Shown here: one piece after another, positions 1 through 64,000 of the stretch
Layout: each line of letters starts with the position of its first letter
How positions within the stretch are numbered: the stretch's first letter is position 1
Assembly: GCF_048403405.1 (NCBI RefSeq)
Contig: NZ_CP183129.1
Reading direction: 5' to 3' (one strand)
DNA from: Escherichia coli
Lineage (GTDB): Bacteria > Pseudomonadota > Gammaproteobacteria > Enterobacterales > Enterobacteriaceae
Length of the DNA stretch: 64,000 nucleotides
Program-made: the position numbers and the translations under genes
Notes under the pieces: generated by a model
Databases searched by the model: none
Told to the model about the DNA's origin: nothing
Seen by the model: the letters and a program-made list of their open reading frames with translations, nothing else

Positions 1-1001
1 CCGGAAATAGACGCGTTCATTTTATACAGTGCACCAATCGCGCCCGCTGCCATAAAGTAACGGGTATAGATGTCCGGGCTAACCGATTCAATAAAGTGGT
101 CATAATAAGCCAGCACTGCCGGAACAATGCCACAAGCACCGTTGGTTGGCGCAGTTACCACACGACCACCGGCGGCGTTTTCTTCGTTAACTGCCAGCGC
201 AAACATGTTTACCCAGTCAATGACATTCATCGGATCGTTAGACAGTTTATCGCTGGAAACTAACATCCGGCGCAGGGCCGACGCACGACGCGGCACGCGC
301 AGCGGGCCTGGCAGTACGCCTTCGGTGTTCATCCCGCGATCGATACATGCCTGCATGGTTTGCCAGACATGAGCGAAATACTCGTCGATCTCTTTCTTGC
401 TGTGCAGCGCCAGTTCGTTCTGCATAGCGAGACCAGACAGCGAATAGCCGGTTTCATTGCAGTACGCCAGCAGTTCGGTGGCAGATTTGAACGGATACGG
501 CACGCTCACTTCGTTGGCGGCATCCTGACCAAAGTGTTCTTCATCGACGATAAAACCGCCGCCGATGGAATAATAAGTTTTGCTGTAGACGACTTCATCG
601 CCGTTATAGGCGTGGATTTGCATACCGTTTTCATGCAGCGGCAGGTTGCCGTTATGAAAACGCATCCCGTTGTCGCGCGGGAAATCCACTTCATGCCGTC
701 CCTGTGCCAGCAGCAGACGTTCGCGCTCTTCTACGTCGCGAATAAAACCGGGAATACTGTCGATATCCACGGTGGCAGGTTCGTTACCTGCAAGACCCAT
801 AATAATGGCGATATCGGTGTGGTGGCCTTTACCCGTCAGCGACAGTGAACCATAAACGTCCACGGCAACGCGAGTAACGCTATCCAGTAAGCCTTTTTCG
901 ACCAGATCATCGACGAACTGTTTACCCGCCTTCATAGGCCCTACGGTATGGGAAGATGAGGGACCAATCCCCACCTTAAACATGTCGAATAGACTAATCA
1001 C
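1..1001 (-). CDS. sdaA: L-serine dehydratase 1, partial (3' end lies beyond window start)
   Basis: Minus-strand translation from GTG at 1001 reads [33 protein letters not shown]...; frame stays open to position 1; adjacent to nudL-pabB as in E. coli. Confidence 0.85.
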
Positions 1002-1184
1002 GATAATACTCCTGACAAGGTGACTGGACTTCCAGTAACGAACTAATAACAGCGCATAGTGTAAGAGGGAACGCGGCGACTGGCTTAACTATTCACATGA
1101 ATTAAACTAATCAAAAACCGCGATTTAACTAATATTGCGATGATTGTCTCAAGTAGTGTTTTGTAGATGTAAAGATAAGTATAG

Positions 1185-1763
1185 TCAGGGTTTCACACCA
1201 ATTTGCAGCGCCAGCTCACGAATTATGCCTGCGGTCATTCCCCATACAAAATACTGTTCGTACCAGGACAGCCATACCCGATGTGAATCGCCACGGCGGT
1301 AGATATCTAAAGGGTGATAACGACCCAGATGTAATGCCTGGGCGAGCGGCATTTCAAACACCGCCGAGACTTCATCTTCACTGGCGCGATACGGCAGATC
1401 GGGCGGGATAATGCCGACCACTGGGGTTACCTGGTAGCCAGTTACGCTATCGACGGGCGGCAGCACGCCGATAACTTCAACGGCGGAAGGCGGTATAGCG
1501 ACCTCTTCTTCAGCTTCGCGCAGCGCGGCGGCGATAACTGATGCATCCGTGTCATCGACTGCGCCTCCAGGGAATGCCACTTGTCCAGCGTGTTTACGCA
1601 GATGAATTGAACGCTGAGTCAGCAACAACCCCGGTTGCGGTCGACGGACGATGGGGATTAACACGGCAGCCTGACGATGATTTAGGGTTTCCCGGTTAAT
1701 TTGCGGGCGCAAAAGTTGAAAGCGCGATAAAAAATCATCAAGCGTCAGGCTACGGTATTCCAC
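1185..1763 (-). CDS. nudL: CoA pyrophosphohydrolase, Nudix family
   Basis: 192-aa ORF with Nudix box [25 protein letters not shown]. Confidence 0.9.
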
Positions 1764-1766
1764 GTC

Positions 1767-3128
1767 TTACTTCTCCAGTTGGCGTAATATCTTATTAACT
1801 TTATCAAAAGTTTCCTGATATTCCGCTTCTTCCTGGCTATCGGCGACAATTCCACCGCCCGCAGAGCAGTATATTTGTCCGTTAATGGCAGTCAGAGTGC
1901 GGATAGTAATGCTGGTGTCCATGTTGCCGCAAAAGCTCAAATAGCCAATGCTGCCGCACCAGGCATTACGTCGCTGCGGTTCCAGTTCGTCGATAATTTC
2001 CATAGCCCGTACTTTCGGAGCCCCGGTTATTGAGCCACCAGGAAAAGCTGCGCGCAGCAGATCGCTGGCGTGTAACTGTTCTGGTAGTTGCGCCGTTATG
2101 GTGCTGACCAGATGATGCACGGCAGGGAAGGGTTCCACCACGAACAGCTCTGGTACTTTTACCGAACCTGCTACGGCAACACGACCGATATCATTACGCA
2201 TTAAATCGACAATCATCAGATTTTCGGCACGATCTTTCGCTGAGTTCGCCAGTTTTTCTGCTTGTTTGCTATCTTCCTGAGGATCGGGCAGGCGTGGTAG
2301 CGTGCCTTTAATCGGGCGGGTCTGGATTTCACTATTATCACAAAGGATAAACCGCTCTGGCGAAAGGCTTAAAATCGCACCCTGTTCAAGACGTAAAAAA
2401 GCGCTAAACGGCGCGCGGTTGGCCTGATTAAGCTGAAGGAATGCCTGCCATTCATCGCCAGAATAGGTCGCATGAAAACGCTGGGCGAGATTCACCTGAT
2501 AGCAATCACCGCTGTGCAGATATTCCTGTACCTGGCGAAATTTTTCGCCGTACTGCTCGCGGGTCATATTGGATTGCCAGTCGGAAGTGAGCGTGAAATC
2601 TTCCTGCGGGGAGAATTGCTGGCTTTCCAGCCATGCCCGACGGGCATTGACATCATTATGACTCAGCAAAGAAACTGTATGACGCTGGTGGTCAACAACC
2701 AGCGCCCAGTCGTAGATACCCACTGCCATATCCGGCAGAACGATATCTTGCTGCGCAATTTCTGGCAGTGACTCAAAACGGCGGCCCAGATCGTAGCCAA
2801 ACAACCCCAGTGCGCCGCCCTGAAATGGCAAATCTTCGTTATGCGTTGGGCGAATGTCTGCGCGATCCAGCACCTGCTGGAGCACCTGTAGCGGGTCATC
2901 AGTGGTCGTTGTGCGTTTTTCGCTTTCACTAACAACGGTTTCTTTACCGAAAGTGGTTAAAGTGCAAATCGGCTCGGCGACCACAATATCAAAGCGGCTA
3001 TATGGATGATCGGCATAGCCGGAGTGTAAAAGCATCGCCCACGGCAGGTGGCTTAAGCGGGAGAAATAAAATTCAGCGGCGTCCTGACGCCAGGGTAAAG
3101 TAATCACAGCGGGAGATAACGTCTTCAT
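1767..3128 (-). CDS. pabB: aminodeoxychorismate synthase component I
   Basis: 453-aa ORF, chorismate-binding enzyme family (…SLSPERF…, …PGGSITGAPK…); 3 bp downstream-adjacent to nudL. Confidence 0.93.
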   Translation of the reverse strand: MKTLSPAVITLPWRQDAAEFYFSRLSHLPWAMLLHSGYADHPYSRFDIVVAEPICTLTTFGKETVVSESEKRTTTTDDPLQVLQQVLDRADIRPTHNEDLPFQGGALGLFGYDLGRRFESLPEIAQQDIVLPDMAVGIYDWALVVDHQRHTVSLLSHNDVNARRAWLESQQFSPQEDFTLTSDWQSNMTREQYGEKFRQVQEYLHSGDCYQVNLAQRFHATYSGDEWQAFLQLNQANRAPFSAFLRLEQGAILSLSPERFILCDNSEIQTRPIKGTLPRLPDPQEDSKQAEKLANSAKDRAENLMIVDLMRNDIGRVAVAGSVKVPELFVVEPFPAVHHLVSTITAQLPEQLHASDLLRAAFPGGSITGAPKVRAMEIIDELEPQRRNAWCGSIGYLSFCGNMDTSITIRTLTAINGQIYCSAGGGIVADSQEEAEYQETFDKVNKILRQLEK

Positions 3129-3200
3129 CAGTCCTGACTCTACTGGCTATGTGCCGGGTAGCATGAAATAATTAGCGCCAACAATTTAGCAGGAGTTAAC

Positions 3201-3381
3201 AATGTTTGCAGGTTTACCTTCACTCACCCATGAACAGCAGCAAAAAGCCGTCGAGCGGATCCAGGAACTGATGGCACAAGGGATGAGCAGCGGCCAGGCA
3301 ATCGCGCTGGTGGCAGAAGAGCTGCGTGCCAACCATTCCGGCGAGCGAATCGTGGCGCGTTTTGAGGATGAAGACGAGTAA
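3201..3381 (+). CDS. yoaH: small UPF0181-family protein (59 aa)
   Basis: ATG at 3201 preceded by AGGAG; reads [59 protein letters not shown]; below ORF-track size cutoff. Confidence 0.75.
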
Positions 3382-3435
3382 CACACTAATCCGTATCGCT
3401 TTCGTTATAGAAGCCGATGATTATTTGATTGTGAG

Positions 3436-3472
3436 AAAAAGGACGCTTTTCATATGTGATTAAAAGCGTCCT
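3436..3472 (-). terminator. intrinsic terminator hairpin between convergent yoaH and yoaC
   Basis: Inverted repeat AGGACGCTTTT / AAAAGCGTCCT with 11-nt loop; A-run on plus side gives a U-tract for the minus-strand yoaC transcript. Confidence 0.6.
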
Positions 3473-3500
3473 GACCCATTTATGCTGATGTAAATTTTAC

Positions 3501-3800
3501 TCAGACCAGTGCTTTTAGTTCTTCCTGCATATATGTTGAAAAGTATTCAGGATTTTTAATCACAATGCGTTCACCAGACTCCATTTTTTTTGCCCATCCA
3601 ACCATTTTTTCCGTGAACCCCGGGTTCCAGCCTTCCTGGTCAGCTCGCGCCGTAATATCGGCGGCGCTCGCGGGTACTCCCAGTTCTTTTAAATATTTAA
3701 AGATTCCCTTCGCCGTGCTTTCATTCATCGAACTTGGTGTTGGTGCTGATACATCCATGGCACCAATGAAATCCAGGGCTTTATCTATTACAGCAGGCAT
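3501..3800 (-). CDS. yoaC: DUF1889 family protein
   Basis: Track ORF 3501..3860; internal ATG at 3800 (MPAVIDKALDF…) has an AAGGA ribosome-binding site, the 3860 start has none; gives 99 aa. Confidence 0.8.
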   Translation of the reverse strand: MPAVIDKALDFIGAMDVSAPTPSSMNESTAKGIFKYLKELGVPASAADITARADQEGWNPGFTEKMVGWAKKMESGERIVIKNPEYFSTYMQEELKALV

Positions 3801-4221
3801 ATTCTTATCCTTAAAATTAACCATGTTATCGATAAGGCTATATATGACCTTAATTTGCATCTAATATCAAAGGGATTATAACGATATGGCACGAGTTAAC
3901 CTGTTGACATTCAGGTGTTTTAAAGGTAGCAGTTCATGGTGTGTTATCCAGTAAGAGGGAGAAAATTGACGGTCAGTTCTCACGCTATAACCAAATTGTT
4001 CAGCTAAGAAAGAAAACCAGAGATGCTAATCGAAGGGCGAACACAACGGCATGGTTATGTTTATTTATATAGTTAGCTTTATAGCTAAAATTGAAATTAT
4101 AAAAATAAATAATGAATTAGCAGGAGCATCAACAGTAATATCTTAATCTCTGGTCGATTTATGTAAAACCGACCAGTATTATCGATAAATTATCGTCTGA
4201 CTTATTTTGCTTCGATAAAGC

Positions 4222-4566
4222 TTACACCGCAGCCACAATCTTAATTTCAACTTTATACTTCGGGTTCATCAAACCCGCTTGTACCGTGCAGCGCACCGGC
4301 GCATGACCCGCGACAACCCAGGCATCCCACGCTTTATTCATCGCCGCGAAGTCGTTTTTATCGGCCAGGAAAATGGTGGCATCCAGAATGCTCGATTTAT
4401 TGCTGCCCTGTTTTTCCAGCACGGCGTCAATCTGCGCCAGCGTGTTGGCGGTTTGCTCAAAGGCATCGGCGTCGAGGTTTTCCGGTACACCAGTGTAGTA
4501 GAGCGTGTTGTTGTGGATTACTACATCAGACCAGCGGGCTTCAGCATCGATACGAACGATAGTCAT
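4222..4566 (-). CDS. yoaB: RidA/YjgF-family protein
   Basis: Track ORF 4222..4614; start chosen at MTIVRIDAEARW… giving 114 aa. Confidence 0.8.
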   Translation of the reverse strand: MTIVRIDAEARWSDVVIHNNTLYYTGVPENLDADAFEQTANTLAQIDAVLEKQGSNKSSILDATIFLADKNDFAAMNKAWDAWVVAGHAPVRCTVQAGLMNPKYKVEIKIVAAV

Positions 4567-4697
4567 CATTTTGTCCTCATTATCCTTCCATTTTCGTGCT
4601 GCAAAGACTGCCACAATGTGAGGTCGCCGTCACCACTTCAACTGGCGAAAGCGCCCTCATCCTGACATAATCCCTGTTCAAATCAACAGGGGGTAGT

Positions 4698-6608
4698 GTG
4701 ACGGACGATTTTGCACCAGACGGTCAGTTGGCGAAAGCGATACCGGGCTTTAAGCCGCGAGAACCACAGCGACAGATGGCGGTAGCCGTCACCCAGGCGA
4801 TAGAAAAAGGCCAGCCGCTGGTGGTGGAAGCCGGAACCGGTACGGGCAAAACCTACGCTTACCTGGCCCCTGCGCTGCGGGCGAAAAAGAAAGTCATTAT
4901 CTCGACCGGTTCAAAAGCGTTGCAGGATCAGCTCTACAGCCGCGATTTGCCAACAGTCTCAAAGGCATTGAAATATACGGGCAACGTGGCGCTGCTGAAA
5001 GGGCGCTCAAACTACCTCTGCCTCGAACGTCTCGAACAACAGGCGCTAGCGGGCGGCGATCTGCCGGTACAAATCTTAAGCGATGTGATCCTGCTGCGCT
5101 CCTGGTCTAATCAAACAGTCGATGGTGATATCAGCACCTGCGTCAGCGTGGCGGAAGATTCACAGGCGTGGCCGCTGGTCACCAGCACCAACGACAACTG
5201 TCTTGGCAGCGACTGCCCGATGTATAAAGATTGCTTTGTGGTCAAAGCACGCAAAAAAACGATGGACGCCGATGTGGTGGTGGTAAACCATCATCTCTTT
5301 CTGGCGGATATGGTGGTGAAAGAGAGTGGATTTGGCGAACTGATCCCGGAAGCTGACGTGATGATCTTCGACGAAGCCCACCAACTGCCCGACATTGCCA
5401 GCCAGTATTTTGGTCAGTCACTCTCCAGTCGACAACTGCTCGACCTGGCAAAAGACATCACCATCGCCTATCGCACCGAATTAAAAGATACTCAGCAGTT
5501 ACAAAAGTGCGCCGACCGCCTTGCCCAGAGCGCGCAGGATTTTCGTCTGCAACTCGGTGAGCCTGGTTATCGTGGCAACCTGCGCGAACTGTTAGCTAAT
5601 CCGCAAATTCAGCGAGCATTTTTACTGCTCGATGACACCCTGGAACTTTGTTATGACGTGGCGAAACTGTCGCTGGGGCGCTCCGCCTTGCTGGATGCGG
5701 CATTTGAGCGCGCCACGTTGTATCGTACGCGGCTGAAACGGCTAAAAGAGATCAATCAGCCAGGCTACAGCTACTGGTACGAATGCACTTCGCGCCATTT
5801 TACTCTGGCACTCACGCCGCTCAGCGTGGCGGATAAATTTAAAGAGTTAATGGCGCAAAAGCCAGGTAGCTGGATTTTTACCTCGGCAACGCTGTCGGTG
5901 AACGACGATCTGCATCATTTCACCTCGCGGCTTGGCATCGAACAGGCGGAGTCGTTGCTGTTACCCAGCCCCTTTGATTACAGCCGCCAGGCGTTACTCT
6001 GTGTGCCGCGCAACCTGCCGCAAACTAATCAACCGGGTTCCGCACGGCAACTGGCGGCAATGCTGCGACCGATCATCGAAGCTAACAACGGTCGTTGTTT
6101 TATGCTTTGTACCTCGCACGCCATGATGCGCGATCTGGCTGAGCAGTTCCGCGCTACCATGACGCTTCCCGTTTTGTTGCAGGGGGAAACCAGCAAAGGG
6201 CAACTGTTGCAGCAATTTGTCAGCGCCGGTAACGCGCTTCTTGTGGCAACCAGCAGCTTCTGGGAAGGGGTGGATGTGCGTGGCGATACATTGTCGCTGG
6301 TGATTATCGACAAGTTGCCGTTTACCTCACCGGATGATCCACTATTAAAAGCGCGCATGGAAGATTGTCGTTTGCGCGGAGGCGACCCGTTCGATGAAGT
6401 ACAGCTGCCGGATGCGGTCATTACTCTCAAGCAGGGAGTAGGGCGATTGATTCGCGACGCCGACGATCGAGGGGTTTTGGTGATTTGCGATAATCGGCTG
6501 GTGATGCGCCCTTACGGCGCGACGTTTCTCGCCAGTCTGCCGCCAGCGCCGCGCACCCGTGACATTGCCCGTGCGGTTCGTTTCCTTGCGATACCATCCT
6601 CCAGGTAA
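4698..6608 (+). CDS. yoaA: ATP-dependent DNA helicase, DinG family
   Basis: 636-aa ORF, GTG start; Walker A AGTGTGKT and DEAH box (MIFDEAHQL). Confidence 0.93.
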   Translation: MTDDFAPDGQLAKAIPGFKPREPQRQMAVAVTQAIEKGQPLVVEAGTGTGKTYAYLAPALRAKKKVIISTGSKALQDQLYSRDLPTVSKALKYTGNVALLKGRSNYLCLERLEQQALAGGDLPVQILSDVILLRSWSNQTVDGDISTCVSVAEDSQAWPLVTSTNDNCLGSDCPMYKDCFVVKARKKTMDADVVVVNHHLFLADMVVKESGFGELIPEADVMIFDEAHQLPDIASQYFGQSLSSRQLLDLAKDITIAYRTELKDTQQLQKCADRLAQSAQDFRLQLGEPGYRGNLRELLANPQIQRAFLLLDDTLELCYDVAKLSLGRSALLDAAFERATLYRTRLKRLKEINQPGYSYWYECTSRHFTLALTPLSVADKFKELMAQKPGSWIFTSATLSVNDDLHHFTSRLGIEQAESLLLPSPFDYSRQALLCVPRNLPQTNQPGSARQLAAMLRPIIEANNGRCFMLCTSHAMMRDLAEQFRATMTLPVLLQGETSKGQLLQQFVSAGNALLVATSSFWEGVDVRGDTLSLVIIDKLPFTSPDDPLLKARMEDCRLRGGDPFDEVQLPDAVITLKQGVGRLIRDADDRGVLVICDNRLVMRPYGATFLASLPPAPRTRDIARAVRFLAIPSSR

Positions 6609-6665
6609 TTTGTGATGGAGTATGGTATGATGCGCGCCTTTTTATTGATCTAAGCACGAAGACCC

Positions 6666-7361
6666 ATGCGAATTCTGGCTATCGATACCGCGACAGAGGC
6701 CTGCTCTGTCGCCCTGTGGAACGACGGTACGGTCAACGCTCATTTTGAGCTTTGCCCTCGTGAACATACTCAACGAATCTTACCGATGGTGCAGGATATC
6801 CTGACCACCAGCGGAACTTCCCTGACTGATATTAACGCTCTGGCTTACGGGCGCGGCCCCGGTAGCTTTACTGGCGTGCGCATTGGTATTGGCATCGCGC
6901 AAGGGCTGGCGCTTGGCGCGGAATTACCGATGATTGGCGTCTCCACGCTAATGACGATGGCGCAAGGGGCGTGGCGCAAAAACGGCGCAACACGCGTGCT
7001 GGCAGCCATTGACGCGCGAATGGGCGAAGTTTACTGGGCCGAATATCAGCGTGATGAAAACGGTATCTGGCACGGTGAAGAAACCGAAGCCGTACTCAAA
7101 CCCGAACTCGTTCATGAACGAATGCAACAGCTTTCCGGCGAATGGGTGACGGTAGGGACGGGCTGGCAAGCCTGGCCGGATCTCGGTAAAGAGAGCGGGC
7201 TGGTTTTGCGCGATGGCGAAGTGTTACTCCCCGCTGCAGGAGATATGCTGCCGATTGTTTGTCAGATGTTTGCCGAGGGTAAAACGGTGGCGGTAGAACA
7301 TGCCGAACCGGTTTATTTACGTAACAACGTCGCATGGAAGAAACTTCCGGGCAAAGAATGA
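6666..7361 (+). CDS. tsaB: tRNA threonylcarbamoyladenosine biosynthesis protein TsaB
   Basis: 231-aa [21 protein letters not shown]…, inactive Kae1/YgjD-like fold. Confidence 0.92.
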
Positions 7362-7400
7362 ATCTTAAGAGTATGCCCTGAGAAAAAAAGGAGTCGCATC

Positions 7401-7982
7401 ATGGCGGTTCAAAAGAACGTTATCAAAGGCATACTGGCAGGTACGTTTGCGCTAATGCTGAGCGGTTGTGTCACTGTGCCGGACGCCATTAAAGGCAGCA
7501 GTCCCACGCCGCAACAAGATTTAGTTCGGGTGATGAGTGCGCCGCAGCTGTACGTTGGTCAGGAGGCACGCTTTGGTGGCAAAGTGGTTGCGGTACAAAA
7601 CCAGCAAGGGAAAACCCGCCTGGAAATTGCTACCGTACCGCTGGACAGCGGAGCCAGACCAACTTTGGGGGAACCTTCACGCGGGCGCATTTATGCCGAT
7701 GTGAACGGTTTTCTGGACCCGGTAGATTTCCGTGGACAACTGGTTACGGTAGTTGGGCCAATCACCGGTGCGGTTGACGGCAAAATCGGCAACACGCCCT
7801 ATAAATTTATGGTGATGCAGGTAACGGGTTACAAACGTTGGCATTTAACCCAGCAGGTGATTATGCCGCCTCAGCCGATTGATCCATGGTTTTATGGCGG
7901 TCGTGGCTGGCCCTATGGCTACGGTGGATGGGGCTGGTATAATCCCGGCCCCGCGAGAGTACAAACTGTTGTAACTGAATAA
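7401..7982 (+). CDS. yeaY: Slp-family outer-membrane lipoprotein
   Basis: 193-aa ORF with lipoprotein signal peptide and lipobox LSGC. Confidence 0.88.
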
Positions 7983-8003
7983 TTGCTTGTTTTTAAAGAA
8001 AAA

Positions 8004-8036
8004 GAAACAGCGGCTGGTCCGCTGTTTCTGCATTCT
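8004..8036 (+). terminator. intrinsic terminator downstream of yeaY
   Basis: Stem GAAACAGCGG / CCGCTGTTTC with loop CTGGT, followed by T-rich TGCATTCTT. Confidence 0.65.
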
Positions 8037-8097
8037 TACGGTAAAGATAAAAATAAATAGTGACGCGCTTCGCAACCTTTTCGTTGGGTAATTATCA

Positions 8098-8114
8098 AGC
8101 TGGTATGATGAGTT
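8098..8114 (+). promoter_or_regulatory. FadR operator in fadD promoter
   Basis: AGCTGGTATGATGAGTT matches the FadR consensus ANCTGGTCNGACNTGTT at most positions; lies about 70 bp upstream of the fadD start. Confidence 0.6.
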
Positions 8115-8186
8115 AATATTATGTTAACGGCATGTATATCATTTGGGGTTGCGATGACGACGAACACGCATTTTAGAGGTGAAGAA

Positions 8187-9871
8187 TTGAAGAAGGTTTG
8201 GCTTAACCGTTATCCCGCGGACGTTCCGACGGAGATCAACCCTGACCGTTATCAATCTCTGGTAGATATGTTTGAGCAGTCGGTCGCGCGCTATGCCGAT
8301 CAACCCGCGTTTGTGAATATGGGGGAGGTGATGACCTTCCGCAAACTGGAAGAACGCAGTCGCGCGTTTGCCGCTTATTTGCAACAAGGGTTGGGACTGA
8401 AGAAAGGCGATCGCGTTGCGTTGATGATGCCTAATTTATTGCAATATCCGGTGGCGCTGTTTGGCATTTTGCGTGCCGGGATGATCGTTGTAAACGTTAA
8501 CCCGTTGTATACCCCGCGTGAGCTTGAGCATCAGCTTAACGATAGCGGCGCATCGGCGATTGTTATCGTGTCTAACTTTGCCCACACTCTGGAAAAAGTG
8601 GTTGATAAAACCGCCGTTCAGCACGTAATTCTGACCCGTATGGGCGATCAGCTATCTACGGCAAAAGGCACGGTAGTCAATTTCGTTGTTAAATACATCA
8701 AGCGTCTGGTGCCGAAATACCATCTGCCAGATGCCATTTCATTTCGTAGCGCCCTGCACAACGGCTACCGGATGCAGTACGTCAAACCCGAACTGGTGCC
8801 GGAAGATTTAGCTTTCCTGCAATACACCGGCGGTACCACTGGTGTGGCGAAAGGCGCGATGCTGACTCACCGCAATATGCTGGCGAACCTGGAACAGGTT
8901 AACGCGACCTATGGTCCGCTGTTGCATCCGGGCAAAGAGCTGGTGGTGACGGCGCTGCCGCTGTATCACATTTTTGCCCTGACCATTAACTGCCTGCTGT
9001 TTATCGAACTGGGGGGCAGAACCTGCTTATCACTAATCCGCGCGATATTCCTGGGTTGGTAAAAGAGTTAGCGAAATATCCGTTTACCGCTATCACTGGC
9101 GTTAACACCTTGTTCAATGCGTTGCTGAACAATAAAGAGTTCCAGCAGCTGGATTTCTCCAGTCTGCATCTTTCCGCAGGCGGAGGGATGCCTGTTCAGC
9201 AAGTGGTGGCAGAACGTTGGGTGAAACTGACTGGACAGTATCTGCTGGAAGGTTATGGCCTGACCGAGTGTGCGCCGCTGGTCAGCGTTAACCCGTATGA
9301 TATTGATTATCATAGCGGTAGCATCGGTTTGCCGGTGCCATCGACGGAAGCCAAACTGGTGGATGACGACGACAACGAAGTACCACCGGGTCAACCGGGT
9401 GAGCTTTGTGTCAAAGGGCCGCAGGTGATGCTGGGTTACTGGCAGCGTCCGGATGCTACCGATGAAATCATCAAAAATGGCTGGTTACACACCGGCGACA
9501 TCGCGGTGATGGATGAAGAAGGATTCCTGCGTATTGTCGATCGCAAAAAAGACATGATTCTGGTTTCCGGTTTTAACGTCTATCCCAACGAGATTGAAGA
9601 TGTCGTCATGCAGCATCCTGGCGTACAGGAAGTCGCGGCTGTTGGCGTACCTTCCGGCTCCAGTGGTGAAGCGGTGAAAATCTTCGTAGTGAAAAAAGAT
9701 CCATCGCTTACCGAAGAGTCACTGGTGACTTTTTGCCGCCGTCAGCTCACGGGCTACAAAGTACCGAAGTTGGTGGAGTTTCGTGATGAGTTACCGAAAT
9801 CTAACGTCGGAAAAATTTTGCGACGAGAATTACGTGACGAAGCGCGCGGCAAAGTGGACAATAAAGCCTGA
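8187..9871 (+). pseudogene. fadD: long-chain fatty acid-CoA ligase, interrupted by a -1 frameshift in this sequence
   Basis: TTG at 8187 reads [14 protein letters not shown]…FIELGG then hits a stop at 9060; the next frame continues [23 protein letters not shown]… to 9871; one base missing after the G6 run at 9011-9017; the two parts total 561 codons. Confidence 0.85.
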
Positions 9872-9888
9872 GCGTTAAGTCAGTCGTC

Positions 9889-9917
9889 AGACGCCGGTTA
9901 ATCCGGCGTTTTTTTTG
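9889..9917 (+). terminator. intrinsic terminator of fadD, immediately upstream of rnd
   Basis: Stem GACGCCGG / CCGGCGT with loop TTAAT followed by T8. Confidence 0.85.
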
Positions 9918-9940
9918 ACGCCCACTAAAGAGAATACAAT

Positions 9941-11068
9941 TTGAATTACCAAATGATTACCACGGACGATGCGCTGGCTTCTTTGTGTGAAGCCGTCCGT
10001 GCCTTTCCGGCGATAGCCCTGGATACTGAATTTGTTCGTACGCGCACCTATTACCCGCAACTGGGTCTAATTCAACTTTTCGATGGCGAGCATCTGGCGC
10101 TAATTGATCCTCTCGGGATCACCGACTGGTCACCGCTGAAAGCGATCCTGCGCGATCCGTCCATCACAAAATTTCTCCATGCAGGCAGTGAAGATCTGGA
10201 AGTGTTCCTCAATGTCTTTGGCGAATTACCACAACCCCTGATTGACACGCAAATCCTTGCTGCCTTCTGCGGACGCCCGATATCATGGGGTTTCGCTTCC
10301 ATGGTGGAAGAGTATTCCGGCGTTACGCTGGACAAGAGTGAATCGCGCACCGACTGGCTGGCCAGACCGCTGACCGAACGTCAGTGTGAATACGCAGCGG
10401 CGGATGTCTGGTATCTGTTACCGATCACCGCAAAGCTTATGGTAGAAACGGAGGCCTCCGGCTGGCTACCTGCGGCGCTGGATGAATGCCGCCTGATGCA
10501 AATGCGTCGTCAGGAAGTCGTTGCACCGGAAGATGCCTGGCGTGATATCACCAATGCCTGGCAGTTACGCACACGCCAACTGGCCTGTCTGCAACTGTTA
10601 GCCGACTGGCGACTGCGCAAGGCGCGGGAGCGCGATCTGGCGGTGAACTTTGTCGTGCGCGAAGAGCATTTGTGGTCGGTAGCGCGTTATATGCCGGGAA
10701 GTTTAGGCGAACTGGACAGCCTGGGCTTATCCGGTAGCGAAATCCGCTTTCACGGTAAAACGCTGCTGGCGCTGGTGGAAAAAGCGCAGACATTGCCGGA
10801 AGAGGCCTTACCGCAGCCGATGCTTAACCTGATGGACATGCCGGGTTATCGTAAAGCGTTTAAAGCGATTAAGTCGCTGATTACTGACGTGAGCGAAACG
10901 CACAAGATCAGCGCCGAATTGCTGGCATCGCGTCGGCAAATCAACCAACTGCTGAACTGGCACTGGAAACTGAAACCGCAGAACAATTTGCCGGAGCTGA
11001 TTTCCGGCTGGCGTGGTGAGCTGATGGCGGAAGCATTACACAATTTATTGCAGGAATATCCGCAGTAA
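9941..11068 (+). CDS. rnd: ribonuclease D
   Basis: 375-aa ORF beginning at TTG 9941 (MNYQMITTDDALASL…); DEDD 3'-5' exonuclease and HRDC domains. Confidence 0.93.
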   Translation: MNYQMITTDDALASLCEAVRAFPAIALDTEFVRTRTYYPQLGLIQLFDGEHLALIDPLGITDWSPLKAILRDPSITKFLHAGSEDLEVFLNVFGELPQPLIDTQILAAFCGRPISWGFASMVEEYSGVTLDKSESRTDWLARPLTERQCEYAAADVWYLLPITAKLMVETEASGWLPAALDECRLMQMRRQEVVAPEDAWRDITNAWQLRTRQLACLQLLADWRLRKARERDLAVNFVVREEHLWSVARYMPGSLGELDSLGLSGSEIRFHGKTLLALVEKAQTLPEEALPQPMLNLMDMPGYRKAFKAIKSLITDVSETHKISAELLASRRQINQLLNWHWKLKPQNNLPELISGWRGELMAEALHNLLQEYPQ

Positions 11069-11074
11069 AATCTT

Positions 11075-11117
11075 CCGAAGCCGGACTGGGCGCACTCAGC
11101 GCCACATCCGGCTTCGG
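11075..11117. terminator. composite palindrome between convergent rnd and yeaX
   Basis: Outer stem CCGAAGCCGGA / TCCGGCTTCGG enclosing inner GGGCGC / GCGCC hairpin. Confidence 0.55.
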
Positions 11118-11121
11118 CAAA

Positions 11122-12087
11122 CTACAAATCCAACACCAGGCGTTTACCCTTCGCGCGCGAACAACAGATCAACATACTTTGCTGGCTGGCACGCTCTTCA
11201 TCGCTAAAATACTGATCCCGATGGTCAGCTTCACCTTCCAGTATTGCCGTTTCGCAGGTTCCGCATACCCCTTCACGACATAAACATTCCACTTTCGCGG
11301 CTTTATTATTTTCAATAACCTGCAAAATAGTCATCTCTTCCGGCACCACAAACTCTTTACCGGAACGGGCAAGCACCAGGGTAAATGCATCGCCGGTTTT
11401 GTCTTCAATCGCAAATTGCTCAAAGTGCAGCGTATCGGCGGCGATGTCCAGATGCGCAGCTTCACTTCTTACAGCTTCAATTAGCGCCTCGGGGCCGCAG
11501 GTATAAACATGTGTGCCAGGTTCGATATCCGCCAATAATCGCGCTAATTCCAGTCGTGTTCCGGTTGATGAATGATGAAAATGAACTTTCTCAGCCTGCG
11601 GATGCTGGACTAGCTCATCACGAAATGCGCAACTTTCTGGATTTCGCGAGCAGTAATGTAACTGCCAGTCGACGTCGCTGTATTGCAACTCTGCCAGGTG
11701 TGACAGGAAAGGGGTGATACCAATACCGCCCGCGATAAACAGATGCTTTCTGGCCGAGGGAATTAGCGCAAACAGGTTATTAGGCGTTGAAATCGTTAAC
11801 CGATCGCCCACTTTTACCTGCTGATGCAAAAAGCGGGAACCGCCGCGCGAGTTTTCCTCCAGTCGAACGGCAATCTGATAACAAGAGGTGTCATGCGGCG
11901 AACTCAGTAGTGAATACGCATTGCTGTACTCGTTATCACCATCGCTCATCTGCACAATGACGTGACTTCCTCCGGTAAACGCAGGTAATGGTTTGCCATC
12001 GGTTGCCACCAGCATGAAGCGTTTCACCTGTTCGGTAAGCGGTTCAACCTGGCTCACCTGTACTTCAAACATTTGATAGTCTGACAT
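11122..12087 (-). CDS. yeaX: carnitine monooxygenase reductase subunit (FMN/2Fe-2S oxidoreductase)
   Basis: 321-aa ORF; C-terminal plant-type ferredoxin cysteines CREGVCGTCE. Confidence 0.9.
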   Translation of the reverse strand: MSDYQMFEVQVSQVEPLTEQVKRFMLVATDGKPLPAFTGGSHVIVQMSDGDNEYSNAYSLLSSPHDTSCYQIAVRLEENSRGGSRFLHQQVKVGDRLTISTPNNLFALIPSARKHLFIAGGIGITPFLSHLAELQYSDVDWQLHYCSRNPESCAFRDELVQHPQAEKVHFHHSSTGTRLELARLLADIEPGTHVYTCGPEALIEAVRSEAAHLDIAADTLHFEQFAIEDKTGDAFTLVLARSGKEFVVPEEMTILQVIENNKAAKVECLCREGVCGTCETAILEGEADHRDQYFSDEERASQQSMLICCSRAKGKRLVLDL

Positions 12088-12142
12088 TGCTGTACTCCAT
12101 CAAAAATCAGCCCAGCGGCGGAAAATACCGCCGCCGATGTCA

Positions 12143-13267
12143 TTAGTCCTTAAACACCTGCGCCAGCAGATTATGGAAGTGGGCGATACCATGTTCGGAA
12201 ATTCCGCTACCGCTACTGTCGGCCATGATGCGCCCCTGGCCACGATAGCCACGCGATTTCAGCCCTTTCTGTACGCTTTCAACCAGACGTAAATCTTCCG
12301 GACGGAACACATCGCGATACCACTCAATCAGCGATTTTTGCTCGTCGGTTAACTCTTCATTGGTGAAGTAAATATCGTAGTTTTGCAGGGTAGTTTCAGA
12401 ATCCACCGGGAATTCATAAATGACCGTCATCATCCCTTTGATCGGGGTGACGTTCAGCATCGTGCACGGCCACAGCCAGAAACCGTGGAATGCCGCATCC
12501 GTGCCCTCTTCGAATTTGAAAGACTGTTCGGACGGTTTGGCGAAACCGTACTGCAGCGTCCAGTTACCGTGCATGGTGTGCCAGTAACGATCAACCTGTA
12601 CGGAGTCGGAGAAACCTGGATGCGCCGGACCACAGTGATAGCACTCGAGATAGTTATCGACAATGTTCTTCCAGTTGGCAGGCGTGCGGGTGGTAAAGCG
12701 GGCCGCCAGTTTCAGATCGTGGACTTCCGGGCAGGCTTCCAGCACTTTCGCCCCCAGACCGGGTAACTGATCTTCTACGCTGGTGGCGTTGGGGTCCATG
12801 TTGATGAAGACGAATCCGGCATATTCTTCCAGACGCACCGGAACCAGTTGCGCTTTGTCGCTATCGAAATTGGCGACGTTTTCGCAGTTACGCGCATGGG
12901 CCAGATTACCATCGAGTTTGAATGCCCAGGCGTGATACGGGCAGGTAATCACATTTTTCGCTTTCCCTTCGCCGCTCAATAACTGATGACCACGGTGCGG
13001 GCAAACGTTATAGAACGCGCGCAAAACCTTATCACGACCACGTACCAGCACGATGCTTTCGCCAATGATCTCACGCGTCACATAATCATTGGCATTCGCC
13101 AGTTCGCTGCTGTGAGCGACGCAAATCCAGCTTTTGGCGAAGACGTTCTCTTTTTCGTGTTCAAAGGCGTTCTGATCGGTATAAAAACGGGCAGGAATGG
13201 TCCACGCCTCTTGCGGGTTAGCGCAAAAATTTTCGGGTAGTACAAAGTCAGGGCTCAGATTGCTCAT
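12143..13267 (-). CDS. yeaW: carnitine monooxygenase oxygenase subunit (Rieske 2Fe-2S)
   Basis: Start taken at MSNLSPDFVLPENF… (374 aa) rather than the 414-aa track ORF; Rieske motif CPHRGH…CPYHAW. Confidence 0.9.
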   Translation of the reverse strand: MSNLSPDFVLPENFCANPQEAWTIPARFYTDQNAFEHEKENVFAKSWICVAHSSELANANDYVTREIIGESIVLVRGRDKVLRAFYNVCPHRGHQLLSGEGKAKNVITCPYHAWAFKLDGNLAHARNCENVANFDSDKAQLVPVRLEEYAGFVFINMDPNATSVEDQLPGLGAKVLEACPEVHDLKLAARFTTRTPANWKNIVDNYLECYHCGPAHPGFSDSVQVDRYWHTMHGNWTLQYGFAKPSEQSFKFEEGTDAAFHGFWLWPCTMLNVTPIKGMMTVIYEFPVDSETTLQNYDIYFTNEELTDEQKSLIEWYRDVFRPEDLRLVESVQKGLKSRGYRGQGRIMADSSGSGISEHGIAHFHNLLAQVFKD

Positions 13268-13298
13268 AGGGTTACCTTTATCGTTAGGATGATGGCGC

Positions 13299-14909
13299 TC
13301 AGTTGTCGCCTTTGAATACGGTTCCCGCAGGGAGCACTGGCGTTTTTTCCGGGGCTTCAACCGGTGTCTGCGGGAGATAATGTTCAACTTGATGAGCCGG
13401 AATGTCGGCGTAATCCTGTTTCAGCCAGCGAATAAAGCCACCGACTTTCACCAGTAAAATAACGAGGAAGGGCAGGGCTGTAAGTACCACAGTGGTTTTC
13501 ATGGTTTCCAGCGACGCGCCAGTAAATAAGATAGACAGTGGAATCAGGGTGATAACCACGCACCAGAACAGGCGAAGAGCACGGTCAGGGTCGTCACCTT
13601 CCTTAAGATTTCGCGTACTGGTCGCCGCCATGGTGTAGGCCACCGCATCCATATGCGAGGCAAGGAAAATAATCATCACGCCCAGGTATGCGGCGAGGAA
13701 CAATTTACCGGCTGGCAACGACATCAGAACTTGCTGCACAGCTGTCTCGCCGCCCAGTGTTTCCAGCACCTGTGGGACGTTGATTACGCCATTGATAAAC
13801 TGGTGAATGGCATAGCTTTCCATTACGCCGAAGAAGAACCAGCAACCGACGGTGCTGCCGAGGATCAGTCCCCAGATAACTTCTTTAATCTTACGACCGC
13901 GTGAAACGCGTGTGACAAACATTGCTACGCCAGGGGTGTATGAAATCCACCACAGCCAGTAGAAAACGGTCCAGTTGCGGGGAAATGAACCATCGCCAAG
14001 CGGATCGGTGAATAAGCTCATTTGCAGGAAGTTTTGCGTGGTCAGGCCGATGGCATTGATGATGCTGTTGGTAATAAATTCGGTTGGACCGACAATCAGC
14101 ACCAGTAATGGCAGCAGGAACGCGCCCCAGCCAACCATTTTGCTCAGACGTTGCAAACCGTTGTTGATACCAATCCACGAGCTTAGGCAAAAAATGCCGC
14201 CGGAAAGCAGGATCACAAATGCCTGCACGGTGAAGTTATCGGGTAAACCGGTCAGCGCGGAAAGCCCACGAGTAAAGGTTGCTGCGGTAACAACAAGGGA
14301 AATGGTCAGCGCACCGACAGTGGCGATCAGGAACATCAAATCGACCAGTTTTCCCCACGGGCCTTGCGGGCGAACGCCGGTAATCGCGGCAATAATGCCG
14401 GAAAGGCTCAGACCTTTGTTTTTCCGCACATGAAAGTGATAAGCCATGATTAATGAGGCCAGCGTATAAGTTGCCCAGGCGCTGATGCCCCAGTGGAAGA
14501 AGGAGTAAGGGACGCTAAATTCGAGTGCCTGTTGTGAACGCGGTGCGATATTTAATCCAGGTGTTTGATAATAATAGGCCCATTCAGCACCCCCCCAATA
14601 AAGCGTAGAAGAACCTAAACCGGCACAAATAAACATAAACAGCCAGGAGAGCGTGCTGTATTCCGGTTTTCCTTCTCCAAGACGAATATTGCCGTATTTA
14701 CTGGTGGCTAAATAAATCACCAGTCCCATTGCCAGCAAAACCAATACCTGTACGGCGGAACCTAACGTACGCGTAACAAAAGTGTATATTGCGTTGGCCG
14801 CGTCGGCCGATTGTTGTGGGAAAAGGCTTAATGCAGCTGCGATGAAAAGAATGGCCACCAGGCTGATGCTTATCAGCGGCACATCTTTTTTCTTAACATT
14901 GCTCATCAT
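13299..14909 (-). CDS. yeaV: BCCT-family transporter (carnitine/betaine type)
   Basis: 536-aa ORF with 12 predicted TM segments, aligns along its length with CaiT-like transporters; exact start codon uncertain. Confidence 0.8.
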
Positions 14910-15113
14910 GAGTCATCTCCTGGGCATAAAAGCCCGTCTCTGGCTTTTGCCAGTTGTAATTATTTGCAGGGTAATGAGTTGCATGTTGTGTTTAACAAAT
15001 TGATTATTTACATGTTACATAAATTAAACAATTAAGAATACGGAAAGCCATAAAACACGAAACGGAAACAATAAAAGGTGAAATGACGCAGGTTATTAAC
15101 TGCAAAGAACGAA

Positions 15114-15140
15114 TAAAAAAACCGCGTCAGTGACGCGGTT
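15114..15140 (-). terminator. intrinsic terminator downstream of dmlA
   Basis: Perfect palindrome ACCGCGTCA-G-TGACGCGGT flanked by A7 on the plus strand (U-tract on minus). Confidence 0.8.
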
Positions 15141-15159
15141 CAAATAAACTGGTTTGACC

Positions 15160-16245
15160 TTAACGCAAAATAATTTTGCAAATCGCGTCGGCAACCTGTG
15201 GCGTGGTGGCATTGCCTTTCATATCAGGTGTTTTCGGCCCGTGAGCAATCACTTCTTCAATCGCGGCCAGAATACCGTTATGCGCTTGCTGGAAACGCTC
15301 ATCGCCATTGCCGAGAAAATCGAGCATCATTGCACCGGCCCAAATTGTGGCGATAGGGTTAGCAATGTTTTTCCCGTAGATATCCGGCGCGGAACCGTGG
15401 ACTGGCTCGAAGAGCGACGGGAAAGTGCGTTCCGGATTCAGGTTGGCGGATGGGGCAATGCCAATGGTGCCGGTGCAGGCCGGGCCAAGATCGGAAAGGA
15501 TATCGCCAAACAAATTGGACGCCACTACCACATCGAAGCGTTCCGGCTGCATCACAAAACGCGCGCAGAGAATATCAATATGCTGCTTGTCCCAGCAGAT
15601 CTCCGGGTAATTCTCGGCCATTGCTTCCACTCGCTCATCCCAGTACGGCATGCTGATGGCTAAACCGTTCGATTTAGTGGCAGAAGTTAGCGTCTTACGT
15701 GGGCGGCTTTGCGCAAGTTCGAAGGCATAACGCAAAATGCGATCGACACCACGACGCGTAAATACCGATTCCTGAATGACGACTTCATGCTCTGTACCTT
15801 CATTCACTCTGCCGCCGAGCGAGGAATATTCGCCTTCGGTGTTTTCCCTGACCACGTAAAAATCGATGTCGCCAGGCTGTTTTCCCGCCAGCGGGCAGGG
15901 AACGCCAGGAAAGAGACGAACCGGGCGCAGGTTGACGTACTGGTCGAATTCACGACGAAATTTCAGCAGCGAACCCCACAACGAAATATGGTCCGGAACG
16001 GTGTCCGGCCAGCCGACGGCACCAAAATAGATGGCGTCGAAACGGCTAAGTTGCTCATGCCAGTCGTCCGGCATCATTTTACCGTGATGGCTGTAATACT
16101 CGCAGCTCGCCCACTCCATTTGCTCAAAACTCAAGGCGAAGCCCCAGCGCTCAGCGGCAGCCTGTAACACGCGAATCCCTTCAGGAAGGACTTCTTTGCC
16201 AATCCCGTCTCCCGGGATCGCAGCAATACGCATCGTTTTCATCAT
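15160..16245 (-). CDS. dmlA: D-malate / 3-isopropylmalate dehydrogenase (decarboxylating)
   Basis: 361-aa ORF, isocitrate/isopropylmalate dehydrogenase family (MMKTMRIAAIPGDGIGKEV…). Confidence 0.92.
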   Translation of the reverse strand: MMKTMRIAAIPGDGIGKEVLPEGIRVLQAAAERWGFALSFEQMEWASCEYYSHHGKMMPDDWHEQLSRFDAIYFGAVGWPDTVPDHISLWGSLLKFRREFDQYVNLRPVRLFPGVPCPLAGKQPGDIDFYVVRENTEGEYSSLGGRVNEGTEHEVVIQESVFTRRGVDRILRYAFELAQSRPRKTLTSATKSNGLAISMPYWDERVEAMAENYPEICWDKQHIDILCARFVMQPERFDVVVASNLFGDILSDLGPACTGTIGIAPSANLNPERTFPSLFEPVHGSAPDIYGKNIANPIATIWAGAMMLDFLGNGDERFQQAHNGILAAIEEVIAHGPKTPDMKGNATTPQVADAICKIILR

Positions 16246-16347
16246 TGGGTTCTCACTTCCTGACCATCAAAATTGACAACATCACCATCCTATAATTGAC
16301 TGAAAAGGAATTAATCCCTGTAACTGGTGAAACATAAAACACGAATC

Positions 16348-17271
16348 ATGAATAATTTACCGCTGCTGAACGATTTGCGCGTCTTTATGCTGGTGGCTCG
16401 CCGGGCTGGTTTTGCCGCCGTGGCGGAAGAACTGGGCGTTTCTCCAGCGTTCGTCAGCAAGCGCATCGCCTTGCTGGAGCAAACGCTAAACGTGGTGTTG
16501 TTACACCGCACCACCCGCCGTGTCACCATTACCGAAGAAGGAGAGCGGATTTATGAATGGGCGCAGCGGATTTTGCAGGATGTCGGTCAAATGATGGACG
16601 AACTTTCTGACGTGCGTCAGGTGCCGCAGGGGATGCTGCGTATTATCAGCAGCTTTGGTTTTGGACGACAGGTGGTGGCCCCGGCGTTATCAGCGCTGGC
16701 GAAGGCGTATCCGCAACTGGAATTACGTTTTGATGTGGAAGACCGGTTGGTCGATTTGGTCAATGAAGGTGTCGATCTCGATATTCGCATTGGCGATGAT
16801 ATCGCCCCTAATTTAATCGCCCGCAAACTGGCGACCAATTATCGCATTCTCTGCGCGTCACCGGAATTTATTGCGCAACATGGCGCGCCGAAACATTTAA
16901 CCGATCTTTCTGCATTGCCGTGCCTGGTCATTAAAGAGCGCGATCATCCTTTTGGTGTCTGGCAATTACGCAATAAAGAAGGCCACCATGCGATTAAAGT
17001 TACCGGCCCACTGTCGTCTAATCATGGAGAAATTGTCCATCAGTGGTGTCTTGATGGGCAGGGGATTGCTCTGCGCTCCTGGTGGGATGTTAGCGAAAAT
17101 ATTGCCAGTGGTCATTTAGTGCAGTTGCTACCGGAATATTACCAGCCAGCGAATGTCTGGGCCGTTTATGTTTCAAGGCTGGCGACGTCAGCGAAAGTGC
17201 GGATAACGGTAGAATTTTTACGCCAGTATTTTGCCGAGCACTACCCGAATTTTTCACTGGAGCATGCCTGA
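16348..17271 (+). CDS. dmlR: LysR-family transcriptional regulator
   Basis: Track ORF from 16327; start taken at MNNLPLLNDLRVFMLVARR… (307 aa); divergent from dmlA. Confidence 0.88.
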   Translation: MNNLPLLNDLRVFMLVARRAGFAAVAEELGVSPAFVSKRIALLEQTLNVVLLHRTTRRVTITEEGERIYEWAQRILQDVGQMMDELSDVRQVPQGMLRIISSFGFGRQVVAPALSALAKAYPQLELRFDVEDRLVDLVNEGVDLDIRIGDDIAPNLIARKLATNYRILCASPEFIAQHGAPKHLTDLSALPCLVIKERDHPFGVWQLRNKEGHHAIKVTGPLSSNHGEIVHQWCLDGQGIALRSWWDVSENIASGHLVQLLPEYYQPANVWAVYVSRLATSAKVRITVEFLRQYFAEHYPNFSLEHA

Positions 17272-17328
17272 TTAATGATTCAATTATCGGGTTGATATCG
17301 GGTTAAAACCTGATTTTCTCCTTTCTAA

Positions 17329-18036
<708 letters not shown>

Positions 18037-18043
18037 TGCTTTC

Positions 18044-18070
18044 AGCCCGCGTTGTCGCGGGCTTCCCATC
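18044..18070 (+). terminator. probable terminator of leuE (weak U-tract)
   Basis: Stem AGCCCGCG / CGCGGGCT with loop TTGT, followed by TCCCATCTG. Confidence 0.45.
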
Positions 18071-18119
18071 TGTAATCCTCCCTGATTCTTCTCTGATATG
18101 GTGCTAAAAAGTAACCAAT

Positions 18120-18143
18120 AAATGGTATTTAAAATGCAAATTA
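18120..18143 (+). promoter_or_regulatory. NsrR operator upstream of yeaR-yoaG
   Basis: AAATGGTATTTAAAATGCAAATTA resembles the NsrR 11-1-11 inverted repeat AAGATGCATTT-N-AAATGCATCTT; about 65 bp upstream of yeaR. Confidence 0.65.
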
Positions 18144-18208
18144 TCAGGCGTACCCTGAAACGGCTGGAATAAACCATTTTCAGCGCATTCACCGAAGGAG
18201 GGAAAAGG

Positions 18209-18568
18209 ATGCTGCAAATCCCACAGAATTATATTCATACGCGCTCAACGCCTTTCTGGAATAAACAAACTGCGCCTGCCGGAATATTCGAGCGTCATCT
18301 TGATAAAGGAACGCGCCCGGGAGTTTACCCACGCCTTTCCGTTATGCATGGGGCGGTCAAATATCTCGGCTACCCTGATGAACACAGTGCAGAGCCTGAT
18401 CAGGTGATCCTTATCGAAGCGGGGCAGTTTGCGGTGTTCCCTCCAGAAAAGTGGCACAACATTGAAGCCATGACTGACGATACTTATTTCAACATTGACT
18501 TCTTCGTTGCCCCTGAAGTCCTGATGGAAGGTGCGCAACAACGGAAAGTCATTCATAACGGGAAATGA
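18209..18568 (+). CDS. yeaR: DUF1971 protein (TehB C-terminal-like)
   Basis: 119-aa ORF MLQIPQNYIHTRSTPFWNK…. Confidence 0.9.
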   Translation: MLQIPQNYIHTRSTPFWNKQTAPAGIFERHLDKGTRPGVYPRLSVMHGAVKYLGYPDEHSAEPDQVILIEAGQFAVFPPEKWHNIEAMTDDTYFNIDFFVAPEVLMEGAQQRKVIHNGK

Positions 18569-18571
18569 ATC

Positions 18572-18754
18572 ATGGGCAAAGCAACGTATACCGTGACCGT
18601 CACCAATAACAGCAATGGCGTTTCTGTCGATTATGAAACAGAGACGCCGATGACTTTGCTGGTGCCAGAAGTGGCGGCTGAAGTGATAAAAGATCTGGTG
18701 AATACCGTGCGTTCTTATGACACGGAAAACGAACATGATGTTTGTGGTTGGTAA
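18572..18754 (+). CDS. yoaG: small protein co-transcribed with yeaR
   Basis: 60-aa ORF MGKATYTVTVTNNSNGVSVDYETETPM… starting 4 bp after the yeaR stop. Confidence 0.85.
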   Translation: MGKATYTVTVTNNSNGVSVDYETETPMTLLVPEVAAEVIKDLVNTVRSYDTENEHDVCGW

Positions 18755-18901
18755 TTATCACTGATCGTTGATGGCGCAATTTCTGCGCCATCGCAAAAAA
18801 ATCCTCCGTGATGCTCGTCACAAATCTTGCCCTCCCGATGTTGTGCTATGCTTTTTATCAGCGACTAACCCGCTAATGCAAAACAGATAAGTGAGGAAAC
18901 A

Positions 18902-19150
18902 ATGGGCATTCTGTCATGGATTATTTTTGGGCTTATTGCCGGTATTCTGGCGAAGTGGATCATGCCAGGTAAAGATGGTGGTGGATTCTTTATGACTATC
19001 CTGCTGGGGATAGTCGGTGCCGTAGTCGGCGGATGGATCAGCACGCTGTTTGGCTTTGGTAAAGTCGATGGCTTCAATTTTGGCAGCTTCGTGGTTGCCG
19101 TTATTGGCGCGATTGTCGTGCTGTTTATCTACAGAAAGATTAAAAGTTAA
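18902..19150 (+). CDS. yeaQ: GlsB/YeaQ/YmgE-family small membrane protein
   Basis: 82-aa ORF with glycine-rich TM helices (MGILSWIIFGLIAGILAKWIMPGKDGGG…). Confidence 0.9.
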   Translation: MGILSWIIFGLIAGILAKWIMPGKDGGGFFMTILLGIVGAVVGGWISTLFGFGKVDGFNFGSFVVAVIGAIVVLFIYRKIKS

Positions 19151-19163
19151 CGCGTAAATTGCA

Positions 19164-19198
19164 CAAAGGCTGCACACAGGCAGCCTTTGCTATTTTCT
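19164..19198 (+). terminator. intrinsic terminator of yeaQ
   Basis: Stem CAAAGGCTGC / GCAGCCTTTG with 6-nt loop, followed by CTATTTTCT. Confidence 0.8.
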
Positions 19199-19208
19199 AG
19201 ATGTGACG

Positions 19209-19283
19209 TTACCACCATCCCAGCTCAGTGCCGAGTACGACAATAATCGCCACACCCATCATAATAATCGTTGTTTTTTTCAT
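19209..19283 (-). CDS. yoaJ: small membrane protein (24 aa)
   Basis: Minus-strand ATG at 19283: MKKTTIIMMGVAIIVVLGTELGWW; below ORF-track cutoff. Confidence 0.7.
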   Translation of the reverse strand: MKKTTIIMMGVAIIVVLGTELGWW

Positions 19284-19285
19284 CT

Positions 19286-19384
19286 TTATGCTCCCGGGGC
19301 AGCATAGCCGCCAATAAAAAACCATGCTAAAAATACGACCGCTGTAATAAAGATTACAACCGGAAAAATAATACCGATTCGCAT
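19286..19384 (-). CDS. yoaK: small membrane protein (32 aa)
   Basis: Minus-strand ATG at 19384: MRIGIIFPVVIFITAVVFLAWFFIGGYAAPGA; stop 2 nt upstream of the yoaJ start codon. Confidence 0.7.
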   Translation of the reverse strand: MRIGIIFPVVIFITAVVFLAWFFIGGYAAPGA

Positions 19385-19416
19385 GTTATCACCAATCAAA
19401 AGGATGTGAATACGCC

Positions 19417-20442
19417 TCAGGAATGTAGCGCTGGATGCGCGACAAAAGGTGTTTTCTGTTTGCGTTTTTTCTCCTGATACATCGCGATATCGGCAGCATG
19501 CAGGGCACTGTCTGCATCGGTCGTTTCAGGATCGACTTCTACTATGCCAAGACTGGCACCGGGATAATACAAATCAACATCACCTAAGTGATATTCTCCG
19601 CATATTTGCTGCTGAATACGTTCTCGCAGAGACGAAATATCCGCATTCTCGTTGTTCAGTGAAACAACCAAAAACTCATCACCGCCGAGACGACCAATAA
19701 CTTCGCCATTTTGCTGGAGCGTATTAAGGCGCTCGCCAACCTGAATGAGGAACAAATCACCACTATTATGACCAAAACGATCGTTGATTAATTTGAAGTT
19801 ATCCAGATCGATAAACGCGATCATTATCTTATGGTTAAGATGTCGGGCGAGAGAAAACAGCGTCGTCAGGTTTTCAAAAATCGCCCGCCGATTCGGTAGC
19901 CCGGTTAACGAGTCGGTATACGATTGCGCAATCAGCGCAGCATTGGCTTCGCGCAGCTGTTCAACCAGTGCCTCTTTTTGAATATATTGTGCAATCAGTC
20001 CGGCGAATAACTGTAAAACCTGTTCCGCGCGTTCACTCCACTGGCGCTTCTCACTACTGGCGGCGCAAAGCGTGCCATAGAATGATCCATCCGGTAAGTG
20101 AATTGGCGTGCTCAGAAATGTGGTGATGCCAAGATTGCGTGCCGCAATACAGTCGCCCCAACGGTCAGGGACTTCATCGCTGAAAAAGCAGTTTTCATCA
20201 ATGGCGCGTTTGCATAACGAGTAATCCCACGAGACGGTAAAATTCTCCGGGATGTGCATTTTCTGGCTGTTACGGGCAAACATAATATGCTGCAGGCGCG
20301 CTTCGACATCCACTTTGGTCAGGTAGGTTGATTCCATATCAGTGACCATTTCCAGCATCTCCAGAAGCTGTCGGACCAGACTTTCCAGTGACTGTTCTTT
20401 GGCAAGGGATTGCGAGACGCGGGCGATAATCTGATCTGACAC
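19417..20442 (-). CDS. dgcP: diguanylate cyclase (GAF-GGDEF)
   Basis: Start taken at GTG 20442 (VSDQIIARVSQSLAKEQ…, 341 aa); intact GGDEF motif RLGGDEFLVV. Confidence 0.88.
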   Translation of the reverse strand: MSDQIIARVSQSLAKEQSLESLVRQLLEMLEMVTDMESTYLTKVDVEARLQHIMFARNSQKMHIPENFTVSWDYSLCKRAIDENCFFSDEVPDRWGDCIAARNLGITTFLSTPIHLPDGSFYGTLCAASSEKRQWSERAEQVLQLFAGLIAQYIQKEALVEQLREANAALIAQSYTDSLTGLPNRRAIFENLTTLFSLARHLNHKIMIAFIDLDNFKLINDRFGHNSGDLFLIQVGERLNTLQQNGEVIGRLGGDEFLVVSLNNENADISSLRERIQQQICGEYHLGDVDLYYPGASLGIVEVDPETTDADSALHAADIAMYQEKKRKQKTPFVAHPALHS

Positions 20443-20624
20443 GAAACAACTCCAGGATACGGCGGGTAAATGCTGATTATTTAATCTTTGCAGGCATGAT
20501 AAAACATCATCAACGAAGATGAAACAAGGCGTAATATGATTTGAGTGAATGTAATAAAAATAGTGCTGCAAAACAAAACGATACCGCGATACTCTAAGTC
20601 TGGATAAATATGTGAGATCAATAA

Positions 20625-20879
20625 ATGAAAATTATCAGTTTTGTTCTGCCTTGCTTGCTGGTCCTGGCTGGTTGTTCAACCCCTTCTCAGCCAGAAGCAC
20701 CCAAACCGCCGCAGATTGGTATGGCAAATCCGGCGTCGGTCTATTGCCAGCAGAAGGGCGGGACGCTCATTCCAGTGCAGACAGCGCAAGGGGTCAGCAA
20801 CAATTGCAAATTACCGGGCGGTGAAACGATTGATGAATGGGCATTGTGGCGACGGGACCATCCGGCTGGTGAAAAATAA
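20625..20879 (+). CDS. yoaF: DUF333 lipoprotein
   Basis: 84-aa ORF with lipoprotein signal LVLAGCSTP. Confidence 0.88.
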   Translation: MKIISFVLPCLLVLAGCSTPSQPEAPKPPQIGMANPASVYCQQKGGTLIPVQTAQGVSNNCKLPGGETIDEWALWRRDHPAGEK

Positions 20880-20900
20880 CCGCCGGATGCTGTACTAAAA

Positions 20901-21248
20901 TCACAAGCTACGTAGCCAGTCGGCCAGCACCAGCGCATGGTTCTGCGTGGTGTTTTTTGCTGAGTAGAGCAGGGTCAGCGGCTGTTTTTTGGCGATGTCC
21001 GCCAGCCGCTTTCCTTCTTGCTCATGTTGCGCCAGTTCTGCAAGATATTGCTCGCGAAAGGTTGCAAAATCGACGACTTCGCCGTGAAAGGCTTTGCGCA
21101 GTTCCGTTGACGGCGTGATTTCTTTATCCCACTCATCAAGGGCTAAATCGGTTTTTTTGATACCACGCGGCCAGAGGCGGTCGACCAGTACGCGATAACC
21201 ATCGCTCTGTTCTGCCGGATCATAAACGCGTTTGCACTGAATATTCAT
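20901..21248 (-). CDS. yeaO: DUF488 family protein
   Basis: Start taken at MNIQCKRVYDPAEQSDGYRVLVDRLWPRGIKK… (115 aa). Confidence 0.85.
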   Translation of the reverse strand: MNIQCKRVYDPAEQSDGYRVLVDRLWPRGIKKTDLALDEWDKEITPSTELRKAFHGEVVDFATFREQYLAELAQHEQEGKRLADIAKKQPLTLLYSAKNTTQNHALVLADWLRSL

Positions 21249-21302
21249 CGTGTTTGTTCTCCCTTCCACGCATGATTGGTCACGTCACTATAGCACCGGA
21301 TA

Positions 21303-22484
21303 TTAGCGAATTTCTTTGTCTCTCCCGGCGCAAAGTCCGAAAATCGCCATCAGTAGTGAAAGTATGGCAACACCCATCAATGGTATGGACCAGTCACCGT
21401 TAGTATCGTGTATTTTACCCATCAGCGGCGGCCCACAGGCTGCCAGCAAATACCCGACGGATTGTGCCATCCCCGAGAGTGCCGCCGCCTGATGCGCAGA
21501 ACTTGCCCGAAGACCAATGAACGTCAACCCCAGTATCATTGTTGCGCCGGAACCAAAACCGAAAAGCAGAGTCCAGGTGATCGCGTGCGCTGGCATAAAG
21601 CAGAGCCCAACCGCGCCCACTGCGCACATCAAGGCAACGAACGCTGCAACACCACGCTGATCTTTCACATGATGTAAGAAAAGTGGGATCAGCAAACCGG
21701 GAGCTGCTGTGGCTAGTTGCAGCAAACCATGCAGTGAACCCGCCTGTGCTTCGCTATAGCCGTGGCTGATGAGGATCGCCGGAAGCCAGCCAATAATCAC
21801 GTAATAGACCAGTGAGTTGATCCCAAGAAACAATGTTACCTGCCAGGCAAGCGGCGAACGCCAGATACCCCGAGTATGTAAGGCGCGTGAGGTACTCAAA
21901 TTTGCATGTTGTTGACTTCGCCACTGTGGCAGCCATAAAAAAAGAGCCAGCAGAGGAAAAGACATCAGCATGAGCAACGCGCCTTGCCAGCCAAAACCGT
22001 TCAAAGCCAGCGGCACGACCATAGCCGATCCCAGTGCCGCTGCAGCTCCCATTGTCAGGGAATATGCGCCGGTAAGTCTGGCGACGGAATGAGGGAAATC
22101 GCGTTTAATTAATCCTGGCAGTAAGACATTGCCTAATGCAATCCCACCGCCAATGACCGCTGTACCGCCAAATAAGAAGTAAGGCGAAGGGAGAGAGCGA
22201 ATTGCGATGCCAGCACAGATCAAAAGTAACGCGGCAAACAGGCTACGTTCCATACCAAAACGTCGCGCCACCGGGGCAGCCAGAGGTGAGATTAGCGCAA
22301 AGGCTAATAATGGCAGGGTGGTCAATAAGCCGGTTTGCGCCGTCGTCAGCGAGTAAGCGGAACGAATCGTATCCAGTAACGGTGCTGCGCCGGTAAAGGT
22401 GACGCGTAATGTTGTGGCAATCATTAAAATGCCAGCGATAAGGACAATCCTGTTTTTGCCGCTTAATGAAGTTGAACAGGTCAT
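21303..22484 (-). CDS. nimT: MFS transporter (CynX/NimT type), known as yeaN
   Basis: 393-aa ORF with 12 TM helices; divergent from the AraC-family regulator gene. Confidence 0.88.
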   Translation of the reverse strand: MTCSTSLSGKNRIVLIAGILMIATTLRVTFTGAAPLLDTIRSAYSLTTAQTGLLTTLPLLAFALISPLAAPVARRFGMERSLFAALLLICAGIAIRSLPSPYFLFGGTAVIGGGIALGNVLLPGLIKRDFPHSVARLTGAYSLTMGAAAALGSAMVVPLALNGFGWQGALLMLMSFPLLALFLWLPQWRSQQHANLSTSRALHTRGIWRSPLAWQVTLFLGINSLVYYVIIGWLPAILISHGYSEAQAGSLHGLLQLATAAPGLLIPLFLHHVKDQRGVAAFVALMCAVGAVGLCFMPAHAITWTLLFGFGSGATMILGLTFIGLRASSAHQAAALSGMAQSVGYLLAACGPPLMGKIHDTNGDWSIPLMGVAILSLLMAIFGLCAGRDKEIR

Positions 22485-22580
22485 ATGCTTCTCATTGTTA
22501 CAAACGAGGCTGTACCTTACCGTTTTTATTGTTATGTTGAATCAAGCTAAAATGACAAATTATCGCTAAATTCGGACAAA

Positions 22581-23402
22581 ATGATGCACAGGTTGAATCT
22601 CAATGGCTATGAACCCGACCGACACCATGAAGCCGCGGTCGCATTTTGTATTCACGCCGGAACGGATGAGTTAACCAGTCCTGTACATCAGCACCGCAAA
22701 GGACAGCTGATACTGGCGCTACATGGTGCAATTACCTGTACGGTGGAAAATGCTTTGTGGATGGTGCCACCGCAATATGCGGTTTGGATACCGGGCGGAG
22801 TGGAACATAGCAATCAAGTGACAGCTAACGCTGAACTCTGTTTTCTGTTTATCGAACCCAGCGCAGTGACAATGCCGACAACCTGTTGCACATTGAAAAT
22901 ATCGCCCTTATGCCGGGAATTAATTTTAACCCTGGCAAACAGGACGTCGACTCAGCGTGCTGAGCCGATGACCCGCAGATTAATTCAGGTCCTGTTTGAT
23001 GAACTCCCTCAGCAGCCACAACAACAGCTGCACCTACCCGTTTCTTCTCATCCTAAAATTCGCGCGATGGTGGAGATGATGGCGAAAGAGCCCGTCGAGT
23101 GGGGGTCATTGGGGCAATGGGCTCGCTTTTTTGCGATGAGTGAACGCAATCTTGCCCGACTGATAGTGAAAGAGACGGGGTTGAGTTTTCGCCAGTGGCG
23201 TCAGCAGTTACAGCTGATTATGGCGCTTCAGGGATTAGTGAAAGGCGATACTGTACAGAAAGTTGCTCATACGCTGGGGTATGATTCAACAACGGCCTTT
23301 ATTACTATGTTTAAGAAAGGCCTGGGGCAAACGCCAGGCCGATATATTGCGGGATTAACTACTGTTTCCCCACAATCAGCGAAACCAGACCCGCGGCAAT
23401 AA
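22581..23402 (+). CDS. nimR: AraC-family transcriptional regulator, known as yeaM
   Basis: 273-aa ORF; cupin-like N-terminus and C-terminal AraC HTH region. Confidence 0.88.
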
Positions 23403-23805
23403 GCGGGCCAACCGGTACGCCGCGAAACAGCGCCACGCCCAAAACAGTGCCCACCAGCAGCCCGGCGACCAGTTGCGGCTGGCTGCCCATTAACGTCACG
23501 CCGCGCCCACCTAGCCAGGAGACAATAACGCCTACTGCAATTGCCACCAGCGATTTCCAGTTCAGAAACGAGTGAATCAGGGTTGAGGGCGGTAGCGTCC
23601 CGCTGGCGATGGGGGCCATAACGCCAATCGTCAGAATGATTATCCCGATACTTAGCCCCTGTTTTTCAATCCACGGGAAAAAGGTGCTTAACGGTGTGAC
23701 GCGGACAATGATTAACACCAGAATTGAAACGGCGACAGTGGTGTTATGACTGATAAAGCCCAGCGCAGCTAACCCGAGCAGGATCAGCAAAGTGACATCA
23801 AACAT
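23359..23805 (-). CDS. yeaL: UPF0756 inner-membrane protein
   Basis: 148-aa hydrophobic ORF; convergent 3' overlap of 44 bp with nimR. Confidence 0.88.
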
Positions 23806-23974
23806 CGTGGTTTCCTTGCCAAAAAATAATAAGCCTGCTTACTTTACGCTTGCTGCAGGAAGGAAGTAGAAAATCTTTACGTTTTTTGCATAAAAAATCA
23901 GGCGAACTGTCATCAAACTGCAATTTGTGCACGCTAACAATAACGTGAAAACAGCTATCTCCCGGGGGCATACT

Positions 23975-24079
23975 ATGAACGATCAAATGTTCGTCGAGAC
24001 ACTGATTATCACGTCATCGTTTTTTGCCATTGCTGTTGTGCTGGTTTTGTCCGTTCTTCTTATCGAACGGACAGGCTAG
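23975..24079 (+). CDS. yoaI: small membrane protein (34 aa)
   Basis: ATG at 23975: [34 protein letters not shown]; below ORF-track cutoff. Confidence 0.7.
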
Positions 24080-24583
24080 TTACGCAGTGCGGCGGAAATT
24101 GACCAGTTCTGGTTGCGCAATGCGCAAATAATCCGCGGTTTTCAAAATAACGGATTTATCCAGCATGCCTGCATTGAAGGCGATTTCATCAAATCGTTCG
24201 AAGAGTAGGGGATCGGCAACCAGTTTGAGTTTTGGATGGAAGCTGAAAGGGGGGATCGCGCCGAAGACACAGCCTGTGAGTTCATCGACTTCCGCCGGGC
24301 TGGCCAACGAAGCGCGTAATCCGCCTATATGGCTGGCGAGTTGGCTCAGATCGGCCTGTTGATCGGCAGCGAGGATCGCCAGAACATGTTGATTTACACC
24401 ATTGCCTTTGACTTTACATACCAGTGCCTTAGCCCCCTGGCCTAAAGCGGTGCCACGAATTTCTGACACCGCTTCACATTTACCTACCGCTTCATGGGTA
24501 ACGACGCGGAAGTCAGCACCTTCTTGTGATAATAAAGCGATTAACCGCTGATGCGTCATGCTTCCTTTAGCCATTTCAGTCAT
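24080..24583 (-). CDS. yeaK: YbaK/ProX-family aminoacyl-tRNA deacylase
   Basis: 167-aa ORF MTEMAKGSMTHQRLIALLSQEGADFRVVTHEAVGKCEAV…. Confidence 0.88.
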   Translation of the reverse strand: MTEMAKGSMTHQRLIALLSQEGADFRVVTHEAVGKCEAVSEIRGTALGQGAKALVCKVKGNGVNQHVLAILAADQQADLSQLASHIGGLRASLASPAEVDELTGCVFGAIPPFSFHPKLKLVADPLLFERFDEIAFNAGMLDKSVILKTADYLRIAQPELVNFRRTA

Positions 24584-24625
24584 TTCATGCTCCTGAGATT
24601 ACAAGCAAACAACCACAGAAGGTTA

Positions 24626-25976
24626 TCATGAACGGCTGTTTTTGTTCTGCTTATTGACATATAAACGCTCATCGGAAGCTTTATACGCATCATGTAACGT
24701 ATCGTTTTCTTTCATCGCGTAAATACCGGAAGAGAAGCCGATCTCTTTCTGCGGCGCGATATGTTGCAGACGTTTTTCGATACGTTCAGGCAGTTGTGCT
24801 GCAATTTGCGGCGTCGAATCGACTAGAATGATGCAGAATTCATCGCCACCGAGTCGGATGGCATAATCACTTTTACGAATCGACTGTTTAATCGCCTGAG
24901 CTAATAACGTAATCGCTAAATCCCCCTCCTGATGACCGAGGGTGTCATTTATTTGCTTTAACTTGTCCATGTCAATTGCAATAAACATCACCGAAGAACC
25001 GGATTGCACCAGTTTTTGCAACCGCTGCTCCAGTTCAGGGGTTAAAATTTTGCGATTATACAGTCCTGTCATCGCATCACTAATATTTTCTCGCGACACA
25101 TTTTGGTATAAACGGAAGTGCATCCGCACCATATTCAGCAAAATTAACGCCGTCAAAATCCAGAACAGAACGCTTTTCCACGAAGACGTGATAAAGTAAA
25201 GAATATCAATGGATAACGAGACACGAATGCCGCCCGGTAAGTCATGGACGTAACTGACATACTGGAACAGATTATCTTCGCTCTGGTTGATGATAATGTC
25301 GCGCCCCGAATCGGTATCGGTTAGCGTGACATTGAGAAAACGCCAGAGGAGAGGGCGGTCATGAGTGTAAAAGATATTCCGCAGATTGTTTTTGTTAATA
25401 TCCAGCAGCACAATCCCTTTTAGCTGCCCTGCGACATATACCGGCGTCAGCAAACTCATCACGTTCTGTTTAGTACGCTGATCCTGGTAAATGCTCGATA
25501 AAACGGTACGCCCGGTAAATACCTTTTCAATATCTTTGCGATCGATGCCAATACTTCCTGACTGCAGGAAAGACCAGTTATTCATCGCAAAGTACTCAAC
25601 ATTAACCGGCTCATAAAAATAGACATAGCGGTCATTGAGATCGAGATAATAGTGAAATTTCTCGTCGGCCATCCCAAGACCTGAACCGTAATCATCCTGG
25701 TGGCGGTTGCCTTCCACTGCCTGATCAAAAGCGGGTAATAGTGCTGCAGCTTCCACAATTGTGTCGCAGTCAGTGGATGCGGTTTGTAGTGTGCCGCGTA
25801 AGCCAGGGTATTTATGGGCAGTCAGGTTTAAGCCATGGGTATTATTTGCAGACTCAAAAGCCTCGCAGATGGTGCGCCGCTGTTCTGGCGACAAGTTCAA
25901 AAATAAGGAAGGAAGATGTCAGCACAATGACACTTGCGGCGATAAAATGCCGGAGCATTCTATGGTGCAATTTCAT
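24626..25976 (-). pseudogene. dgcJ: diguanylate cyclase DgcJ, N-terminal segment out of frame with the body
   Basis: ATG at 25976 encodes the TM N-terminus MKLHHRMLRHFIAASVIVLTSSFLIFELV…, which stops at 25854; the 424-aa body (…RxxD I-site RKSD, GGDEF RLGGDEFCIIL) is in the +1 frame from 25900. Confidence 0.75.
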
Positions 25977-26156
25977 GATAAATGGCACTCCTTCGGTTAG
26001 TGAAACGAGAAAACCAGATAAAGTTCGATTGCGGCCTGGCACAGGGGCGCTAATTATACTCATCTCTGCGCCGCTGGGGAGGGGAAATTTAGGGGTAATA
26101 GTAATAAATTGTATGCAAAAGCCACGCAAAAAGCATGGCTCTGAATATTTTTGCAC

Positions 26157-27632
26157 TTAAATATGATGAATAATCACTTTGTTGCCCCCCTCGCTTTTCG
26201 CTTCGCGTAAGGCTTTATCTGCTTCCGTCATGACAAGCGAGATATTACGTGTGTCACCCGTTGAAAAAACCGTGCCAATACTGATGGTCATTTGCTCAGG
26301 AACATCATATCTGTTACTAAAGCCGGTCAGGAGTTCGACATTTTTACGCATACGTTCCGCAATGATTTTTGCCTGGGCACTATTGAGTTCGGTAAATAGC
26401 AAGCCAAACACCTCACCCTCCAGTCGCGCTAAAATATCATCGGGGCGGATGCTTTGCTGGATAATATCGACAATTGAAACCAGCACTTTATCACCCACAC
26501 GATGTCCCCATTGGGCATTGATGCGTTTGAACTGATTAATATCAACCAGCATGACACAGAAGTCCTTAACAACAGGTCGCGACAATAATGACTCTACGCT
26601 GTTGAAAAAGTAGCGCCGATTATAAATATTGGTCAGCACATCATGAACTGCCAGTTTGCTGGAGAGTTGCAGTTCCTGAAAAATGTTATAAATCAGAAAA
26701 GACACAACAAACAGTTTACTGGAGACTTCAATCCCGCGACTGATATACCAGATGGTGTAATTATACTCATCCAGAGTTAGTAGAAGTAAGTTGCAGCATA
26801 GCGATGCCAGACATAATAATGCTATTAACGGCCATAGTTCGCTGGCTAATCGTGTACGCATGATAATAAAGAACAGTAAAAATGCCCACAGACAAACCAA
26901 TGTTTTTGTATAGTTGATTCCCCAGGTCGCAGTATGGTTGTCCGGACAGTAATCGACGACATACAAAGAATAGTCAGCGTTATAACTGCTCAGATTGTGT
27001 GCCAGAAGGGGAAAAACTAAAAAAGGAATCAGCGCCAGTAACAGAATGCCAGTTTTTTTCTTATTGTTGTCAAGGATGTTGTCTTTCCCATAACAAAAGA
27101 GCGCCAGCGAGGTTAAACAAATGAAACTGAGTTGGCGGAAAATATAGAAAATAGAAACATCATTCGACTTTGTCTGGATCAGTGTACTGCCGTTGATTGG
27201 TTTATGGATAATTACAATGGTTTCAACTAAATAGATAAGGCCACTTAAAAATGCAAGGCTTAAAATGAGTGTTGGTAAAATTTGTTTGTTAGTGAAATAC
27301 TTCATTAACATGAAAAGAAAAATGACGGCGTTAAGGAAAAACAAAGCCACAACAACCATCAGGTAATTCATCTGTGGGATGAGTTTTACATTCGTGTTTT
27401 CGTTATATAAGGTAGTAATGCAAAATAAAATTAACGTCAGCAATAAGCTGAAAATAAAAAAGCCTTGAGCTTTTAATTTTTGTGTACCCATAGAAGCCAT
27501 AAAAAGGAGAGCAATGTGAGTGCTGGATTTTATTGATGGCAGAGATATATAGTTTTGACCAGGATCAATTTTCGTTAACGATAAAAAATATTTAAAGAAT
27601 AACCCCAGGGAAACACGTGTTGACCGAATCAT
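26157..27632 (-). CDS. cdgI: degenerate GGDEF-domain membrane protein (c-di-GMP binding)
   Basis: 491-aa ORF (yeaI); multiple N-terminal TM helices; GGDEF replaced by EGEVF with RxxD (RPDD) retained; strongly AT-rich coding sequence. Confidence 0.88.
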   Translation of the reverse strand: MIRSTRVSLGLFFKYFLSLTKIDPGQNYISLPSIKSSTHIALLFMASMGTQKLKAQGFFIFSLLLTLILFCITTLYNENTNVKLIPQMNYLMVVVALFFLNAVIFLFMLMKYFTNKQILPTLILSLAFLSGLIYLVETIVIIHKPINGSTLIQTKSNDVSIFYIFRQLSFICLTSLALFCYGKDNILDNNKKKTGILLLALIPFLVFPLLAHNLSSYNADYSLYVVDYCPDNHTATWGINYTKTLVCLWAFLLFFIIMRTRLASELWPLIALLCLASLCCNLLLLTLDEYNYTIWYISRGIEVSSKLFVVSFLIYNIFQELQLSSKLAVHDVLTNIYNRRYFFNSVESLLSRPVVKDFCVMLVDINQFKRINAQWGHRVGDKVLVSIVDIIQQSIRPDDILARLEGEVFGLLFTELNSAQAKIIAERMRKNVELLTGFSNRYDVPEQMTISIGTVFSTGDTRNISLVMTEADKALREAKSEGGNKVIIHHI

Positions 27633-27741
27633 TTTTCCGAATGATTGTTTTCTGGAACTAAATTGTGTAAAGGTTATGCTGTCATATTTAAAGCGATTGT
27701 AAGCTAATGTATGTAATAAATGAGATAATTTACAGTGAGCT

Positions 27742-27774
27742 AAAAATCAGCCAGGCGATAATGACCCGGCTGAT
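27742..27774 (-). terminator. intrinsic terminator downstream of yeaH
   Basis: Stem ATCAGCC / GGCTGAT with A5 on the plus side (U-tract on minus), 5 bp past the yeaH stop. Confidence 0.65.
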
Positions 27775-27778
27775 AGTT

Positions 27779-29074
<1,296 letters not shown>

Positions 29075-29174
29075 CTACATTTGCCAACTGTATGCTACGC
29101 CTGTGTTGCCGCTTCTCTGGCCCACGGTTCGCTGTCGTTGTAGGCCCGGTAGCATGTGTACCGGGCCAGGGTTG

Positions 29175-31109
29175 TTAAGACGATTTACGTACGCGCAAAT
29201 ACCATTCGCACAGTAAACGCACCTGTTTACGGGTGTAGCCTTTTTCCATCATACGGTCGACAAAATCGTCGTGTTTCTTTTGCTCGTCGGTTGACGTTTT
29301 GGCGTTAAACGAAATAACCGGCAACAGCTCCTCGGTATTGGAGAACATTTTCTTCTCAATAACCGTGCGCAGTTTTTCATAGCTGGTCCAGTTCGGATTG
29401 CGTCCGCTGTTATTCGCTCTGGCGCGCAGTACGAAGTTAACAATCTCGTTGCGGAAATCTTTTGGATTACTGATCCCCGCCGGTTTCTCGATTTTCTCCA
29501 GCTCGGCGTTAAGAGACTCGCGATCAAACAGCTGCCCGGTATCCGGATCGCGATACTCCTGATCCTGAATCCAGAAATCCGCGTAGGTAACATAACGGTC
29601 GAAAATGTTTTGCCCATATTCGGAATAGGATTCAAGGTAGGCCGTCTGGATCTCTTTGCCGATAAACTCGGCATATTTCGGGATCAGATAACCTTTCAGG
29701 AACTCCAGATAGCGTTCTGCCTGCTCTTGCGGGAACTGCTCGCGCTCGATCTGCTGTTCCAGGACGTAGAACAGATGGACCGGGTTTGCCGCCACTTCTA
29801 CATGATCGAAGTTGAACACGCGGGAGAGGATCTTAAACGCAAAACGCGTCGACAGACCGTTCATCCCTTCATCGACACCGGCGTAGTCACGATATTCCTG
29901 ATACGACTTGGCTTTGGGATCTGTGTCTTTCAGACTTTCGCCATCATAAACCCGCATCTTTGAATAAATGCTGGAGTTTTCTGGCTCTTTAAGGCGCGAA
30001 AGAATGGAAAAACGTGACAGCGTTTCCAGCGTGCCAGGGGCGCAGGGGGCGTGAGTCAATTCACTGTGATTAAGCAATTTCTCGTAGATTTTGATCTCTT
30101 CGGAAATGCGCAAGCAATACGGCACCTTCACGATGTAAACACGATCAAGGAAGGCTTCGTTGTTTTTGTTATTACGGAAAGTGACCCATTCGGATTCGTT
30201 CGAGTGGGCGAGAATAATCCCGTTGAACGGCAGGGCGGAGATACCTTCCGTCCCGTTGTAGTTACCTTCCTGAGTGGCGGTTAGCAAGGGATGCAGCACT
30301 TTAATCGGTGCTTTAAACATCTCAACGAATTCCATGATCCCCTGGTTGGCGCGGCACAGTGCACCGGAATAGCCGTAGGCGTCCGGGTCATTCTGCGCGT
30401 AGTGTTCGAGTTTACGAATATCGACTTTCCCAACCAGCGCGGAGATGTCCTGGTTGTTCTCATCACCGGGTTCCGTTTTGGCGATAGCAATTTGTTGCAG
30501 AATTGACGGCCAGACCTTCACTACCCGGAACTTAGTGATATCGCCACCAAATTCATGCAGGCGTTTTGCCGCCCACGGCGACATGATGGTGCCGAGATAA
30601 CGGCGAGGAATGCCATACTCTTTTTCCAGAATCTGCGCATCTTCCTGCGGATTGAAAAGACAGAACGGATGATCGTTGACCGGGCTACGCTCACCGTTGG
30701 CGCTCAATACATAAATCGGTACGAGCTGCATTAATGATTTCAGTCGCTCAGCAAGCGATGATTTACCCCCACCCACAGGCCCCAGCAGATACAGGATTTG
30801 TTTCTTCTCTTCCAGCCCCTGAGCCGCGTGTTTCAGATAAGAGACAATCTGTTCAATCGCGTCTTCCATGCCGTAAAACTCTTCAAACGCCGGATAACGT
30901 GCAATGACCCGGTTAGAAAAGAGTCGAGAAAGTCTGGGTTCCTGGGCTGTATCGACCATGACAGGCTCACCGATAGCCATCAATAGCCGCTCAGCCGCGT
31001 TGGCATAAGCACTGCGATCTTGCCGACAAGTGGTAAGAAACTCCTGCAGTGTGAACTCTTCGTCCTTGGCAGCTTCATATCGCTGGCGATAGTGATCGAA
31101 TATATTCAT
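29175..31109 (-). CDS. yeaG: PrkA-family serine protein kinase
   Basis: 644-aa ORF; Walker A LLGPVGGGKSSLAERLK. Confidence 0.93.
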   Translation of the reverse strand: MNIFDHYRQRYEAAKDEEFTLQEFLTTCRQDRSAYANAAERLLMAIGEPVMVDTAQEPRLSRLFSNRVIARYPAFEEFYGMEDAIEQIVSYLKHAAQGLEEKKQILYLLGPVGGGKSSLAERLKSLMQLVPIYVLSANGERSPVNDHPFCLFNPQEDAQILEKEYGIPRRYLGTIMSPWAAKRLHEFGGDITKFRVVKVWPSILQQIAIAKTEPGDENNQDISALVGKVDIRKLEHYAQNDPDAYGYSGALCRANQGIMEFVEMFKAPIKVLHPLLTATQEGNYNGTEGISALPFNGIILAHSNESEWVTFRNNKNNEAFLDRVYIVKVPYCLRISEEIKIYEKLLNHSELTHAPCAPGTLETLSRFSILSRLKEPENSSIYSKMRVYDGESLKDTDPKAKSYQEYRDYAGVDEGMNGLSTRFAFKILSRVFNFDHVEVAANPVHLFYVLEQQIEREQFPQEQAERYLEFLKGYLIPKYAEFIGKEIQTAYLESYSEYGQNIFDRYVTYADFWIQDQEYRDPDTGQLFDRESLNAELEKIEKPAGISNPKDFRNEIVNFVLRARANNSGRNPNWTSYEKLRTVIEKKMFSNTEELLPVISFNAKTSTDEQKKHDDFVDRMMEKGYTRKQVRLLCEWYLRVRKSS

Positions 31110-31544
31110 GGTATGCCGTCCTTTCGTTTTTTAGCACAGGTTAAGAGCCGTTCATATGAATAGTAGAGGCTCCCGGAAGAGGTAAACTGAACGACGTCTC
31201 TTGCTAAAACACAGCAACTCTCATGCCATTTTATCGACGATGAGAACAACGTGCCCGGTGATACACCTTCAAAATTAAGCGTAGATGGCAAATGGAAAAC
31301 TTGCCTGCACGGCTTTCTTAATTTCAATGGCATATCAACAACTCATCCATAAATTTTGCATAATTAATGTAAAGACCAGGGTCGCCAGTAACGCTAAATT
31401 CATTTGGCTGTAAGCGCGGTGTCATCCGCGTCAGGAAAATTAAACAGTTACTTTAAAAAATGAAAACGTAAAAAGGTTGGGTTTCGATGTATTGACGGGT
31501 AAACTTTGTCGCCCGCTAAACATTTGTTTAAGGAATGATTAATT

Positions 31545-32291
31545 GTGACCAAACTCAAACTTCTGGCACTTGGAGTGCTTATCGCAACGTCTGCAGGCGT
31601 AGCGCACGCTGAAGGTAAATTTTCCCTGGGCGCAGGCGTAGGTGTCGTTGAACACCCATATAAAGATTACGATACCGATGTTTACCCAGTACCGGTAATC
31701 AACTATGAAGGCGATAACTTCTGGTTCCGTGGCTTAGGTGGTGGTTACTACCTGTGGAATGACGCAACGGACAAACTTTCAATTACCGCTTACTGGTCGC
31801 CGCTTTACTTCAAAGCGAAAGACAGTGGCGATCACCAAATGCGTCACCTGGATGACCGTAAGAGCACCATGATGGCTGGTCTGTCTTATGCTCACTTTAC
31901 CCAGTACGGTTACCTGCGTACCACCCTGGCTGGCGATACCCTGGATAACAGCAACGGCATTGTCTGGGATATGGCCTGGTTGTATCGTTACACCAACGGC
32001 GGCCTGACCGTGACTCCGGGTATTGGTGTGCAGTGGAACAGCGAAAACCAGAACGAATACTATTATGGCGTATCGCGCAAAGAGTCCGCTCGCAGCGGTC
32101 TGCGTGGCTATAACCCGAACGACAGCTGGAGCCCTTACCTGGAGCTGAGCGCCAGCTACAACTTCCTCGGCGACTGGAGTGTTTACGGTACCGCGCGCTA
32201 CACCCGTCTGTCTGATGAAGTTACTGACAGCCCGATGGTGGATAAATCCTGGACTGGCCTGATTTCTACCGGGATCACCTACAAATTCTGA
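31545..32291 (+). CDS. mipA: MltA-interacting outer-membrane scaffold protein
   Basis: 248-aa ORF, GTG start after AAGGAA; signal peptide and C-terminal aromatic residue typical of beta-barrel proteins. Confidence 0.9.
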   Translation: MTKLKLLALGVLIATSAGVAHAEGKFSLGAGVGVVEHPYKDYDTDVYPVPVINYEGDNFWFRGLGGGYYLWNDATDKLSITAYWSPLYFKAKDSGDHQMRHLDDRKSTMMAGLSYAHFTQYGYLRTTLAGDTLDNSNGIVWDMAWLYRYTNGGLTVTPGIGVQWNSENQNEYYYGVSRKESARSGLRGYNPNDSWSPYLELSASYNFLGDWSVYGTARYTRLSDEVTDSPMVDKSWTGLISTGITYKF

Positions 32292-32321
32292 TAATGCATC
32301 TTTCCAGGGCATTTTGTGCAT

Positions 32322-32348
32322 AAAAACAGGGCGTCACGCCCTGTTTTG
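32322..32348 (+). terminator. intrinsic terminator of mipA
   Basis: Stem AAACAGGGCG / CGCCCTGTTT with loop TCA, followed by a T-run. Confidence 0.8.
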
Positions 32349-32380
32349 CATTACGGTGGTGCAATACCTGGGAGGAAACA

Positions 32381-33235
32381 ATGCAACAAAAAATGATTCA
32401 ATTTAGTGGCGATGTCTCACTGCCAGCCATAGGGCAGGGAACATGGTATATGGGCGAAGATGCCAGTCAGCGCAAAACAGAAGTAGCTGCACTACGCGCG
32501 GGCATTGAACTCGGTTTAACCCTCATTGATACCGCCGAAATGTATGCCGATGGTGGTGCCGAAAAGGTGGTTGGGGAAGCATTAACCGGTCTGCGAGAGA
32601 AGGTCTTTCTCGTCTCTAAAGTCTATCCGTGGAATGCTGGCGGGCAAAAAGCGATAAATGCATGCGAAGCCAGTTTACGCCGTCTCAATACTGATTATCT
32701 CGATCTCTACTTATTACACTGGTCTGGCAGTTTCGCTCTCGAAGAGACTGTCGCAGCGATGGACAAATTGGTCGCCCAGGGCAAAATCCGCCGCTGGGGC
32801 GTTTCTAACCTTGATTATGCCGATATGCAGGAACTCTGGCAGCTGCCGGGGGGAAATCAGTGTGCCACTAATCAGGTACTTTACCATCTCGGTTCACGAG
32901 GGATTGAGTACGATCTACTTCCCTGGTGCCAGCAACAGCAGATACCGGTGATGGCTTACAGTCCGTTAGCTCAGGCCGGGCGGTTGCGCAATGGGCTGCT
33001 AAAAAACGCAGTAGTCAACGAAATTGCACATGCTCACAATATCAGCTCGGCACAAGTATTGTTGGCGTGGGTAATCAGCCATCAGGGTGTGATGGCGATT
33101 CCAAAAGCGGCCACGATTGCCCATGTCCAACAGAATGCGGCTGTGCTTGAGGTCGAACTTTCTCCAGCGGAATTAGCTATGCTGGATAAAGCGTATCCGG
33201 CACCAAAAGGAAAAACTGCGCTGGATATGGTGTGA
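32381..33235 (+). CDS. yeaE: aldo-keto reductase
   Basis: 284-aa ORF, AKR family (…IDTAEMYADGGAEKVVGEAL…). Confidence 0.9.
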   Translation: MQQKMIQFSGDVSLPAIGQGTWYMGEDASQRKTEVAALRAGIELGLTLIDTAEMYADGGAEKVVGEALTGLREKVFLVSKVYPWNAGGQKAINACEASLRRLNTDYLDLYLLHWSGSFALEETVAAMDKLVAQGKIRRWGVSNLDYADMQELWQLPGGNQCATNQVLYHLGSRGIEYDLLPWCQQQQIPVMAYSPLAQAGRLRNGLLKNAVVNEIAHAHNISSAQVLLAWVISHQGVMAIPKAATIAHVQQNAAVLEVELSPAELAMLDKAYPAPKGKTALDMV

Positions 33236-33254
33236 TGTTGATACGTGCCGGATG

Positions 33255-33279
33255 CATCGCACCCGGCACACAACATTAA
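33255..33279. repeat. REP-like palindrome between convergent yeaE and yeaD
   Basis: GTGCCGGATGCATCGCACCCGGCAC: 7-bp arms GTGCCGG / CCGGCAC. Confidence 0.5.
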
Positions 33280-33285
33280 CGCAAA

Positions 33286-34170
33286 TTAACGTTTGGCAAC
33301 GCGAATGGATTGCGCCAGATGTGCAGGTTTTTCTTTGGTGACTTTTTGCGTTTCTGAAGCGTAAGCCGTTTCTACACAAACAAAGGTCTTGTAGCCATCG
33401 TCCGGCATGTCGCCCATGCTAACTGAAAGCGCCGGTCCCGGATTCCAGCCTACAACGTTCAGATGATGCTGGTGACCTACGGCGATAATACGATTCAGCG
33501 CTTCATCATTAATCACGCTGCAATCTTGCGGATTCAGATACACGCGATCGGTACGGTCAGGGAAGGTCTGAATACCGTCGGTCAGTACATCTTCTTTCGC
33601 GTCATTCACTTTATCAATGAAGCGATCGCCCAGCCCACTGACGCTTACCTTAGCGATATCACCCACGTTAAAGTAGGTATGCAGGGCAGAGGTGGTTTCA
33701 AATTCGCCGTGTGCTTCAAGATCGATTTCACAGGTTTTACCCACGCGGAAATACGCTAACAGCGTAAAGTCGTGCGGCCAGAATTTTTTCGTCTCTTCGC
33801 TTTGCGTCAATTCAAAAGTCAGCGCTACGCCATCAGCATCTTCATGATGTGATTTCAGCGTCCACGGCAGGTTGCGGGCAAAACCGTGCGCAGGCAGGCC
33901 TTGTTGTGCAGCCGGACCAAACCACGGCCAGCAAACCGGTACGCCACCGCGAATAGCGACGCCATTTTTGAACGGTGTGTTGTTACTCAACCACAGAACT
34001 TCTTCTTCACCCGCAGGTTTCCATGAGAGAAGGTGTGCGCCCTGTAATGCAAAAGAGGCTTTTACCTGGGGATGATCGACCACAATGAGGTCCAGTTCAT
34101 CCAGTTTACGACGGGAGAGGACAGGGGAGATTTGTTCGATGACCGGAAGGGCAAAAATTTTCTTAATCAT
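33286..34170 (-). CDS. yeaD: glucose-6-phosphate 1-epimerase
   Basis: Start taken at MIKKIFALPVIEQ… (294 aa); aldose 1-epimerase-like fold. Confidence 0.88.
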   Translation of the reverse strand: MIKKIFALPVIEQISPVLSRRKLDELDLIVVDHPQVKASFALQGAHLLSWKPAGEEEVLWLSNNTPFKNGVAIRGGVPVCWPWFGPAAQQGLPAHGFARNLPWTLKSHHEDADGVALTFELTQSEETKKFWPHDFTLLAYFRVGKTCEIDLEAHGEFETTSALHTYFNVGDIAKVSVSGLGDRFIDKVNDAKEDVLTDGIQTFPDRTDRVYLNPQDCSVINDEALNRIIAVGHQHHLNVVGWNPGPALSVSMGDMPDDGYKTFVCVETAYASETQKVTKEKPAHLAQSIRVAKR

Positions 34171-34201
34171 GACGCAGTCCTTTAACTTCATTTTATCAGG
34201 T

Positions 34202-34232
34202 AAAAAAAAGAGCGACCGAAGTCGCTCTTTTT
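34202..34232 (-). terminator. intrinsic terminator of gapA
   Basis: Stem GAGCGAC / GTCGCTC with loop CGAA flanked by A8 and T5. Confidence 0.85.
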
Positions 34233-34253
34233 AGATCACAGTGTCATCTCAAC

Positions 34254-35261
<1,008 letters not shown>

Positions 35262-35590
35262 CTATTTGTTAGTGAATAAAAGGTTGCCTGTAAAATTACA
35301 AAAACCTTACGCAGCGTCAAGCGGAATCGTGTCAATCATTGCGACAAATCAATCCTGTGCCTAAGCATTACGCGACTGACTCGCCTCACTCTTCCTTTGG
35401 GCTTGAGACCACATGGGGTCGGCGTCCCGAATTTTAAAGGGCAATTACGATAAAAATGTGATTTTCATCACGATTTAGGTGCAGCCATTTCGTCGAGATC
35501 AAGTTTAGGACAAATTTTTGCCAGTTGGTGTTAATGTTTTGTTAGAATCAGTCACGTAATGTGAGCACGATTAAAGTGAGATGTGAGCAA

Positions 35591-36004
35591 ATGGCTAATA
35601 AACCTTCGGCAGAAGAACTGAAAAAAAATTTGTCCGAGATGAAGTTCTACGTGACGCAGAATCATGGGACAGAGCCGCCATTTACGGGTCGTTTACTGCA
35701 TAACAAGCGTGACGGCGTATATCACTGTTTGATCTGCGATGCCCCGCTGTTTCATTCCCAAACCAAGTATGATTCCGGCTGTGGCTGGCCCAGTTTCTAC
35801 GAACCGGTGAGTGAAGAATCCATTCGTTATATCAAAGACTTGTCACATGGAATGCAGCGCATAGAAATTCGTTGCGGTAACTGTGATGCCCATCTGGGGC
35901 ATGTCTTCCCCGACGGGCCGCAGCCAACGGGTGAACGTTATTGTGTTAACTCAGCCTCTTTACGCTTTACCGATGGCGAAAACGGCGAAGAAATCAACGG
36001 TTGA
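35591..36004 (+). CDS. msrB: peptide methionine-(R)-S-oxide reductase
   Basis: Start taken at [14 protein letters not shown]… (137 aa); two CxxC zinc motifs and catalytic SelR domain. Confidence 0.9.
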
Positions 36005-36045
36005 AAAAACGATTCAGCAACTTATTCCACAGGAGCGGAAAAATT

Positions 36046-36318
36046 ATGAATCTTGATGACATTATCAACAGCATGACGCTTGAGGTATACCAGCGTTTGT
36101 CGACCGCCGTTGAATTGGGCAAATGGCCTGATGGCGTTGCGTTGACCGAGGAACAAAAAGAGAACTGCCTGCAACTGGTGATGCTGTGGCAAGCCCGCAA
36201 TAATACCGAAGCACAGCATATGACAATTGACACAAATGGTCAGATGGTCATGAAGAGCAAACAACAGTTAAAAGAAGATTTTGGTATCTCAGCAAAGGCT
36301 ATTGCCATGTTTAAGTAA
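36046..36318 (+). CDS. yeaC: DUF1315 family protein
   Basis: Start taken at MNLDDIINSMTLEVYQRL… (90 aa). Confidence 0.85.
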   Translation: MNLDDIINSMTLEVYQRLSTAVELGKWPDGVALTEEQKENCLQLVMLWQARNNTEAQHMTIDTNGQMVMKSKQQLKEDFGISAKAIAMFK

Positions 36319-36533
36319 GTGGTTTGTCCCCTTTTTGCCGCGGTTATAAAGGGGATAGCCAACAATAACCCCACGACTCATCTCAATTATCTCGTCACGA
36401 CCAGGCTAAGTCCCAGCCCGGTCTCTTGCAGTCGCGTTCACGCCTGAATGACTTCTCCTGAACTTAAGTCTCAGACCTATTTGGCCGGTAATCCCTCTCA
36501 AATTTGCTCATTTTGCGTTCCGCCTTCCATCAA

Positions 36534-36612
36534 CCTGTAACAGATCCAGCCATTTTCTGCGTAATTGTGATCTGAGTTGTAAAACGCAGATCATTATCTG
36601 TGTTTTACAGAT
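36534..36612. promoter_or_regulatory. array of ATCTG/CAGAT inverted half-sites upstream of ydjL (candidate operator)
   Basis: CAGATC at 36541, GATCTG-N12-CAGATC at 36570-36593, CAGAT-N4-ATCTG at 36587-36600, ATCTG-N7-CAGAT at 36596-36612; ends about 75 bp before the ydjL start. Confidence 0.4.
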
Positions 36613-36687
36613 TTAATGTTGACCTCAAAAATCATGTGGGTAAGTATGATGACCATCTAAGCAAAACAAAACACAGAGGATGACGCA

Positions 36688-37764
36688 ATGAAAGCACTGG
36701 CTCGGTTTGGCAAAGCCTTTGGCGGCTACAAGATGATCGATGTCCCACAACCCATTTGTGGCCCGGAAGATGTAGTGATTGAAATTAAAGCCGCGGCAAT
36801 CTGCGGCGCAGACATGAAGCACTACAATGTCGATAGCGGTTCTGATGAGTTTAACTCTATCCGCGGCCATGAGTTCGCAGGTTGTATTGCGCAGGTTGGT
36901 GAAAAAGTCAAAGACTGGAAAGTGGGGCAACGCGTCGTGTCGGATAACAGCGGTCACGTCTGCGGCGTTTGTCCGGCCTGTGAACAAGGTGATTTTCTGT
37001 GTTGTACAGAAAAAGTAAACCTTGGTCTGGATAACAATACCTGGGGCGGTGGTTTTTCCAAATATTGTCTGGTTCCTGGTGAAATTCTCAAAATTCATCG
37101 TCATGCATTGTGGGAAATCCCTGATGGTGTTGATTATGAGGACGCAGCCATACTTGACCCTATCTGTAATGCCTATAAATCCATCGCGCAGCAATCGAAA
37201 TTCCTCCCTGGTCAGGATGTGGTCGTCATCGGCACTGGCCCACTCGGGCTGTTCTCCGTACAAATGGCGCGGATTATGGGGGCGGTAAATATCGTCGTCG
37301 TTGGTCTACAAGAAGATGTGGCGGTCCGCTTCCCGGTTGCAAAAGAACTGGGTGCGACGGCAGTAGTAAATGGTTCTACCGAAGATGTGGTGGCGCGCTG
37401 CCAGCAAATTTGTGGCAAAGACAATCTGGGACTGGTGATTGAATGCTCCGGTGCCAATATCGCACTGAAACAAGCCATCGAAATGCTCCGTCCGAACGGG
37501 GAAGTGGTACGCGTTGGAATGGGCTTCAAACCTCTTGATTTCTCGATTAATGACATTACCGCCTGGAACAAAAGCATCATTGGGCATATGGCCTATGACT
37601 CCACCTCATGGCGTAACGCTCTCCGGCTATTAGCCAGCGGCGCTATCAAAGTCAAACCGATGATCACGCATCGTATCGGCCTGTCGCAATGGCGCGAAGG
37701 GTTTGATGCGATGGTCGATAAAACCGCAATCAAAGTGATCATGACTTACGACTTTGATGAATAA
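36688..37764 (+). CDS. ydjL: zinc-dependent alcohol/polyol dehydrogenase (MDR family)
   Basis: 358-aa ORF; zinc ligands GHEFAGCIAQVG and structural-zinc cysteines CGVCPACEQGDFLCC. Confidence 0.9.
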   Translation: MKALARFGKAFGGYKMIDVPQPICGPEDVVIEIKAAAICGADMKHYNVDSGSDEFNSIRGHEFAGCIAQVGEKVKDWKVGQRVVSDNSGHVCGVCPACEQGDFLCCTEKVNLGLDNNTWGGGFSKYCLVPGEILKIHRHALWEIPDGVDYEDAAILDPICNAYKSIAQQSKFLPGQDVVVIGTGPLGLFSVQMARIMGAVNIVVVGLQEDVAVRFPVAKELGATAVVNGSTEDVVARCQQICGKDNLGLVIECSGANIALKQAIEMLRPNGEVVRVGMGFKPLDFSINDITAWNKSIIGHMAYDSTSWRNALRLLASGAIKVKPMITHRIGLSQWREGFDAMVDKTAIKVIMTYDFDE

Positions 37765-37790
37765 CTACTCTCCTGAAGGAACGTTATCGC

Positions 37791-39170
37791 ATGGAACAGA
37801 TAACAAAACCGCATTGTGGTGCACGGCTGGATCGCTTACCGGATTGCCGCTGGCATTCGTCAATGTTTGCCATCGTCTCGTTTGGCTTGCTTGTCTGCTG
37901 GAGTAATGCCGTTGGTGGCTTGATCCTCGCGCAGCTGAAAGAGTTGGGCTGGACAGATAATTCCACCACTGCCACATTCTCAGCAATCACGACCGCCGGA
38001 ATGTTTCTCGGTGCGCTGGTTGGCGGCATCATCGGTGACAAAACCGGTCGCAGAAATGCGTTCATCCTCTATGAGGCCATTCATATTGCCTCGATGGTGG
38101 TCGGTGCTTTTTCACCGAATATGGATTTCCTTATTGCCTGCCGTTTTGTGATGGGCGTTGGGCTGGGAGCTTTACTGGTGACGCTGTTTGCTGGTTTCAC
38201 CGAATATATGCCCGGTAGAAATCGCGGAACGTGGTCCAGTCGGGTTTCTTTTATTGGCAACTGGTCATATCCGCTCTGTTCATTGATTGCGATGGGACTC
38301 ACGCCGCTGATTAGTGCAGAGTGGAACTGGCGAGTACAACTGCTTATCCCTGCAATATTGTCGCTTATCGCTACGGCGCTGGCCTGGCGCTACTTTCCTG
38401 AATCCCCGCGCTGGCTGGAATCGCGCGGACGGTATCAGGAAGCCGAGAAAGTCATGCGGAGTATAGAAGAAGGCGTCATACGCCAGACGGGAAAACCTTT
38501 GCCGCCCGTGGTTATTGCTGATGACGGTAAAGCGCCACAAGCGGTGCCGTATTCAGCCTTAATGACAGGAGTATTACTGAAACGCGTGATATTAGGCTCT
38601 TGTGTGCTGATTGCCATGAACGTTGTGCAGTACACACTAATTAACTGGTTGCCAACAATATTCATGACCCAGGGGATTAATTTAAAAGACTCGATTGTTT
38701 TAAATACCATGAGTATGTTTGGCGCGCCATTTGGTATTTTTATTGCTATGCTGGTGATGGATAAAATTCCGCGTAAAACAATGGGTGTGGGGCTATTAAT
38801 CCTGATTGCGGTGCTCGGATATATCTATTCACTGCAAACCAGTATGTTGCTCATAACGTTGATTGGTTTCTTCCTGATTACTTTCGTCTATATGTACGTT
38901 TGCTATGCCTCGGCAGTGTATGTCCCTGAGATCTGGCCGACAGAGGCCAAATTACGTGGCTCCGGTCTGGCGAATGCAGTAGGGCGAATCAGTGGTATTG
39001 CCGCACCTTATGCCGTTGCAGTGCTGCTCAGTAGTTATGGCGTAACGGGAGTCTTTATTCTTCTGGGGGCGGTTTCAATTATTGTCGCAATTGCTATCGC
39101 CACCATTGGAATTGAAACCAAAGGTGTCTCCGTTGAAAGTTTAAGTATTGATGCAGTAGTCAATAAATAA
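37791..39170 (+). CDS. ydjK: MFS sugar-acid type transporter
   Basis: 459-aa ORF with 12 TM helices. Confidence 0.9.
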   Translation: MEQITKPHCGARLDRLPDCRWHSSMFAIVSFGLLVCWSNAVGGLILAQLKELGWTDNSTTATFSAITTAGMFLGALVGGIIGDKTGRRNAFILYEAIHIASMVVGAFSPNMDFLIACRFVMGVGLGALLVTLFAGFTEYMPGRNRGTWSSRVSFIGNWSYPLCSLIAMGLTPLISAEWNWRVQLLIPAILSLIATALAWRYFPESPRWLESRGRYQEAEKVMRSIEEGVIRQTGKPLPPVVIADDGKAPQAVPYSALMTGVLLKRVILGSCVLIAMNVVQYTLINWLPTIFMTQGINLKDSIVLNTMSMFGAPFGIFIAMLVMDKIPRKTMGVGLLILIAVLGYIYSLQTSMLLITLIGFFLITFVYMYVCYASAVYVPEIWPTEAKLRGSGLANAVGRISGIAAPYAVAVLLSSYGVTGVFILLGAVSIIVAIAIATIGIETKGVSVESLSIDAVVNK

Positions 39171-39186
39171 TACTGGTGGATTCAAA

Positions 39187-40230
39187 ATGAAAAATTCAAA
39201 AGCAATATTGCAGGTGCCGGGCACAATGAAAATTATTTCAGCAGAAATACCTGTGCCTAAAGAAGATGAAGTTTTGATTAAAGTGGAATATGTCGGTATT
39301 TGTGGTTCAGATGTACATGGTTTTGAATCAGGCCCGTTTATTCCGCCTAAAGACCCAAATCAAGAAATTGGCTTGGGTCATGAATGCGCCGGGACGGTTG
39401 TGGCTGTGGGAAGCCGTGTGCGCAAATTTAAAGCGGGGGATCGGGTAAATATCGAACCTGGCGTTCCTTGCGGTCACTGTCGTTACTGTCTGGAAGGCAA
39501 ATATAACATCTGCCCGGACGTTGATTTTATGGCGACACAACCTAACTACCGCGGCGCATTAACGCACTATCTGTGTCATCCGGAGAGCTTTACTTACAAA
39601 CTGCCCGACAATATGGACATGATGGAAGGGGCGCTGGTGGAGCCTGCTGCAGTCGGGATGCATGCCGCGATGCTGGCAGATGTTAAACCGGGTAAGAAGA
39701 TAATTATTCTGGGAGCGGGTTGTATTGGTTTGATGACGTTGCAAGCGTGCAAATGCCTGGGAGCTACGGATATTGCCGTCGTTGATGTACTGGATAAACG
39801 TCTGACAATGGCGGAACAGCTCGGCGCGACAGTGGTTATTAACGGTGCAAAAGAAGACACTATTGCACGCTGTCAGCAATTTACCGAAGAAATGGGCGCA
39901 GATATTGTTTTCGAAACAGCGGGTTCTGCGGTCACCGTTAAACAGGCACCTTATCTGGTAATGCGCGGCGGTAAAATTATGATTGTTGGTACTGTACCGG
40001 GCGATTCGGCAATCAATTTCCTCAAAATCAATCGCGAAGTCACTATTCAGACAGTATTCCGCTATGCCAATCGTTATCCGGTCACGATTGAAGCTATTTC
40101 CTCAGGGCGATTCGATGTGAAATCGATGGTGACACATATTTACGATTATCAGGATGTACAACAGGCATTTGAAGAGTCGGTTAACAACAAACGCGACATT
40201 ATTAAAGGCGTTATTAAAATTAGCGATTAA
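39187..40230 (+). CDS. ydjJ: zinc-dependent polyol dehydrogenase (MDR family)
   Basis: 347-aa ORF; GHECAGTVVAVG and CGHCRYC zinc motifs; Rossmann GAGCIG. Confidence 0.9.
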   Translation: MKNSKAILQVPGTMKIISAEIPVPKEDEVLIKVEYVGICGSDVHGFESGPFIPPKDPNQEIGLGHECAGTVVAVGSRVRKFKAGDRVNIEPGVPCGHCRYCLEGKYNICPDVDFMATQPNYRGALTHYLCHPESFTYKLPDNMDMMEGALVEPAAVGMHAAMLADVKPGKKIIILGAGCIGLMTLQACKCLGATDIAVVDVLDKRLTMAEQLGATVVINGAKEDTIARCQQFTEEMGADIVFETAGSAVTVKQAPYLVMRGGKIMIVGTVPGDSAINFLKINREVTIQTVFRYANRYPVTIEAISSGRFDVKSMVTHIYDYQDVQQAFEESVNNKRDIIKGVIKISD

Positions 40231-40250
40231 TTAATACGGGAGAACAGAAT

Positions 40251-41087
40251 ATGCTCGCAGATATCAGATATTGGGAAAACGATGCCACAAATAAACATTA
40301 TGCAATTGCCCATTTTAACGTATGGAATGCAGAAATGTTGATGGGCGTTATCGACGCAGCCGAAGAAGCGAAATCACCGGTTATTATTTCTTTTGGTACA
40401 GGTTTTGTCGGGAACACCTCATTTGAAGATTTCTCTCACATGATGGTATCAATGGCAAAAAAAGCAACGGTGCCGGTAATAACTCATTGGGATCATGGTC
40501 GGAGTATGGAAATTATTCATAACGCCTGGACTCATGGTATGAATTCATTAATGCGTGATGCTTCCGCATTTGATTTCGAAGAAAATATTCGTTTAACCAA
40601 AGAGGCTGTTGATTTCTTCCATCCGCTGGGTATTCCGGTAGAGGCAGAATTAGGGCATGTCGGTAATGAAACCGTTTATGAAGAAGCGCTGGCGGGCTAT
40701 CACTATACCGATCCTGACCAGGCGGCTGAATTTGTTGAACGTACGGGCTGTGACTCATTGGCTGTCGCCATCGGCAACCAACATGGGGTTTATACGTCAG
40801 AGCCACAATTGAATTTTGAGGTCGTCAAACGCGTACGCGATGCCGTTTCTGTTCCGCTGGTTTTGCACGGCGCATCGGGGATCAGTGATACCGACATTAA
40901 AACTGCAATTTCGTTGGGTATCGCGAAAATCAACATTCATACGGAGCTCTGTCAGGCCGCAATGGTAGCAGTGAAAGAAAACCAGGATCAGCCTTTCCTG
41001 CATTTAGAACGTGAAGTACGTAAAGCTGTAAAAGAACGGGCATTGGAAAAAATTAAACTGTTCGGTTCTGATGGCAAAGCGGAATAA
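40251..41087 (+). CDS. ydjI: class II (metal-dependent) ketose-bisphosphate aldolase
   Basis: 278-aa ORF, FbaA/KbaY-like (…HWDHGRSM…, …LHGASGISD…). Confidence 0.9.
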   Translation: MLADIRYWENDATNKHYAIAHFNVWNAEMLMGVIDAAEEAKSPVIISFGTGFVGNTSFEDFSHMMVSMAKKATVPVITHWDHGRSMEIIHNAWTHGMNSLMRDASAFDFEENIRLTKEAVDFFHPLGIPVEAELGHVGNETVYEEALAGYHYTDPDQAAEFVERTGCDSLAVAIGNQHGVYTSEPQLNFEVVKRVRDAVSVPLVLHGASGISDTDIKTAISLGIAKINIHTELCQAAMVAVKENQDQPFLHLEREVRKAVKERALEKIKLFGSDGKAE

Positions 41088-41091
41088 TGAT

Positions 41092-42039
41092 ATGGATAAT
41101 CTCGACGTTATTTGTATAGGTGCCGCTATTGTTGATATTCCATTGCAACCGGTCAGTAAAAATATCTTTGATGTGGATTCTTATCCTCTTGAAAGAATCG
41201 CAATGACCACCGGGGGTGATGCAATAAATGAAGCAACAATTATTTCTCGTCTGGGCCATCGCACAGCATTAATGAGTCGTATTGGTAAAGATGCCGCCGG
41301 GCAATTTATTCTCGACCATTGCCGCAAAGAGAATATTGATATTCAAAGCCTGAAGCAGGACGTCAGCATAGATACCTCAATTAACGTTGGACTGGTGACG
41401 GAGGATGGCGAGCGGACGTTTGTCACAAACTGTAACGGCAGTCTGTGGAAATTGAATATTGACGATGTTGATTTTTCGCGGTTTTCTCAGGCGAAATTAT
41501 TATCTCTGGCCAGTATTTTCAACAGTCCTCTATTGGATGGTAAAGCGCTAACAGAAATTTTTACGCAAGCTAAAGCCCGGCAGATGATTATCTGTGCCGA
41601 TATGATCAAACCGCGGTTGAATGAAACGCTGGATGATATTTGCGAAGCATTGAGTTATGTCGATTATCTGTTTCCTAATTATGCCGAGGCAAAATTACTC
41701 ACCGGGAAAGAGACACTGGAGGAAATTGCTGACTGCTTTCTTGCGTGCGGCGTAAAAACGGTGGTGATTAAAACGGGTAAAGACGGCTGCTTTATCAAGC
41801 GTGGTGACATGACGATGAAGGTGCCGGCGGTCGCAGGAATAACCGCCATCGACACCATTGGCGCGGGCGATAACTTTGCTTCAGGTTTTATTGCGGCACT
41901 GTTAGAAGGCAAAAATCTGCGTGAATGCGCACGCTTTGCCAATGCAACGGCGGCTATCTCGGTTCTAAGCGTCGGTGCCTCCACCGGCGTAAAAAACAGA
42001 AAGCTGGTCGAACAATTGCTGGAAGAATACGAAGGATAA
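41092..42039 (+). CDS. ydjH: PfkB-family sugar kinase
   Basis: Start taken at MDNLDVICIGAAIVD… (315 aa); PfkB signature GAGDNFASGF. Confidence 0.88.
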   Translation: MDNLDVICIGAAIVDIPLQPVSKNIFDVDSYPLERIAMTTGGDAINEATIISRLGHRTALMSRIGKDAAGQFILDHCRKENIDIQSLKQDVSIDTSINVGLVTEDGERTFVTNCNGSLWKLNIDDVDFSRFSQAKLLSLASIFNSPLLDGKALTEIFTQAKARQMIICADMIKPRLNETLDDICEALSYVDYLFPNYAEAKLLTGKETLEEIADCFLACGVKTVVIKTGKDGCFIKRGDMTMKVPAVAGITAIDTIGAGDNFASGFIAALLEGKNLRECARFANATAAISVLSVGASTGVKNRKLVEQLLEEYEG

Positions 42040-42048
42040 TGAAGGCAA

Positions 42049-43029
42049 ATGAAAAAGATACCTTTAGGCACAACGGATATTACGCTTTCGCGAATGGGGT
42101 TGGGGACATGGGCCATTGGCGGCGGTCCTGCATGGAATGGCGATCTCGATCGACAAATATGTATTGATACGATTCTTGAAGCCCATCGTTGCGGCATTAA
42201 CCTGATTGATACTGCGCCAGGATATAACTTTGGCAATAGTGAAGTTATCGTCGGTCAGGCGTTAAAAAAACTGCCCCGTGAACAGGTTGTAGTAGAAACC
42301 AAATGCGGCATTGTCTGGGAACGAAAAGGGAGTTTATTCAACAAAGTTGGCGATCGGCAGTTGTATAAAAACCTTTCCCCGGAATCTATCCGCAAAGAGG
42401 TAGAAGCCAGCTTGCAACGTCTGGGTATTGATTACATCGATATCTACATGACGCACTGGCAGTCGGTGCCGCCATTTTTTACGCCGATCGCTGAAACTGT
42501 CGCAGTGCTCAATGAGTTAAAGGACGAAGGGAAAATTCGCGCTATAGGCGCTGCTAACGTCGATGCTGACCATATCCGCGAGTATCTGCAATATGGTGAA
42601 CTGGATATTATTCAGGCGAAATACAGTATCCTCGACCGGGCAATGGAAAGCGAACTGCTGCCGCTATGTCGTGATAATGGCATTGTGGTACAGGTTTATT
42701 CGCCGTTAGAGCAGGGATTGTTGACCGGTACCATCACTCGTGATTACGTTCCGGGCGGCGCTCGGGCAAATAAAGTCTGGTTCCAGCGTGAAAACATGCT
42801 GAAAGTGATTGATATGCTTGAACAGTGGCAGCCACTCTGTGCTCGTTATCAGTGCACAATTCCCACTCTGGCACTGGCGTGGATATTAAAACAGAGTGAT
42901 TTAATCTCCATTCTTAGTGGGGCTACTGCACCGGAACAGGTACGCGAAAATGTCGCGGCATTGAATATCAACTTATCGGATGCAGACGCAACATTGATGA
43001 GGGAAATGGCAGAGGCCCTGGAGCGTTAA
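42049..43029 (+). CDS. ydjG: aldo-keto reductase
   Basis: 326-aa ORF, AKR family. Confidence 0.9.
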   Translation: MKKIPLGTTDITLSRMGLGTWAIGGGPAWNGDLDRQICIDTILEAHRCGINLIDTAPGYNFGNSEVIVGQALKKLPREQVVVETKCGIVWERKGSLFNKVGDRQLYKNLSPESIRKEVEASLQRLGIDYIDIYMTHWQSVPPFFTPIAETVAVLNELKDEGKIRAIGAANVDADHIREYLQYGELDIIQAKYSILDRAMESELLPLCRDNGIVVQVYSPLEQGLLTGTITRDYVPGGARANKVWFQRENMLKVIDMLEQWQPLCARYQCTIPTLALAWILKQSDLISILSGATAPEQVRENVAALNINLSDADATLMREMAEALER

Positions 43030-43054
43030 ATACTCAACACGATTCACCTCTGTT

Positions 43055-43083
43055 TCTGTGAAAACTGTGATGAAAATCTGTGA
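43055..43083 (+). promoter_or_regulatory. three direct CTGTGA repeats upstream of ydjF (candidate autoregulatory operator)
   Basis: CTGTGA at 43056, 43065 and 43078; shares the ATCTGTG core with the ydjL-upstream array. Confidence 0.3.
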
Positions 43084-43165
43084 TTCAAACAGGTTATTTT
43101 GAAAGTAAACATCGGTTATGCGATAATCGCGCTAATGTGATGTAAAAAGATACAGGGGTGTAATC

Positions 43166-43923
43166 GTGGCGGCAAAAGACAGGATTCAGGCAATTAAGCA
43201 AATGGTTGCCAACGATAAAAAGGTGACAGTCTCAAATTTGAGTGGGATTTTTCAGGTAACCGAAGAAACCATTCGCCGCGATCTCGAGAAGCTGGAAGAT
43301 GAAGGCTTTTTGACCAGAACCTATGGTGGTGCTGTTTTAAATACAGCGATGTTGACGGAGAATATCCATTTTTATAAGCGCGCTTCATCGTTTTATGAAG
43401 AGAAGCAGCTTATTGCACGCAAGGCACTACCCTTTATCGACAATAAAACCACTATGGCAGCCGATTCCAGTAGTACCGTTATGGAATTGCTCAAATTGTT
43501 GCAGGACCGTAGTGACCTGACGTTGCTAACTAACTCGGCGGAAGCGATTCATGTTCTGGCTCAATCAGAAATTAAAGTCGTTTCAACGGGGGGGAACTAA
43601 ACAAAAATACACTTTCCCTGCAAGGAAGAATTACTAAAGAGATCATCAGCCGCTACCATGTCGATATCATGGTAATGAGTTGTAAAGGTCTTGATATTAA
43701 CAGCGGCGCGCTGGACTCTAACGAAGCGGAAGCTGAAATCAAAAAGACAATGATCCGTCAGGCGACAGAGGTTGCGTTATTGGTTGATCACTCTAAGTTT
43801 GATCGCAAAGCTTTTGTCCAGTTAGCTGACTTTAGTCATATTAATTACATAATAACTGATAAATCACCGGGTGCAGAGTGGATAGCATTTTGCAAAGACA
43901 ATAATATCCAGCTGGTGTGGTAA
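43166..43923 (+). pseudogene. ydjF: DeoR-family transcriptional regulator, interrupted by a frameshift in this sequence
   Basis: GTG at 43166 encodes the HTH N-terminus and stops after …VVSTGGN at 43600; the next frame continues ELNKNTLSLQGRITKEIISRYHVDIMVMSCKG… to 43923; break lies in the G7 run 43588-43594; the two parts total 252 codons. Confidence 0.85.
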
Positions 43924-44040
43924 TTTAAGCACACGTTGTCAATATTATTTGTTCCTGCGCCTGGAAAATAAAATGATGATAAAGATGCGGCAAGTGAATT
44001 TGCCGCAATTGCTACCTTTTTAGCAAATCCGAGGCACCTA

Positions 44041-45399
44041 ATGGAACAATATGATCAAATTGGCGCAAGACTGGACCGCTTGCCTTTGGCCCGGTTTCAT
44101 TATCGTATATTTGGTATTATAAGCTTTAGTCTGTTATTAACGGGTTTTTTGAGTTATTCAGGCAATGTTGTTTTAGCAAAGCTGGTAAGCAATGGATGGT
44201 CAAATAATTTCCTCAATGCCGCCTTTACCTCGGCATTAATGTTTGGTTATTTCATCGGCTCTCTTACCGGTGGGTTCATCGGTGATTATTTTGGGCGGCG
44301 CAGGGCTTTTCGCATAAATCTTCTCATCGTCGGTATTGCGGCAACAGGGGCCGCTTTTGTCCCTGATATGTACTGGCTCATCTTCTTTCGCTTCCTGATG
44401 GGCACAGGAATGGGGGCGCTGATTATGGTTGGCTATGCTTCGTTTACGGAGTTTATCCCCGCGACGGTGCGTGGAAAATGGTCCGCGCGGCTCTCATTTG
44501 TCGGTAACTGGTCGCCCATGTTGTCTGCGGCGATAGGCGTGGTGGTTATCGCTTTTTTTAGTTGGCGGATAATGTTTCTGCTGGGTGGTATTGTCATACT
44601 GTTAGCCTGGTTTCTCTCAGGTAAATACTTTATTGAGTCGCCTCGATGGTTGGCGGGGAAAGGACAAATCGCAGGTGCAGAAAGCCAACTTCGTGAAGTA
44701 GAGCAGCAAATTGAAAGAGAGAAGAGTGTTCGTTTACCCCCGCTTACTTTGAATCAGAGCAACAGCAAGGCTAACGTAATCAATGGTACTTTCTGGCTGC
44801 TGTTTAAAGGGGAAATGTTACGACGTACATTAGTCGCGATTACTGTTTTAATTGCAATGAATATTTCACTTTATACCATCACCGTATGGATACCGACCAT
44901 ATTTGTTAACTCCGGCATTGATGTCGATAAATCAATATTAATGACTGCTGTTATTATGATTGGCGCTCCGGTAGGAATATTTATTGCGGCATTAATTATT
45001 GATCATTTTCCTCGTCGATTATTTGGCTCCGCCTTACTTATTATTATTGCCGTGTTAGGCTATATCTATTCAATTCAGACTACAGAGTGGGCGATTTTAA
45101 TCTATGGCCTGGTGATGATCTTCTTTTTATACATGTATGTTTGCTTCGCGTCGGCGGTTTATATCCCGGAGCTCTGGCCAACGCATTTACGCTTGCGCGG
45201 TTCGGGTTTCGTTAATGCCGTCGGACGGATCGTCGCGGTCTTCACGCCTTATGGCGTTGCGGCACTATTAACGCATTATGGGTCAATCACGGTGTTTATG
45301 GTGCTTGGCGTGATGTTAGTGCTCTGTGCGCTGGTTCTCTCCATTTTTGGCATCGAAACGCGGAAGGTGTCGCTGGAAGAGATTTCTGAGGTGAATTAA
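44041..45399 (+). CDS. ydjE: MFS transporter
   Basis: 452-aa ORF with 12 TM helices, paralogous to ydjK. Confidence 0.9.
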   Translation: MEQYDQIGARLDRLPLARFHYRIFGIISFSLLLTGFLSYSGNVVLAKLVSNGWSNNFLNAAFTSALMFGYFIGSLTGGFIGDYFGRRRAFRINLLIVGIAATGAAFVPDMYWLIFFRFLMGTGMGALIMVGYASFTEFIPATVRGKWSARLSFVGNWSPMLSAAIGVVVIAFFSWRIMFLLGGIVILLAWFLSGKYFIESPRWLAGKGQIAGAESQLREVEQQIEREKSVRLPPLTLNQSNSKANVINGTFWLLFKGEMLRRTLVAITVLIAMNISLYTITVWIPTIFVNSGIDVDKSILMTAVIMIGAPVGIFIAALIIDHFPRRLFGSALLIIIAVLGYIYSIQTTEWAILIYGLVMIFFLYMYVCFASAVYIPELWPTHLRLRGSGFVNAVGRIVAVFTPYGVAALLTHYGSITVFMVLGVMLVLCALVLSIFGIETRKVSLEEISEVN

Positions 45400-45439
45400 A
45401 TCTTTCGTTGATGGCGTCAATTGCCAGATGTACCACTGA

Positions 45440-45474
45440 CGTGTTTTATCTGGCCTACAATGGCAGTACAGAAT
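45440..45474. repeat. REP-like palindrome between convergent ydjE and pncA
   Basis: 12-bp arms CTGGCCTACAAT / ATTGTAGGCCAG around an 11-nt loop. Confidence 0.6.
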
Positions 45475-45491
45475 TGTAGGCCAGCATAAAA

Positions 45492-46133
45492 TTACTCCTG
45501 CGTCTCTTCCCAGTCTGCCAGCGTATATAGCGTTGCCCCAGCTGCTGACATCTCCATAAACGCGTGCGCACTGTCCTGTGGCTGGATATTCACACCACGA
45601 CAACCATCGGTAATCACATTAACCTTATAACCTAACTGTAACGCGTCCAGTACGGTAAACTTCACGCAATAGTCAGTAGCCAGGCCCATAATGATCAATT
45701 CATCGATTTCATGATCGCGTAACCAGTCATCGAGCGTGGTTTTCTGCCGACGGCCGTTATCAAAAAAGGCACTGTAACTGTCAACTAAAGGATTTTCGCC
45801 TTTATGGAACACCGCTGCGATCGCTTTTTGGTTCAGTAACGGATGTAATTGTGCGCCTTCACTGTTCTGCACACAGTGATCTGGCCAGAAGGTTTGTGGC
45901 AAACCGTCGAGTTGGCCTGGCGTATAAGGCTCTACACCGTGCTGACTGGCAAAACTGCCGTGATTCGCCGGGTGCCAGTCCTGACTGGCGATAACCGCTT
46001 CACCGCGCGACTGGCACCAGTCAATCAGGCGGTTAGCGACATCCACCGTACTGTCACCTTCCGGCACGGCGAGCGCGCCACCAGCACAGAAATCATTTTG
46101 TAAATCGACCAGTAACAGGGCGCGAGGGGGCAT
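45492..46133 (-). CDS. pncA: nicotinamidase / pyrazinamidase
   Basis: Start taken at MPPRALLLVDLQNDFCAGG… (213 aa); isochorismatase-like fold. Confidence 0.9.
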   Translation of the reverse strand: MPPRALLLVDLQNDFCAGGALAVPEGDSTVDVANRLIDWCQSRGEAVIASQDWHPANHGSFASQHGVEPYTPGQLDGLPQTFWPDHCVQNSEGAQLHPLLNQKAIAAVFHKGENPLVDSYSAFFDNGRRQKTTLDDWLRDHEIDELIIMGLATDYCVKFTVLDALQLGYKVNVITDGCRGVNIQPQDSAHAFMEMSAAGATLYTLADWEETQE

Positions 46134-46143
46134 TGCAGTCTCC

Positions 46144-47160
46144 TTAATCATCCGGCGTCAGTTCGCCGCGCAGGTTTTGGCTCATGGCCTTGCGAATGGT
46201 TTCAGTATCCAGTTCCTGGCTAAGCAGGTAATGCAGTTTGGTTAGTGTGGCTTCTACAGTCATATCTGCACCGCCAATAACGCCGGCATGGGCGAGGGCG
46301 TTACCGGTGGCATAACCACCCATGTTCACTTTACCGGACATACATTGTGTCAGGTTGACCACCACAATACCGCGATCGCTGGCTTCTTGTAATTCCTGCA
46401 GGAAGGCTTTGTTTTGTGGCGCATTACCCACGCCATATGAGCGCAGAATCAATGCTTTCACCGGTTGGCGCAGAAAATTGCGCACGACGTCAGCAGAAAT
46501 CCCTGGATAAATCGTCACTACGCCAATCGGTTGTGGGGTGATTGGATGAACGATCAATTCCCCTTCACCGTGCGGGGCGGGTGGCGTATTCAAACGACGA
46601 ATATGGATACCTGCTTCCAGTAACGGAGGAAGGTTTGGAGAGGCAAACGCATCAAAACCATCGGCATGGGCTTTGGTGGTACGGTTGCCACGATAAAGTC
46701 GATTATTAAAAAAGAGAGTTACTTCGTTGATAGGATAATTCGCCGCAACGTACAACGCATTCAGCAGATTAATTTGTCCGTCAGAGCGTAACTCAGCTAG
46801 CGGGATTTGTGACCCTGTCACAATGACCGGTTTACCGAGATTCTCGAGCATGAACGACAGCGCAGAGGCGGTATACGCCATCGTGTCGGTGCCGTGCAGA
46901 ATGACAAAACCATCATAGTCGTCATAATGCGCTTTAATATCTTCAGCAATATGCTGCCAGTCTTCTGGCGTCATATCTGAAGAGTCCATCAGCGGCGTAT
47001 ATTCATGAATGGTGAAATCTGGCATCTCCGGGCGATGGAATTCCGGCATCAGCGCCAGTTGGCGCTGTAGATGACCTGACACCGGAATATAACCCTGCTC
47101 GGAACGCTGCATCCCGATGGTCCCGCCCGTGTAGGCGACGTAAATTGATTTCTTTTGCAT
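46144..47160 (-). CDS. ansA: cytoplasmic L-asparaginase 1
   Basis: Start taken at MQKKSIYVAYTGGTIGMQ… (338 aa); asparaginase threonine motif TGGTIG. Confidence 0.92.
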   Translation of the reverse strand: MQKKSIYVAYTGGTIGMQRSEQGYIPVSGHLQRQLALMPEFHRPEMPDFTIHEYTPLMDSSDMTPEDWQHIAEDIKAHYDDYDGFVILHGTDTMAYTASALSFMLENLGKPVIVTGSQIPLAELRSDGQINLLNALYVAANYPINEVTLFFNNRLYRGNRTTKAHADGFDAFASPNLPPLLEAGIHIRRLNTPPAPHGEGELIVHPITPQPIGVVTIYPGISADVVRNFLRQPVKALILRSYGVGNAPQNKAFLQELQEASDRGIVVVNLTQCMSGKVNMGGYATGNALAHAGVIGGADMTVEATLTKLHYLLSQELDTETIRKAMSQNLRGELTPDD

Positions 47161-47289
47161 GATATTGATATGAATGATATCGAAAGAGCAAAAGTATATA
47201 CGTGAGGCAGGGGGAGCGCACCTGATACTATGCGGATAAGGAAATATGGGGCGAGACAGCGGGAAGAGGATTCGTCGAGGTAAAAAAAT

Positions 47290-47312
47290 GTGGCCGACGA
47301 TCTGTCGGCCAC
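47290..47312 (-). terminator. intrinsic terminator of sppA
   Basis: Stem GTGGCCGAC / GTCGGCCAC with loop GATCT, A7 immediately upstream on the plus strand (U-tract on minus). Confidence 0.8.
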
Positions 47313-47324
47313 TCAGTACAAGAC

Positions 47325-49181
47325 TTAACGCACGTTGGCGCAGGTCAGGCAAAACGCATAACGGTTTTGTGGGTCGTTAAACGCGGCCAGCTTGTCGCTT
47401 TCACTTTTAACGGTAGAGGCTACCGAGGCCAGCGGTGCAGGTAACATGGCCTGGAACGCATCTGGCAACATTGCCCGGACAGAACCAGACATGTTGTCCA
47501 TCACTTTGTCGAAGAAGGTCGGTTCATCAACGTAGTATTCCAGATGCCACTGTTTCACTTTTGCCAGCTCTGCTGCTTTGGCGACCGCATCATCGAAATC
47601 CCCGAGACTATCGACCAGCCCGTTAGCTTTTGCATCCTGACCGGTCCAGACGTGGCCCTGGGCGATTTTATCAATCTGCTCCGGCGTCGAATGACGCGCA
47701 TCAGCAACCAGCGTGATAAAGCGTTTATAGCCATTCTCAATGCTTAACTGCATCATCTGCTGCGCTTCCGGCGGCAGTGCCCTGGTGATAGAAACATCCG
47801 CCAGCGGTGAAGTTGAGACACCATCAGTATGAACACCAATCGAATCCAGACTATTTTCTACGGTGGTGATCACGCCGAAGATACCGATAGAACCGGTCAG
47901 GGTGCTGGGGTTAGCCACAATGTAATTAGCTGGCGTGGAAATCCAGTAACCACCAGATGCTGCCATGCCACCCATCGATACAACCACAGGCTTACCCGCT
48001 GCCCGGGCTGCTGCCAGTTCAGCGCGAATCACTTCAGACGCGGTAACGCTGCCGCCTGGGCTATTAACACGCAGGACAATCGCTTTCACTTTCGGGTCAA
48101 GGCGAGCGTCGCGGATTTGTGCCGCAGTGGTATCACCGCCAACATTCCCCTGAGTTTCCTCGCCATCCATAATTGCGCCATTAGCGAAGACGACACCGAT
48201 ACTGTCACCGGTATCTGCCGGCGTTTTCAATGCGTAATCGTAATAACTGATGGCGCGATAATTTTTATCAGTTTTACTCCAGCCGAACTCTTTGGTCAGA
48301 GTTTTTTCGATTTCGGCACTCGATGCCAGTGCATCGACCAGCTTGTTTTCCAGCGCATATTTCGCGGTATCGCCACCGGTTTTGGTTAAACCCTCAAGCA
48401 CCCCTTGCGCGCCAGGGAATACCTGCTGAGCAGGGATCTGCCGGTTAGCGGCAACAGTATTCAGATAGTTTTGCCACAGCTCACCAATCCAGCGGCTGTC
48501 AGCTTCGCGGGCTGCAGGCGACATATCATCACGAATAAACGGTTCAACGGCAGATTTATACGTACCCACGCGGAACACATGGGTGGAAACTTTCAGCTTA
48601 TCCAGCAACGATTTGTAGTACAGACCGTTGGTGGCAAAGCCGTGCAGATCCACCACGCCTTGCGGTGACAGCCAAATTTTATTGGCGAAACTGGCGAGAT
48701 AATATTGCCCCTGGCTGTAGTTCTCGCCAACGGCATAAACCGGTTTCCCGCTGTCACGAAACTCTTTCAGAGCTTTGCCGATGTACTGCATAGACGGCTG
48801 GTCGCCACCTGCGAAGTTTTTCAGATCCATCACGATACCGGTGATATTGCGGTCATCCTTCGCCTGGCGAATGGTATTGACGATATCAAACAGTGAGTTT
48901 TCCTGCAGACGATCGGAACTGGCACCAAGCAGTTGGCGGCTTAATTTACTAAACCGCTGAGAACTGTCGGGTTTATCGACGATCACACCAGAAATGTCCA
49001 GCAGCAGTGCGCCACGACTGGCCGTTTCTTTCGAATCACCACCACTGACCTGCATCCAAATCCCCACACCAACCAGTACGAGAAAAATAAAGAACAGGTT
49101 AAGTACCATTTCACGGACGAAATTCAGCAGACGCCACGTCCATTTAAAAAATCCGGCAATAAATCGCCAAAGGGTTCGCAT
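47325..49181 (-). CDS. sppA: signal peptide peptidase A (protease IV)
   Basis: Start taken at [14 protein letters not shown]… (618 aa); tandem ClpP/crotonase-like peptidase S49 domains. Confidence 0.92.
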
Positions 49182-49341
49182 GTATTCTCCCAACTAAAGG
49201 TCACACCTGTCACAGGCGCAATAGATGTGGTTATCGTAATGACCCAACCGGCACTTGTCAGCAGGAATTGCGGACTGGGCTGTAACAAAATCCACTCTCG
49301 TGTTAATTTTGTGAATAAATATCACGACAGGAGTTAATCAA

Positions 49342-49893
49342 ATGGATGCACTCGAACTATTGATCAATCGCCGTAGCGCCTCCCGCCTGGCTGAACCTGC
49401 GCCAACGGGTGAACAACTGCAAAACATCCTGCGTGCGGGTATGCGTGCGCCGGACCATAAGTCCATGCAACCGTGGCATTTTTTTGTGATTGAAGGGGAA
49501 GGGCGCGAGCGTTTCAGCGCCGTTCTGGAGCAGGGGGCGATTGCTGGCGGTAGTGATGACAAAGCCATCGACAAAGCCCGTAATGCGCCGTACCGCGCAC
49601 CGCTCATCATAACGGTGGTGGCAAAATGCGAAGAAAATCATAAAGTCCCGCGCTGGGAACAGGAAATGTCTGCGGGATGCGCGGTCATGGCGATGCAAAT
49701 GGCAGCAGTTGCCCAGGGGTTTGGCGGCATCTGGCGCAGTGGCGCATTAACTGAAAGTCCGGTAGTGCGTGAAGCATTCGGTTGCCGTGAGCAGGATAAA
49801 ATTGTCGGTTTTCTCTACCTTGGTACGCCGCAGCTGAAAGCATCTACGTCGATTAACGTCCCGGACCCGACGCCGTTTGTCACTTATTTCTGA
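49342..49893 (+). CDS. ydjA: NAD(P)H nitroreductase
   Basis: 183-aa ORF, nitroreductase fold. Confidence 0.9.
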
Positions 49894-50009
49894 TAATTGT
49901 CGCGAAACTGTCTGGATTGTGAGCAAAGGCGCAGGAATTCAGACACTCTCACTTATCACTTCACGGAATGAGGGTTACCATACCCGGATTGCATTGACAG
50001 GAGATGTCC

Positions 50010-51053
50010 ATGAGCGAGAACTCGATTCGTTTGACCCAATACAGCCACGGAGCTGGTTGCGGCTGTAAAATTTCCCCAAAAGTGTTGGAAACCATCCTGC
50101 ACAGTGAGCAGGCGAAGTTTGTTGATCCGAATTTGCTTGTGGGTAATGAAACCCGCGACGATGCGGCGGTGTACGATCTGGGCAATGGCACCAGCGTTAT
50201 CAGTACCACCGACTTCTTTATGCCGATCGTTGATAATCCTTTCGATTTTGGCCGCATTGCGGCGACTAACGCCATCAGCGATATCTTCGCGATGGGGGGC
50301 AAACCGATTATGGCGATTGCGATCCTCGGCTGGCCGATTAACAAACTTTCCCCGGAAATTGCCCGCGAAGTAACCGAAGGTGGACGCTATGCATGCCGTC
50401 AGGCGGGTATTGCGCTGGCTGGCGGTCACTCCATCGATGCGCCGGAGCCGATTTTTGGTCTGGCGGTAACGGGGATCGTACCGACCGAGCGGGTGAAGAA
50501 AAACAGTACCGCACAAGCCGGATGCAAACTGTTCCTGACGAAACCGCTGGGGATCGGCGTTCTTACCACGGCTGAGAAAAAATCACTGCTGAAACCAGAA
50601 CATCAGGGACTGGCGACGGAAGTGATGTGCCGGATGAACATCGCAGGCGCGTCCTTTGCCAACATCGAAGGCGTAAAAGCGATGACCGACGTTACGGGCT
50701 TTGGTCTGCTGGGGCATTTAAGCGAAATGTGTCAGGGTGCTGGTGTGCAGGCGCGCGTCGACTATGAAGCGATCCCGAAACTGCCGGGGGTTGAAGAGTA
50801 CATTAAGTTGGGCGCAGTGCCTGGCGGCACCGAACGTAACTTTGCCAGCTACGGTCATCTGATGGGTGAAATGCCGCGTGAAGTGCGCGATCTGCTGTGC
50901 GATCCGCAAACTTCTGGCGGTCTGCTGCTGGCGGTCATGCCGGAAGCAGAAAATGAGGTCAAAGCTACAGCCGCCGAGTTTGGCATTGAACTGACGGCGA
51001 TTGGCGAACTGGTGCCAGCGCGCGGCGGTCGTGCCATGGTTGAGATCCGTTAA
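50010..51053 (+). CDS. selD: selenide, water dikinase (selenophosphate synthetase)
   Basis: Start taken at [23 protein letters not shown]… (347 aa); PurM-like fold. Confidence 0.92.
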
Positions 51054-51057
51054 TTCA

Positions 51058-53013
51058 ATGCGGTTGTTTATTGCCGAAAAACCGAGTCTGGCGCGCGCCA
51101 TTGCTGATGTCCTGCCCAAACCGCACCGGAAAGGCGATGGCTTTATCGAGTGCGGTAATGGTCAGGTGGTGACCTGGTGTATCGGTCACCTGCTTGAGCA
51201 GGCGCAGCCAGACGCCTACGACAGCCGCTATGCGCGCTGGAATCTTGCTGATTTGCCGATTGTCCCGGAAAAGTGGCAATTACAGCCCCGACCCTCCGTG
51301 ACCAAACAACTTAATGTCATCAAACGCTTCCTGCATGAAGCCAGCGAAATCGTTCACGCCGGTGACCCGGATCGCGAAGGGCAATTACTGGTGGATGAAG
51401 TGCTGGACTATCTGCAACTGGCACCGGAAAAGCGCCAGCAGGTGCAGCGTTGCTTGATAAACGACCTGAACCCGCAGGCGGTTGAGCGGGCGATCGACCG
51501 TCTTCGTTCCAACAGTGAGTTTGTGCCGTTGTGCGTTTCTGCACTGGCGCGAGCCCGAGCCGACTGGCTGTACGGCATCAATATGACCCGCGCTTACACC
51601 ATTCTCGGTCGCAATGCGGGTTATCAGGGCGTACTTTCCGTGGGACGCGTGCAGACGCCCGTACTCGGACTGGTGGTGCGCCGCGACGAAGAGATTGAAA
51701 ACTTCGTGGCGAAAGATTTCTTTGAAGTCAAAGCGCATATCGTGACACCTGCCGATGAGCGGTTTACCGCTATCTGGCAACCGAGCGAAGCGTGTGAACC
51801 TTATCAGGATGAAGAAGGGCGCTTGTTACATCGTCCGCTGGCGGAGCATGTGGTCAACCGCATCAGCGGCCAACCGGCTATTGTCACCAGCTATAACGAT
51901 AAACGGGAATCAGAATCCGCACCGCTGCCGTTTTCGCTTTCGGCGTTGCAGATTGAAGCGGCAAAACGCTTTGGTCTGAGTGCGCAGAACGTGCTTGATA
52001 TCTGCCAGAAGTTGTACGAAACGCACAAGCTAATCACTTATCCGCGTTCCGATTGTCGCTATCTGCCGGAAGAGCATTTTGCCGGACGCCACGCAGTGAT
52101 GAATGCCATCAGCGTTCATGCACCGGACTTGTTACCGCAGCCAGTGGTCGATCCAGATATACGCAACCGCTGCTGGGATGACAAAAAGGTCGATGCGCAC
52201 CACGCCATCATCCCGACCGCACGGAGTTCTGCGATCAACCTGACGGAGAACGAAGCGAAGGTCTATAACCTGATTGCCCGTCAGTATTTGATGCAGTTCT
52301 GCCCGGATGCGGTGTTCCGCAAGTGTGTTATCGAACTGGATATTGCCAAAGGCAAATTTGTCGCTAAAGCGCGTTTTCTTGCTGAAGCAGGCTGGCGCAC
52401 GCTGTTAGGCAGCAAAGAGCGCGATGAAGAAAACGACGGTACGCCATTGCCTGTGGTGGCGAAAGGCGATGAGTTGCTGTGTGAAAAAGGTGAAGTGGTA
52501 GAGCGGCAAACCCAGCCGCCGCGTCATTTTACCGATGCAACACTGCTTTCGGCGATGACCGGGATAGCACGTTTTGTGCAGGACAAAGATCTGAAAAAGA
52601 TCCTTCGTGCGACCGATGGTCTGGGGACAGAAGCGACTCGCGCCGGGATTATTGAACTGCTGTTCAAGCGAGGCTTCCTGACCAAAAAAGGGCGCTATAT
52701 CCACTCCACCGACGCCGGAAAAGCATTATTCCATTCGCTGCCAGAGATGGCGACGCGACCGGACATGACCGCGCACTGGGAATCGGTGCTGACGCAAATC
52801 AGCGAAAAGCAGTGTCGCTACCAGGACTTTATGCAACCGCTGGTGGGGACATTGTACCAGTTGATTGATCAGGCAAAGCGCACGTCGGTAAGGCAGTTTC
52901 GGGGAATAATGGCTCCCGGCGGTGGAGAAGGGAAGAAAAAGGATTCGCCACGCAAGAGAGCGCCGAAAAAAAGCCCGCCATCAGAAGAGGCGGGCAATGG
53001 AGTGATAACATAA
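51058..53013 (+). CDS. topB: DNA topoisomerase III
   Basis: Start taken at ATG 51058 ([19 protein letters not shown]…), 4 bp after the selD stop; Toprim and type IA topoisomerase domains; lysine-rich C-terminal tail. Confidence 0.92.
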
Positions 53014-53050
53014 AGGTTCTTTCAACCATCTGATACTGAAGATTTTTATG

Positions 53051-53080
53051 GCCGGATTAGGCGTTTGCGCTGTATCCGGC
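53051..53080. repeat. REP-like palindrome between convergent topB and gdhA
   Basis: GCCGGATTAGGCGTTTGCGCTGTATCCGGC: arms GCCGGAT / ATCCGGC. Confidence 0.55.
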
Positions 53081-53089
53081 ACAATTGTC

Positions 53090-54433
53090 TTAAATCACGC
53101 CCTGGCTTAACATCGCATCCGCAACCTTCACAAAACCGGCAATGTTCGCGCCCTGCACGTAGTTGGTTTGCTCACCTTCACCACCATGCTCAACACAGGC
53201 ATGGTGGATATCCAGCATGATGTGATGCAAACGTGCGTCAACTTTCTCGGCTTTCCAGCCCAGGCGCGCAGCGTTTTGCGCCATTTCCAGGCCCGATGTT
53301 GCTACACCGCCAGCATTAGCCGCTTTACCCGGTGCAAACAGTACGCCTGCCTGCTGGAACAGTTCAGTCGCTTCGATGGTGGTCGGCATATTTGCCCCTT
53401 CGGCGACGGCTTTAACGCCATTGGCGATAAGCTGATGCGCGGCGTCAACATCCAGTTCGTTCTGGGTGGCGCAAGGCAGGGCGATATCAACTGGTACAGA
53501 CCACGGCTGTTGGCCTTCGAGATAGACCAGACCAAATTCTTTGGCGTAATCTGCCACTCGACCATCGCGGCTGGCTTTGATTTCGATAAGACGCGCCAGT
53601 TTCTCTTTCGTGAATCCGCTTTCATCAACTACAGTGCCACTGGAGTCTGACGCAGTGATCACACGAGCACCAAATTCCATCGCTTTTTCGATAGCGTACT
53701 GGGCGACGTTGCCGGAGCCAGAAACGGAAACGCGCATTCCTTCAAAACCCATACCGTGGCGTTTTAGCATTGCTTCTGTGAAATAAACCAGACCGTAGCC
53801 GGTAGCTTCCGGGCGAATAAGACTGCCGCCAAATGAAAGGCCCTTACCGGTGAAGACGCAGGCGGTATTGTTGGAGAGCTTTTTCATCATCCCCGCCATA
53901 AAGCCGACTTCACGACCACCAACCCCGATATCACCTGCCGGAACGTCGGTATCCGCGCCCAGGTGGCGATACAGTTCAGTCATCAGCGCCTGGCAAAAAC
54001 GCATCACTTCACCTTCGCTTTTTCCTTTCGGATCGAAATCGCTGCCGCCTTTACCACCGCCCATCGGCAGAGTAGTCAGGGCATTTTTGAAGGTTTGTTC
54101 GAAGCCGAGGAATTTGAGAATGGAAAGGTTAACTGACGGATGGAAGCGCATACCGCCTTTGTACGGGCCGATGGCAGAGCTGAACTGCACACGCCATGCA
54201 CGGTTGACCTGTACCTGGTTGCGATCATCAACCCATACCACGCGAAACTGGATCACGCGCTCCGGTTCAACCAGACGCTCCAGTAATGACATCTGGCGAT
54301 ATTTTGGATTTTGTTCAAGAAAAGGCCAGAGTGTGGTCATTACTTCACGAACGGCTTGCGCGAACTCGGTTTGATTCGGGTCGCGCTTTTGGACATGGTT
54401 GAGGAATGACTCCAGAGAATATGTCTGATCCAT
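53090..54433 (-). CDS. gdhA: NADP-specific glutamate dehydrogenase
   Basis: 447-aa ORF MDQTYSLESFLNHVQKRDP…; Glu/Leu/Phe/Val dehydrogenase family. Confidence 0.95.
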   Translation of the reverse strand: MDQTYSLESFLNHVQKRDPNQTEFAQAVREVMTTLWPFLEQNPKYRQMSLLERLVEPERVIQFRVVWVDDRNQVQVNRAWRVQFSSAIGPYKGGMRFHPSVNLSILKFLGFEQTFKNALTTLPMGGGKGGSDFDPKGKSEGEVMRFCQALMTELYRHLGADTDVPAGDIGVGGREVGFMAGMMKKLSNNTACVFTGKGLSFGGSLIRPEATGYGLVYFTEAMLKRHGMGFEGMRVSVSGSGNVAQYAIEKAMEFGARVITASDSSGTVVDESGFTKEKLARLIEIKASRDGRVADYAKEFGLVYLEGQQPWSVPVDIALPCATQNELDVDAAHQLIANGVKAVAEGANMPTTIEATELFQQAGVLFAPGKAANAGGVATSGLEMAQNAARLGWKAEKVDARLHHIMLDIHHACVEHGGEGEQTNYVQGANIAGFVKVADAMLSQGVI

Positions 54434-54668
54434 AGATATAAAACCCTTATATATTAATACGATTGTGCTTATGTTGTTTATGTCATGTGCTTTTGCAGTT
54501 TTCGACTATACCATCAAGAATGTGACGGTAAGCAAGAAAAAAATGACCCAGGAAAGCAAATTAATAACGAGAGTAATCTCATAACCAAATGCGATAACTC
54601 AGACGCTAAAGTTTTGCCACCCGGCTACCGTTATCAGTAGCAGAGACAATAACGTTAAGGAGTTCCCT

Positions 54669-54941
54669 GTGAGTCGAGCATTGTTCGCCGTAGTATTAGC
54701 ATTTCCATTAATTGCACTGGCTAACCCGCATTATCGTCCGGACGTGGAGGTAAACGTACCGCCAGAAGTGTTCAGTTCAGGCGGGCAGTCAGCGCAGCCC
54801 TGTACTCAGTGCTGCATTTATCAGGATCAAAATTATTCTGAAGGGGCGGTAATTAAAGCCGAAGGAATACTGCTGCAATGCCAGCGTGATGACAAAACCC
54901 TTAGCACTAATCCGCTGGTCTGGCGGCGCGTAAAGCCATAA
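54669..54941 (+). CDS. ynjH: DUF1496 secreted protein
   Basis: 90-aa ORF with GTG start after AAGGAG and an N-terminal signal peptide. Confidence 0.85.
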   Translation: MSRALFAVVLAFPLIALANPHYRPDVEVNVPPEVFSSGGQSAQPCTQCCIYQDQNYSEGAVIKAEGILLQCQRDDKTLSTNPLVWRRVKP

Positions 54942-55314
54942 ACGCCTCTAATAATGGAATGTCAGCAGGGGCCAGCGGATATTGCAGCGCCTCTTCAGGT
55001 GAGCACCAGACCAGCGCCTGATGTTCATGTGCCTGTAACGTCCCGTGGAAGTCGGGTACGTGCCAGGCATGAAGATGGATAATCCGCCCCGAAACTTCTC
55101 GCTGATGGCTGGCAACATATTCACCCACAGCTGCTTCGATGCCCAGTTCTTCGCGTAACTCACGCACCAGCGCCTGCCGCTGGCTTTCATCCGGCTCGAC
55201 TTTACCACCGGCAAACTCCCATAATCCCGCCTGATCGCTATGGGCGGGGCGTTGCGCGAGTAAAATTTTGCCATCACGTTCGATGATGGCGGCAACAACT
55301 TCAACCATTTTCAT
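54907..55314 (-). CDS. nudG: CTP pyrophosphohydrolase (Nudix)
   Basis: 135-aa ORF; Nudix box GGKVEPDESQRQALVRELREELGI. Confidence 0.9.
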   Translation of the reverse strand: MKMVEVVAAIIERDGKILLAQRPAHSDQAGLWEFAGGKVEPDESQRQALVRELREELGIEAAVGEYVASHQREVSGRIIHLHAWHVPDFHGTLQAHEHQALVWCSPEEALQYPLAPADIPLLEAFMALRAARPAD

Positions 55315-55400
55315 AAATTACACACGGGTAGATAAGCGAAAAATGCCATAATATCCGCACTGTTGCTCAATCAGAAAGGCTTTATATTTAAGGAGTGCCT

Positions 55401-56021
55401 GTGCTAGACCGCCATCTTCATCCCCGAATTAAACCTTTGTTGCATCAGTGTGTGAAGGTGCTGGATAAACCCGGCATCACGCCAGATGGTTTAACATTAG
55501 TGGGATTTGCCATCGGTGTGCTGGCACTGCCTTTTCTGGCGCTGGGCTGGTATCTGGCGGCGCTTGTCGTCATTTTGTTAAACAGGCTGCTTGATGGTCT
55601 GGACGGTGCGCTGGCGCGGCGCAGAGGGCTTACCGACGCGGGCGGCTTTCTCGATATTTCTCTCGATTTTCTCTTTTACGCGCTGGTGCCGTTTGGTTTT
55701 ATTCTTGCTGCACCGGAGCAAAATGCGCTGGCAGGCGGCTGGCTGCTGTTTGCGTTTATCGGTACGGGCAGCAGTTTTCTCGCCTTTGCTGCACTGGCAG
55801 CAAAACATCAGATTGATAACCCCGGTTATGCACATAAGTCGTTTTACTATCTGGGGGGATTAACCGAAGGCACTGAAACGATCTTACTGTTTGTGCTGGG
55901 ATGTTTATTCCCTGCATGGTTTGTGTGGTTTGCGTGGATCTTCGGTGCGTTGTGCTGGATGACGACCTTTACGCGGGTGTGGAGTGGGTATCTGACGCTG
56001 AAGTCGCTCCAGCGTCAGTAA
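55401..56021 (+). CDS. ynjF: CDP-alcohol phosphatidyltransferase-family membrane protein
   Basis: Start taken at GTG 55401, 5 nt after AAGGAG (206 aa); motif DGLDGALARRRG. Confidence 0.85.
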   Translation: MLDRHLHPRIKPLLHQCVKVLDKPGITPDGLTLVGFAIGVLALPFLALGWYLAALVVILLNRLLDGLDGALARRRGLTDAGGFLDISLDFLFYALVPFGFILAAPEQNALAGGWLLFAFIGTGSSFLAFAALAAKHQIDNPGYAHKSFYYLGGLTEGTETILLFVLGCLFPAWFVWFAWIFGALCWMTTFTRVWSGYLTLKSLQRQ

Positions 56022-56029
56022 TTGCAATG

Positions 56030-57337
56030 TTATTTGCTGCTGTCCGGGCCGCGTTCACCGGTTGCAACCGGATTTTTTGGATCGCTGCTCCATTCGTACC
56101 AGCCGCCGTCGTAAACGGAGACGTTATTCCAGCCCATTGCTCGTGCGTACATAAAGGTTTCGGATGCGCGCCAGCCGGTGCCGCAGTAGAATGAAACTTG
56201 CTGATCTGGCTTGATATTCCATGCTTTCCACATAGCGGTAATATCATCGGCGCTACGCATGGTGCCATCCGGGTTATGGAAATCTTCCATATGCGTCGAG
56301 TCGCTACCAGCGTGTCCCCAACGTGCTCCGGCTATTTCACCTTTTGGTTTAATATAGCTGTAACCGCTGGTCGTACCGATAAATTCTGGCCACGAACGAA
56401 TGCTCACCAGCGATGCATCCTGGCGATGCAGCAGTCCACGCGCCTGTTCCATATCAAGCATCAGTTGCGGTTGTGCCGGGATCTTCACGCCGAAATCCGG
56501 TTCCGCTTTCACTTTCGGTGGCGTTCCGCGCTCAACAGGCAGTCCCGCGTCGGACCAGGTTTGCCAGCCGCCATCCAGCAGGCGCACATCTTTCACGCCG
56601 GCATAAAGCATTATCTGCGCCACACGCGCTGCAGCGTATACGTCACGCCCGTACAGAATGACCGTGGTGTCATGGCGAATGCCGTGTTTTGCCAGCATCG
56701 CTTTTAGTTGTTCATCAGAAACTTTGTTCCACAGCGGTTCGCTTTCCACTTCGTTGGTATCGATGTAGTCAGCGCCGGGAATATGACTGATAAGGTAAAG
56801 CTTAGGAGCGCCCCAGGCCGCTTCAATGACTTTCCAGTCACCGGCAGGTTTCGCCGTAACCTCTTTACCTTGTTGCAGGTCGTGCAGCCATTGCGGATAA
56901 ACCAGCTGCTCAAAGTGCGGCAGTTTTTGCAGACGGGAAGGTTCACTTAGCGCGTCACTCAGGATGGAGATATGCGTAAAACCTGCTTTTTGCAGACGCG
57001 TTTTGACGGCATCGACATCTTTGTCATTACCGTACAGCGCAACCGGAGCATCGGCTTTCAGGTTATGTAGCTTGATCCACGCGTTAAGCTGTTCGGTGCT
57101 CATTTTGTCGAGCCAGCTGGCAGAGAGGTTTAAGGCGGCAGGCTCATGACCAGAAGGGCCATTTAAGATTTGTGGCCAGCCGTTATAAAACGCGCTGGGG
57201 CGAGTATCTATCGCTTTGCCATTTTGTTGTTGAAGCTGGTCAAGTGTAAGAGGCTTCGCCAGTTCAGCGGCCCACGAAGAAGCGCAAGCCAGCCCTAAAG
57301 CCATTGCCAGCGCGGTCATTTGAGAAACACGTTTCAT
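56030..57337 (-). CDS. ynjE: periplasmic thiosulfate sulfurtransferase (rhodanese domains)
   Basis: Start taken at MKRVSQMTALAMALGLACASSWA… (435 aa); catalytic cysteine motif CGTGWR. Confidence 0.9.
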   Translation of the reverse strand: MKRVSQMTALAMALGLACASSWAAELAKPLTLDQLQQQNGKAIDTRPSAFYNGWPQILNGPSGHEPAALNLSASWLDKMSTEQLNAWIKLHNLKADAPVALYGNDKDVDAVKTRLQKAGFTHISILSDALSEPSRLQKLPHFEQLVYPQWLHDLQQGKEVTAKPAGDWKVIEAAWGAPKLYLISHIPGADYIDTNEVESEPLWNKVSDEQLKAMLAKHGIRHDTTVILYGRDVYAAARVAQIMLYAGVKDVRLLDGGWQTWSDAGLPVERGTPPKVKAEPDFGVKIPAQPQLMLDMEQARGLLHRQDASLVSIRSWPEFIGTTSGYSYIKPKGEIAGARWGHAGSDSTHMEDFHNPDGTMRSADDITAMWKAWNIKPDQQVSFYCGTGWRASETFMYARAMGWNNVSVYDGGWYEWSSDPKNPVATGERGPDSSK

Positions 57338-57403
57338 CGAAAATCCCGACATTGTAGTTTTGAGTGCGCCATTCTGAACTGACGCATTGGGAAAAACTTT
57401 GCG

Positions 57404-58057
57404 TTATCGCAGTTTGTTGTAATTTTCTGACCACTGCGCCATATCCAGAACAGAACTATCAGCAGGAACATCCTGGAGATCGTGCGTTACCTGAACGACT
57501 GGGATCGCCTGGGCGCGAACTTCGCTGAACACCCACTGGCGAAAATTATCGCGCAGAGCTACATCAAGACGGCTGAATGGCTCATCCAGTAGCAACGCTT
57601 TTGGCTGAGCGAGAAGAGCGCGAAGCAGAGCAACGCGCGCTCGCTGACCGCCAGACAAAGTGGCAGGATCCTGATGGAACATACCGCCAAGCCCCGCACG
57701 CTCCAGCGCATCATTTACCGCATCGCGCCTTGCAACACCTTTGAGTGCCGCTGGCAGAGCCAGCAGTAAATTTTGCCCGACGCTGAACTGGTCAAATAAC
57801 AGTGCATCCTGGAAAAGAATGCCAATCTGACGCTCTGCGGTGGGTAGCATGTCAATCCGTTGCTCATTGAGCCATAGCTCACCTGTACAAGAAAACTGTC
57901 CGGCCAGCGCACCAATCATCCATGAAAACAGAGTGGATTTTCCACAGCCAGACGGCCCCATTAACGTGACAATGTCACATTTATCCACCGTAAAGTTAAC
58001 GTTTGTCAGCAAGCAGCTTTCTGGTAAACGTAGCGAAACATTTTTCACGCAGAGCAT
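57404..58057 (-). CDS. ynjD: ABC transporter ATP-binding protein
   Basis: Start taken at MLCVKNVSLRL… (217 aa); Walker A GPSGCGKST, signature LSGGQRARV, Walker B LLLDEP. Confidence 0.9.
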   Translation of the reverse strand: MLCVKNVSLRLPESCLLTNVNFTVDKCDIVTLMGPSGCGKSTLFSWMIGALAGQFSCTGELWLNEQRIDMLPTAERQIGILFQDALLFDQFSVGQNLLLALPAALKGVARRDAVNDALERAGLGGMFHQDPATLSGGQRARVALLRALLAQPKALLLDEPFSRLDVALRDNFRQWVFSEVRAQAIPVVQVTHDLQDVPADSSVLDMAQWSENYNKLR

Positions 58058-59592
58058 TAGCGGAGTCCTTGTCTGACATAACCTACCCATTTTGCGACTA
58101 ACGCGGTCAGGGCAAAAATAATAAGCGGCAACAGTAGTTGCCATAAAGCCTGGGCGGCGAGAATACCGTTGCTGCCGCCGCTGCTTAATGCCACCGCTTC
58201 AGTGGTGAGCGTCGGAAAACGCCCCGCGCCCAGCCACAGCGTCGGCATATACTGTGCAATACTGACTGAAAATCCCACCGCGAAGACAATCAGCGCAGGG
58301 CGTAGCATGAGTGGGCATTTCACGTAAAAGAAGATTTTGGCCCGCGACCAGCCCAGTGTTTGCGCAATCAAAATTAACCGTGAATCAATGCGCTGCCAGG
58401 CGGGTTGCAGGATAAACAGCATCCACGGCATTACCCACAGCAGATGCCCCCAGACCACCGCCGTCCAGCTTCCATCCAGGTTTAGCCATAGCGCCAGCGT
58501 GTACTGGCCCGCCACCAGTGGCAGAGCGGGTAATAAAATGGGCAACCATAGCCACAACTGGCGACGTTGTGGCCCCCATTCCAGCCACAGCAGTAACAGG
58601 AGCAAAGCGATGAATGTCGCCACCAGCCCCATTGTCAGGCTGTTGATGAGCGCTTCACTATTGATCGTCGACTGATCCGCGAGGATCGCCAGCAGAACCA
58701 CACACAGCACACCGGTCAAGGGTAAAAAACTCGCCAGCGTATTGCCTGGCAATAAAGACGTGGCAGGCTTACGAACGCCATCTACGCGGGGAATATTACG
58801 CCGCCAGCCACGCCATAGCAGATAGCCCAGCAAAACGTAGGCGGCGAGTAACAGCATCAGCAGCAGGCTGGCGAGTGCGCCTTTCGTTTGTTGATCGGCG
58901 TCGCCCTGAGTTAACCACTGCCAGCTAATTACTGCCAGCGTCGGGGGATTACCTGGCCCAAGGATAATCGCCACATCCACGACCGACAGCGACCAGGCGA
59001 CAATCGCCAGCATCGCCATTGCCAGTGCAGGTGCGACGGAGGGCAACAACAGCCAGTTCAGGCATTGCCAGCGGCTGTAGCCCAGCGAATCCAGTACAAT
59101 GACCTGCTGCAACAGCCGTTTTTCGCTCAATACTGCTGCTAAGATCCACAGCAGAAATGCGCTTTCTTTCACTGCAAGGGTGAGGCCCAGCCCAATACCC
59201 AATTTGTCCATTGGCGGAGTGAAATACGGGAAATAGTCATAAAGCAGCCCTCCGTCAGCAAAGAGCAGAAGGGCGCTGGTGGCAAAAGCCACATGGGGAA
59301 TGGCGAGCAGCCACGGCAGACGGGCGCACATACGCTGCCATTTCGGCCCTGGCCACAGCGCCACAATCACCAGCAGGGCAATCAACAACGCCCCGACCGC
59401 CGCGATGGTTGTCGACACCAGCGTTGCCAGTAATGCCTGCGGTAACTGTGGATCGGCAAATAACGTCTGCCAGTGTGTCAACGACAAAGCAGGCGATATC
59501 AGCGTGAGAGCTGCCGGGATCAGCGGTGCATAAATCACCGCCACCATCGCCCACAGCAAAAAGATTAATGCGTACCGTAACGGTGTAGCCAT
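58057..59592 (-). CDS. ynjC: ABC transporter permease (two fused permease domains)
   Basis: Start taken at MATPLRYALIFLLWAM… (511 aa); stop overlaps ynjD start (TAATG). Confidence 0.88.
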   Translation of the reverse strand: MATPLRYALIFLLWAMVAVIYAPLIPAALTLISPALSLTHWQTLFADPQLPQALLATLVSTTIAAVGALLIALLVIVALWPGPKWQRMCARLPWLLAIPHVAFATSALLLFADGGLLYDYFPYFTPPMDKLGIGLGLTLAVKESAFLLWILAAVLSEKRLLQQVIVLDSLGYSRWQCLNWLLLPSVAPALAMAMLAIVAWSLSVVDVAIILGPGNPPTLAVISWQWLTQGDADQQTKGALASLLLMLLLAAYVLLGYLLWRGWRRNIPRVDGVRKPATSLLPGNTLASFLPLTGVLCVVLLAILADQSTINSEALINSLTMGLVATFIALLLLLLWLEWGPQRRQLWLWLPILLPALPLVAGQYTLALWLNLDGSWTAVVWGHLLWVMPWMLFILQPAWQRIDSRLILIAQTLGWSRAKIFFYVKCPLMLRPALIVFAVGFSVSIAQYMPTLWLGAGRFPTLTTEAVALSSGGSNGILAAQALWQLLLPLIIFALTALVAKWVGYVRQGLR

Positions 59593-60734
59593 TCTTGTTC
59601 CAGCGCATTTACCCAACCTGCGTGCGGTTCAGCCAGTACCGGCGGCAGATCCTGCGGCATTCTCGATTGCAATGTTTCGCGCTGCCCGTCAGGCAGTTTT
59701 TGCGGATCGAGAACAGAAGGATCGCCCCAGACAGCGGGATCTGCTTTACGCAATTGCGCATCGGGTGAGAGCAGGAAATTGGCAACTACCTTCGCCGCAG
59801 CACTGGCATTCGCGTTGGCAGGAATGGTGACGAAATGGACGTTGCCAATCATCCCCTCGCGAAAACCAAAACTGTAACTGCTTGCAGGCAAATCGCCGCT
59901 GGCGATTTTTTGCTGCGCATGAGCAGGATTAAAGGTCAGCGACAGGCGCAATGTGCCGGCTTTCAGCAGAGCATCCATCCGCGCGGGCGAAGGCGGGAAA
60001 TCCTTTCCTTCGCGCCATAAATACGGATGCAGTGCATCAAGATATTGCCACAAGGGCGCAGTGACACGGGCGAAAGTCGCAACGTCCGGGGTTTCTTTTA
60101 AAGCTGCGGGATCGGGCGTCAGCATAATCAGCAACTGTTCAAGAAACGCCGTGCCGGTAAAGTCCGGTGGGCGCGGATAGGTAACCGTGCCAGGATTGGC
60201 TTTAGCAAACTCCAGCAACGCTTGCGGCGTTTGTGGTGGCTGTGGCGTAACATCGCGGCGGGCGATAAACGTCAGTTGTGCGCCACCCCAGGGCGATTCA
60301 GCCCCTTCTGTAGGCACTGAAAAATCTTCCCGCACCGGCAGCTGTGTGTCGACATAGCGCCAGTTGGGCAGAGTCTCCACCCAGCCCGTTTGTAATAAAT
60401 TGGCCTCTTTTAAGGTGCGGAAGTTTTCGCCGTTCACCCAGAGCAGATCCACCGAACCGCCTGTTTTGCGTCCGGCAGCAGCTTCGGTCTGAATGCGCTT
60501 CACCGCGTCTGCGGCATCCGCGAGACGAACAATCTTCAGGTTTATAGCGTAATGGGTTTTCATCTCGCCGCTAACCCAGTCGAGATAGCGGTTAATTGCC
60601 GTATCGCCGCCCCAGGCGTTAAACCAGACGGTTTGCCCTTTGGCGTCGTTTTTGATTTCCTGCCAGTCACTGGCATGTGTTGCCAAAGAAAACAGCGATA
60701 ACAATCCCAGCAACCACACACAATGGCGCATCAT
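59565..60734 (-). CDS. ynjB: ABC transporter periplasmic substrate-binding protein
   Basis: 389-aa ORF with signal peptide; 3' end overlaps the ynjC start. Confidence 0.88.
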   Translation of the reverse strand: MMRHCVWLLGLLSLFSLATHASDWQEIKNDAKGQTVWFNAWGGDTAINRYLDWVSGEMKTHYAINLKIVRLADAADAVKRIQTEAAAGRKTGGSVDLLWVNGENFRTLKEANLLQTGWVETLPNWRYVDTQLPVREDFSVPTEGAESPWGGAQLTFIARRDVTPQPPQTPQALLEFAKANPGTVTYPRPPDFTGTAFLEQLLIMLTPDPAALKETPDVATFARVTAPLWQYLDALHPYLWREGKDFPPSPARMDALLKAGTLRLSLTFNPAHAQQKIASGDLPASSYSFGFREGMIGNVHFVTIPANANASAAAKVVANFLLSPDAQLRKADPAVWGDPSVLDPQKLPDGQRETLQSRMPQDLPPVLAEPHAGWVNALEQEWLHRYGTH

Positions 60735-60740
60735 CTCTCC

Positions 60741-61289
60741 TTAAGAACGTTTTTCAGGAATACGGCACAGCCCCTGAGCGGGAATGTCCATGGCAGAATT
60801 AAAACGGGCTGACAGGTTTTGCAGTCCGATCAATGCCGTCAGTTCGGTGAGCGCCTGGGCGTCAAAATGCGCAGCCAGTCGGGTACGCAGGGCATCATCG
60901 ACCGTTGGCGGCGTTACGCTTGCGGCTTCGGCGTACTCCAGCGCCAGCCGTTCTTCATCGCTAAAAAGCGGGCTTTGCCGCCAGTCAGCCACTGCCAGCA
61001 GTTTATCGGTGCTGCCAGTGCGCTCGGCGACTTTCATACTGGTGATATCCACGCAAAACTCACACAGACACATTTGCGCAATGCGCGCGCTGACAAGCGA
61101 TCGCACTACTGGATCCAGCGGTGAGCGTTTGCGCTCCAGCCAGCCGACAAACATCGACACCAGATAAAAGATAAACGGGATCCGCCCCCACCAGCGAATC
61201 GGGCTTAGCACCTCGCCGTAATGGCGACGATGCAGCCACGCCTGCGGACGTAAAATGAAAGGAATTTTGCTAAGCGGCGGTAAACCCAT
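60741..61289 (-). CDS. ynjA: carboxymuconolactone decarboxylase / AhpD-like protein
   Basis: 182-aa ORF. Confidence 0.88.
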   Translation of the reverse strand: MGLPPLSKIPFILRPQAWLHRRHYGEVLSPIRWWGRIPFIFYLVSMFVGWLERKRSPLDPVVRSLVSARIAQMCLCEFCVDITSMKVAERTGSTDKLLAVADWRQSPLFSDEERLALEYAEAASVTPPTVDDALRTRLAAHFDAQALTELTALIGLQNLSARFNSAMDIPAQGLCRIPEKRS

Positions 61290-61996
61290 CAGGCATTCCT
61301 CTTCTGGCGCTCAAGCCATATTTTCTTCGCCATAAAAATCACCACGGTCAGGGCAAACAGAATAAACAGTCCGGTGATAAACCAGAAAGTACCGCCTGTT
61401 AACATGCTGCCCGCCCAGGAATAAACAATAGTCGCCGGTAACTGACCAAGCCCGGTGGCGATAATAAACGAGCGAAAACGTATTGAAGTCAAACCGGCAG
61501 CATAGCTTACGGGATCAAAAGGCACAAAAGGCAATAATCGGCATACCAGAATGGTGTGTTTACCATAGCGGGTAAAAAAGCCGTCCATACTATTGAGTAC
61601 CGTTTTACCCGTTAACTTTTCCACCACTTCGCGGCCCATCACTCTGGCGATAAAAAAGCACAGCGCCGCGCCGGCCATCGAACTGGTCCACGACAGCAAG
61701 CCGCCCCAGAGCGCGCCAAACAGCGACGCATTGGCAAAGGTGATCAAAAACGCAGGTAGCGGTGCAGCAATGGCCTGTAAAATCATCAACAAGAACGAGA
61801 CAACTGCCGCCAGTGCGCCGTAAGACTGAATAAAGCGTTCTATACCCTGTTGGTCCACGGCGGCAAACGCCGCAACGCTGCGATTGATAAACTCATGGAC
61901 GCCGGGAAGCAGCGCCCATGCCAGCAGCATAGCGAACAACAGGATGATGAGGGTTATACGGTAATACCAGATTTTTCGCGATTGCATCTTCATCAT
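61289..61996 (-). CDS. ydjZ: TVP38/TMEM64 (DedA-related) inner-membrane protein
   Basis: 235-aa hydrophobic ORF; 1-nt overlap with ynjA. Confidence 0.88.
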   Translation of the reverse strand: MMKMQSRKIWYYRITLIILLFAMLLAWALLPGVHEFINRSVAAFAAVDQQGIERFIQSYGALAAVVSFLLMILQAIAAPLPAFLITFANASLFGALWGGLLSWTSSMAGAALCFFIARVMGREVVEKLTGKTVLNSMDGFFTRYGKHTILVCRLLPFVPFDPVSYAAGLTSIRFRSFIIATGLGQLPATIVYSWAGSMLTGGTFWFITGLFILFALTVVIFMAKKIWLERQKRNA

Positions 61997-62010
61997 CCTT
62001 TATTCTGGCT

Positions 62011-62688
62011 TTATTCGGTGATTTTAAAGGTAACCGTTGCCAGCGTGTTATCCGCCGGGAGAACCGAGGCATTGCCTTTGAATTTAACTTCACCTCGTTT
62101 TTCAACCGCACCATAAGTGTATGTTGCATTGCTGACGATGCCGACCGGGCAGCTATCCAGACACACCAGGCAGCCCGTTTTCTTCTCTTCTGCTGCCGTT
62201 AAATTACCGCCAAAGCGCATGTCCAGTTTCTTGCCATTACTGTCAACAATCACTTCATCGAAGGAATACGCTTTTGCCGCCCCTTGCCAGTTGACCGAAA
62301 TATCCAGTTTGCTGCCTGTGACATGAGTCGTTTCTTTATTATCCATCGTCATATTTTCGCCTGGCGTACCACCGACCTCTTTCAGGGCTTCATAAAATGC
62401 TTTCGGGGTCGCATAACCCATAAACAGCGATTTATGTCCGTTGGAGCCATCTTTAAACACAATACCGTGACGAGTGTCGTCGGTAAGGAAACGACCATTA
62501 ATTTGCACCAGCATGGTTACCGTATGGTTATTGGCATCGACGCGCAGCGGTTGGCTGTTCGAAAGTTCGTCGTATTCCACTTTTGCCGCCGCATTCTCTT
62601 TTTGATCGCAGCCGCTAAGCCCGGCAACAGCCAGTAAGCAGAGTGCAGTCAGTCCTTTTTTCCATGACGCTGAATAATGTTGCAACAT
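62011..62688 (-). CDS. ydjY: lipoprotein of unknown function
   Basis: Start taken at MLQHYSASWKKGLTALCLLAVAGLSGC… (225 aa) with lipobox LSGC; the longer track ORF has no plausible signal peptide. Confidence 0.82.
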   Translation of the reverse strand: MLQHYSASWKKGLTALCLLAVAGLSGCDQKENAAAKVEYDELSNSQPLRVDANNHTVTMLVQINGRFLTDDTRHGIVFKDGSNGHKSLFMGYATPKAFYEALKEVGGTPGENMTMDNKETTHVTGSKLDISVNWQGAAKAYSFDEVIVDSNGKKLDMRFGGNLTAAEEKKTGCLVCLDSCPVGIVSNATYTYGAVEKRGEVKFKGNASVLPADNTLATVTFKITE

Positions 62689-62692
62689 CGTT

Positions 62693-63403
62693 CTATCCTT
62701 CATTTTTTGGGTGAGTAAGTGGGCTGCGGCGCGAAGCAGACAGATCCACATGTTTGTGTCGAGCATAGAGTTTGGCGAGCTGGACGAGAATAAACAGCGC
62801 CAGGCCCGCCAGACAGAGTTGTAAAATAAAGCGCAGCGTAATGCCTTCATTGGCGAGATCGCTTGCCATCACGGTATAAATAACAATACCGGGCAGAGTC
62901 GTAAGTGCTGAAATAAGGGTATAAGGCCAGAAGGCGATTGTGGTTAATCCGTAAGCGTAATTTTGAATATTGTAAGGAAACAACGGGATTAAGCGGGTCA
63001 GAATAAGAAAATCAATACCGTTACGCGCAATGCCTTTCTCAATGGCCTGGAAGGTATGGCTATGGCCAACGTATTTCAGCAGTAAATCACGTCCCAGCCA
63101 GCGCGCCAGCAGGAATGAGCACGAGGAGGCCAGCGTGGCGGCAATTAATGATAGTAGTGTCCCTAAGAGCGGGCCAAAAACTATTCCTCCAGCGATCACC
63201 AGTATGCTTCCTGGTAACAGAAAGAGGGTGGCAATGATGAATAACAGAATATAGAGGCTATAACCGAACAATCCGCTCTGGCGAATGAGTGTCAGTAAAT
63301 GAGGTAAATCGGTGAGCAGCTCGAATAAACCGAAAGCGTGGAAAGCGTAAATGACCAGCGCAAAAATAAGACAGGCAAAAAGAAATTTACGCTCAGCGTT
63401 CAT
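62693..63403 (-). CDS. ydjX: TVP38/TMEM64 (DedA-related) inner-membrane protein
   Basis: Start taken at MNAERKFLFACLIFALVIYAF… (236 aa). Confidence 0.85.
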   Translation of the reverse strand: MNAERKFLFACLIFALVIYAFHAFGLFELLTDLPHLLTLIRQSGLFGYSLYILLFIIATLFLLPGSILVIAGGIVFGPLLGTLLSLIAATLASSCSFLLARWLGRDLLLKYVGHSHTFQAIEKGIARNGIDFLILTRLIPLFPYNIQNYAYGLTTIAFWPYTLISALTTLPGIVIYTVMASDLANEGITLRFILQLCLAGLALFILVQLAKLYARHKHVDLSASRRSPLTHPKNEG

Positions 63404-63569
63404 TGTGGAGTTTCCTATATCAAACTTGATAATAGAGAAGTGGTCAGACAACTAAAAACGCAGTGACGGTATAACAAAGGGCGGCAGGCAACAAATCATT
63501 ACTGACAGTTTGTTGATTTTTCTCAAGGTTAATTCTCCTGACCCAGTTTGAGCCAGGAGAACAGCTAAA

Positions 63570-64000
63570 TTAGCGGCGGAAGGTCGCCCAGACGGGGGCG
63601 TGATCGGACGGTTTTTCCATGCTGCGGATTTCATAGTCGATGCCGGTTTCTACGCAACATTCTGCCAGCGGTTGGCTGGCGAGAAGCAGGTCGATACGCA
63701 GACCGCGGTTATCGTCAAAACCTTTTGAGCGGTAATCAAACCATGAGAAACGATCGGCTGTTTGCGGATTCGCATGGCGGAAGGTATCGACCAACCCCCA
63801 GCTCATCAGTCTCTCCATCCATTCGCGTTCTTCCGGAAGGAAAGAGCATTTTCCGGTACGCAGCCAGCGCTTACGGTTCTCTTCGCCAATGCCAATATCC
63901 AGGTCGCCAGGACTGATATTCATATCGCCCATAATCAGCACCGGATTTTCACGCTTGAGTTCGGTTTCCAGGTAGTTTTGCAGATTCTGATAAAACTGCG
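63570..64000 (-). CDS. xthA: exodeoxyribonuclease III, partial (5' end beyond window end)
   Basis: Minus-strand frame open to the window edge; C-terminus …[16 protein letters not shown] with catalytic His. Confidence 0.88.

Follow-up and report, generated by a model that had tools for sequence, protein, structure and literature searches.

The window analysed here, a stretch of 64,000 nucleotides of DNA from Escherichia coli (NCBI RefSeq assembly GCF_048403405.1, contig NZ_CP183129.1), carries two very small genes, yoaK and yoaJ, which lie directly behind the diguanylate cyclase gene dgcP on the minus strand. The features of the locus are the following.

dgcP (yeaP), 19417..20442, minus strand: GAF-GGDEF diguanylate cyclase, from the RefSeq annotation and the ORF; first gene of the dgcP-yoaK-yoaJ transcription unit according to an RNA-seq operon call for yeaP-yoaK-yoaJ (PMC4620388)
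Shine-Dalgarno-like GGTGA, 19389..19393, minus strand: 4 nt before the yoaK ATG, read from the sequence
yoaK, 19384..19286, minus strand: 32 codons plus stop, one transmembrane helix; MRIGIIFPVVIFITAVVFLAWFFIGGYAAPGA
Start and stop of yoaK, minus strand: ATG 19384-19382 and TAA 19288-19286, read from the sequence
GGGAG Shine-Dalgarno of yoaJ, 19291..19295, minus strand: within the last yoaK codons (P-G-A), 7 nt before the yoaJ ATG
yoaK-yoaJ spacer, 19285-19284, minus strand: AG, the junction being TAA-AG-ATG
yoaJ, 19283..19209, minus strand: 24 codons plus stop, one short transmembrane helix; MKKTTIIMMGVAIIVVLGTELGWW
Start and stop of yoaJ, minus strand: ATG 19283-19281 and TAA ending at 19209, read from the sequence
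Hairpin, 19164..19189, no strand assigned: common to the convergent yoaJ and yeaQ transcripts, bidirectional terminator-like
yeaQ, 18902..19150, plus strand: GlsB/YeaQ/YmgE family membrane protein, convergent on yoaK-yoaJ

Read on the minus strand, the region runs ...GGTGATAAC ATG CGA ATC ... GGA GCA TAA AG ATG AAA AAA ... TGG TGG TAA. The stop codon of dgcP ends at 19417, 32 nt upstream of yoaK, and a scan of the region returned no terminator-like site between the two genes. Promoter scans near yoaK yielded nothing above the expectation from shuffled sequence; one of the matches overlaps the yoaK ATG and would leave this codon outside the transcript. Sequence comparison indicates that AGGTGA or AGGTAA is kept at the Shine-Dalgarno position of yoaK in Salmonella, Citrobacter, and Enterobacter. 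The CCGGG core around the Shine-Dalgarno of yoaJ is invariant in a six-sequence alignment, the Shine-Dalgarno itself being weaker in Salmonella, Klebsiella, and Raoultella. The hairpin downstream of yoaJ was matched by the terminator scan on the plus strand. Its minus-strand fold has an 11-bp stem (-18.6 kcal/mol) and a poor U tract, a good T-run being present on the yeaQ side only; five genera retain the stem, and in Salmonella the changes in it are paired. In Raoultella yeaQ is absent beside yoaJ, so it is not a constant neighbour of the pair.

Both genes had already been described in E. coli K-12, as yoaK and yoaJ, and the locus is the same; there is no difference from the K-12 genes in sequence, genomic position, or annotation. 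Their discovery is reportedly due to the small-protein work of Hemm, Storz and colleagues (Hemm et al. 2008/2010; Fontaine et al. 2011; as cited in PMC4597795 and PMC12542507). RefSeq annotates dgcP, yoaK, yoaJ, and yeaQ under a 1-kb region that 5,418 of the 5,426 complete E. coli genomes share at an identity of at least 95%, with both small genes in about 5,400 of the 5,426, and names the products "YoaK family small membrane protein" and "protein YoaJ". The exact peptide sequences carry the names YoaK and YoaJ in NCBI and UniRef. YoaK matches the NCBIfam model NF033821 with 69.1 bits (cut-off 32; E value 1.8e-19), residues 1-32 aligning to profile positions 1-32 of 32, and YoaJ matches NF011343 over its full length, residues 1-24, with 60.4 bits (cut-off 54; E value 1.1e-16). 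The precomputed tables also list PF28021 for YoaK. All of the family core residues are present in the YoaK of the window (M1, G4, F7-P8, A15, W21-F22, G26-Y27-A28, and P30), and its YoaJ fits the M-[KR]-K-[TS]-T start and G-W-W end, directly 3' of yoaK.

The original prediction had placed two minus-strand ORFs of 24 and 32 codons between yeaQ and dgcP, with the yoaK stop 2 nt before the yoaJ ATG, and had called them yoaJ and yoaK. The codon counts and the spacing (AG at 19285-19284) are exact, the position agrees with the RefSeq annotation, and the names are borne out both by that annotation and by NF033821 and NF011343, each matched above its cut-off. Its remark that both genes are invisible to an ORF track with a 60-aa minimum holds as well, both ORFs being shorter than 60 aa, and its view that their functions are essentially unknown is in line with the literature. 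The evidence supports this reading as correct, but it adds nothing beyond the databases; the pair serves instead as a clean positive control, in which a sequence-only reader recovers ORFs of 24 and 32 codons. With a minimum of 20 aa the two genes appear as ORFs of 37 and 38 aa, extended to an upstream TTG or ATG, and in the same 1.7 kb there are 41 ORFs of 20 aa or longer, so that an ORF of the size of yoaK or yoaJ is not significant by itself. What raises the pair above chance is conservation: Salmonella, Enterobacter, Citrobacter, Raoultella, Klebsiella, and a dozen other genera have both frames, at unchanged lengths.

Translation, which had been put forward as a check on both genes, is documented in the literature. 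A ribosome-profiling signal exists for yoaK (PMC4666370, which also gives a two-fold, unverified effect of RyhB), and chromosomally tagged YoaK was detected, among the weaker of the small proteins (10.1101/511675). PMC4597795 describes YoaJ as integral to the membrane and co-precipitating with RseP, and gives its N-in/C-out topology as confirmed by Fontaine et al. 2011. According to PMC10470546, purified RseP cleaves both YoaK and YoaJ in vitro, while cleavage in vivo is tag-dependent and inconsistent between constructs, for which reason they are placed among the "class II" substrates. YoaJ is reportedly up after diamide treatment (Hemm 2010, as cited in PMC12542507). A yeaJ-yeaV deletion, in which both genes are gone, left growth and competitive fitness in M9 glucose unchanged (PMC9769844). 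DgcP is under vegetative control and is expressed in all growth phases (PMC5635695); RpoS-dependence of dgcP is contradicted by the same study, and stationary-phase co-induction of yoaK-yoaJ was rejected on that ground.

Conservation at the amino-acid level across the Enterobacteriaceae, likewise proposed at the outset as a check, was found for both frames. Eight sequences from six genera, compared in pairs by Nei-Gojobori counting, gave a pooled pS of 0.70 and pN of 0.076 for yoaK (ratio 0.11), and a pooled pS of 0.59 and pN of 0.22 for yoaJ (ratio 0.38). The variable columns at the first, second, and third codon positions number 9/4/25 in yoaK and 13/6/19 in yoaJ, with a third-position excess in both, and YoaK is 75-94% identical across genera while its synonymous sites are nearly saturated. 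These substitution patterns show purifying selection on both frames. In the DNA flanking exact YoaK variants of Salmonella, Enterobacter, Citrobacter, and Raoultella, yoaK is always followed immediately by a 24-codon ORF, which opens with the conserved M[KR]K[TS]T and closes with the conserved G-x-x-[LF]-GWW.

A wider scan of species-representative genomes used a degenerate DNA pattern for the YoaK core and returned 119 stretches, from which 80 loci were taken, all of them in genera of the Enterobacteriaceae or in unclassified MAGs. The yoaJ relatives in these loci, found by context only, number 53 of the 80, to which a variant from Enterobacter wuhouensis ending in GCW can be added; among the chromosomal-type loci with enough flank to be evaluated, yoaJ follows yoaK in 54 of 54. 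The distance between the yoaK stop and the yoaJ start (n = 53) is -4 nt in 8 loci, -1 in 7, 0 in 21, +2 in 14, and +3 in 3. ORF lengths are invariant across about 54 species, at 24 aa for yoaJ and 32-34 aa for yoaK. The representative library also contains "fusion" proteins of 52-97 aa, which are attributable to frameshift or read-through around the A-run at the junction and were not taken as real.

In 43 of the same 80 loci a GGDEF gene ends 32-57 nt before yoaK (215 nt in one locus). Salmonella and Citrobacter amalonaticus are without dgcP and have kept yoaK-yoaJ intact, and the last ~20 nt of dgcP (…CCTTTTGTC…) can still be aligned upstream of the pair in both. The remnant of the 3' end, together with the intact pair, indicates that yoaK-yoaJ survived the deletion of dgcP. 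These two lineages constitute a natural experiment and a lead on function.

YoaK begins with two residues (M, then R or K), continues with about 22 hydrophobic ones, and ends in a GGYAxPG tail; YoaJ has a hydrophobic core of about 13-16 residues between MKKTT and GTELGWW. The charge distribution of both peptides fits a single span in the N-in/C-out orientation. For YoaK this orientation is predicted by the positive-inside rule from the MR or MK N-terminus and the uncharged C-terminal tail. An alignment of 16 family members obtained by HMM search, and hence independent of the DNA pattern, shows M1, P8, A15, W21, F22, Y27, and A28 to be invariant and G4, F7, G26, and P30 to be nearly so. On a helical wheel with 100 degrees per residue, the conserved positions 4, 7, 8, 11, 15, 18, 22, 25, and 26 fall at 240-340 degrees and the most variable ones (6, 10, 14, 17, 20, and 24) at 100-220 degrees, where conservation in the wheel and in the species scan is partly fixed by the search pattern and is free of this bias for the 16-member alignment and for G4. 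This one-sided conserved face suggests helix-helix binding of YoaK to a partner in the membrane, and is a concrete lead in that it names residues to mutate.

The conserved junction raises the question of translational coupling. The spacing expected of a coupled pair is found in the window (+2 nt) and is conserved across genera. Termination-reinitiation coupling of yoaK and yoaJ is suggested by a stop and start that always lie within -4 to +3 nt of each other and by a yoaJ Shine-Dalgarno that is often weak. No significant RNA structure occluding the yoaJ start was found (z = -0.29), and in E. coli yoaJ has a GGGAG of its own, which leaves coupling plausible but unproven. If coupling does operate, ribosomes that have just finished yoaK would go on to translate yoaJ, and the two peptides would be made in a fixed proportion.

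Further relatives of YoaK, beyond the known genes, were found in lambdoid phages, where they follow the repressor gene and are unannotated. The results of the HMM search, together with cluster names, point to divergent "YoaK family" peptides in lambdoid prophages of E. coli, Serratia, Enterobacter, and Klebsiella, and in all of the contexts examined the ORF lies just 3' of a gene for a CI-like repressor, on the same strand. By tblastn the phages HK106, mEp234, and mEp506 each carry the E. coli phage-type variant with 100% identity, unannotated in all three; the HK106/mEp234 ORF is at 30464-30559 (complement) of NC_019768. In the Klebsiella phage ST974-OXA48phi18.2 the YoaK relative is mislabelled "CI". 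With one phage-type variant tblastn returned no match, for which the low-complexity filter is a possible cause. The E. coli prophage paralogue is rare, occurring in 6 of 5,426 complete genomes. The arrangement in mEp234 is as follows.

mEp234 immunity region, from the immunity-region record: cI, 744-1457; YoaK-like ORF, 1562-1660, on the cI strand; Timm, 2959-2984

The mEp234 ORF thus lies between cI and hicA, upstream of the annotated Timm, which is the slot occupied by rexAB in lambda, and a scan for terminator- and promoter-like sites separating it from cI was negative. The ORF of HK106 is likewise in the rexAB position. A scan of IMG/VR returned 89 viral contigs, of which 80 loci were kept. 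Fifty-two of these 80 loci carry phage-type copies, corresponding to about 30 distinct peptides of 31-36 aa with a single helix, and a yoaJ-like ORF follows in none of the 52. Each of 20 representatives has upstream, on the same strand, a gene for HTH_3, alone or together with Peptidase_S24; these 20 stand for 45 viral loci with a repressor-type gene ending 13-173 nt before the ORF. The cargo behind the ORF is variable and includes HicAB, a HipA-like kinase, BstA (PADLOC, E value 5e-121; the next gene in one group), an ImmA/M78-type protein, SDH-type proteases, NYN, ParA-like, DUF6414, and P63C. The phage-type ORFs have a pN/pS of 0.24 and a codon-position variability of 16/10/26, and thus they too are under purifying selection. 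YoaJ gave no tblastn match in phages even at an E value of 10; in phages YoaK occurs without YoaJ and is therefore not dependent on it. PHROGs contains no family for the host or the phage peptides, and a literature search returned no mention of YoaK relatives in phages. Well-studied lambdoid immunity regions therefore still hold an unannotated, conserved coding ORF, and its place after cI and ahead of known defence genes makes it a lead for exclusion or lysogen phenotypes. The phage contexts, like the c-di-GMP contexts considered below, are new leads and not a demonstrated function.

Other small membrane proteins of bacteria act by binding a larger membrane protein and changing its activity. 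We propose, as the probable reading of the locus, that YoaK and YoaJ are single-pass peptides co-produced from the dgcP mRNA which act by helix-helix contact with a membrane partner and are turned over by RseP. Past the points that the peptides are real, co-transcribed, and inserted in the membrane, the steps of this scheme are what we infer. YoaK and YoaJ would lie parallel as single-pass peptides and bind each other, a larger inner-membrane protein, or both. Only 2 to 5 residues would protrude on either side of the membrane, and the peptides would consequently have to act inside the bilayer. The binding face of YoaK would be formed by G4, F7, P8, I11, A15, F18, F22, G25, and G26, followed by Y27-A28-x-P30 at the periplasmic edge; through it YoaK would contact YoaJ and/or the larger protein and alter the activity of the partner, and unbound copies would be removed by RseP. 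The most likely target is an envelope function in phage entry or lysogen physiology, with a link to c-di-GMP as the second most likely; the former is favoured because lambdoid phages carry YoaK relatives in a slot after cI that is expressed in the lysogen.

A bolder extension, which we offer as a tentative possibility, is that these peptides constitute a mobile family of about 32 aa whose members form, in lambdoid phages of Enterobacterales, the constant first gene after the repressor, would be expressed in the lysogen, and would target a component of the host inner membrane, for example in a block to the entry of superinfecting DNA or in priming of the variable defence cargo. The chromosomal dgcP-yoaK-yoaJ arrangement would then be either a domesticated copy or the donor, with YoaJ gained as a partner, and the recurrent placement after c-di-GMP genes would reflect a shared envelope target. 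If true, YoaK and YoaJ would gain a first lead on function, and a small ORF that had been overlooked would join the known content of the immunity regions of studied phages such as HK106 and mEp234.

An unlikely explanation is that YoaK, with YoaJ, is an accessory of diguanylate cyclases which localises or tunes the cyclase or acts on a c-di-GMP effector in the membrane; its retention 3' of dgcP would then be accounted for. It has the GGDEF gene directly upstream in 43 of the 80 species-scan loci and the RNA-seq operon (PMC4620388) in its favour, as well as similar neighbourhoods elsewhere. In three Buttiauxella species a YoaK-like ORF stands 7-11 nt after a MASE5-GGDEF gene, with no yoaJ behind it, and the GGDEF domain of that gene product is only 31% identical to that of DgcP. 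The same type of YoaK-like ORF is found in Enterobacter sp. R1, 371 nt downstream of a MASE5-GGDEF gene, and the order in Enterobacter sp. Bisph1 is EAL-HDOD gene, KTSC gene, YoaK-like ORF. Three unrelated c-di-GMP neighbours, dgcP included, are suggestive, with few independent events among them. However, the small number of independent relocations outside phages makes adjacency a weak statistic, and the ~50 phage-borne copies follow repressor genes and not cyclases. Moreover, DgcP is soluble, with no hydrophobic segment in its translation, and YoaK exposes only two cytoplasmic residues, so that direct contact between them is hard to picture, and Salmonella and C. amalonaticus deleted dgcP yet kept the pair.

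Quite unlikely, in our estimation, is that YoaK and/or YoaJ are toxin-like peptides that depolarise the membrane in the manner of type I toxins or holins, the phage copies being effectors of exclusion or abortive infection and RseP serving in detoxification. Size and hydrophobicity would fit, the phage copies adjoin HicAB, the HipA-like kinase, and BstA, and in PMC10470546 the toxin HokB is degraded by RseP, the protease that cleaves YoaK and YoaJ in vitro as well. On the other hand, the locus showed no family of antisense or overlapping sRNA (best Rfam E values of 0.53-0.79, at chance level), and a scan found no promoter-like site oriented for an antisense RNA beyond chance level. The pair is also close to universal in the core genome (5,418 of 5,426) and shares its transcript with a cyclase produced throughout growth (PMC5635695), and the portions of PMC10470546 and PMC4597795 concerned with tagged, plasmid-expressed versions make no mention of toxicity. 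Purifying selection on one helix face fits specific binding better than a generic pore. Finally, that the ORFs are incidental and the region acts as RNA (a 3' UTR, a terminator, or an sRNA from the dgcP transcript) is highly improbable, since the commonness of ORFs of this size by chance (41 of at least 20 aa in 1.7 kb), the conserved hairpin just downstream, and the low YoaK protein levels (10.1101/511675) are outweighed by the near-saturated synonymous sites and third-position excess in both frames, the invariant ORF lengths over ~54 species, the experimental detection of the proteins (10.1101/511675 and PMC4597795), and the absence of an Rfam family match, and the RNA-only reading is refuted by the coding constraint and by the results of the species scan.

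In comparison with known systems, YoaK and YoaJ resemble the type I toxins Hok, Ldr, Ibs, and TisB as small hydrophobic peptides of the inner membrane, and Hok proteins are, like them, cut by RseP (PMC10470546). They differ from these toxins in that Rfam found no antisense RNA partner at the locus of the window, and in being a constitutively co-transcribed pair of the core genome for which no report of toxicity was found. The likeness to the rexA-rexB slot of lambda, and to other lysogen-expressed genes behind the prophage repressor such as BstA, concerns the phage paralogues and not the chromosomal pair of the window; the phage ORFs likewise follow cI closely on its 3' side and on its strand, but each encodes a single helix of 31-36 aa and not a multi-pass protein or enzyme. 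MgrB, AcrZ, MgtS, CydX, and KdpF are proteins of 25-50 aa with one helix, which makes helix-helix contact with a larger protein (PhoQ, AcrB, MgtA, cytochrome bd, and KdpFABC, respectively). Pfam indicated no sequence similarity of YoaK or YoaJ to any of these five, and several members of this group are RseP substrates in the same screen as YoaK and YoaJ (PMC10470546). YoaK and YoaJ share with this group one transmembrane helix and almost no soluble part; unlike MgrB, AcrZ, MgtS, CydX, and KdpF, they would form a coupled unit of two peptides.

YoaK-like ORFs were found directly behind the CI-type repressor genes of lambdoid phages and prophages. At these loci, which comprise contigs of the IMG/VR viral collection (L030-L081) and prophage loci (L011-L017, L024-L027), the phage-type ORF is the constant first gene 3' of diverse CI-type repressors, and no yoaJ-like ORF was found at any of them. 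The genes that follow are variable, and include HicAB, a HipA-like kinase with DUF3037, BstA, an M78/ImmA-like protein, an SDH protease, NYN, ParA-like, DUF6414 and P63C. A second phage arrangement, in which there is no repressor gene upstream of the YoaK-like ORF, is represented by L032, L036, L038, L040, L042, L043 and L048. Here the ORF is preceded by a strong Shine-Dalgarno sequence, AAGGAGGA, and, approximately 200 nt upstream, by two other tiny ORFs, one hydrophobic and the other Cys/Trp-rich (e.g., MRFTLKIVVLCAAMRCCSLCELWCWNAALN; MKFTFIIAVLCTALWCSLCKLWYWNPALN in L036), while a Bro-N or NYN gene lies downstream.

Outside of phages, YoaK-like ORFs without yoaJ occur in Buttiauxella (L028/L162, L165, L173), Enterobacter sp. 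R1 (L130) and Enterobacter sp. Bisph1 (L110). They lie directly behind a MASE5-GGDEF gene, or behind an EAL-HDOD gene together with a KTSC gene; the MASE5-GGDEF and EAL-HDOD neighbours are c-di-GMP genes unrelated to dgcP. A short remnant of the dgcP 3' end (...CCTTTTGTC...), at approximately 2930-3000, survives upstream of yoaK in the dgcP-less Salmonella (L002/L003) and Citrobacter amalonaticus (L008-L010) loci. In phage mEp234, the last part (3' end) of another repressor gene, one that prophage L011 has in intact form, lies within the approximately 100 nt before the ORF. The small ORF appears to travel together with the 3' tail of its upstream gene.

Among the Klebsiella-type dgcP-yoaK loci in IMG/VR (L083-L108), 24 of the 26 predicted prophage regions have their end precisely on the stop codon of yoaK and include dgcP immediately within the boundary. 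This looks like an effect of boundary calling, the limit being placed at yoaK as the last called gene because yoaJ was not called. These boundaries imply that a prophage is often situated near the Klebsiella dgcP-yoaK locus.

The 40-97-residue 'YoaK' proteins of the representative library (P0017-P0020, P0023, P0031, P0039) result from frameshifting or read-through near the A-run at the junction; P0018 is a 57-residue in-frame YoaK-YoaJ chimera. These longer proteins probably stem from errors in sequencing or assembly, or from rare alleles.

A promoter-like element was noted within the window, and a further small gene in Enterobacter:
Window 19383-19410, minus strand: sigma-70-like pair, TTCACA, 16 nt, TAACAT, with TG.
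Enterobacter L005, 3910-4002: yncL, small membrane protein gene (30 residues; PF28073), approximately 430 nt past yeaQ.
The -10 hexamer of the pair overlaps the yoaK ATG, and a transcript initiated at this pair would not include the start codon of yoaK. Because promoter-like matches in the scanned region were fewer than expected from shuffled sequence, the pair is probably a chance match. Between yoaJ and yeaQ, which converge, a hairpin (window 19164-19189) is kept in five genera and lies at the same position in L002, L004, L005, L008 and L010, with paired changes in Salmonella (G-C to A-U) and single mismatches in Citrobacter and Enterobacter. The position of yncL indicates that small-protein genes cluster around there.

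Members of the family are present also in named phages:
mEp234 (EF120460, L022), 1562-1660: unannotated 32-codon YoaK-family ORF between cI and hicA.
HK106 (NC_019768, L021), 3001-3099: unannotated 32-codon YoaK-family ORF between cI and hicA.
Klebsiella phage ST974-OXA48phi18.2 (L023), 2980-3099: homologous YoaK-family ORF, annotated 'CI transcriptional regulator'.
A third phage, mEp506, likewise carries an unannotated 32-codon ORF in the cI-hicA interval of its immunity region, and the peptide of mEp234, HK106 and mEp506 is MRIGIVFPILVFIVAMGFMAWFIIDGYATPSG. In lambda, the slot taken by this ORF is occupied by rexAB.

Follow-up and report, generated by a model that had tools for sequence, protein, structure and literature searches.

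yoaI of Escherichia coli, a conserved gene for a 34-residue membrane protein with a Pho-box promoter and a stop codon abutting that of yeaK

The stretch of DNA considered here, hereafter the window, comprises 64,000 nucleotides of an Escherichia coli genome (NCBI RefSeq assembly GCF_048403405.1, contig NZ_CP183129.1), and our subject is one very short gene within it. An ATG at 23975-23977 opens a frame on the plus strand that closes with a TAG at 24077-24079, and the translation of this segment returns exactly the 34 residues, followed by the stop, that an earlier sequence-only reading had quoted as the product of yoaI. Upstream and divergent from it lies yeaL, and the 169 nt between the two genes hold the yoaI promoter. 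Downstream and convergent is yeaK, which encodes a protein of 167 aa with a match to the Pfam family tRNA_edit (PF04073, 95.5 bits). The yeaK stop occupies 24080-24082 (TTA on the plus strand), with 0 bases between it and the yoaI TAG, and the claim that the two genes meet stop against stop is therefore literally correct. The features of the locus are collected in Table 1.

Table 1. Features at the yoaI locus, in coordinates of the window
Feature	Position	Strand	Remarks
yeaL (DUF441 inner-membrane protein)	23359..23805	-	divergent from yoaI
Pho box (PhoB binding site), TGTCATCAAACTGCAATT	23908..23925	+	K-12 ChIP-seq site and sequence match
Candidate -10 hexamer AACAAT	23936..23941	+	inferred; 10 nt downstream of the Pho box
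Shine-Dalgarno-like G-run GGGGG	23964..23968	+	6 nt upstream of the ATG
yoaI coding sequence	23975..24079	+	34 codons and TAG stop
Single predicted transmembrane helix	23999..24064	+	codons 9-30; from hydropathy
9-bp perfect inverted repeat, TGTCCGTTC / GAACGGACA, 8-nt loop	24048..24073		codons 25-33
Ser26 and Val27 codons	24050-24055	+	invariant in 33 sequences
Glu31 codon	24065..24067	+	residue reported essential for EnvZ binding and activation
yeaK (mischarged aminoacyl-tRNA deacylase, YbaK/tRNA_edit domain)	24080..24583	-	convergent with yoaI

The surroundings of these genes offer some observations of their own. On opposite strands, the 3' ends of the coding sequences of yeaL (minus) and nimR (plus) share 44 nt (23359-23402), as they also do in K-12, and this pair appears in the list of convergent excludons of MG1655. 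A search against Rfam returned only a sub-threshold JUMPstart match on the plus strand, antisense inside yeaL (23570-23599; 21.5 bits versus a gathering score of 35, E = 0.075), which is most likely due to chance. Beyond yeaK stands dgcJ, a diguanylate cyclase gene (24626-26116, minus strand) whose product counts 496 aa both in K-12 and in CFSAN061763, a strain nearly identical to this one. Compared with a 99.97%-identical relative, the dgcJ of the window has suffered a 140-nt deletion, with a 9-bp microhomology at the junction (25885-25893). Past about codon 30 the frame is shifted; what is left is MKLHHRMLRHFIAASVIVLTSSFLIFELVA and then an early stop, and the remaining open frame runs for 424 aa from an internal TTG. 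A 45-mer that spans this junction occurs in 0 of 5426 complete E. coli genomes; the deletion is therefore either private and pseudogenising, or an error of the assembly.

Taken alone, the yoaI ORF is unremarkable: 51 ORFs of 20 aa or longer overlap the 3 kb around it, and the mechanical ORF call at this place is a frame of 50 aa that starts from a GTG at 23927 (23927-24079). Comparison gives it a name. The peptide of the window matches the NCBIfam equivalog NF041475, "small membrane protein YoaI", with 79.8 bits (E = 1.1e-22) against a curated cut-off of 45 bits, and the alignment is end to end, with residues 1-34 lying on profile positions 1-34 of 34. A Pfam search with the same peptide matched no family. 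When 23700-24700 was searched by megablast, 5411 of the 5426 complete E. coli genomes proved to contain the locus, and yoaI occupies a median of one place per genome. In every one of the matches listed, RefSeq gives yeaL, yoaI, yeaK and dgcJ under the match; strain CFSAN061763 (100% identity across the query) and K-12 MG1655 each have a yoaI annotation on exactly the corresponding 105 nt, up against yeaK. The gene name proposed from the letters is right, as the profile match and the identity of the protein with K-12 b1788 indicate. The accompanying remark, that ORF callers would easily miss the gene, is not borne out in practice for E. coli, given this consistent RefSeq annotation and the ordinary b-number in K-12. 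Nothing in the sequence contradicts the identification. Thus, 23975-24079 is very probably yoaI, a known and conserved enterobacterial small-protein gene, and its annotation here is the correct annotation of a catalogued gene that was already known.

The YoaI protein of K-12 (b1788) is identical to the peptide of the window over all 34 residues, and the neighbours yeaL and yeaK, the abutting stops and the layout of the Pho-box promoter are all the same. Over the 314 nt compared there are five nucleotide differences. Three of them (23992, 24040 and 24073) are in the coding sequence and all are synonymous third-position changes, one (23972) falls between the Shine-Dalgarno element and the ATG, and one is the replacement of C by A at 23922, which weakens the second half-site of the Pho box in the window. 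The functional evidence on YoaI discussed below (translation, localisation, PhoB, EnvZ) comes from work on K-12 and concerns an identical protein.

The 34 residues of YoaI begin with a brief acidic stretch (D3, E8), continue as one transmembrane helix and end in a tail of four residues, ERTG. The mean Kyte-Doolittle value is 2.69 for residues 9-30, while the two ends have -0.40 and -2.27, and the best 19-residue window (residues 10-28) has a mean of 2.72. A hydrophobic core of 19-22 residues with a mean of 2.7 bears out the membrane character that had been read from the sequence. The C-terminus probably faces the cytoplasm, because this is the predicted orientation and because in K-12 a C-terminal YoaI-GFP fusion fluoresces at the cell periphery. 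Ser26, Val27 and Glu31, all present in the window peptide, are all invariant in a published alignment of 57 species. Among the 33 sequences compared here, position 31 is Glu in 32 and Asp in one Lelliottia strain.

Is a frame of this size maintained as a protein? An orthologue scan with one genome per species recovered 32 loci that span Escherichia, Citrobacter, Enterobacter, Lelliottia, Pseudescherichia and Huaxiibacter (at least 6 genera), and in all 32 the frame opens with an ATG at the aligned position and is 32-35 codons long. By the Nei-Gojobori method, dN/dS for codons 1-32 is 0.14 in the yoaI frame; the other five frames give 1.25, 3.2, 0.70, 0.32 and 5.4. The variable columns follow a three-base periodicity, with 20 of 32 at the first codon position, 9 at the second and 28 at the third. 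Purifying selection on the yoaI peptide is strong, and it is this comparative evidence (the 32 loci, dN/dS, the codon-position pattern and the synonymous changes relative to K-12) that raises yoaI above chance.

The gene order is conserved as well. A convergent yeaK is found downstream in 28 of the 32 loci and yeaL upstream in 24, and the order yeaL-yoaI-yeaK is kept in Escherichia, Citrobacter, and most of the Enterobacter and Lelliottia loci. When 1.84 billion cluster representatives were searched exhaustively with HMMER, 23 relatives came up, and the block conserved among them is the 34-residue core. The N-terminal extensions of some database relatives are unconserved and look like miscalled starts.

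The promoter points to the Pho regulon. Fitzgerald et al. 2023 reported TGTCATCAAACTGCCATT as the PhoB ChIP-seq site upstream of K-12 yoaI, and the TGTCATCAAACTGCAATT of the window differs from it by the C to A change at 23922. A TGTCAT-N5-TGTCAT-like box occurs 60-74 nt upstream of the ATG in 33 of 33 loci, and is unique at its score in 31 of them. In the window, TGTCATCAAACTGCAAT at 23908-23924 matches 10 of the 12 core positions, with AACAAT 10 nt further downstream; Enterobacter and Citrobacter have a TAAAAC or TATCAA element at the same offset. In Pho promoters, the Pho box replaces the -35 element and lies about 10 bp upstream of the -10. The yoaI promoter appears to be built in this way, with the Pho box in place of the -35 element, a layout that fits the direct PhoB targets of the Pho regulon, and AACAAT would be its -10 element, ahead of a putative transcription start. 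A generic sigma-70 scan of 23600-24700 found no promoter, as expected because an activator-dependent (PhoB) promoter has no -35. With regard to translation, a GGGG, GAGG or AGGG run stands in most orthologous loci at the same offset as the G-run of the window. The folding of the 5' region (23945-24010) revealed no unusual structure (z = +0.97) and therefore gives no sign of a leader or riboswitch behind the Mg2+ effect described below.

The Pho box of the window is a minority allele. Its second half-site reads TGCAAT, versus TGCCAT in K-12 and TGTCAT in the consensus, and its 10 core matches out of 12 make it the weakest of the Escherichia loci, the others having 11. Counted by an exact 45-mer, the allele of the window is found in 327 of 5426 genomes and that of K-12 in 4203 of 5426. 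Because of the extra mismatch, induction by PhoB could be weaker in this strain.

At the other end of the gene, the touching stops are specific to Escherichia. The gap between yoaI and yeaK is 0 nt in all seven Escherichia-lineage loci of the scan, in K-12 and in the window; elsewhere, it is 1-9 nt in Citrobacter and 5-30 nt in Enterobacter and Lelliottia. A terminator scan at the junction in the window found no terminator-like site, and the folding of the plus strand downstream of the yoaI stop is unremarkable (z = -0.04). Since the stops touch and a canonical terminator is absent, the yoaI and yeaK transcripts would have to overlap in this strain. In agreement with convergent excludons, gene pairs whose transcripts overlap at their 3' ends, the yeaK-yoaI pair has a zero intergenic distance, no canonical terminator and an entry in the MG1655 list, where it is one of 165 convergent pairs that ExcludonFinder detects in 50% or more of the 58 transcriptomes. 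A functional excludon is defined by mutually exclusive expression and RNase III processing, and in this sense yeaK-yoaI is at most a putative one. The main YoaI paper (Vellappan et al. 2025) makes no mention of yeaK or of antisense transcription.

In Enterobacter mori, where the gap is about 21 nt, the spacer between the two genes contains a canonical intrinsic terminator for yeaK (1598-1621 of locus L006, minus strand). It consists of a 10-bp stem, AAGGCTGAC...GTCAGCCTT, followed by TTCTTTCC; the stem covers the last yoaI codon and the stop, and the U-tract is antisense to yoaI codons 31-33. The spacer that holds this terminator is lost in Escherichia (gap 0), and that of E. hormaechei (locus L034) did not pass the scan used for Enterobacter mori.

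A further element is inside the 3' end of yoaI, where the two arms of the inverted repeat (24048-24056 and 24065-24073) form a hairpin in which the codons for the invariant S26-V27 are base-paired to the E31-R32 codons. In the plus-strand RNA it grows to 15 pairs, including the stop codon, with a folding energy of -19.0 kcal/mol, and its stability is above that of 99.4% (plus strand) and 99.5% (minus strand) of 3000 synonymous recodings. A U-tract is absent on either side. Only E. coli K-12, Escherichia sp. MOD1 and E. albertii keep 8-9 of the 9 pairs; the hairpin is eroded in the remaining Escherichia lineages and missing outside the genus, and no compensatory changes were found across the loci compared. 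Given this restriction to E. coli and its near relatives and the lack of compensatory changes, we claim no function for it.

While the coding sequence, the selection on its frame, the helix, the Pho box and the synteny derive from the present analysis, the translation of yoaI, the localisation of its product, the dependence on PhoB and the effect on EnvZ are known from the literature. Fitzgerald et al. 2023 measured yoaI RNA at 12,266 in the wild type and at 28 in a phoB deletion strain, and found the occupancy of RNA polymerase and sigma-70 at yoaI to be PhoB-dependent. In O157:H7, yoaI (Z2828) goes up 5.7-fold under phosphate starvation. Vellappan et al. 2025 (bioRxiv 10.1101/2024.09.13.612970; Sci Signal) found that Ribo-RET signals initiation at the annotated start, with a peak that low Mg2+ raises about 12-fold, and detected chromosomally encoded YoaI-SPA in the membrane fraction, in larger amounts as Mg2+ falls. 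This fusion itself changes the junction with yeaK. Their P_yoaI reporter was PhoB-dependent and PhoQ-independent. At low Mg2+ the protein rises and yoaI transcription is unchanged, from which these authors deduced a post-transcriptional control.

These reports coincide with what the sequence-only reading had suggested by way of verification. It had called for an epitope-tagged chromosomal fusion, ribosome profiling and promoter mapping, and each of them was already in print for K-12: the first as YoaI-SPA in membranes at low Mg2+, the second as the Ribo-RET start-site peak, and the third as the P_yoaI reporter together with PhoB ChIP-seq and RNA-seq. The same reading held that the gene would have to be abandoned if no translation were seen under any condition; the published detection in K-12 shows the opposite.

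As for the function, the support for an interaction of YoaI with EnvZ consists of two-hybrid data and reporters. The two-hybrid signal was obtained with EnvZ and with neither PhoQ nor PhoR. An omrB reporter goes down 1.4-2-fold in a yoaI deletion, a modest effect, and up more than 7-fold on overexpression, in an EnvZ-dependent manner, and the ompC and ompF reporters shift reciprocally. The substitutions E31A and E31Q abolish both the EnvZ two-hybrid signal and the activation of omrB, and leave the membrane levels of the protein unaffected. Later reviews and papers take YoaI as an EnvZ modulator. Overexpression also prolongs the lag phase, and because this effect requires PhoQ but not EnvZ, the activation of EnvZ is probably not the whole function of YoaI. 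In addition, a CRISPRi screen recorded a fitness effect for yoaI, namely sensitivity, under CCCP.

How secure is the reading of this locus as a gene for a small membrane protein? That the frame arose by chance in the yeaL-yeaK intergenic region and has no coding function might be argued from the abundance of short ORFs in these 3 kb and from the lack of a Pfam family for the peptide. Such an origin would not leave a dN/dS as low as 0.14 in the yoaI frame only, nor a length and a start conserved in 32 loci of at least 6 genera, nor a match to a curated equivalog HMM, and it disagrees with the published Ribo-RET and SPA-tag detection; the conservation pattern and the detection of the protein have already refuted it, and its probability is practically nil. 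The same negligible weight goes to the proposal that the real product is the 50-aa frame from the GTG at 23927, although this is the longest frame among the ORFs listed and several database entries do have N-terminal extensions. The GTG comes right after the Pho box and upstream of the presumed -10, hence upstream of any PhoB-dependent transcription start. Moreover, while the extensions of the homologues differ in sequence and length, hardly any variation affects the MND start, and it is before the ATG that the G-run Shine-Dalgarno element stands and at the annotated start that the Ribo-RET peak was published.

Other doubts accept the transcript and concern its product. yoaI might act mainly at the RNA level, its transcript running antisense into yeaK and vice versa as in a convergent excludon, with the peptide being secondary. 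The 0 nt between the stops, the missing canonical terminator, the listing of the pair in at least 50% of the 58 MG1655 transcriptomes and the stable hairpin in the 3' end of yoaI would suit this idea, but the peptide is under strong purifying selection, YoaI expressed from a plasmid, at a distance from yeaK, loses its function through E31A or E31Q, and the 0-nt gap is Escherichia-specific whereas the peptide is conserved far more widely. We consider it quite improbable as the main role, and RNA-level and peptide roles could coexist. It is very improbable, in turn, that YoaI is a hydrophobic peptide of the type I toxin kind with the 3' region of yeaK as its antisense partner. Its small size, its single hydrophobic helix, the longer lag on overexpression and the overlapping antisense transcript recall such systems; yet yoaI belongs to the core genome, in one copy and in conserved synteny, and keeps its Pho box, unlike the mobile or multi-copy toxin loci, and neither a dedicated antisense small RNA nor an Rfam family was found. 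Furthermore, the growth effect is a PhoQ-dependent lag and not killing, and the deletion has a signalling phenotype.

With yoaI taken as the gene of a small inner-membrane protein, the chain of events that is best supported, from the promoter to the sensor kinase, is the one published for K-12. Under phosphate limitation, PhoB, the response regulator of PhoR-PhoB, would bind the Pho box and recruit RNA polymerase, raising yoaI RNA several hundred-fold. The product would insert into the inner membrane, leaving the ERTG tail in the cytoplasm as predicted. At low Mg2+, the level of YoaI would increase with no change in transcription and independently of PhoQ. Glu31 may then contact EnvZ, and the output of EnvZ-OmpR would rise. 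Taken together, the control by PhoB, the response to Mg2+ and the stimulation of EnvZ suggest that YoaI acts as a connector, which would pass phosphate and Mg2+ stress signals to the osmotic/envelope two-component system.

Such a role has parallels among other small modulators of sensor kinases. SafA, which acts on PhoQ, is like YoaI a small inner-membrane protein that is induced by one two-component system and acts on the sensor kinase of another. MzrA stimulates EnvZ, as YoaI does, but it has 127 aa against 34, and YoaI is proposed to work via Glu31 in its four-residue cytoplasmic tail and not via a periplasmic domain. MgrB is an inhibitor (of PhoQ), whereas YoaI is an activator. YoaI has no sequence relationship to MgrB, SafA or MzrA.

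One more question is raised by the junction with yeaK. Could the touching stops and the hairpin set up an antisense control of the excludon type, in which the yeaK and yoaI transcripts pair, in either direction, and could this underlie the PhoQ-independent rise of YoaI at low Mg2+ that occurs independently of transcription? We regard this as unlikely, with a small chance of being correct. If it were true, antisense control would tie yeaK, a tRNA-editing gene, to phosphate and Mg2+ signalling.

Whatever the answer, the locus carries in this strain the same protein as in K-12, and as published by Vellappan et al. 2025, YoaI is an example of how a very small membrane protein can link PhoR-PhoB and low Mg2+ to EnvZ-OmpR.

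Follow-up and report, generated by a model that had tools for sequence, protein, structure and literature searches.

A recent 140-bp deletion between short direct repeats has probably inactivated the c-di-GMP synthase gene dgcJ in a single strain of Escherichia coli

The 64,000-nucleotide stretch of Escherichia coli DNA analysed here (the window) carries a copy of dgcJ (yeaJ) that, with a probability of roughly 80%, is a recent strain-private pseudogene whose function was lost through a 140-bp deletion between two 9-bp repeats (Table 1). By sequence and by synteny the locus is the dgcJ ortholog, yet no single frame of it encodes a full-length member. It is flanked by cdgI (yeaI, 26157..27632) and yeaK (24080..24583), as in all annotated relatives, and a 1.75-kb query around it matched 5,415 of 5,426 complete E. 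coli genomes, the annotation beneath the match being always cdgI, dgcJ and yeaK. The RefSeq DgcJ protein (WP_001322965.1, annotated so in strain Ecol_545) has the N-terminus MKLHH and is composed of 496 aa, with Pfam domains GAPES1 at residues 31-304 and GGDEF at residues 346-494; its gene has a length of 1,491 bp versus 1,351 bp for the locus in the window. The intact protein matches the NCBIfam equivalog model of DgcJ (NF040885) with 746.6 bits over profile positions 1-492. Two separate pieces of the locus match the same model: a long open reading frame, the body (640.5 bits against a cut-off of 500, profile positions 73-492 only), and a 40-aa N-terminal peptide in a different frame from the body (profile positions 1-29). 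Because both pieces match the DgcJ equivalog model, a chance pattern of open reading frames is ruled out.

Alignment with the intact dgcJ of Ecol_545 contains a single gap of exactly 140 bp, the 240 aligned bases being otherwise identical. The missing stretch corresponds to nt 84-223 of the intact gene (or to an equivalent placement inside the repeat) and encodes residues 31-75, with which the periplasmic GAPES1/dCache sensor opens immediately after the first transmembrane segment (TM1). A first-pass annotation of the window had proposed an internal, frame-breaking deletion after TM1, and the alignment bears this out: the locus and intact dgcJ are not colinear, and 140 bp are missing. The size that it gave, roughly 130 bp, was an underestimate, and its recoverable length of about 452 aa agrees with the 451 native residues counted (30 upstream and 421 downstream of the gap). 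Its coordinates for the ATG (25976), the stop (25854) and the body, which opens at TTG 25900 in the other frame, are all correct.

The number of bases lost leaves a remainder of 2 on division by 3, and the dgcJ frame therefore shifts. Translation from the native ATG (25976-25974), which sits 11 nt downstream of AAGGAG (25993-25988), gives MKLHHRMLRHFIAASVIVLTSSFLIFELVA, then the out-of-frame residues RTAAHHLRGF and the stop codon TGA (25856-25854), so that the whole peptide up to the stop reads MKLHHRMLRHFIAASVIVLTSSFLIFELVARTAAHHLRGF. Upstream of the gene there are zero differences from strain MS 69-1 (window positions 25977-26156), and the sequence that spans the junction is TTGAACTTGTCGCCAGAACAGC. 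Residues S76-S496 are encoded by 25891..24629, within the long open reading frame 24626..25900 (424 codons from TTG 25900); this TTG is 76 nt downstream of the ATG, a distance that leaves a remainder of 1 on division by 3, hence the different frame. Programmed frameshifting was rejected as an explanation of the split, since 45 sensor residues would be missing even with the frame restored.

Table 1. Features of the dgcJ locus and amino acid substitutions in the window relative to MS 69-1 (positions are those of the whole 64,000-nucleotide stretch)
Feature	Position	Strand	Remarks
dgcJ (yeaJ), probable pseudogene, whole	24626..25976	-	synteny cdgI-dgcJ-yeaK; 99.9-100% identity to intact dgcJ outside the 140-bp gap
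Shine-Dalgarno sequence AAGGAG of dgcJ, native and unchanged	25988..25993	-	sequence
Truncated N-terminal frame, 40 codons	25854..25976	-	30 native residues M1-A30 including TM1, plus 10 out-of-frame
Deletion junction, sole surviving copy of the 9-bp repeat TGTCGCCAG	25885..25893	-	alignment with the intact gene
Orphaned body, native S76-S496 and stop codon	24626..25891	-	other frame; open upstream to TTG 25900
TM2	25174..25127	-	intact within the orphaned body
I-site RKSD	24877..24866	-	intact within the orphaned body
GGDEF motif, residues 423-427	24850..24836	-	intact within the orphaned body
DgcJ E151D (GAA to GAC; intact numbering), second private change in dgcJ	25664	-	in none of 5,404 matching complete genomes
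YeaV V107G	14590		versus MS 69-1
DgcP H327R	19463		versus MS 69-1
MsrB Q18K	35642		versus MS 69-1
YdjH D210E	41721		versus MS 69-1
YnjH V50I	54816		versus MS 69-1; on 34 contigs of the protein collection
YdjZ V207I	61378		versus MS 69-1

The deletion evidently arose between two copies of a short repeat. Intact dgcJ contains two copies of the 9-bp direct repeat TGTCGCCAG 140 bp apart, one at nt 84 (codon phase 2) and the other at nt 224 (codon phase 1); of the direct repeats in the gene whose copies are spaced by 300 bp or less, this pair belongs to the three longest. The deletion ends in a perfect direct repeat of which a single copy is kept, and the length lost equals the repeat spacing, as is expected of short-homology deletions. 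When every distinct outcome of a 140-bp deletion was enumerated along a 65-kb stretch of the closest relative (49,115 in total), a single one had microhomology of at least 9 bp at its junction (1/49,115, or 2e-5), namely the dgcJ deletion itself; a random or arbitrary deletion was rejected on this figure. Because the 9-bp microhomology is unique among these outcomes, it points to slipped-strand misalignment. Misalignment of this kind, or an equivalent short-homology, RecA-independent deletion between the two repeats, would remove exactly 140 bp, and established knowledge of such events makes a mechanism of this class likely. The classic E. coli lacI deletion spectra include slipped-strand, RecA-independent deletions between short direct repeats. 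The dgcJ deletion resembles the lacI type in that it ends exactly within a short perfect repeat, leaves one copy and has a length equal to the period; compared with that type it is in no way unusual, and the mechanism is a textbook one. A hairpin that brings the repeats together was not supported: folding of the DNA between the repeats gave z = -1.32, and 17 of 200 shuffled sequences folded equally well.

The stretch that is missing from the window is otherwise nearly universal in the species. About 5,400 of the 5,426 complete E. coli genomes (~99%) have both of its flanks, and among the matches listed every one splits in two and is 140 bp longer than the query. A probe of 45 nt that has the junction at its centre, and is unable to seed a megablast match on intact dgcJ, had no match in the 5,426 complete genomes, and a 30-nt junction probe had none in JGI metagenome contigs, in GTDB species-representative genomes or in 13 fetched loci. 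The 40-aa peptide and five candidate products with the junction or E151D in them were absent from a collection of ~15 billion proteins. Exact look-up of six possible remnant products found only the 319-aa C-terminal product (from ATG 25585) on record, and this product is uninformative about the junction allele because it lies downstream of both private changes in dgcJ. Judged by these distributions, the 140-bp stretch is evidently ancestral and the deletion allele private. Both copies of the repeat are kept in 15 of the 16 dgcJ loci that were fetched from diverse lineages; thus the substrate for the deletion is present species-wide, though the deletion itself is rare.

Comparison with close relatives indicates that the event is recent. 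Strains MS 69-1 (USA), TUM1226 (Japan) and isolate 68 (Spain) are mutually identical over window positions 1501-50499 (49 kb), and all three have an intact dgcJ. Over the full 64 kb, the window differs from MS 69-1 by seven substitutions, two single-base contractions of G-runs and the dgcJ deletion, and by nothing else. The sites of difference from the window are shared by the three relatives, so that the changes lie on the window's own branch; because these nearest relatives are otherwise almost identical, the dgcJ deletion is private and recent. All seven substitutions are nonsynonymous, DgcJ E151D included, which is expected from random mutation about once in ten times and is suggestive only. 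In the protein collection, the private variants of YeaV, DgcP, MsrB, YdjH and YdjZ are all confined to one and the same NCBI contig, and the window accordingly belongs to a single deposited assembly of chromosome scale that lies outside the set of genomes compared. In another close relative, Ecol_545, a further c-di-GMP gene in this region, the neighbouring cyclase gene dgcP (L017:17918-18942), is annotated as a frameshifted pseudogene, through either strain-specific decay or error.

The two G-run contractions disrupt fadD and ydjF. The run in fadD (9005-9011, plus strand) is G6, one base shorter than in MS 69-1; 5,400 of 5,401 matching complete E. coli genomes have the run at normal length and one of 5,401 has the shorter run. 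As a result of the frameshift fadD, which encodes a long-chain-fatty-acid-CoA ligase, is split into two open reading frames (8121..9062 and 9056..9871). The run in ydjF (43582-43588, plus strand) is G7, one base shorter than in 174 of 175 matching genomes, the shorter run being found in one of 175; the DeoR-family regulator YdjF is truncated to 144 aa versus 252 (open reading frame 43166..43600). Each contraction is either a sequencing error in a homopolymer or a genuine slippage mutation; both look like the former, which casts doubt on the quality of the assembly. With three broken genes in roughly 60, a general process is indicated, whether an assembly left unpolished, a mutator or a lineage that passed through a bottleneck; likewise, the private branch is unusually long and protein-altering throughout, which suggests one of the same three causes. 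That this assembly bears an unusual load of private protein-altering changes is perhaps of more practical use than the dgcJ allele.

The contractions also raise the question of whether dgcJ might be intact in the strain itself, the gap having been introduced by library preparation, by cloning or during consensus building. Two nearly unique one-base contractions of G-runs on the same private branch, of a kind that is typical of homopolymer errors in pyrosequencing, semiconductor or nanopore data, would be consistent with such an artefact, as would the fact that the junction allele is known from a single assembly. A clean loss of 140 bp exactly between 9-bp repeats is, however, unlike an error of the homopolymer type. 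Nine bases are far below the k-mer or overlap length of any assembler, so that collapse of the repeat is not to be expected; most reads would have to carry the gap for it to enter the consensus; and a microhomology found once in 49,115 outcomes points to a templated event in DNA. An artefact of sequencing or assembly is accordingly improbable, and a real deletion in the chromosome of this strain is preferred.

If the deletion is real, ribosomes that initiate at the native ATG would stop after 40 codons and release a short TM1 peptide, and the remaining 421 codons would be left with no evident initiation signal. The GAPES1 domain of the remnant covers model positions 45-274 only, positions 1-44 being missing, and no complete GAPES1 is joined in frame to TM1, which lies in another frame and is followed by a stop. 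The GGDEF domain, in contrast to GAPES1, is complete (Pfam, E = 4.4e-40, model positions 3-160 of 161). Initiation or re-initiation within the body might thus still yield an N-terminally truncated GGDEF protein that makes c-di-GMP uncoupled from the periplasmic signal: the GGDEF motif, the I-site and TM2 are all preserved in a frame that stays open over 424 codons. There is a precedent in Shigella, where dgcE, dgcQ and dgcN have a premature stop before an intact GGDEF domain, yet over-expression from a plasmid raised c-di-GMP (PMC11327459), but this precedent rests on a high-expression plasmid. In the window, a search for Shine-Dalgarno-like or purine-rich sequence before the in-frame starts of the first 130 body codons (TTG 25900, TTG 25894, GTG 25756, GTG 25717, ATG 25672 and ATG 25585) found none, and the closest in-frame start beyond the premature stop is 98 nt downstream of it. 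A remnant product, if made, would lack the signal-anchor TM1, and its sensor could not reach the periplasm. Moreover, single substitutions in the ligand pocket of the DgcJ sensor (Y210F, D212N, D239N) already give protection from phage N4 equal to that of a deletion (PMC8669472). An active remnant is therefore very improbable. The first-pass annotation had also allowed for a reference protein that starts naturally at the internal site, and none was found: RefSeq DgcJ extends over its 496 aa from MKLHH, and a natural internal start was rejected on that ground and for want of an in-frame start with a ribosome-binding site.

The preferred reading, in which the deletion abolishes DgcJ, has consequences that can be predicted from work on K-12. 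Infection by phage N4 specifically requires dgcJ out of the 12 cyclases that are active in K-12, and the catalytic activity of DgcJ is needed (PMC8669469); DgcJ directly binds NfrB (PMC8669469, PMC8669472). Protection from N4 is conferred by deletion of dgcJ, by dgcJ::IS1, by a catalytic mutant and by substitutions in the periplasmic ligand pocket (PMC8669469, PMC8669472). The phenotype also needs nfrA, nfrB and wecB, which are outside the window, and DgcQ serves as a minor backup (PMC8669469). Because the first 45 residues of the sensor and its linkage to TM1 are lost, and pocket substitutions are already null-like, the allele is expected to be null for the NfrB/N4 pathway. Loss of DgcJ would leave no local supply of c-di-GMP to activate the NfrB glycosyltransferase, and would thereby protect the strain from N4 and similar phages; it would also take away the share of DgcJ in the c-di-GMP pool that restrains motility. 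The sequence thus argues strongly for a strain without functional DgcJ, which is predicted to be resistant to N4-type phages and to lack one input of motility control.

Disruption of dgcJ is not confined to this strain. On 221 contigs the 319-aa C-terminal product is predicted as a gene of its own. In ten such loci that were inspected (L004-L013) every lesion differs from the 140-bp deletion: there are three nonsense codons (157, 168 and 169), three deletions of one base (nt 450, 475 and 502), a gain of 2 bp at nt 449 and a copy of IS1 (L007 and L012) that is flanked by a 9-bp target duplication (nt 493-501). In L004 and L008 yeaK is split as well, and a sequencing error may thus lie behind some of the small indels; for the nonsense codons and the IS1 insertion this is unlikely. 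Recurrent breakage of dgcJ fits either weak purifying selection or recurrent selection against the gene, for example by N4-like phages.

Two of the known alleles are close parallels. The dgcJ::IS1 allele of MG1655 stock CGSC 7740, which explains the N4 resistance of that stock (Sellner et al. 2021, PMC8669472), is likewise a strain-specific disruption of the part that encodes the periplasmic sensor, with the GGDEF-coding part intact downstream; the IS1 insertion in L007 and L012 is of the same type. It differs in that IS1 lies at codon ~165-167 and the loss of function was proven experimentally, whereas here 140 bp are deleted at codons 31-75 and the loss is deduced from the sequence. The dgcJ allele of Shigella flexneri 2457T (S1553), a truncating deletion, is similar in that a gene for a c-di-GMP synthase has decayed in a particular lineage, as others have there through a deletion or a premature stop (Ojha et al. 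2024, PMC11327459); that allele lacks GGDEF and gave no c-di-GMP, whereas GGDEF is retained here, as in Shigella dgcE, dgcQ and dgcN, which showed some activity when over-expressed (PMC11327459).

A further suggestion is that the deletion was positively selected, either for resistance to N4-like phages, with the DgcJ-NfrB glycan switched off in a clinical lineage of E. coli, or for its effect in favour of motility. At least eight different independent lesions of dgcJ are found in other assemblies, and loss of dgcJ protects strongly from N4 and gives higher fitness under N4 challenge, the latter according to PMC7553319 as it is cited in PMC8669469 and PMC8669472. On the other hand, the unrelated genes fadD and ydjF are also frameshifted within 64 kb and 7/7 substitutions are nonsynonymous, which suggests a general excess of private lesions (through a mutator, a bottleneck or errors) and not selection aimed at dgcJ, and the deleted region is kept in ~99% of complete genomes. 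Positive selection for this deletion is therefore unlikely, and the allele is best regarded as an ordinary strain-private pseudogene, new as an allele but of a gene for which null alleles were already known.

For annotation, the locus is better called a dgcJ pseudogene (internal deletion, frameshift) than two genes. Owing to the early stop, about 1.2 kb of mRNA would go untranslated ahead of yeaK, which lies on the minus strand, 42 nt downstream of the dgcJ stop. If dgcJ and yeaK are co-transcribed, Rho-dependent polarity could lower the expression of yeaK. Since DgcJ is the specific local source of c-di-GMP for NfrB, which builds the receptor glycan of phage N4, the predicted resistance to N4 could matter if this lineage were considered for phage therapy.

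Follow-up and report, generated by a model that had tools for sequence, protein, structure and literature searches.

The cdgI (yeaI) gene of Escherichia coli encodes a protein with a GGDEF domain whose catalytic signature has degenerated, and its coding sequence is strongly AT-rich. Two questions are raised by this locus: whether the protein makes c-di-GMP or responds to it, and how the gene came by its composition and its altered active site. Both were addressed in a stretch of 64 kb of E. coli DNA (the window), whose cdgI is identical to RefSeq cdgI of strain TUM14771 (Table 1). The dead active site, c-di-GMP binding and H-NS occupancy of cdgI are already published for K-12, and for genome annotation little is gained, the main facts on the gene being in the literature. 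New with respect to that literature are the evolutionary history of cdgI, the AT-richness of the family as a whole, the start codon and the deletion in the neighboring dgcJ. The comparison offers a clear-cut case in nature of a cyclase turned receptor, and canonical sister genes in Citrobacter permit direct reversion and ancestral-state experiments.

Table 1. Features of the cdgI locus and its surroundings (positions refer to the window).
Feature	Position	Strand	Basis or remark
cdgI (yeaI) CDS as annotated	26157..27632	minus	491-aa ORF; Pfam MASE4 + GGDEF
Probable real cdgI CDS, 444 aa, from Met48 (MGTQK...)	26157..27491	minus	start conservation, dN/dS
Annotated N-terminal 47 codons of cdgI, probably 5′ leader	27492..27632	minus	dN/dS, start/stop comparison
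MASE4 integral-membrane sensor domain, aa 88-319	26676..27371	minus	Pfam PF17158, E = 2.2e-48
GGDEF domain, aa 328-485	26178..26651	minus	Pfam PF00990, E = 9.1e-45; 45.1% GC
Degenerate active-site motif EGEVF, aa 405-409	26406..26420	minus	aligned with GGEEF of 6zxm, 3ign
I-site RPDD, aa 396-399	26436..26447	minus	five residues upstream of EGEVF
INAQWGH, Asp of N-D-x-x-G-H motif replaced by Ala (D373A)	26502..26522	minus	alignment
Y476R (ALYEAK to ALREAK) and R/K483G (basic residue of G-R/K-N to Gly483)	26184..26207	minus	alignment
AT-rich core, K-12 promoter island PI 1868534_304	27203..27506	minus	30.9% GC; PMC3661553 Table 1
yeaH-cdgI spacer	27633..27778	minus	33.6% GC
Terminator-like hairpin in spacer	27774-27746	minus	predicted
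Sigma70-like site in spacer (one)	27671-27644	minus	consensus scan, no proof of function
dgcJ pseudogene	24626..25976	minus	alignment with TUM14771 and MG1655; Pfam
dgcP (yeaP), GAF-GGDEF, intact motif (RLGGDEFLVV)	19417..20442	minus	ORF; K-12 gene order

Start codon, domains and active-site residues

The start annotated in RefSeq probably lies 47 codons too early, as judged from comparison among orthologues. Met48 is the only start kept in all Escherichia and Citrobacter cdgI orthologues. From this residue on, dN/dS amounts to 0.03–0.11, a range found in both domains across Escherichia; for the annotated 47-codon N-terminus it is 0.5–1.5. E. whittamii lacks the annotated start codon, and the leader is interrupted by in-frame stops in representatives of four further Escherichia species, E. 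albertii and E. fergusonii among them. The MASE4 match covers positions 5–237 of the 239 positions of its profile, and about seven hydrophobic segments lie between amino acids 57 and 287, as expected of a MASE4 member. The GGDEF match spans the full profile (positions 1–161 of 161). Against solved structures it yields 43 GGDEF matches at E ≤ 1e-10, and it aligns to solved diguanylate cyclases with E = 5e-22.

A sequence-only reading of the locus had proposed that the active-site motif of CdgI is degenerate while the inhibitory RxxD site (I-site) is kept, and alignment with the solved cyclases bears this out. The first glycine of GG(D/E)EF is replaced by glutamate and the fourth residue by valine. 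In active enzymes, the first glycine and the fourth-position glutamate are required for GTP binding and metal coordination. Position 405 is occupied by E or D in all eight Escherichia-type sequences of the alignment and by G in all ten canonical relatives. The CdgI segment SIRPDD-ILARL-EGEVF lines up with the RxxD-x5-GGEEF arrangement of diguanylate cyclases of solved structure, and all 18 aligned sequences have R396 and D399; outside these 18, HPDD occurs in Escherichia sp. MOD1-EC7003, and RxxD is thus not absolutely fixed. The aspartate of the N-D motif is changed to A, N or T in six of the eight Escherichia-type sequences and retained in three Escherichia lineages, as well as in the Citrobacter orthologues and the outgroups, which have ND. 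Position 476 carries R, S or Q in the Escherichia-type sequences (n = 8) and Y in 10/10 canonical ones, a fixed difference, and position 483, as read from the alignment, carries glycine in place of R/K. An intact GG(D/E)EF motif is absent from CdgI, and the other substrate- or metal-associated residues inspected (the Asp of N-D, the basic residue of G-R/K-N and the Tyr of ALYEAK) are all replaced. A published table gives the yeaI motif as KNAHDREGEVF (Spurbeck 2012, PMC3484386).

CdgI as receptor or cyclase

CdgI is most probably an inner-membrane MASE4-GGDEF receptor or regulator for c-di-GMP, which has lost cyclase chemistry and kept the RxxD site. The purified GGDEF domain of K-12 CdgI binds c-di-GMP (Sarenko et al. 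2017, PMC5635695 Fig. S4). The same study reports that this domain contacts several other GGDEF domains and is toxic when overproduced, and that CdgI is undetectable in standard growth conditions (PMC5635695); elsewhere the protein has been termed ‘catalytically non-functional’ (PMC10459773). The GGDEF domains of the window and K-12 are identical in amino-acid sequence (dN = 0.000), and what is published for K-12 on the degenerate active site, the intact I-site, c-di-GMP binding and the H-NS-bound promoter island should hold here as well. K-12 CdgI (YeaI, b1785) is the same gene in the same position with the same neighbors; overall identity is 98%, with a few substitutions in the N-terminus and MASE4, and the loci differ in that the downstream dgcJ of the window has been put out of function by a 140-bp deletion unique to it. 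The earlier suggestion of an effector rather than a cyclase is thus supported by the degenerate site, the retained I-site and c-di-GMP binding by the K-12 domain. When expressed, CdgI would probably titrate or inhibit other cyclases through heteromeric GGDEF contacts, and these contacts may be modulated by c-di-GMP, a scheme to which two-hybrid data point.

Degenerate-GGDEF receptors that bind c-di-GMP via the I-site are exemplified by Caulobacter PopA and Pseudomonas PelD, the outputs of which are known. CdgI resembles both in its GGDEF fold, dead active site and retained RxxD, whereas PopA and PelD possess other N-terminal modules and belong to unrelated lineages. The MASE4-GGDEF architecture itself is shared with DgcT (YcdT) and DgcX (~40% identity), active cyclases of E. 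coli (PMC10459773). DgcT has the RPDD I-site context of CdgI (SIRPDDLLARVGGEEF), but in DgcT and DgcX four elements that CdgI has lost are conserved: GGEEF, the N-D motif, ALYEAK and G-R/K-N.

It is unlikely that CdgI, despite EGEVF, retains diguanylate cyclase function, perhaps at a low level or under certain conditions. In the papers that cite it (PMC6824119, PMC3484386), Sanchez-Torres 2011 is invoked for yeaI raising cellular c-di-GMP and encoding a ‘verified’ cyclase. The biofilm defect of a CFT073 yeaI mutant in no-salt LB is complemented by the cyclase WspR (PMC3484386), and the product name ‘sensor domain-containing diguanylate cyclase’ persists in RefSeq for most genomes. However, WspR failed to complement the same mutant in glycerol medium (PMC3484386), the yeaI phenotypes could be indirect, via contacts with other cyclases (PMC5635695), and later work regards CdgI as inactive (PMC5635695, PMC10459773). 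Cyclase activity of the EGEVF variant, which would contradict a receptor role, is claimed in the older literature as relayed by citing papers, whereas later ones treat the protein as inactive. Not only are Gly at the first and Glu at the fourth motif position both replaced, but three further conserved residues are changed (D373A, Y476R, R/K483G), and the motif has drifted among Escherichia species, which is unexpected for a catalytic loop under selection.

The history of the locus is consistent with CdgI being a receptor derived from a cyclase. Orthologues at the yeaH-X-dgcJ site of Citrobacter sp. R56, Awk 4 and NCU1 show 57–62% identity to CdgI, equal length and 37–38% GC, but unlike CdgI they carry canonical GGEEF and INDRWGH and are, to judge from these motifs, presumably active cyclases. 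Since they keep GGEEF, the active site was probably lost at the base of Escherichia. Within that genus the motif reads EGEVF, DGEVF, EGDVF, EGEEF or EGNVF, with RxxD almost always kept, and a metagenomic homologue of 64% identity has EGKRF. In a relative-rate comparison with seven outgroups, the MASE4 distance is 0.884 in both lineages, whereas for the GGDEF domain it is 0.816 (degenerate lineage) versus 0.708 (GGEEF lineage). A single loss of catalysis would have preceded the divergence of the Escherichia species; thereafter the GGDEF domain alone would have changed faster, until cdgI came back under purifying selection.

Base composition, H-NS and the origin of cdgI

The claim that cdgI is visibly richer in A and T than its neighbors and contains long A/T runs was confirmed by a windowed GC calculation. 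The gene has 39.1% GC, against 49.9% for the whole window, and falls outside the local average, in the lowest 1% of 1476-bp windows (mean 49.9%, sd 3.7%). No other of the 47 window ORFs of at least 150 amino acids (mean 50.8%) has a GC content as low. Of the 500-bp windows of the 64 kb ranked by GC, the bottom eight, and 18 of the bottom 25, are located at 26600–27900, including the minimum of 32%. A/T runs of at least 6 nt number 39 in cdgI versus 16.7 ± 8.0 per 1476 bp, the longest, of 16 and 13 nt, being located at 27581 and 27422, respectively. The MASE4 part has 37.4% GC; the GGDEF part, the spacer and the AT-rich core are given in Table 1. Both amino-acid usage and synonymous sites contribute to the deficit: GC1/GC2/GC3 are 0.42/0.32/0.44 (ORF mean GC3 0.537), FYMINK residues account for 34% versus 23% and GARP residues for 15% versus 27%, and TTA makes up 32% of Leu codons versus 13%.

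Two explanations of this composition had been put forward, H-NS silencing and foreign origin. As to the former, the GC content of cdgI is well below that of its surroundings, as is typical of H-NS-bound xenogeneic DNA, and a 304-bp promoter island inside yeaI is H-NS-bound in all ChIP-chip studies compared (Panyukov & Ozoline 2013, PMC3661553). Binding is thus documented and silencing may follow from it; no report of yeaI derepression in an hns mutant was found in the literature. The high-affinity H-NS motif TCGATAAATT is unenriched at up to two mismatches (2 matches in 1.6 kb versus 3.0 ± 1.6). A simple sigma70 scan returned 5 sites versus 5.7 ± 2.6 in dinucleotide-preserving shuffles, which keep the AT-richness; the published promoter-island call used another algorithm. 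PI 1868534_304 was placed in the window through NC_000913.3 coordinates plus a genome-version offset, which we take to be 1977 bp. This mapping was cross-checked with the SrsR peak at 1,868,366, between yeaH and cdgI (PMC9181523). The spacer region between these genes is bound by RstA (PMC6824119) and SrsR (PMC9181523), and an Rfam scan of 24000–29200 on both strands revealed no RNA family. AT-richness would make the promoter and 5′ half of cdgI an H-NS-bound, poorly transcribed region, and poor transcription would fit a gene that is harmful when over-expressed.

Foreign origin can be maintained in part. All but two of 5426 complete E. coli genomes carry the gene (5424), and yeaH and dgcJ flank it in each of the Escherichia species sampled as well as in three species of Citrobacter. 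It is absent at the same site from Salmonella and C. freundii, and the 640-bp yeaH-dgcJ gap of Salmonella holds no cdgI remnant. This absence, the occurrence of MASE4-GGDEF relatives in plasmid-like and prophage-adjacent contexts, and the flagging of the H-NS-bound yeaI by the GIST, Nakamura and Lawrence compositional methods (PMC3661553) all speak for an origin outside. That AT-richness marks a recent horizontal acquisition into the strain or species is nevertheless very unlikely. IslandViewer and Price et al. leave yeaI unflagged (PMC3661553), and a repeat search around cdgI detected no terminal repeats, insertion footprints or mobile-element remnants; neither patchy distribution nor discordant divergence is seen. 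Since cdgI belongs to the E. coli core genome, keeps its position throughout the genus and equals the flanking yeaH in dS (0.55–0.74 versus 0.53–0.69 in the same genome pairs), any transfer would be ancient. Low GC has persisted and is not a mark of fresh import.

In line with such persistence, cdgI orthologues all have 35–39% GC versus 47–52% in their flanks, and three other MASE4-GGDEF genes lie 8–17 GC points below theirs; dgcT has 38.6% GC and a DgcX-like gene 29%. AT-richness thus appears to be a long-standing trait of the MASE4-GGDEF lineage, every relative examined being AT-rich, whether catalytically active or not. More tentatively, low GC might be a selected trait that has kept a toxic membrane signaling module under H-NS control for long evolutionary periods. 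Escherichia cdgI would be a domesticated offshoot of a mobile, AT-rich family, converted once, at the base of the genus, from c-di-GMP synthesis to c-di-GMP sensing and the restraint of other cyclases; we regard this extended scheme as possible but doubtful. The switch itself is suggested by an acceleration confined to the GGDEF domain, the continued drifting of a dead catalytic loop and the retention of the I-site.

Slightly less probable still than a recent acquisition is the idea that cdgI is silent and decaying, on its way to becoming a pseudogene, with mutational decay as the cause of its AT-richness. The active site is dead, the protein is undetectable in standard conditions (PMC5635695), the neighboring dgcJ has repeatedly been struck by IS1 and deletions, and dN/dS of cdgI is 10–20 times that of yeaH and yeaG. 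Yet in both domains this ratio is far below 1, an ORF of ~444 amino acids is intact in all species sampled, the cdgI region is found in nearly all complete genomes, and the I-site is conserved. GC is equally low in active relatives and GGEEF orthologues, and regulation of cdgI by SrsR (PMC9181523) and RstA (PMC6824119) has been reported. Finally, it is hardly credible that low GC is merely a by-product of coding for a hydrophobic membrane domain: the deficit is greatest at codon position 1 (0.42 versus ~0.58), CdgI has a high content of L, I, F, N and Y, and within the gene AT-richness is highest in the MASE4 half, but GC3 is low too (0.435) with TTA over-used for Leu, low GC extends to the soluble GGDEF half (45%) and to the non-coding spacer (34%), and nimT, another membrane-protein gene in the window, has 53%.

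The neighboring dgcJ and dgcP genes

A local c-di-GMP gene cluster had been proposed, and three GGDEF genes indeed occur within 8.2 kb. However, only cdgI and dgcJ are adjacent, whereas dgcP is separated from the end of dgcJ by 4.2 kb and seven unrelated genes. The adjacent pair was considered as a product of recent tandem duplication and rejected as such, with only ~31% identity over 130 amino acids and differing sensor domains. The expected disruption of dgcJ was traced to a frameshifting deletion of 140 bp, located at 25884/25885 and flanked by direct repeats of 9 bp (CTGGCGACA). Its junction, represented by a 41-bp probe, was found in 0 of 5,426 complete E. coli genomes. The deletion leaves a 40-amino-acid N-terminal fragment and an out-of-frame GAPES1-GGDEF remainder, and the strain of this window is without functional DgcJ.

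Domain architecture and active site of CdgI

The window carries E. coli chromosomal genes in the order dgcP ... nimT-nimR-yeaL-yoaI-yeaK-dgcJ-cdgI-yeaH-yeaG-mipA, and the complete genome closest to it is that of strain TUM14771. A hydropathy scan places about seven membrane segments within residues 57-287 of CdgI. The 47 N-terminal codons of the 491-codon frame (window 27492-27632) evolve like non-coding DNA (dN/dS 0.5-1.5), and in five Escherichia species representatives this stretch has lost its start codon or contains stops. The sole conserved start is Met48 (ATG at 27491), and 447 aa is the existing annotated length of many RefSeq orthologues.

GGDEF-domain genes of the window and the domains of CdgI
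Feature	Position	Strand	Remarks
cdgI (yeaI)	26157-27632	minus	exact 491-aa ORF; sequence identical to TUM14771 cdgI
MASE4 domain of CdgI	aa 88-319		Pfam, E = 2e-48
GGDEF domain of CdgI	aa 328-485		Pfam, E = 9e-45; C-terminal of MASE4
dgcJ	24626-25976	minus	inactivated by 140-bp frameshifting deletion at 25884/25885
dgcP	19417-20442		GGDEF intact

The sequence-only reading had proposed that CdgI combines a degenerate EGEVF active site with a retained RPDD motif and serves as a c-di-GMP effector. Alignment to solved cyclases confirms both motifs, EGEVF falling on GGEEF and RPDD on RxxD, with the canonical spacing of five residues (SIRPDD-ILARL-EGEVF). Three more conserved GGDEF-domain positions are altered: INDxxGH reads INAQWGH (a change tabulated by Spurbeck et al., PMC3484386), ALYEAK reads ALREAK, and G-R/K-N has glycine in place of its basic residue. 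For K-12, Sarenko et al. 2017 (PMC5635695) described the degenerate active site and intact I-site, demonstrated c-di-GMP binding by the purified GGDEF domain and its strong two-hybrid interactions with several other such domains, found overproduction toxic and the protein undetectable under standard conditions, and mentioned repression by CsrA. Cimdins-Ahne et al. 2023 (PMC10459773) list CdgI as catalytically non-functional and group it with DgcT and DgcX in the MASE4-GGDEF family. Because dN between the GGDEF domains of the window and K-12 proteins is 0.000, the binding result should transfer to the protein encoded here; together with the dead active site and the kept I-site, it supports the effector reading. 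CdgI would thus be a c-di-GMP-responsive regulator, perhaps sequestering other cyclases. Later papers cite Sanchez-Torres et al. 2011 as showing cyclase activity of YeaI, and WspR complemented a CFT073 yeaI mutant in one medium but failed to do so in a second (PMC3484386); such conflicting phenotypes could be explained by indirect effects via partner cyclases.

All three Citrobacter orthologues retain GGEEF and INDRWGH. In all Escherichia-type sequences the first glycine of the motif is replaced by E or D and the remaining loop varies by lineage: EGEVF in E. coli, E. fergusonii, and E. whittamii, DGEVF in the E69 lineage, EGDVF in the SCPM-O-B-8794 lineage, EGEEF in one clade, and EGNVF in E. 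albertii. A 64%-identical metagenomic homologue from an unknown organism carries EGKRF. RxxD is invariant across the 18-sequence alignment. With a dN/dS of 0.03-0.11 in both domains, cdgI is under purifying selection, yet its evolutionary rate is 10-20 times that of yeaH and yeaG. In a relative-rate comparison with seven outgroup proteins, the MASE4 distance is 0.884 in both lineages, whereas for the GGDEF domain the degenerate lineage is more distant by 0.11 substitutions per site (0.816 versus 0.708), a GGDEF-only excess that is suggestive only, since the distances are simple Poisson ones. The picture is of catalysis lost once, before Escherichia diversified, of rapid change in the GGDEF domain alone after that, and of constraint that later returned while the I-site was held. 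A 98%-identical orthologue in Escherichia sp. MOD1-EC7003 (L004:6010-7344) has HPDD in place of RPDD and INTQWGH in place of INAQWGH; it may be a natural allele without c-di-GMP binding.

Base composition and H-NS occupancy

The proposed AT-richness of cdgI was borne out by windowed GC calculation: the gene has 39.1% GC versus 49.9% for the window, about 2.9 sd under the mean of all 1476-bp windows (lowest 1%), and ranks lowest among the 47 ORFs that reach 150 aa. The eight 500-bp windows poorest in GC across the 64 kb, and 18 of the poorest 25, fall within 26600-27900 (minimum 32%), and A/T runs of at least 6 nt are 2.3 times as frequent in cdgI as in the window on average. The deficit is uneven (upstream spacer 33.6%, MASE4 part 37.4%, GGDEF part 45.1% GC) and has two sources, amino-acid usage (GC1 0.42 versus ~0.58; FYMINK 34% versus 23%; GARP 15% versus 27%) and synonymous choice (GC3 0.435 versus 0.537; TTA 32% versus 13% of leucine codons). 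Further low-GC patches lie at 3650-3900 (500-bp GC as low as 34.6% near 3751), at 39187-42039 (three consecutive ORFs with GC3 0.40-0.45), and at ~43750.

Within yeaI, Panyukov and Ozoline 2013 (PMC3661553) described a 304-bp 'promoter island', one of 78 genome-wide, that is H-NS-bound in every ChIP-chip study compared. Three compositional methods (GIST, Nakamura, Lawrence) mark it as foreign; IslandViewer and Price do not. This island maps to nt 127-430 of the coding sequence (window 27203-27506), the AT-rich core with 30.9% GC. The mapping rests on what we take to be a 1977-bp offset between genome versions. It was cross-checked with the reported SrsR peak between yeaH and cdgI (PMC9181523). 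The suggestion of H-NS silencing is thereby supported as to occupancy, which is published for K-12; H-NS on the AT-rich 5′ half would help to keep the gene off. A literature search found no report of cdgI derepression in hns mutants. EMSA shows RstA binding to the yeaI promoter region, with repression in EHEC inferred (PMC6824119), and SrsR activates cdgI in stationary phase (PMC9181523). The underlying observations are correct and the effector and H-NS readings are supported, yet both were already in the literature for the same gene, to which the comparative details are modest additions.

Distribution and origin of cdgI

A foreign origin had also been suggested, and it stands as an ancient event only. 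Recent import is contradicted by the presence of the 4.1-kb cdgI region in 5424 of 5426 complete E. coli genomes, by synteny, and by the lack of any repeats found flanking the gene. Among 100,044 species-representative genomes, orthologues are confined to Escherichia lineages and three species of Citrobacter, with that of E. fergusonii found by separate look-up, and all lie in the yeaH-dgcJ interval. Within Escherichia, dS of cdgI (0.55-0.74) matches that of yeaH (0.53-0.69) for the same genome pairs; therefore, cdgI travelled with its neighbours. The interval is 152 bp in C. freundii and 640 bp in Salmonella, where it holds no cdgI remnant. This Salmonella enterica gap (L015:4361-5000) has 38.6% GC and, on the opposite strand, a called ORF of 65 aa with no similarity to cdgI; dgcP is also missing from the corresponding place.

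The orthologues all have 35-39% GC versus 47-52% in their flanks, the active paralogue dgcT has 38.6%, and three further MASE4-GGDEF genes lie 8-17 points under their surroundings; low GC is therefore a stable family trait, independent of catalytic state. GC falls to 29-30% in two canonical relatives (L020:5001-6332 and L021:5001-6332), one of them in plasmid-like surroundings (ParM/StbA, ParE) and the other adjoining prophage tail-fibre genes in E. coli; movement of the family on mobile elements is suggested.

The neighbouring GGDEF genes

In the proposed local c-di-GMP cluster only cdgI and dgcJ are adjacent. dgcJ lies 180 bp downstream of cdgI on the same strand, and three of the 19 K-12 GGDEF-domain genes (total from PMC5635695) fall within 8.2 kb, with a chance of ~1-4% by a rough Poisson estimate; dgcP is separated from dgcJ by 4.2 kb that hold seven unrelated genes. 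The sensor domains differ (MASE4 in cdgI, GAPES1 in dgcJ, GAF in dgcP), and the genes are not recent duplicates; cdgI and dgcJ share only ~31% identity over 130 aa. When E. coli is set against the three Citrobacter species, identity is 61-63% for DgcJ, 98% for YeaG, and 94-96% for YeaH; cdgI and dgcJ change fast in a neighbourhood that is otherwise highly conserved.

That dgcJ is disrupted was confirmed against TUM14771 and MG1655, both of which possess the missing 140 bp. Direct repeats of 9 bp (CTGGCGACA) bound the stretch, consistent with replication slippage, and its loss shifts the frame after residue 30 to leave a 40-aa fragment. A 41-bp probe across the junction found no match in the 5,426 complete E. 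coli genomes, even in TUM14771, which is otherwise almost identical. In laboratory strains dgcJ has also been struck by IS1 and deletions, and strain CT01 carries an IS1 insertion in the gene. Within the dgcJ remnant, position 25664 has a plus-strand G versus T in TUM14771 and MG1655, the sole substitution relative to TUM14771 across the 7.1 kb compared (window 22500-29600).

Follow-up and report, generated by a model that had tools for sequence, protein, structure and literature searches.

The array of short ATCTG/CAGAT half-sites upstream of ydjL, the first gene of a sugar-catabolic operon in Escherichia coli, probably (at roughly 60%) serves as a DNA operator for YdjF, the DeoR/GlpR-family regulator that the ydj cluster itself encodes. 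YdjF would repress the operon through phased promoter sites and through a loop between a candidate principal operator, O1, and a near-copy of it inside ydjL, Oint. We infer YdjF as the binder, repression rather than activation, looping and the nature of the inducer from what was observed directly, namely the sequence anatomy, its conservation, the architecture common to the promoters of ydjL and ydjF, and the constraint on synonymous sites in Oint. The features discussed below lie in a 64-kb stretch of the genome, referred to here as the window, and their coordinates are collected in Table 1.

The initial annotation of this region had pointed to five alternating ATCTG/CAGAT half-sites before ydjL, and exact positions bear this out: CAGAT is found at 36541, 36587 and 36608 and ATCTG at 36570 and 36596, so that the array spans 36541-36612 and lies 76-147 bp upstream of the ydjL ATG (36688). 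No other 80-bp segment of the window contains five half-sites. Among 300 sequences of 64 kb simulated with a first-order Markov model, the maximum was five in a single case (~0.3%) and at least four in 12. The three palindromes described earlier, GATCTG (36569-74)-N12-CAGATC (36587-92), CAGAT-N4-ATCTG (36587-36600) and ATCTG-N7-CAGAT (36596-36612), are all present as well. Treating the five half-sites as one element holds for four of them, which lie in a conserved block at 36561-36650. The half-site at 36541 is a chance, lineage-specific match, since it lies outside this block and the K-12 sequence, like that of four other sampled E. coli strains, has CAGAC at this position. What had been overlooked is that the inner palindrome, CAGAT-N4-ATCTG, has arms of 14 nt in E. 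coli (TGTAAAACGCAGAT / ATCTGTGTTTTACA, 36578-36609).

Table 1. Positions of the predicted regulatory features and of the presumed regulator gene in the window.
Feature	Position	Strand	Sequence	Remarks
Half-site 1	36541..36545	.	CAGAT	Not part of the element; outside the conserved block
Distal box	36566..36574	+	TGTGATCTG	Holds half-site 2 (ATCTG, 36570-74) and a GATC (36569-72)
Flanking site O(-1)	36575..36591	.	AGTTGTAAAACGCAGAT	10/14 to ATCTGTG-N3-CACAGAT; 21 bp upstream of O1
Candidate principal operator O1	36596..36612	.	ATCTGTGTTTTACAGAT	17-bp palindrome, ATCTGTG-N3-TACAGAT; half-sites 4 and 5
Weak phased copy	36616..36632	.	ATGTTGACCTCAAAAAT	8/14; overlaps the -35 hexamer
Predicted sigma-70 promoter of ydjL	36619..36647	+		-35 TTGACC 36619-24, 17-bp spacer, -10 AAGTAT 36642-47
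Candidate intragenic auxiliary operator Oint	36993..37013	.	TTTTCTGTGTTGTACAGAAAA	8-bp arms, N5; ydjL codons 102-109
Boxes upstream of ydjF	43054..43092	+	ATCTGTGATTCAAACAG	TTCTGTG 43054; sequence shown at 43076-43092, 11/14; AACTGTG 43063 in E. coli only
ydjF promoter	43099..43127	+		TTGAAA 43099-104, 17-bp spacer, GATAAT 43122-27
ydjF	43166..43923	+		DeoR/GlpR-family regulator, presumed trans factor

The putative recognition unit is longer than the 5-bp word, a palindrome of 15-17 bp with the sequence TCTGTG-N3-CACAGA, although direct repeats of YTGTG would describe it equally well. O1, with its centre at 36604 (approximately -50 from the predicted transcription start), matches ATCTGTG-N3-CACAGAT at 13 of 14 positions and has no equal in the 64 kb. 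It belongs to a chain of copies starting at 36555, 36575, 36596 and 36616, i.e. 20-21 bp or two helical turns apart, which score 8, 10, 13 and 8 of 14, and the CAGAT-N4-ATCTG palindrome is probably better read as the junction of two adjacent phased sites of this chain. The right arm of O(-1) is half-site 3 (CAGAT, 36587-91), with a GATC at 36589. The distal box may be either a distal YdjF contact or a half-site of another factor such as CRP.

Downstream of the array, the -35 hexamer TTGACC noted earlier does exist, at 36619-36624 rather than 36620. O1 starts 23 bp upstream of it (36596 to 36619), and transcription is predicted to start near 36654, resulting in a 5'-UTR of about 34 nt. The operator had also been thought to overlap the promoter. 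It does adjoin the -35 and -10 hexamers, but the strong sites are located before the -35, and the overlap is limited to the weak 8/14 copy.

Conservation in orthologous ydjL upstream regions had been named beforehand as a check on the operator idea, and the repeats were indeed found in 26 Enterobacterales. The conserved block has a sharp left boundary at 36561/2 and extends over the -35 and the -10, while the sequence upstream of it is unalignable across the 26 species; these sequences are related by descent, so that their agreement does not amount to many independent observations. The gene upstream of the ydjL locus differs in other genera. Of the 4327 E. coli genomes with the block, 4320 match it at 95% identity or better; in a flank of equal length, identity drops to 90-95% in 1595 of 4205 genomes. 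Each of the 4327 carries the block at a single place, which does not fit a dispersed repeat such as a REP, a MITE or an IS terminal repeat.

The individual sites are conserved in different ways. The ATCTGTG of O1 is unbroken in every sampled E. coli variant, and in Serratia sp. H1w and Enterobacillus O1 is a perfect palindrome with 9-bp arms (AAATCTGTGTTTCACAGATTT). Three pairs of its arms have changed on both sides, which was matched in 7 of 500 shuffles, and at arm position 5/13 the double change G:C to T:A is recurrent. O(-1) is kept as GTTGTGAAATGCAGAT in most Enterobacterales. In the distal box, TGTGA (36566-70) and C36572 are invariant in the 26 species (alignment columns T9 G10 T11 G12 A13 C15), and the last base of its ATCTG varies (G/A/T) between and within species. 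In the promoter, TTGA and the T36647 of the -10 are invariant and C36623 is present in 25 of 26 sequences; distant species have AATTAT or GATAAT as the -10.

The second line of evidence comes from the coding sequence of ydjL. In the 64 kb the exact pattern TCTGT-N5-ACAGA occurs at 36597 and 36996 only, and the second occurrence (36996-37010), which had escaped notice, forms the core of Oint (TCTGTGTTgTACAGA), identical to the core of O1 at 14 of 15 positions. The centre of Oint (37003) is 399 bp downstream of that of O1, and this distance is 397-401 bp across species. Among 24 Enterobacterales loci, ydj-linked recurrent matches were found only at -91 and +308 from the ATG, the latter in 24 of 24; a 9/10 match located 1.7-3.4 kb upstream, in conserved genes upstream of the ydj cluster, is also recurrent. 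Nowhere else in ydjL are synonymous sites as constrained as in Oint, whose entropy at third codon positions (0.206 bits) ranks first among 351 windows (ydjL mean 0.994, next best 0.529). This constraint could in principle act at the level of RNA instead. A conserved Oint was looked for and not found in Firmicutes or Atopobiaceae.

The third line of evidence is the promoter of the presumed regulator gene itself. At least three ATCTGTG-like half-sites per 60 bp are present in the 64 kb only in the ydjL promoter and in the region upstream of ydjF. The two boxes at 43054 and 43076 are kept across Enterobacterales; their right arms are poor (best 11/14). The ATCTGTG at 43076 lies exactly 23 bp before the -35 of ydjF, an offset identical to that at ydjL. 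A 21-bp PWM built from enterobacterial O1 sequences, which is overfitted to the T-rich centre, placed the ydjF box at rank 7 and the minus-strand CAGATC site at rank 10 in the window. The box before the gene's own promoter implies, at the sequence level, that YdjF may be autoregulated. Genomic SELEX identified ydjF as having a constitutive RpoD promoter with the hexamers and spacing given in Table 1, and ydjL is missing from the same list (PMC3946193). YdjF itself has been classed as an uncharacterised transcription factor (PMC4797297).

Domain searches place intact K-12 YdjF in the DeoR family (Pfam HTH_DeoR, 5.4e-17; DeoRC, 3.2e-49). In the window a G run of ydjF at approximately 43588 lacks one base (G7, compared to G8 in the closest strain), which shifts the reading frame, and an exact 61-mer of this ydjF was found in only 1 of 5426 genomes. 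The recognition helix of YdjF (VTEETIRRDLEKLE) is near-invariant across phyla. It cannot discriminate specificity, because the motif ETIRRDL is common to the whole family. Systems of the DeoR/GlpR family are expected to combine a regulator of this domain type (N-terminal HTH, C-terminal DeoRC sensor), encoded together with its target genes, with conserved operator sequences by the promoter, multiple operators and autoregulation; besides YdjF, the ydj locus has candidates for each of the latter three, namely O1 in the block 36561-36650, the phased chain together with Oint, and the ATCTGTG at 43076.

Related architecture is present outside the Enterobacterales. All complete ydj loci encode a YdjF homologue, whether they belong to Enterobacterales, Firmicutes or Atopobiaceae, and phased copies of the motif precede the -35 in the ydj clusters of Firmicutes and Atopobiaceae. 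The non-enterobacterial loci contain ten phased pairs with a distance of 20-22 bp. Five of them are located directly upstream of the operon, in a region that makes up 2% of the sequence (p = 7e-7), and a sixth lies upstream of ydjF. By hand reading, the proximal copy begins 24 bp before the -35 in loci L023, L024, L035, L036 and L037, and copies overlapping the -35 were found in Firmicutes/Atopobiaceae promoters as ATGTTGAAAATAAAAGA in L023 and ATCTTGTAAACAGAAAT in L036. The enrichment of single sites across phyla is modest (2-fold, p = 0.001). When the enterobacterial block was compared with 17 non-enterobacterial loci by nhmmer, 13 weak matches (E = 0.17-8) were obtained, eight or nine of them no more than 300 bp before the operon or ydjF; at this level of similarity the matches are supportive only.

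Based on these comparisons, we tentatively propose, as a possibility that we hold with some doubt, that the palindrome type, the phasing of approximately 21 bp and the offset of 23-24 bp from the -35 were kept through transfer of the cluster between phyla (Firmicutes/Actinobacteria and Enterobacterales). The Enterobacterales would then have added the intragenic loop anchor, with selection on synonymous ydjL codons, and host-specific inputs, the TGTGATC box being a possible CRP half-site or Dam-sensitive site. If this is true, the ydj locus is a compact cis-regulatory module, portable yet locally rewired.

In the mechanism that we favor, oligomeric YdjF would cooperatively occupy the phased promoter sites and bridge O1 and Oint, so that the promoter is enclosed in a repression loop, and it would also fill the weak site over the -35. 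Release would come from an intermediate of the pathway. As with other DeoR-family repressors, this is probably a phosphorylated sugar acid, and the YdjH kinase and YdjI aldolase pathway would offer phosphorylated 2-keto-3-deoxy sugar acids as candidates. Through the box at the ydjF promoter YdjF would regulate its own synthesis. No activity of the ydjL promoter is seen in culture, but it is switched on in the mouse gut (PMC6561318); a repressed, substrate-inducible operon would be expected to behave in this way. The earlier suggestion of a multi-site protein operator, most plausibly for YdjF, is supported in its core by the conserved block, the 23-bp offset at ydjF, the phased copies accompanying YdjF homologues and the failure of RNA-level readings, while its anatomy of the sites was partly wrong. 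A search of the literature, with RegulonDB and RegPrecise outside its scope, found neither a published YdjF site nor a site for any transcription factor at ydjL.

The same sites could serve an activator. YdjF or another local factor, bound near -50 and assisted by the upstream sites, would then recruit RNA polymerase to a weak -10 upon inducer. Some members of the DeoR family, e.g. FucR, do activate, and the strong sites at approximately -50 and -71 (O1 and O(-1)), upstream of the -35 and of the RNA polymerase core contacts and away from the core promoter, also suit this role. Further, the ydjL -10 AAGTAT is weak, with only 3 of 6 consensus matches, and RNA polymerase alone binds the ydjF promoter, while ydjL is unlisted; a weak -10 and absence from the constitutive list mean that the ydjL promoter might depend on activation. 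We nevertheless consider activation unlikely. The ydjL -35 is near consensus and its 17-bp spacing is ideal, and the ydjF promoter, which RNA polymerase binds unaided, has the identical box at the identical distance. Moreover, a conserved copy 399 bp downstream within the gene is a hallmark of repression loops, and weak copies lie over the -35 in several phyla.

A reading that we regard as quite unlikely assigns part or all of the array to a factor other than YdjF. In particular, CRP would use the distal TGTGATCT box as a half-site in a class I position (approximately -82) and exert catabolite control, and the ATCTG repeats would be partly incidental. No element of the block varies less than the TGTGA of this box, the left half TTTGTGATCTA fits the left half of the CRP consensus, the box is centred some 82 bp before the predicted start, and it has no counterpart in Firmicutes promoters. 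The right half, however, is poor (TTGTA or TTGTG vs TCACA), and compared to the TGTGA-N6-TCACA symmetry of the 22-bp CRP site, the match at 36566-36581, TGTGA-TCTGAG-TTGTA, reaches 7/10, a score occurring at chance level in the window (217 found vs 227 expected). The list of genomic SELEX targets of CRP includes ydjF, which has similar upstream TGTGA boxes, but not ydjL (PMC3105977). Last but not least, CRP would leave O1, Oint, the common 23-bp spacing and the phased copies in CRP-less bacteria unexplained.

Methylation by Dam would be an added layer on the YdjF operator and not an alternative to it. The GATC sites at 36569 and 36589 could make the operator methylation-sensitive, and competition between the binder and Dam could give heritable ON/OFF states, as at pap and agn43. 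Both lie inside conserved sites, with a third (36543) just outside; by eye, the GATC of the TGTGATCT box is present in all of the 26 species but Budvicia and that of CAGATC in most, and the corresponding Firmicutes sequences, whose hosts are assumed to be Dam-less, have none. Yet GATC is inherent in words of the ATCTG/CAGATC type and may be incidental, the strongest site, O1, contains no GATC, and a literature search found nothing that ties ydjL to unmethylated GATC. We consider such a switch very improbable.

Least probable of all is control by attenuation or by a translational switch, with Rho termination possibly involved. Transcripts would begin inside yeaC, the location of the only ydjL start that has been used in the literature, and would form alternative hairpins that exclude one another (36568-78/36583-93; 36578-91/36596-609; and 36591-606 paired with the Shine-Dalgarno region, 36668-83). 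The three inverted repeats do overlap, the middle one was flagged as terminator-like, and for the ydjL '5' UTR' cloned from 36211, Adams et al. observed an increase in expression of over 2-fold upon mutation of rho. Against this stand an Rfam search with zero matches down to E = 1, a fold no better than that of shuffled sequences (z = -0.65), and 0 consensus pairs by RNAalifold in 26 species. The 14-bp hairpin lacks covariation (one double-change pair, reached by 463 of 500 shuffles), its length is peculiar to Escherichia sequences, and with 4 G-C pairs of 15 in the stem and a poor T run it resembles neither a cis-regulatory RNA nor a terminator. A conserved transcript covering it is not evident either, as the block starts about 16 nt before the hairpin, the promoter lies downstream and the upstream gene is not the same in other genera.

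Several further candidates were considered and rejected. O1 and Oint are CTG-N7-CAG, which does not agree with the CTG-N10-CAG of a LexA (SOS) box. A Fur box was proposed for AGATCATTATC (about 13/19 by hand count), but the central N4 varies by species (ATTA, ATAA, AATA, AAAA). The TyrR box (TGTAAA...TTTACA) has a spacing of N6, compared to N20 here. The alternative promoter TTTACA-17-AAAAAT has an E. coli-specific -35, in contrast to the invariant TTGAC, and a promoter-like match on the minus strand serves no gene in E. coli. The 17-mer ATCTGCGGCGCAGACAT, at +119 in ydjL (36799 in the window) and recurrent in all phyla, is a coding artefact, as it encodes the conserved AICGAD zinc-site motif. 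A de novo EM motif search in 21 promoters with the seed ATCTGTGAAAC collapsed to poly-T because of AT-rich Firmicutes regions and was discarded, as was counting of 7-mers.

The identification of a candidate operator at ydjL is important for several reasons. The ydjL promoter is a validated trigger for a 'healthy gut', whose authors state that its control is unknown (PMC6561318). The operator model, comprising O1, its phased neighbours, Oint and the ydjF box, makes the regulator, the inducer and the gut signal directly testable, and if it is true, this gut-responsive 'biosensor' promoter gains a defined control logic and synthetic biologists gain defined bases for tuning. Further, ydjLKJIHG is among the remaining catabolic clusters of E. 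coli with uncharacterised regulation. Finally, Oint would be coding sequence under the constraint of a regulatory motif, which is relevant to codon-level evolutionary analyses and to recoding projects.

The closest parallel in arrangement is lac, where the auxiliary operator O2 lies in lacZ, 401 bp downstream of O1. At ydjL there is likewise a promoter operator candidate with a near-copy about 400 bp downstream in the first structural gene, and the entropy minimum falls exactly on this copy. The regulators belong to different families (LacI/GalR vs DeoR), and while lac O1 overlaps the transcription start, O1 of ydjL is upstream of the -35. At deo, DeoR, the founding member of the family, represses by DNA looping between three separated operators with 16-bp palindromes, and operators overlap the -10 of two promoters. 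The looping logic is that proposed for O1 and Oint, 399 bp apart, but the main site of ydjL is at approximately -50 with its partner in coding sequence, and the motifs are unrelated (TGTTAGAA-type vs TCTGTG). Class I CRP promoters are resembled by the distal box, with its invariant TGTGA, A/T-rich left flank and location about 82 bp upstream of the predicted start, except that at ydjL the second half-site is essentially absent.

GlpR, a DeoR-family repressor, acts at four operators, O1-O4, at glpFK, whose promoter is also CRP-dependent (PMC2753651). The glp system thus resembles ydj in combining a repressor of this family, a catabolic operon and several adjacent promoter operators. In addition, Yang & Larson reportedly found in 1996 that glpD has auxiliary GlpR operators inside the structural gene which act at a distance; these would parallel the phased sites of ydjL together with Oint. 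The half-sites differ, that of GlpR being approximately TGTTCGWT, and at ydjL a single strong palindrome is accompanied by weak flanking copies. In summary, the proposed mechanism, repression by a DeoR-family protein through several operators and looping, is of an already known, conventional kind, and Oint is newly recognised here as a candidate operator.

The window comes from a non-K-12 E. coli, whose yeaC-ydjL spacer shares 94.5% identity with that of MG1655. On the plus strand the order is msrB, yeaC, spacer, ydjL, ydjK, ydjJ, ydjI, ydjH, ydjG, ydjF, ydjE. The initial annotation had described five ATCTG/CAGAT half-sites upstream of ydjL, and all five exact words are there, as are three palindromes with spacers of N12, N4 and N7. 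The 80-bp stretch with five words is the sole one in the 64 kb, and when 64-kb sequences were simulated 300 times under a first-order Markov model, a maximum of five half-sites was reached once. As a member of the array the first CAGAT (36541) did not hold up: it lies outside the conserved block, K-12 and four other E. coli strains have CAGAC here, and the word is a chance match. The proposed -35-like TTGACC is present, at 36619-24 instead of 36620. ATCTG-N7-CAGAT is the principal predicted operator, O1, and CAGAT-N4-ATCTG is better read as the junction of two adjoining phased sites. The central palindrome is longer than first noticed, with 14-nt arms detected by a repeat finder, and it overlaps two more inverted repeats, the Shine-Dalgarno region being the pairing partner in one of them. 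The runner-up in CAGAT/ATCTG density in the window (28652-28710; three CAGAT and one ATCTG in ~60 bp) lies in a minus-strand 427-aa ORF (27779-29062), which we take to be yeaH, and is probably coding-driven.

Features of the ydj region and of related loci (scores are matches to ATCTGTG-N3-CACAGAT)
Feature	Position	Strand	Remark
yeaC	end 36318	+	followed by 369-bp spacer
TCCCCTTT...AAAGGGGA	36327-36355		inverted repeat directly after yeaC stop codon; resembles terminator stem, without T-run
CAGAT half-sites	36541, 36587, 36608		exact
ATCTG half-sites	36570, 36596		exact
Phased chain	36555, 36575, 36596, 36616		8/14, 10/14, 13/14, 8/14 (last over -35); unique
TGTAAAACGCAGAT/ATCTGTGTTTTACA	36578-36609		arms of central palindrome
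O1	36596-36612		ATCTGTG-N3-yACAGAT
AAACA(C)AGAGG, ydjL	36668-36683		right before start codon
ydjL	36688-37764	+	
ATCTGCGGCGCAGACAT	36799-36815		11/14; look-alike
Oint	36993-37013		in ydjL; full element TTTTCTGTGTTGTACAGAAAA
TTCTGTG	43054		ydjG-ydjF spacer
ATCTGTGATTCAAACAG	43076		ydjG-ydjF spacer
CCCTGTATCTTTTTACATCA	43138-43157	-	LexA-like; between ydjF -10 and start codon
AAACA(C)AGAGG, ydjF	43148-43160		right before start codon
ydjF	43166-43923	+	RefSeq: DeoR/GlpR-family regulator
Glycosyl-hydrolase-18-like gene	L008 (Citrobacter youngae locus), 7451-8731		divergent from ydjL
Phased copies	L036 (non-enterobacterial locus)		ATCTTGCAAACACAGAA / TTCTGTGAAACACAGAA / ATCTTGTAAACAGAAAT
Phased copies	L024 (non-enterobacterial locus)		ATCTTTGAAACAGAAAA / ATCTGCGAAACAGACAA

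We fetched 58 loci encoding YdjL relatives and aligned the upstream regions of 26 Enterobacterales, including Escherichia, Citrobacter, Klebsiella, Raoultella, Yokenella, Intestinirhabdus, Budvicia, Symbiopectobacterium, Enterobacillus and Serratia. The expected conservation upstream of orthologous ydjL genes was borne out: it sets in sharply at 36561/2 and extends to the start codon (these sequences share ancestry, so that their conservation does not amount to many independent observations), and sequence 5' of the onset is unalignable. Invariant or nearly so are TGTGA (36566-70), C36572, parts of CAGAT, the ATCT and AGAT of O1, which is the strongest element, TTGA of the -35 (the next C in 25 of 26), and the A/T positions of AAGTAT (36642-47), 17 bp past TTGACC. 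The predicted ydjL -10 is AATTAT or GATAAT in distant species, which supports the promoter assignment; the transcription start is likewise a prediction. O1 reads AAATCTGTGTTTCACAGATTT in Serratia sp. H1w and Enterobacillus, where all 21 bp are perfectly palindromic.

Of 4327 E. coli genomes, 4320 carry the 89-bp block 36562-36650 at 95% identity or more, and an 89-bp flank (36440-36528) shows only 90-95% identity in 1595 of 4205. The block is single-copy in each of the 4327 genomes, which rules out a dispersed repeat. It goes with ydjL and not with the insertion in Citrobacter, Klebsiella and Raoultella, where a 426-aa glycosyl-hydrolase-18 (chitinase)-like protein and a small HNH-like ORF are encoded between yeaC and ydjL, both divergently from ydjL. 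Since the spacer has no match in 1093 of 5426 complete E. coli genomes (~20%), the ydj cluster appears to be accessory in this species; at least one genome (KTa005) retains just the first 119 nt of the spacer.

Adams et al. reportedly assigned the array region to a long 5' UTR of ydjL and found Rho-dependent attenuation. Their forward primer GCACAGCATATGACAATTGAC maps to 36211-36231 in yeaC, 477 nt ahead of the ydjL ATG, and coordinate conversion places their Rho region (K-12 1861188) at ~36832, ~144 nt into ydjL. Thus, read-through RNA arriving from upstream runs across the array, and Rho halts it ahead of the palindrome within ydjL. An RNA element is not supported, since all RNA tests were negative: an Rfam search of the array region gave no match down to E = 1, the fold was not better than shuffles (z = -0.65), RNAalifold on 26 species gave zero consensus pairs, and covariation in the 14-bp hairpin was no higher than in shuffles. 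Beyond Escherichia sequences this hairpin has four DNA-level mismatches. Because the conserved block begins just ~16 nt 5' of the palindromes and the conserved promoter lies 3' of them, we treat the array as a DNA element.

In a core scan, exact TCTGT-N5-ACAGA occurs in the 64 kb only at 36597 and 36996. The second occurrence belongs to Oint, a near-copy of O1 in ydjL, whose core agrees with that of O1 at 14 of 15 positions, with 399 bp from centre to centre. Among 24 Enterobacterales loci, the recurrent ydj-linked matches of at least 9/10 are those at -91 (O1) and +308 (Oint), spaced by 397-401 bp; another recurrent 9/10 match is found 1.7-3.4 kb upstream, in conserved genes preceding the cluster. 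Oint codes for DFLCCTEK. Of 351 ydjL windows, these eight codons have the lowest entropy at third codon positions, 0.206 bits (mean 0.994, next-lowest 0.529). There is thus nucleotide-level selection on a copy of the operator motif in coding sequence, and a predicted auxiliary operator for a repression loop is the natural explanation. No conservation of Oint was seen in Firmicutes or Atopobiaceae genes.

Boxes of the same kind precede the regulator gene. ATCTG begins exactly 23 bp before TTGAAA-17-GATAAT of ydjF, an offset equal to that between O1 and TTGACC; genomic SELEX identified TTGAAA/GATAAT as a constitutive RpoD promoter of ydjF (PMC3946193). At least three ATCTGTG-like half-sites (at least 6/7) per 60 bp are found only in the ydjL and ydjF promoter regions of the 64 kb, and both ydjF boxes are kept across Enterobacterales. 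The element AAACA(C)AGAGG of both genes overlaps the Shine-Dalgarno sequence and equals the operator arm (TCTGTGTTT) in reverse complement, so that it may represent an extra half-site or a ribosome-binding-site coincidence. The LexA-like sequence was reported as a degenerate LexA site, located beneath a ChIP-chip signal of LexA that had been assigned to 'ydjF,ydjK' (PMC3542263), and for a predicted GalR site, GGGAAAACGATGCCAC (40273-40288, 22 nt into ydjI), no regulation was reported (PMC5110547).

The K-12 YdjF protein contains HTH_DeoR and DeoRC domains (Pfam). A 1-bp deletion near 43588 breaks the window's ydjF into two ORFs, one of 144 aa and one of 84 aa; it falls in a G run that is G7 here vs G8 in the closest strain, CFSAN061763, and reads GGGTGGTG in K-12. 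Among 5426 complete E. coli genomes, that of strain B1.H1.39 (NZ_CP146556.1) alone has the identical deletion 61-mer, and the frameshift may reflect either mis-sequencing of the homopolymer or a natural regulator-null (derepressed) mutant.

Complete clusters of Firmicutes from the gut and of an Atopobiaceae MAG (among L022-L045) have the order ydjL-(extra gene)-ydjK-J-I-H-G-F. A YdjF homologue (42-55% identity) is encoded in every complete ydj locus, including those of Lachnospiraceae, Eubacteriaceae, Enterococcus, Anaerococcus, Megamonas and the Atopobiaceae MAG. Non-enterobacterial YdjL shares 76-84% identity with its E. coli counterpart; because this far exceeds our expectation for vertical descent, transfer of the whole cluster with its regulator between phyla is implied. 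Directly upstream of the -35 of these operons there are related tandem 17-mers with 20-21-bp phasing, the proximal one 24 bp before the -35 (an offset read by hand in L023, L024, L035, L036 and L037) and a degenerate copy over it. Five of ten phased pairs in 247 kb of non-enterobacterial loci sit in the operon-upstream 2% (p = 7e-7), and a sixth is upstream of ydjF. Single sites are enriched less strongly (2-fold, p = 0.001), and nhmmer matches between the enterobacterial block and these loci are individually weak. The promoter-operator architecture appears to be kept across phyla. The look-alike ATCTGCGGCGCAGACAT was discarded as coding-driven: it falls on the codons for AICGAD, a conserved zinc-site motif in the dehydrogenase, and such matches recur in all phyla at +119 of ydjL (L023-L037), a warning for motif scans.

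Three lines point to YdjF as the binder of the array: the box at the ydjF promoter, the linkage of regulator and cluster, and the motifs at operons of other phyla. On the observed sequence anatomy, conservation and shared promoter architecture we place the following model. YdjF oligomers would occupy O1 and the phased sites beside it in a cooperative manner and bridge the promoter sites to Oint; the loop, together with the filled weak copy overlapping the -35, would hold the ydjL promoter off until a pathway intermediate frees the DNA from YdjF, and the ydjF-promoter box would mediate autoregulation. The recognised unit may be a palindrome or a direct repeat. This model fits the behaviour of the ydjL promoter, which is off in culture and switched on in the mouse gut (PMC6561318), and a precedent in the family: at glpFK, GlpR has four operators (PMC2753651). 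YdjF may instead work as an activator at the array, in line with sites upstream of the -35, a weak ydjL -10 and a list of constitutive promoters that lacks ydjL. Another candidate is a CRP half-site near -82, formed by the invariant distal TGTGATC box; the full-site match is at chance level, but ydjF is among the CRP SELEX targets. Finally, two GATC within the sites may confer Dam-sensitivity.

Among the factors of the DeoR family, YdjF is given as uncharacterised (PMC4797297), and the searched literature, with RegulonDB and RegPrecise outside the search, yielded no ydjL operator or transcription-factor site. With the proposed repression by YdjF through looping, a gut-responsive promoter gains testable control logic, Oint offers a clean case of synonymous sites under regulatory constraint, and the apparent retention of the promoter-operator architecture across phyla adds interest. 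Judged by its sequence-level features, all of those of the DeoR/GlpR repressor-operator family are present in the predicted ydj system, which in this respect is like the multi-operator looping repressors GlpR and DeoR, and the geometry of O1 and Oint resembles that of lac O1-O2.
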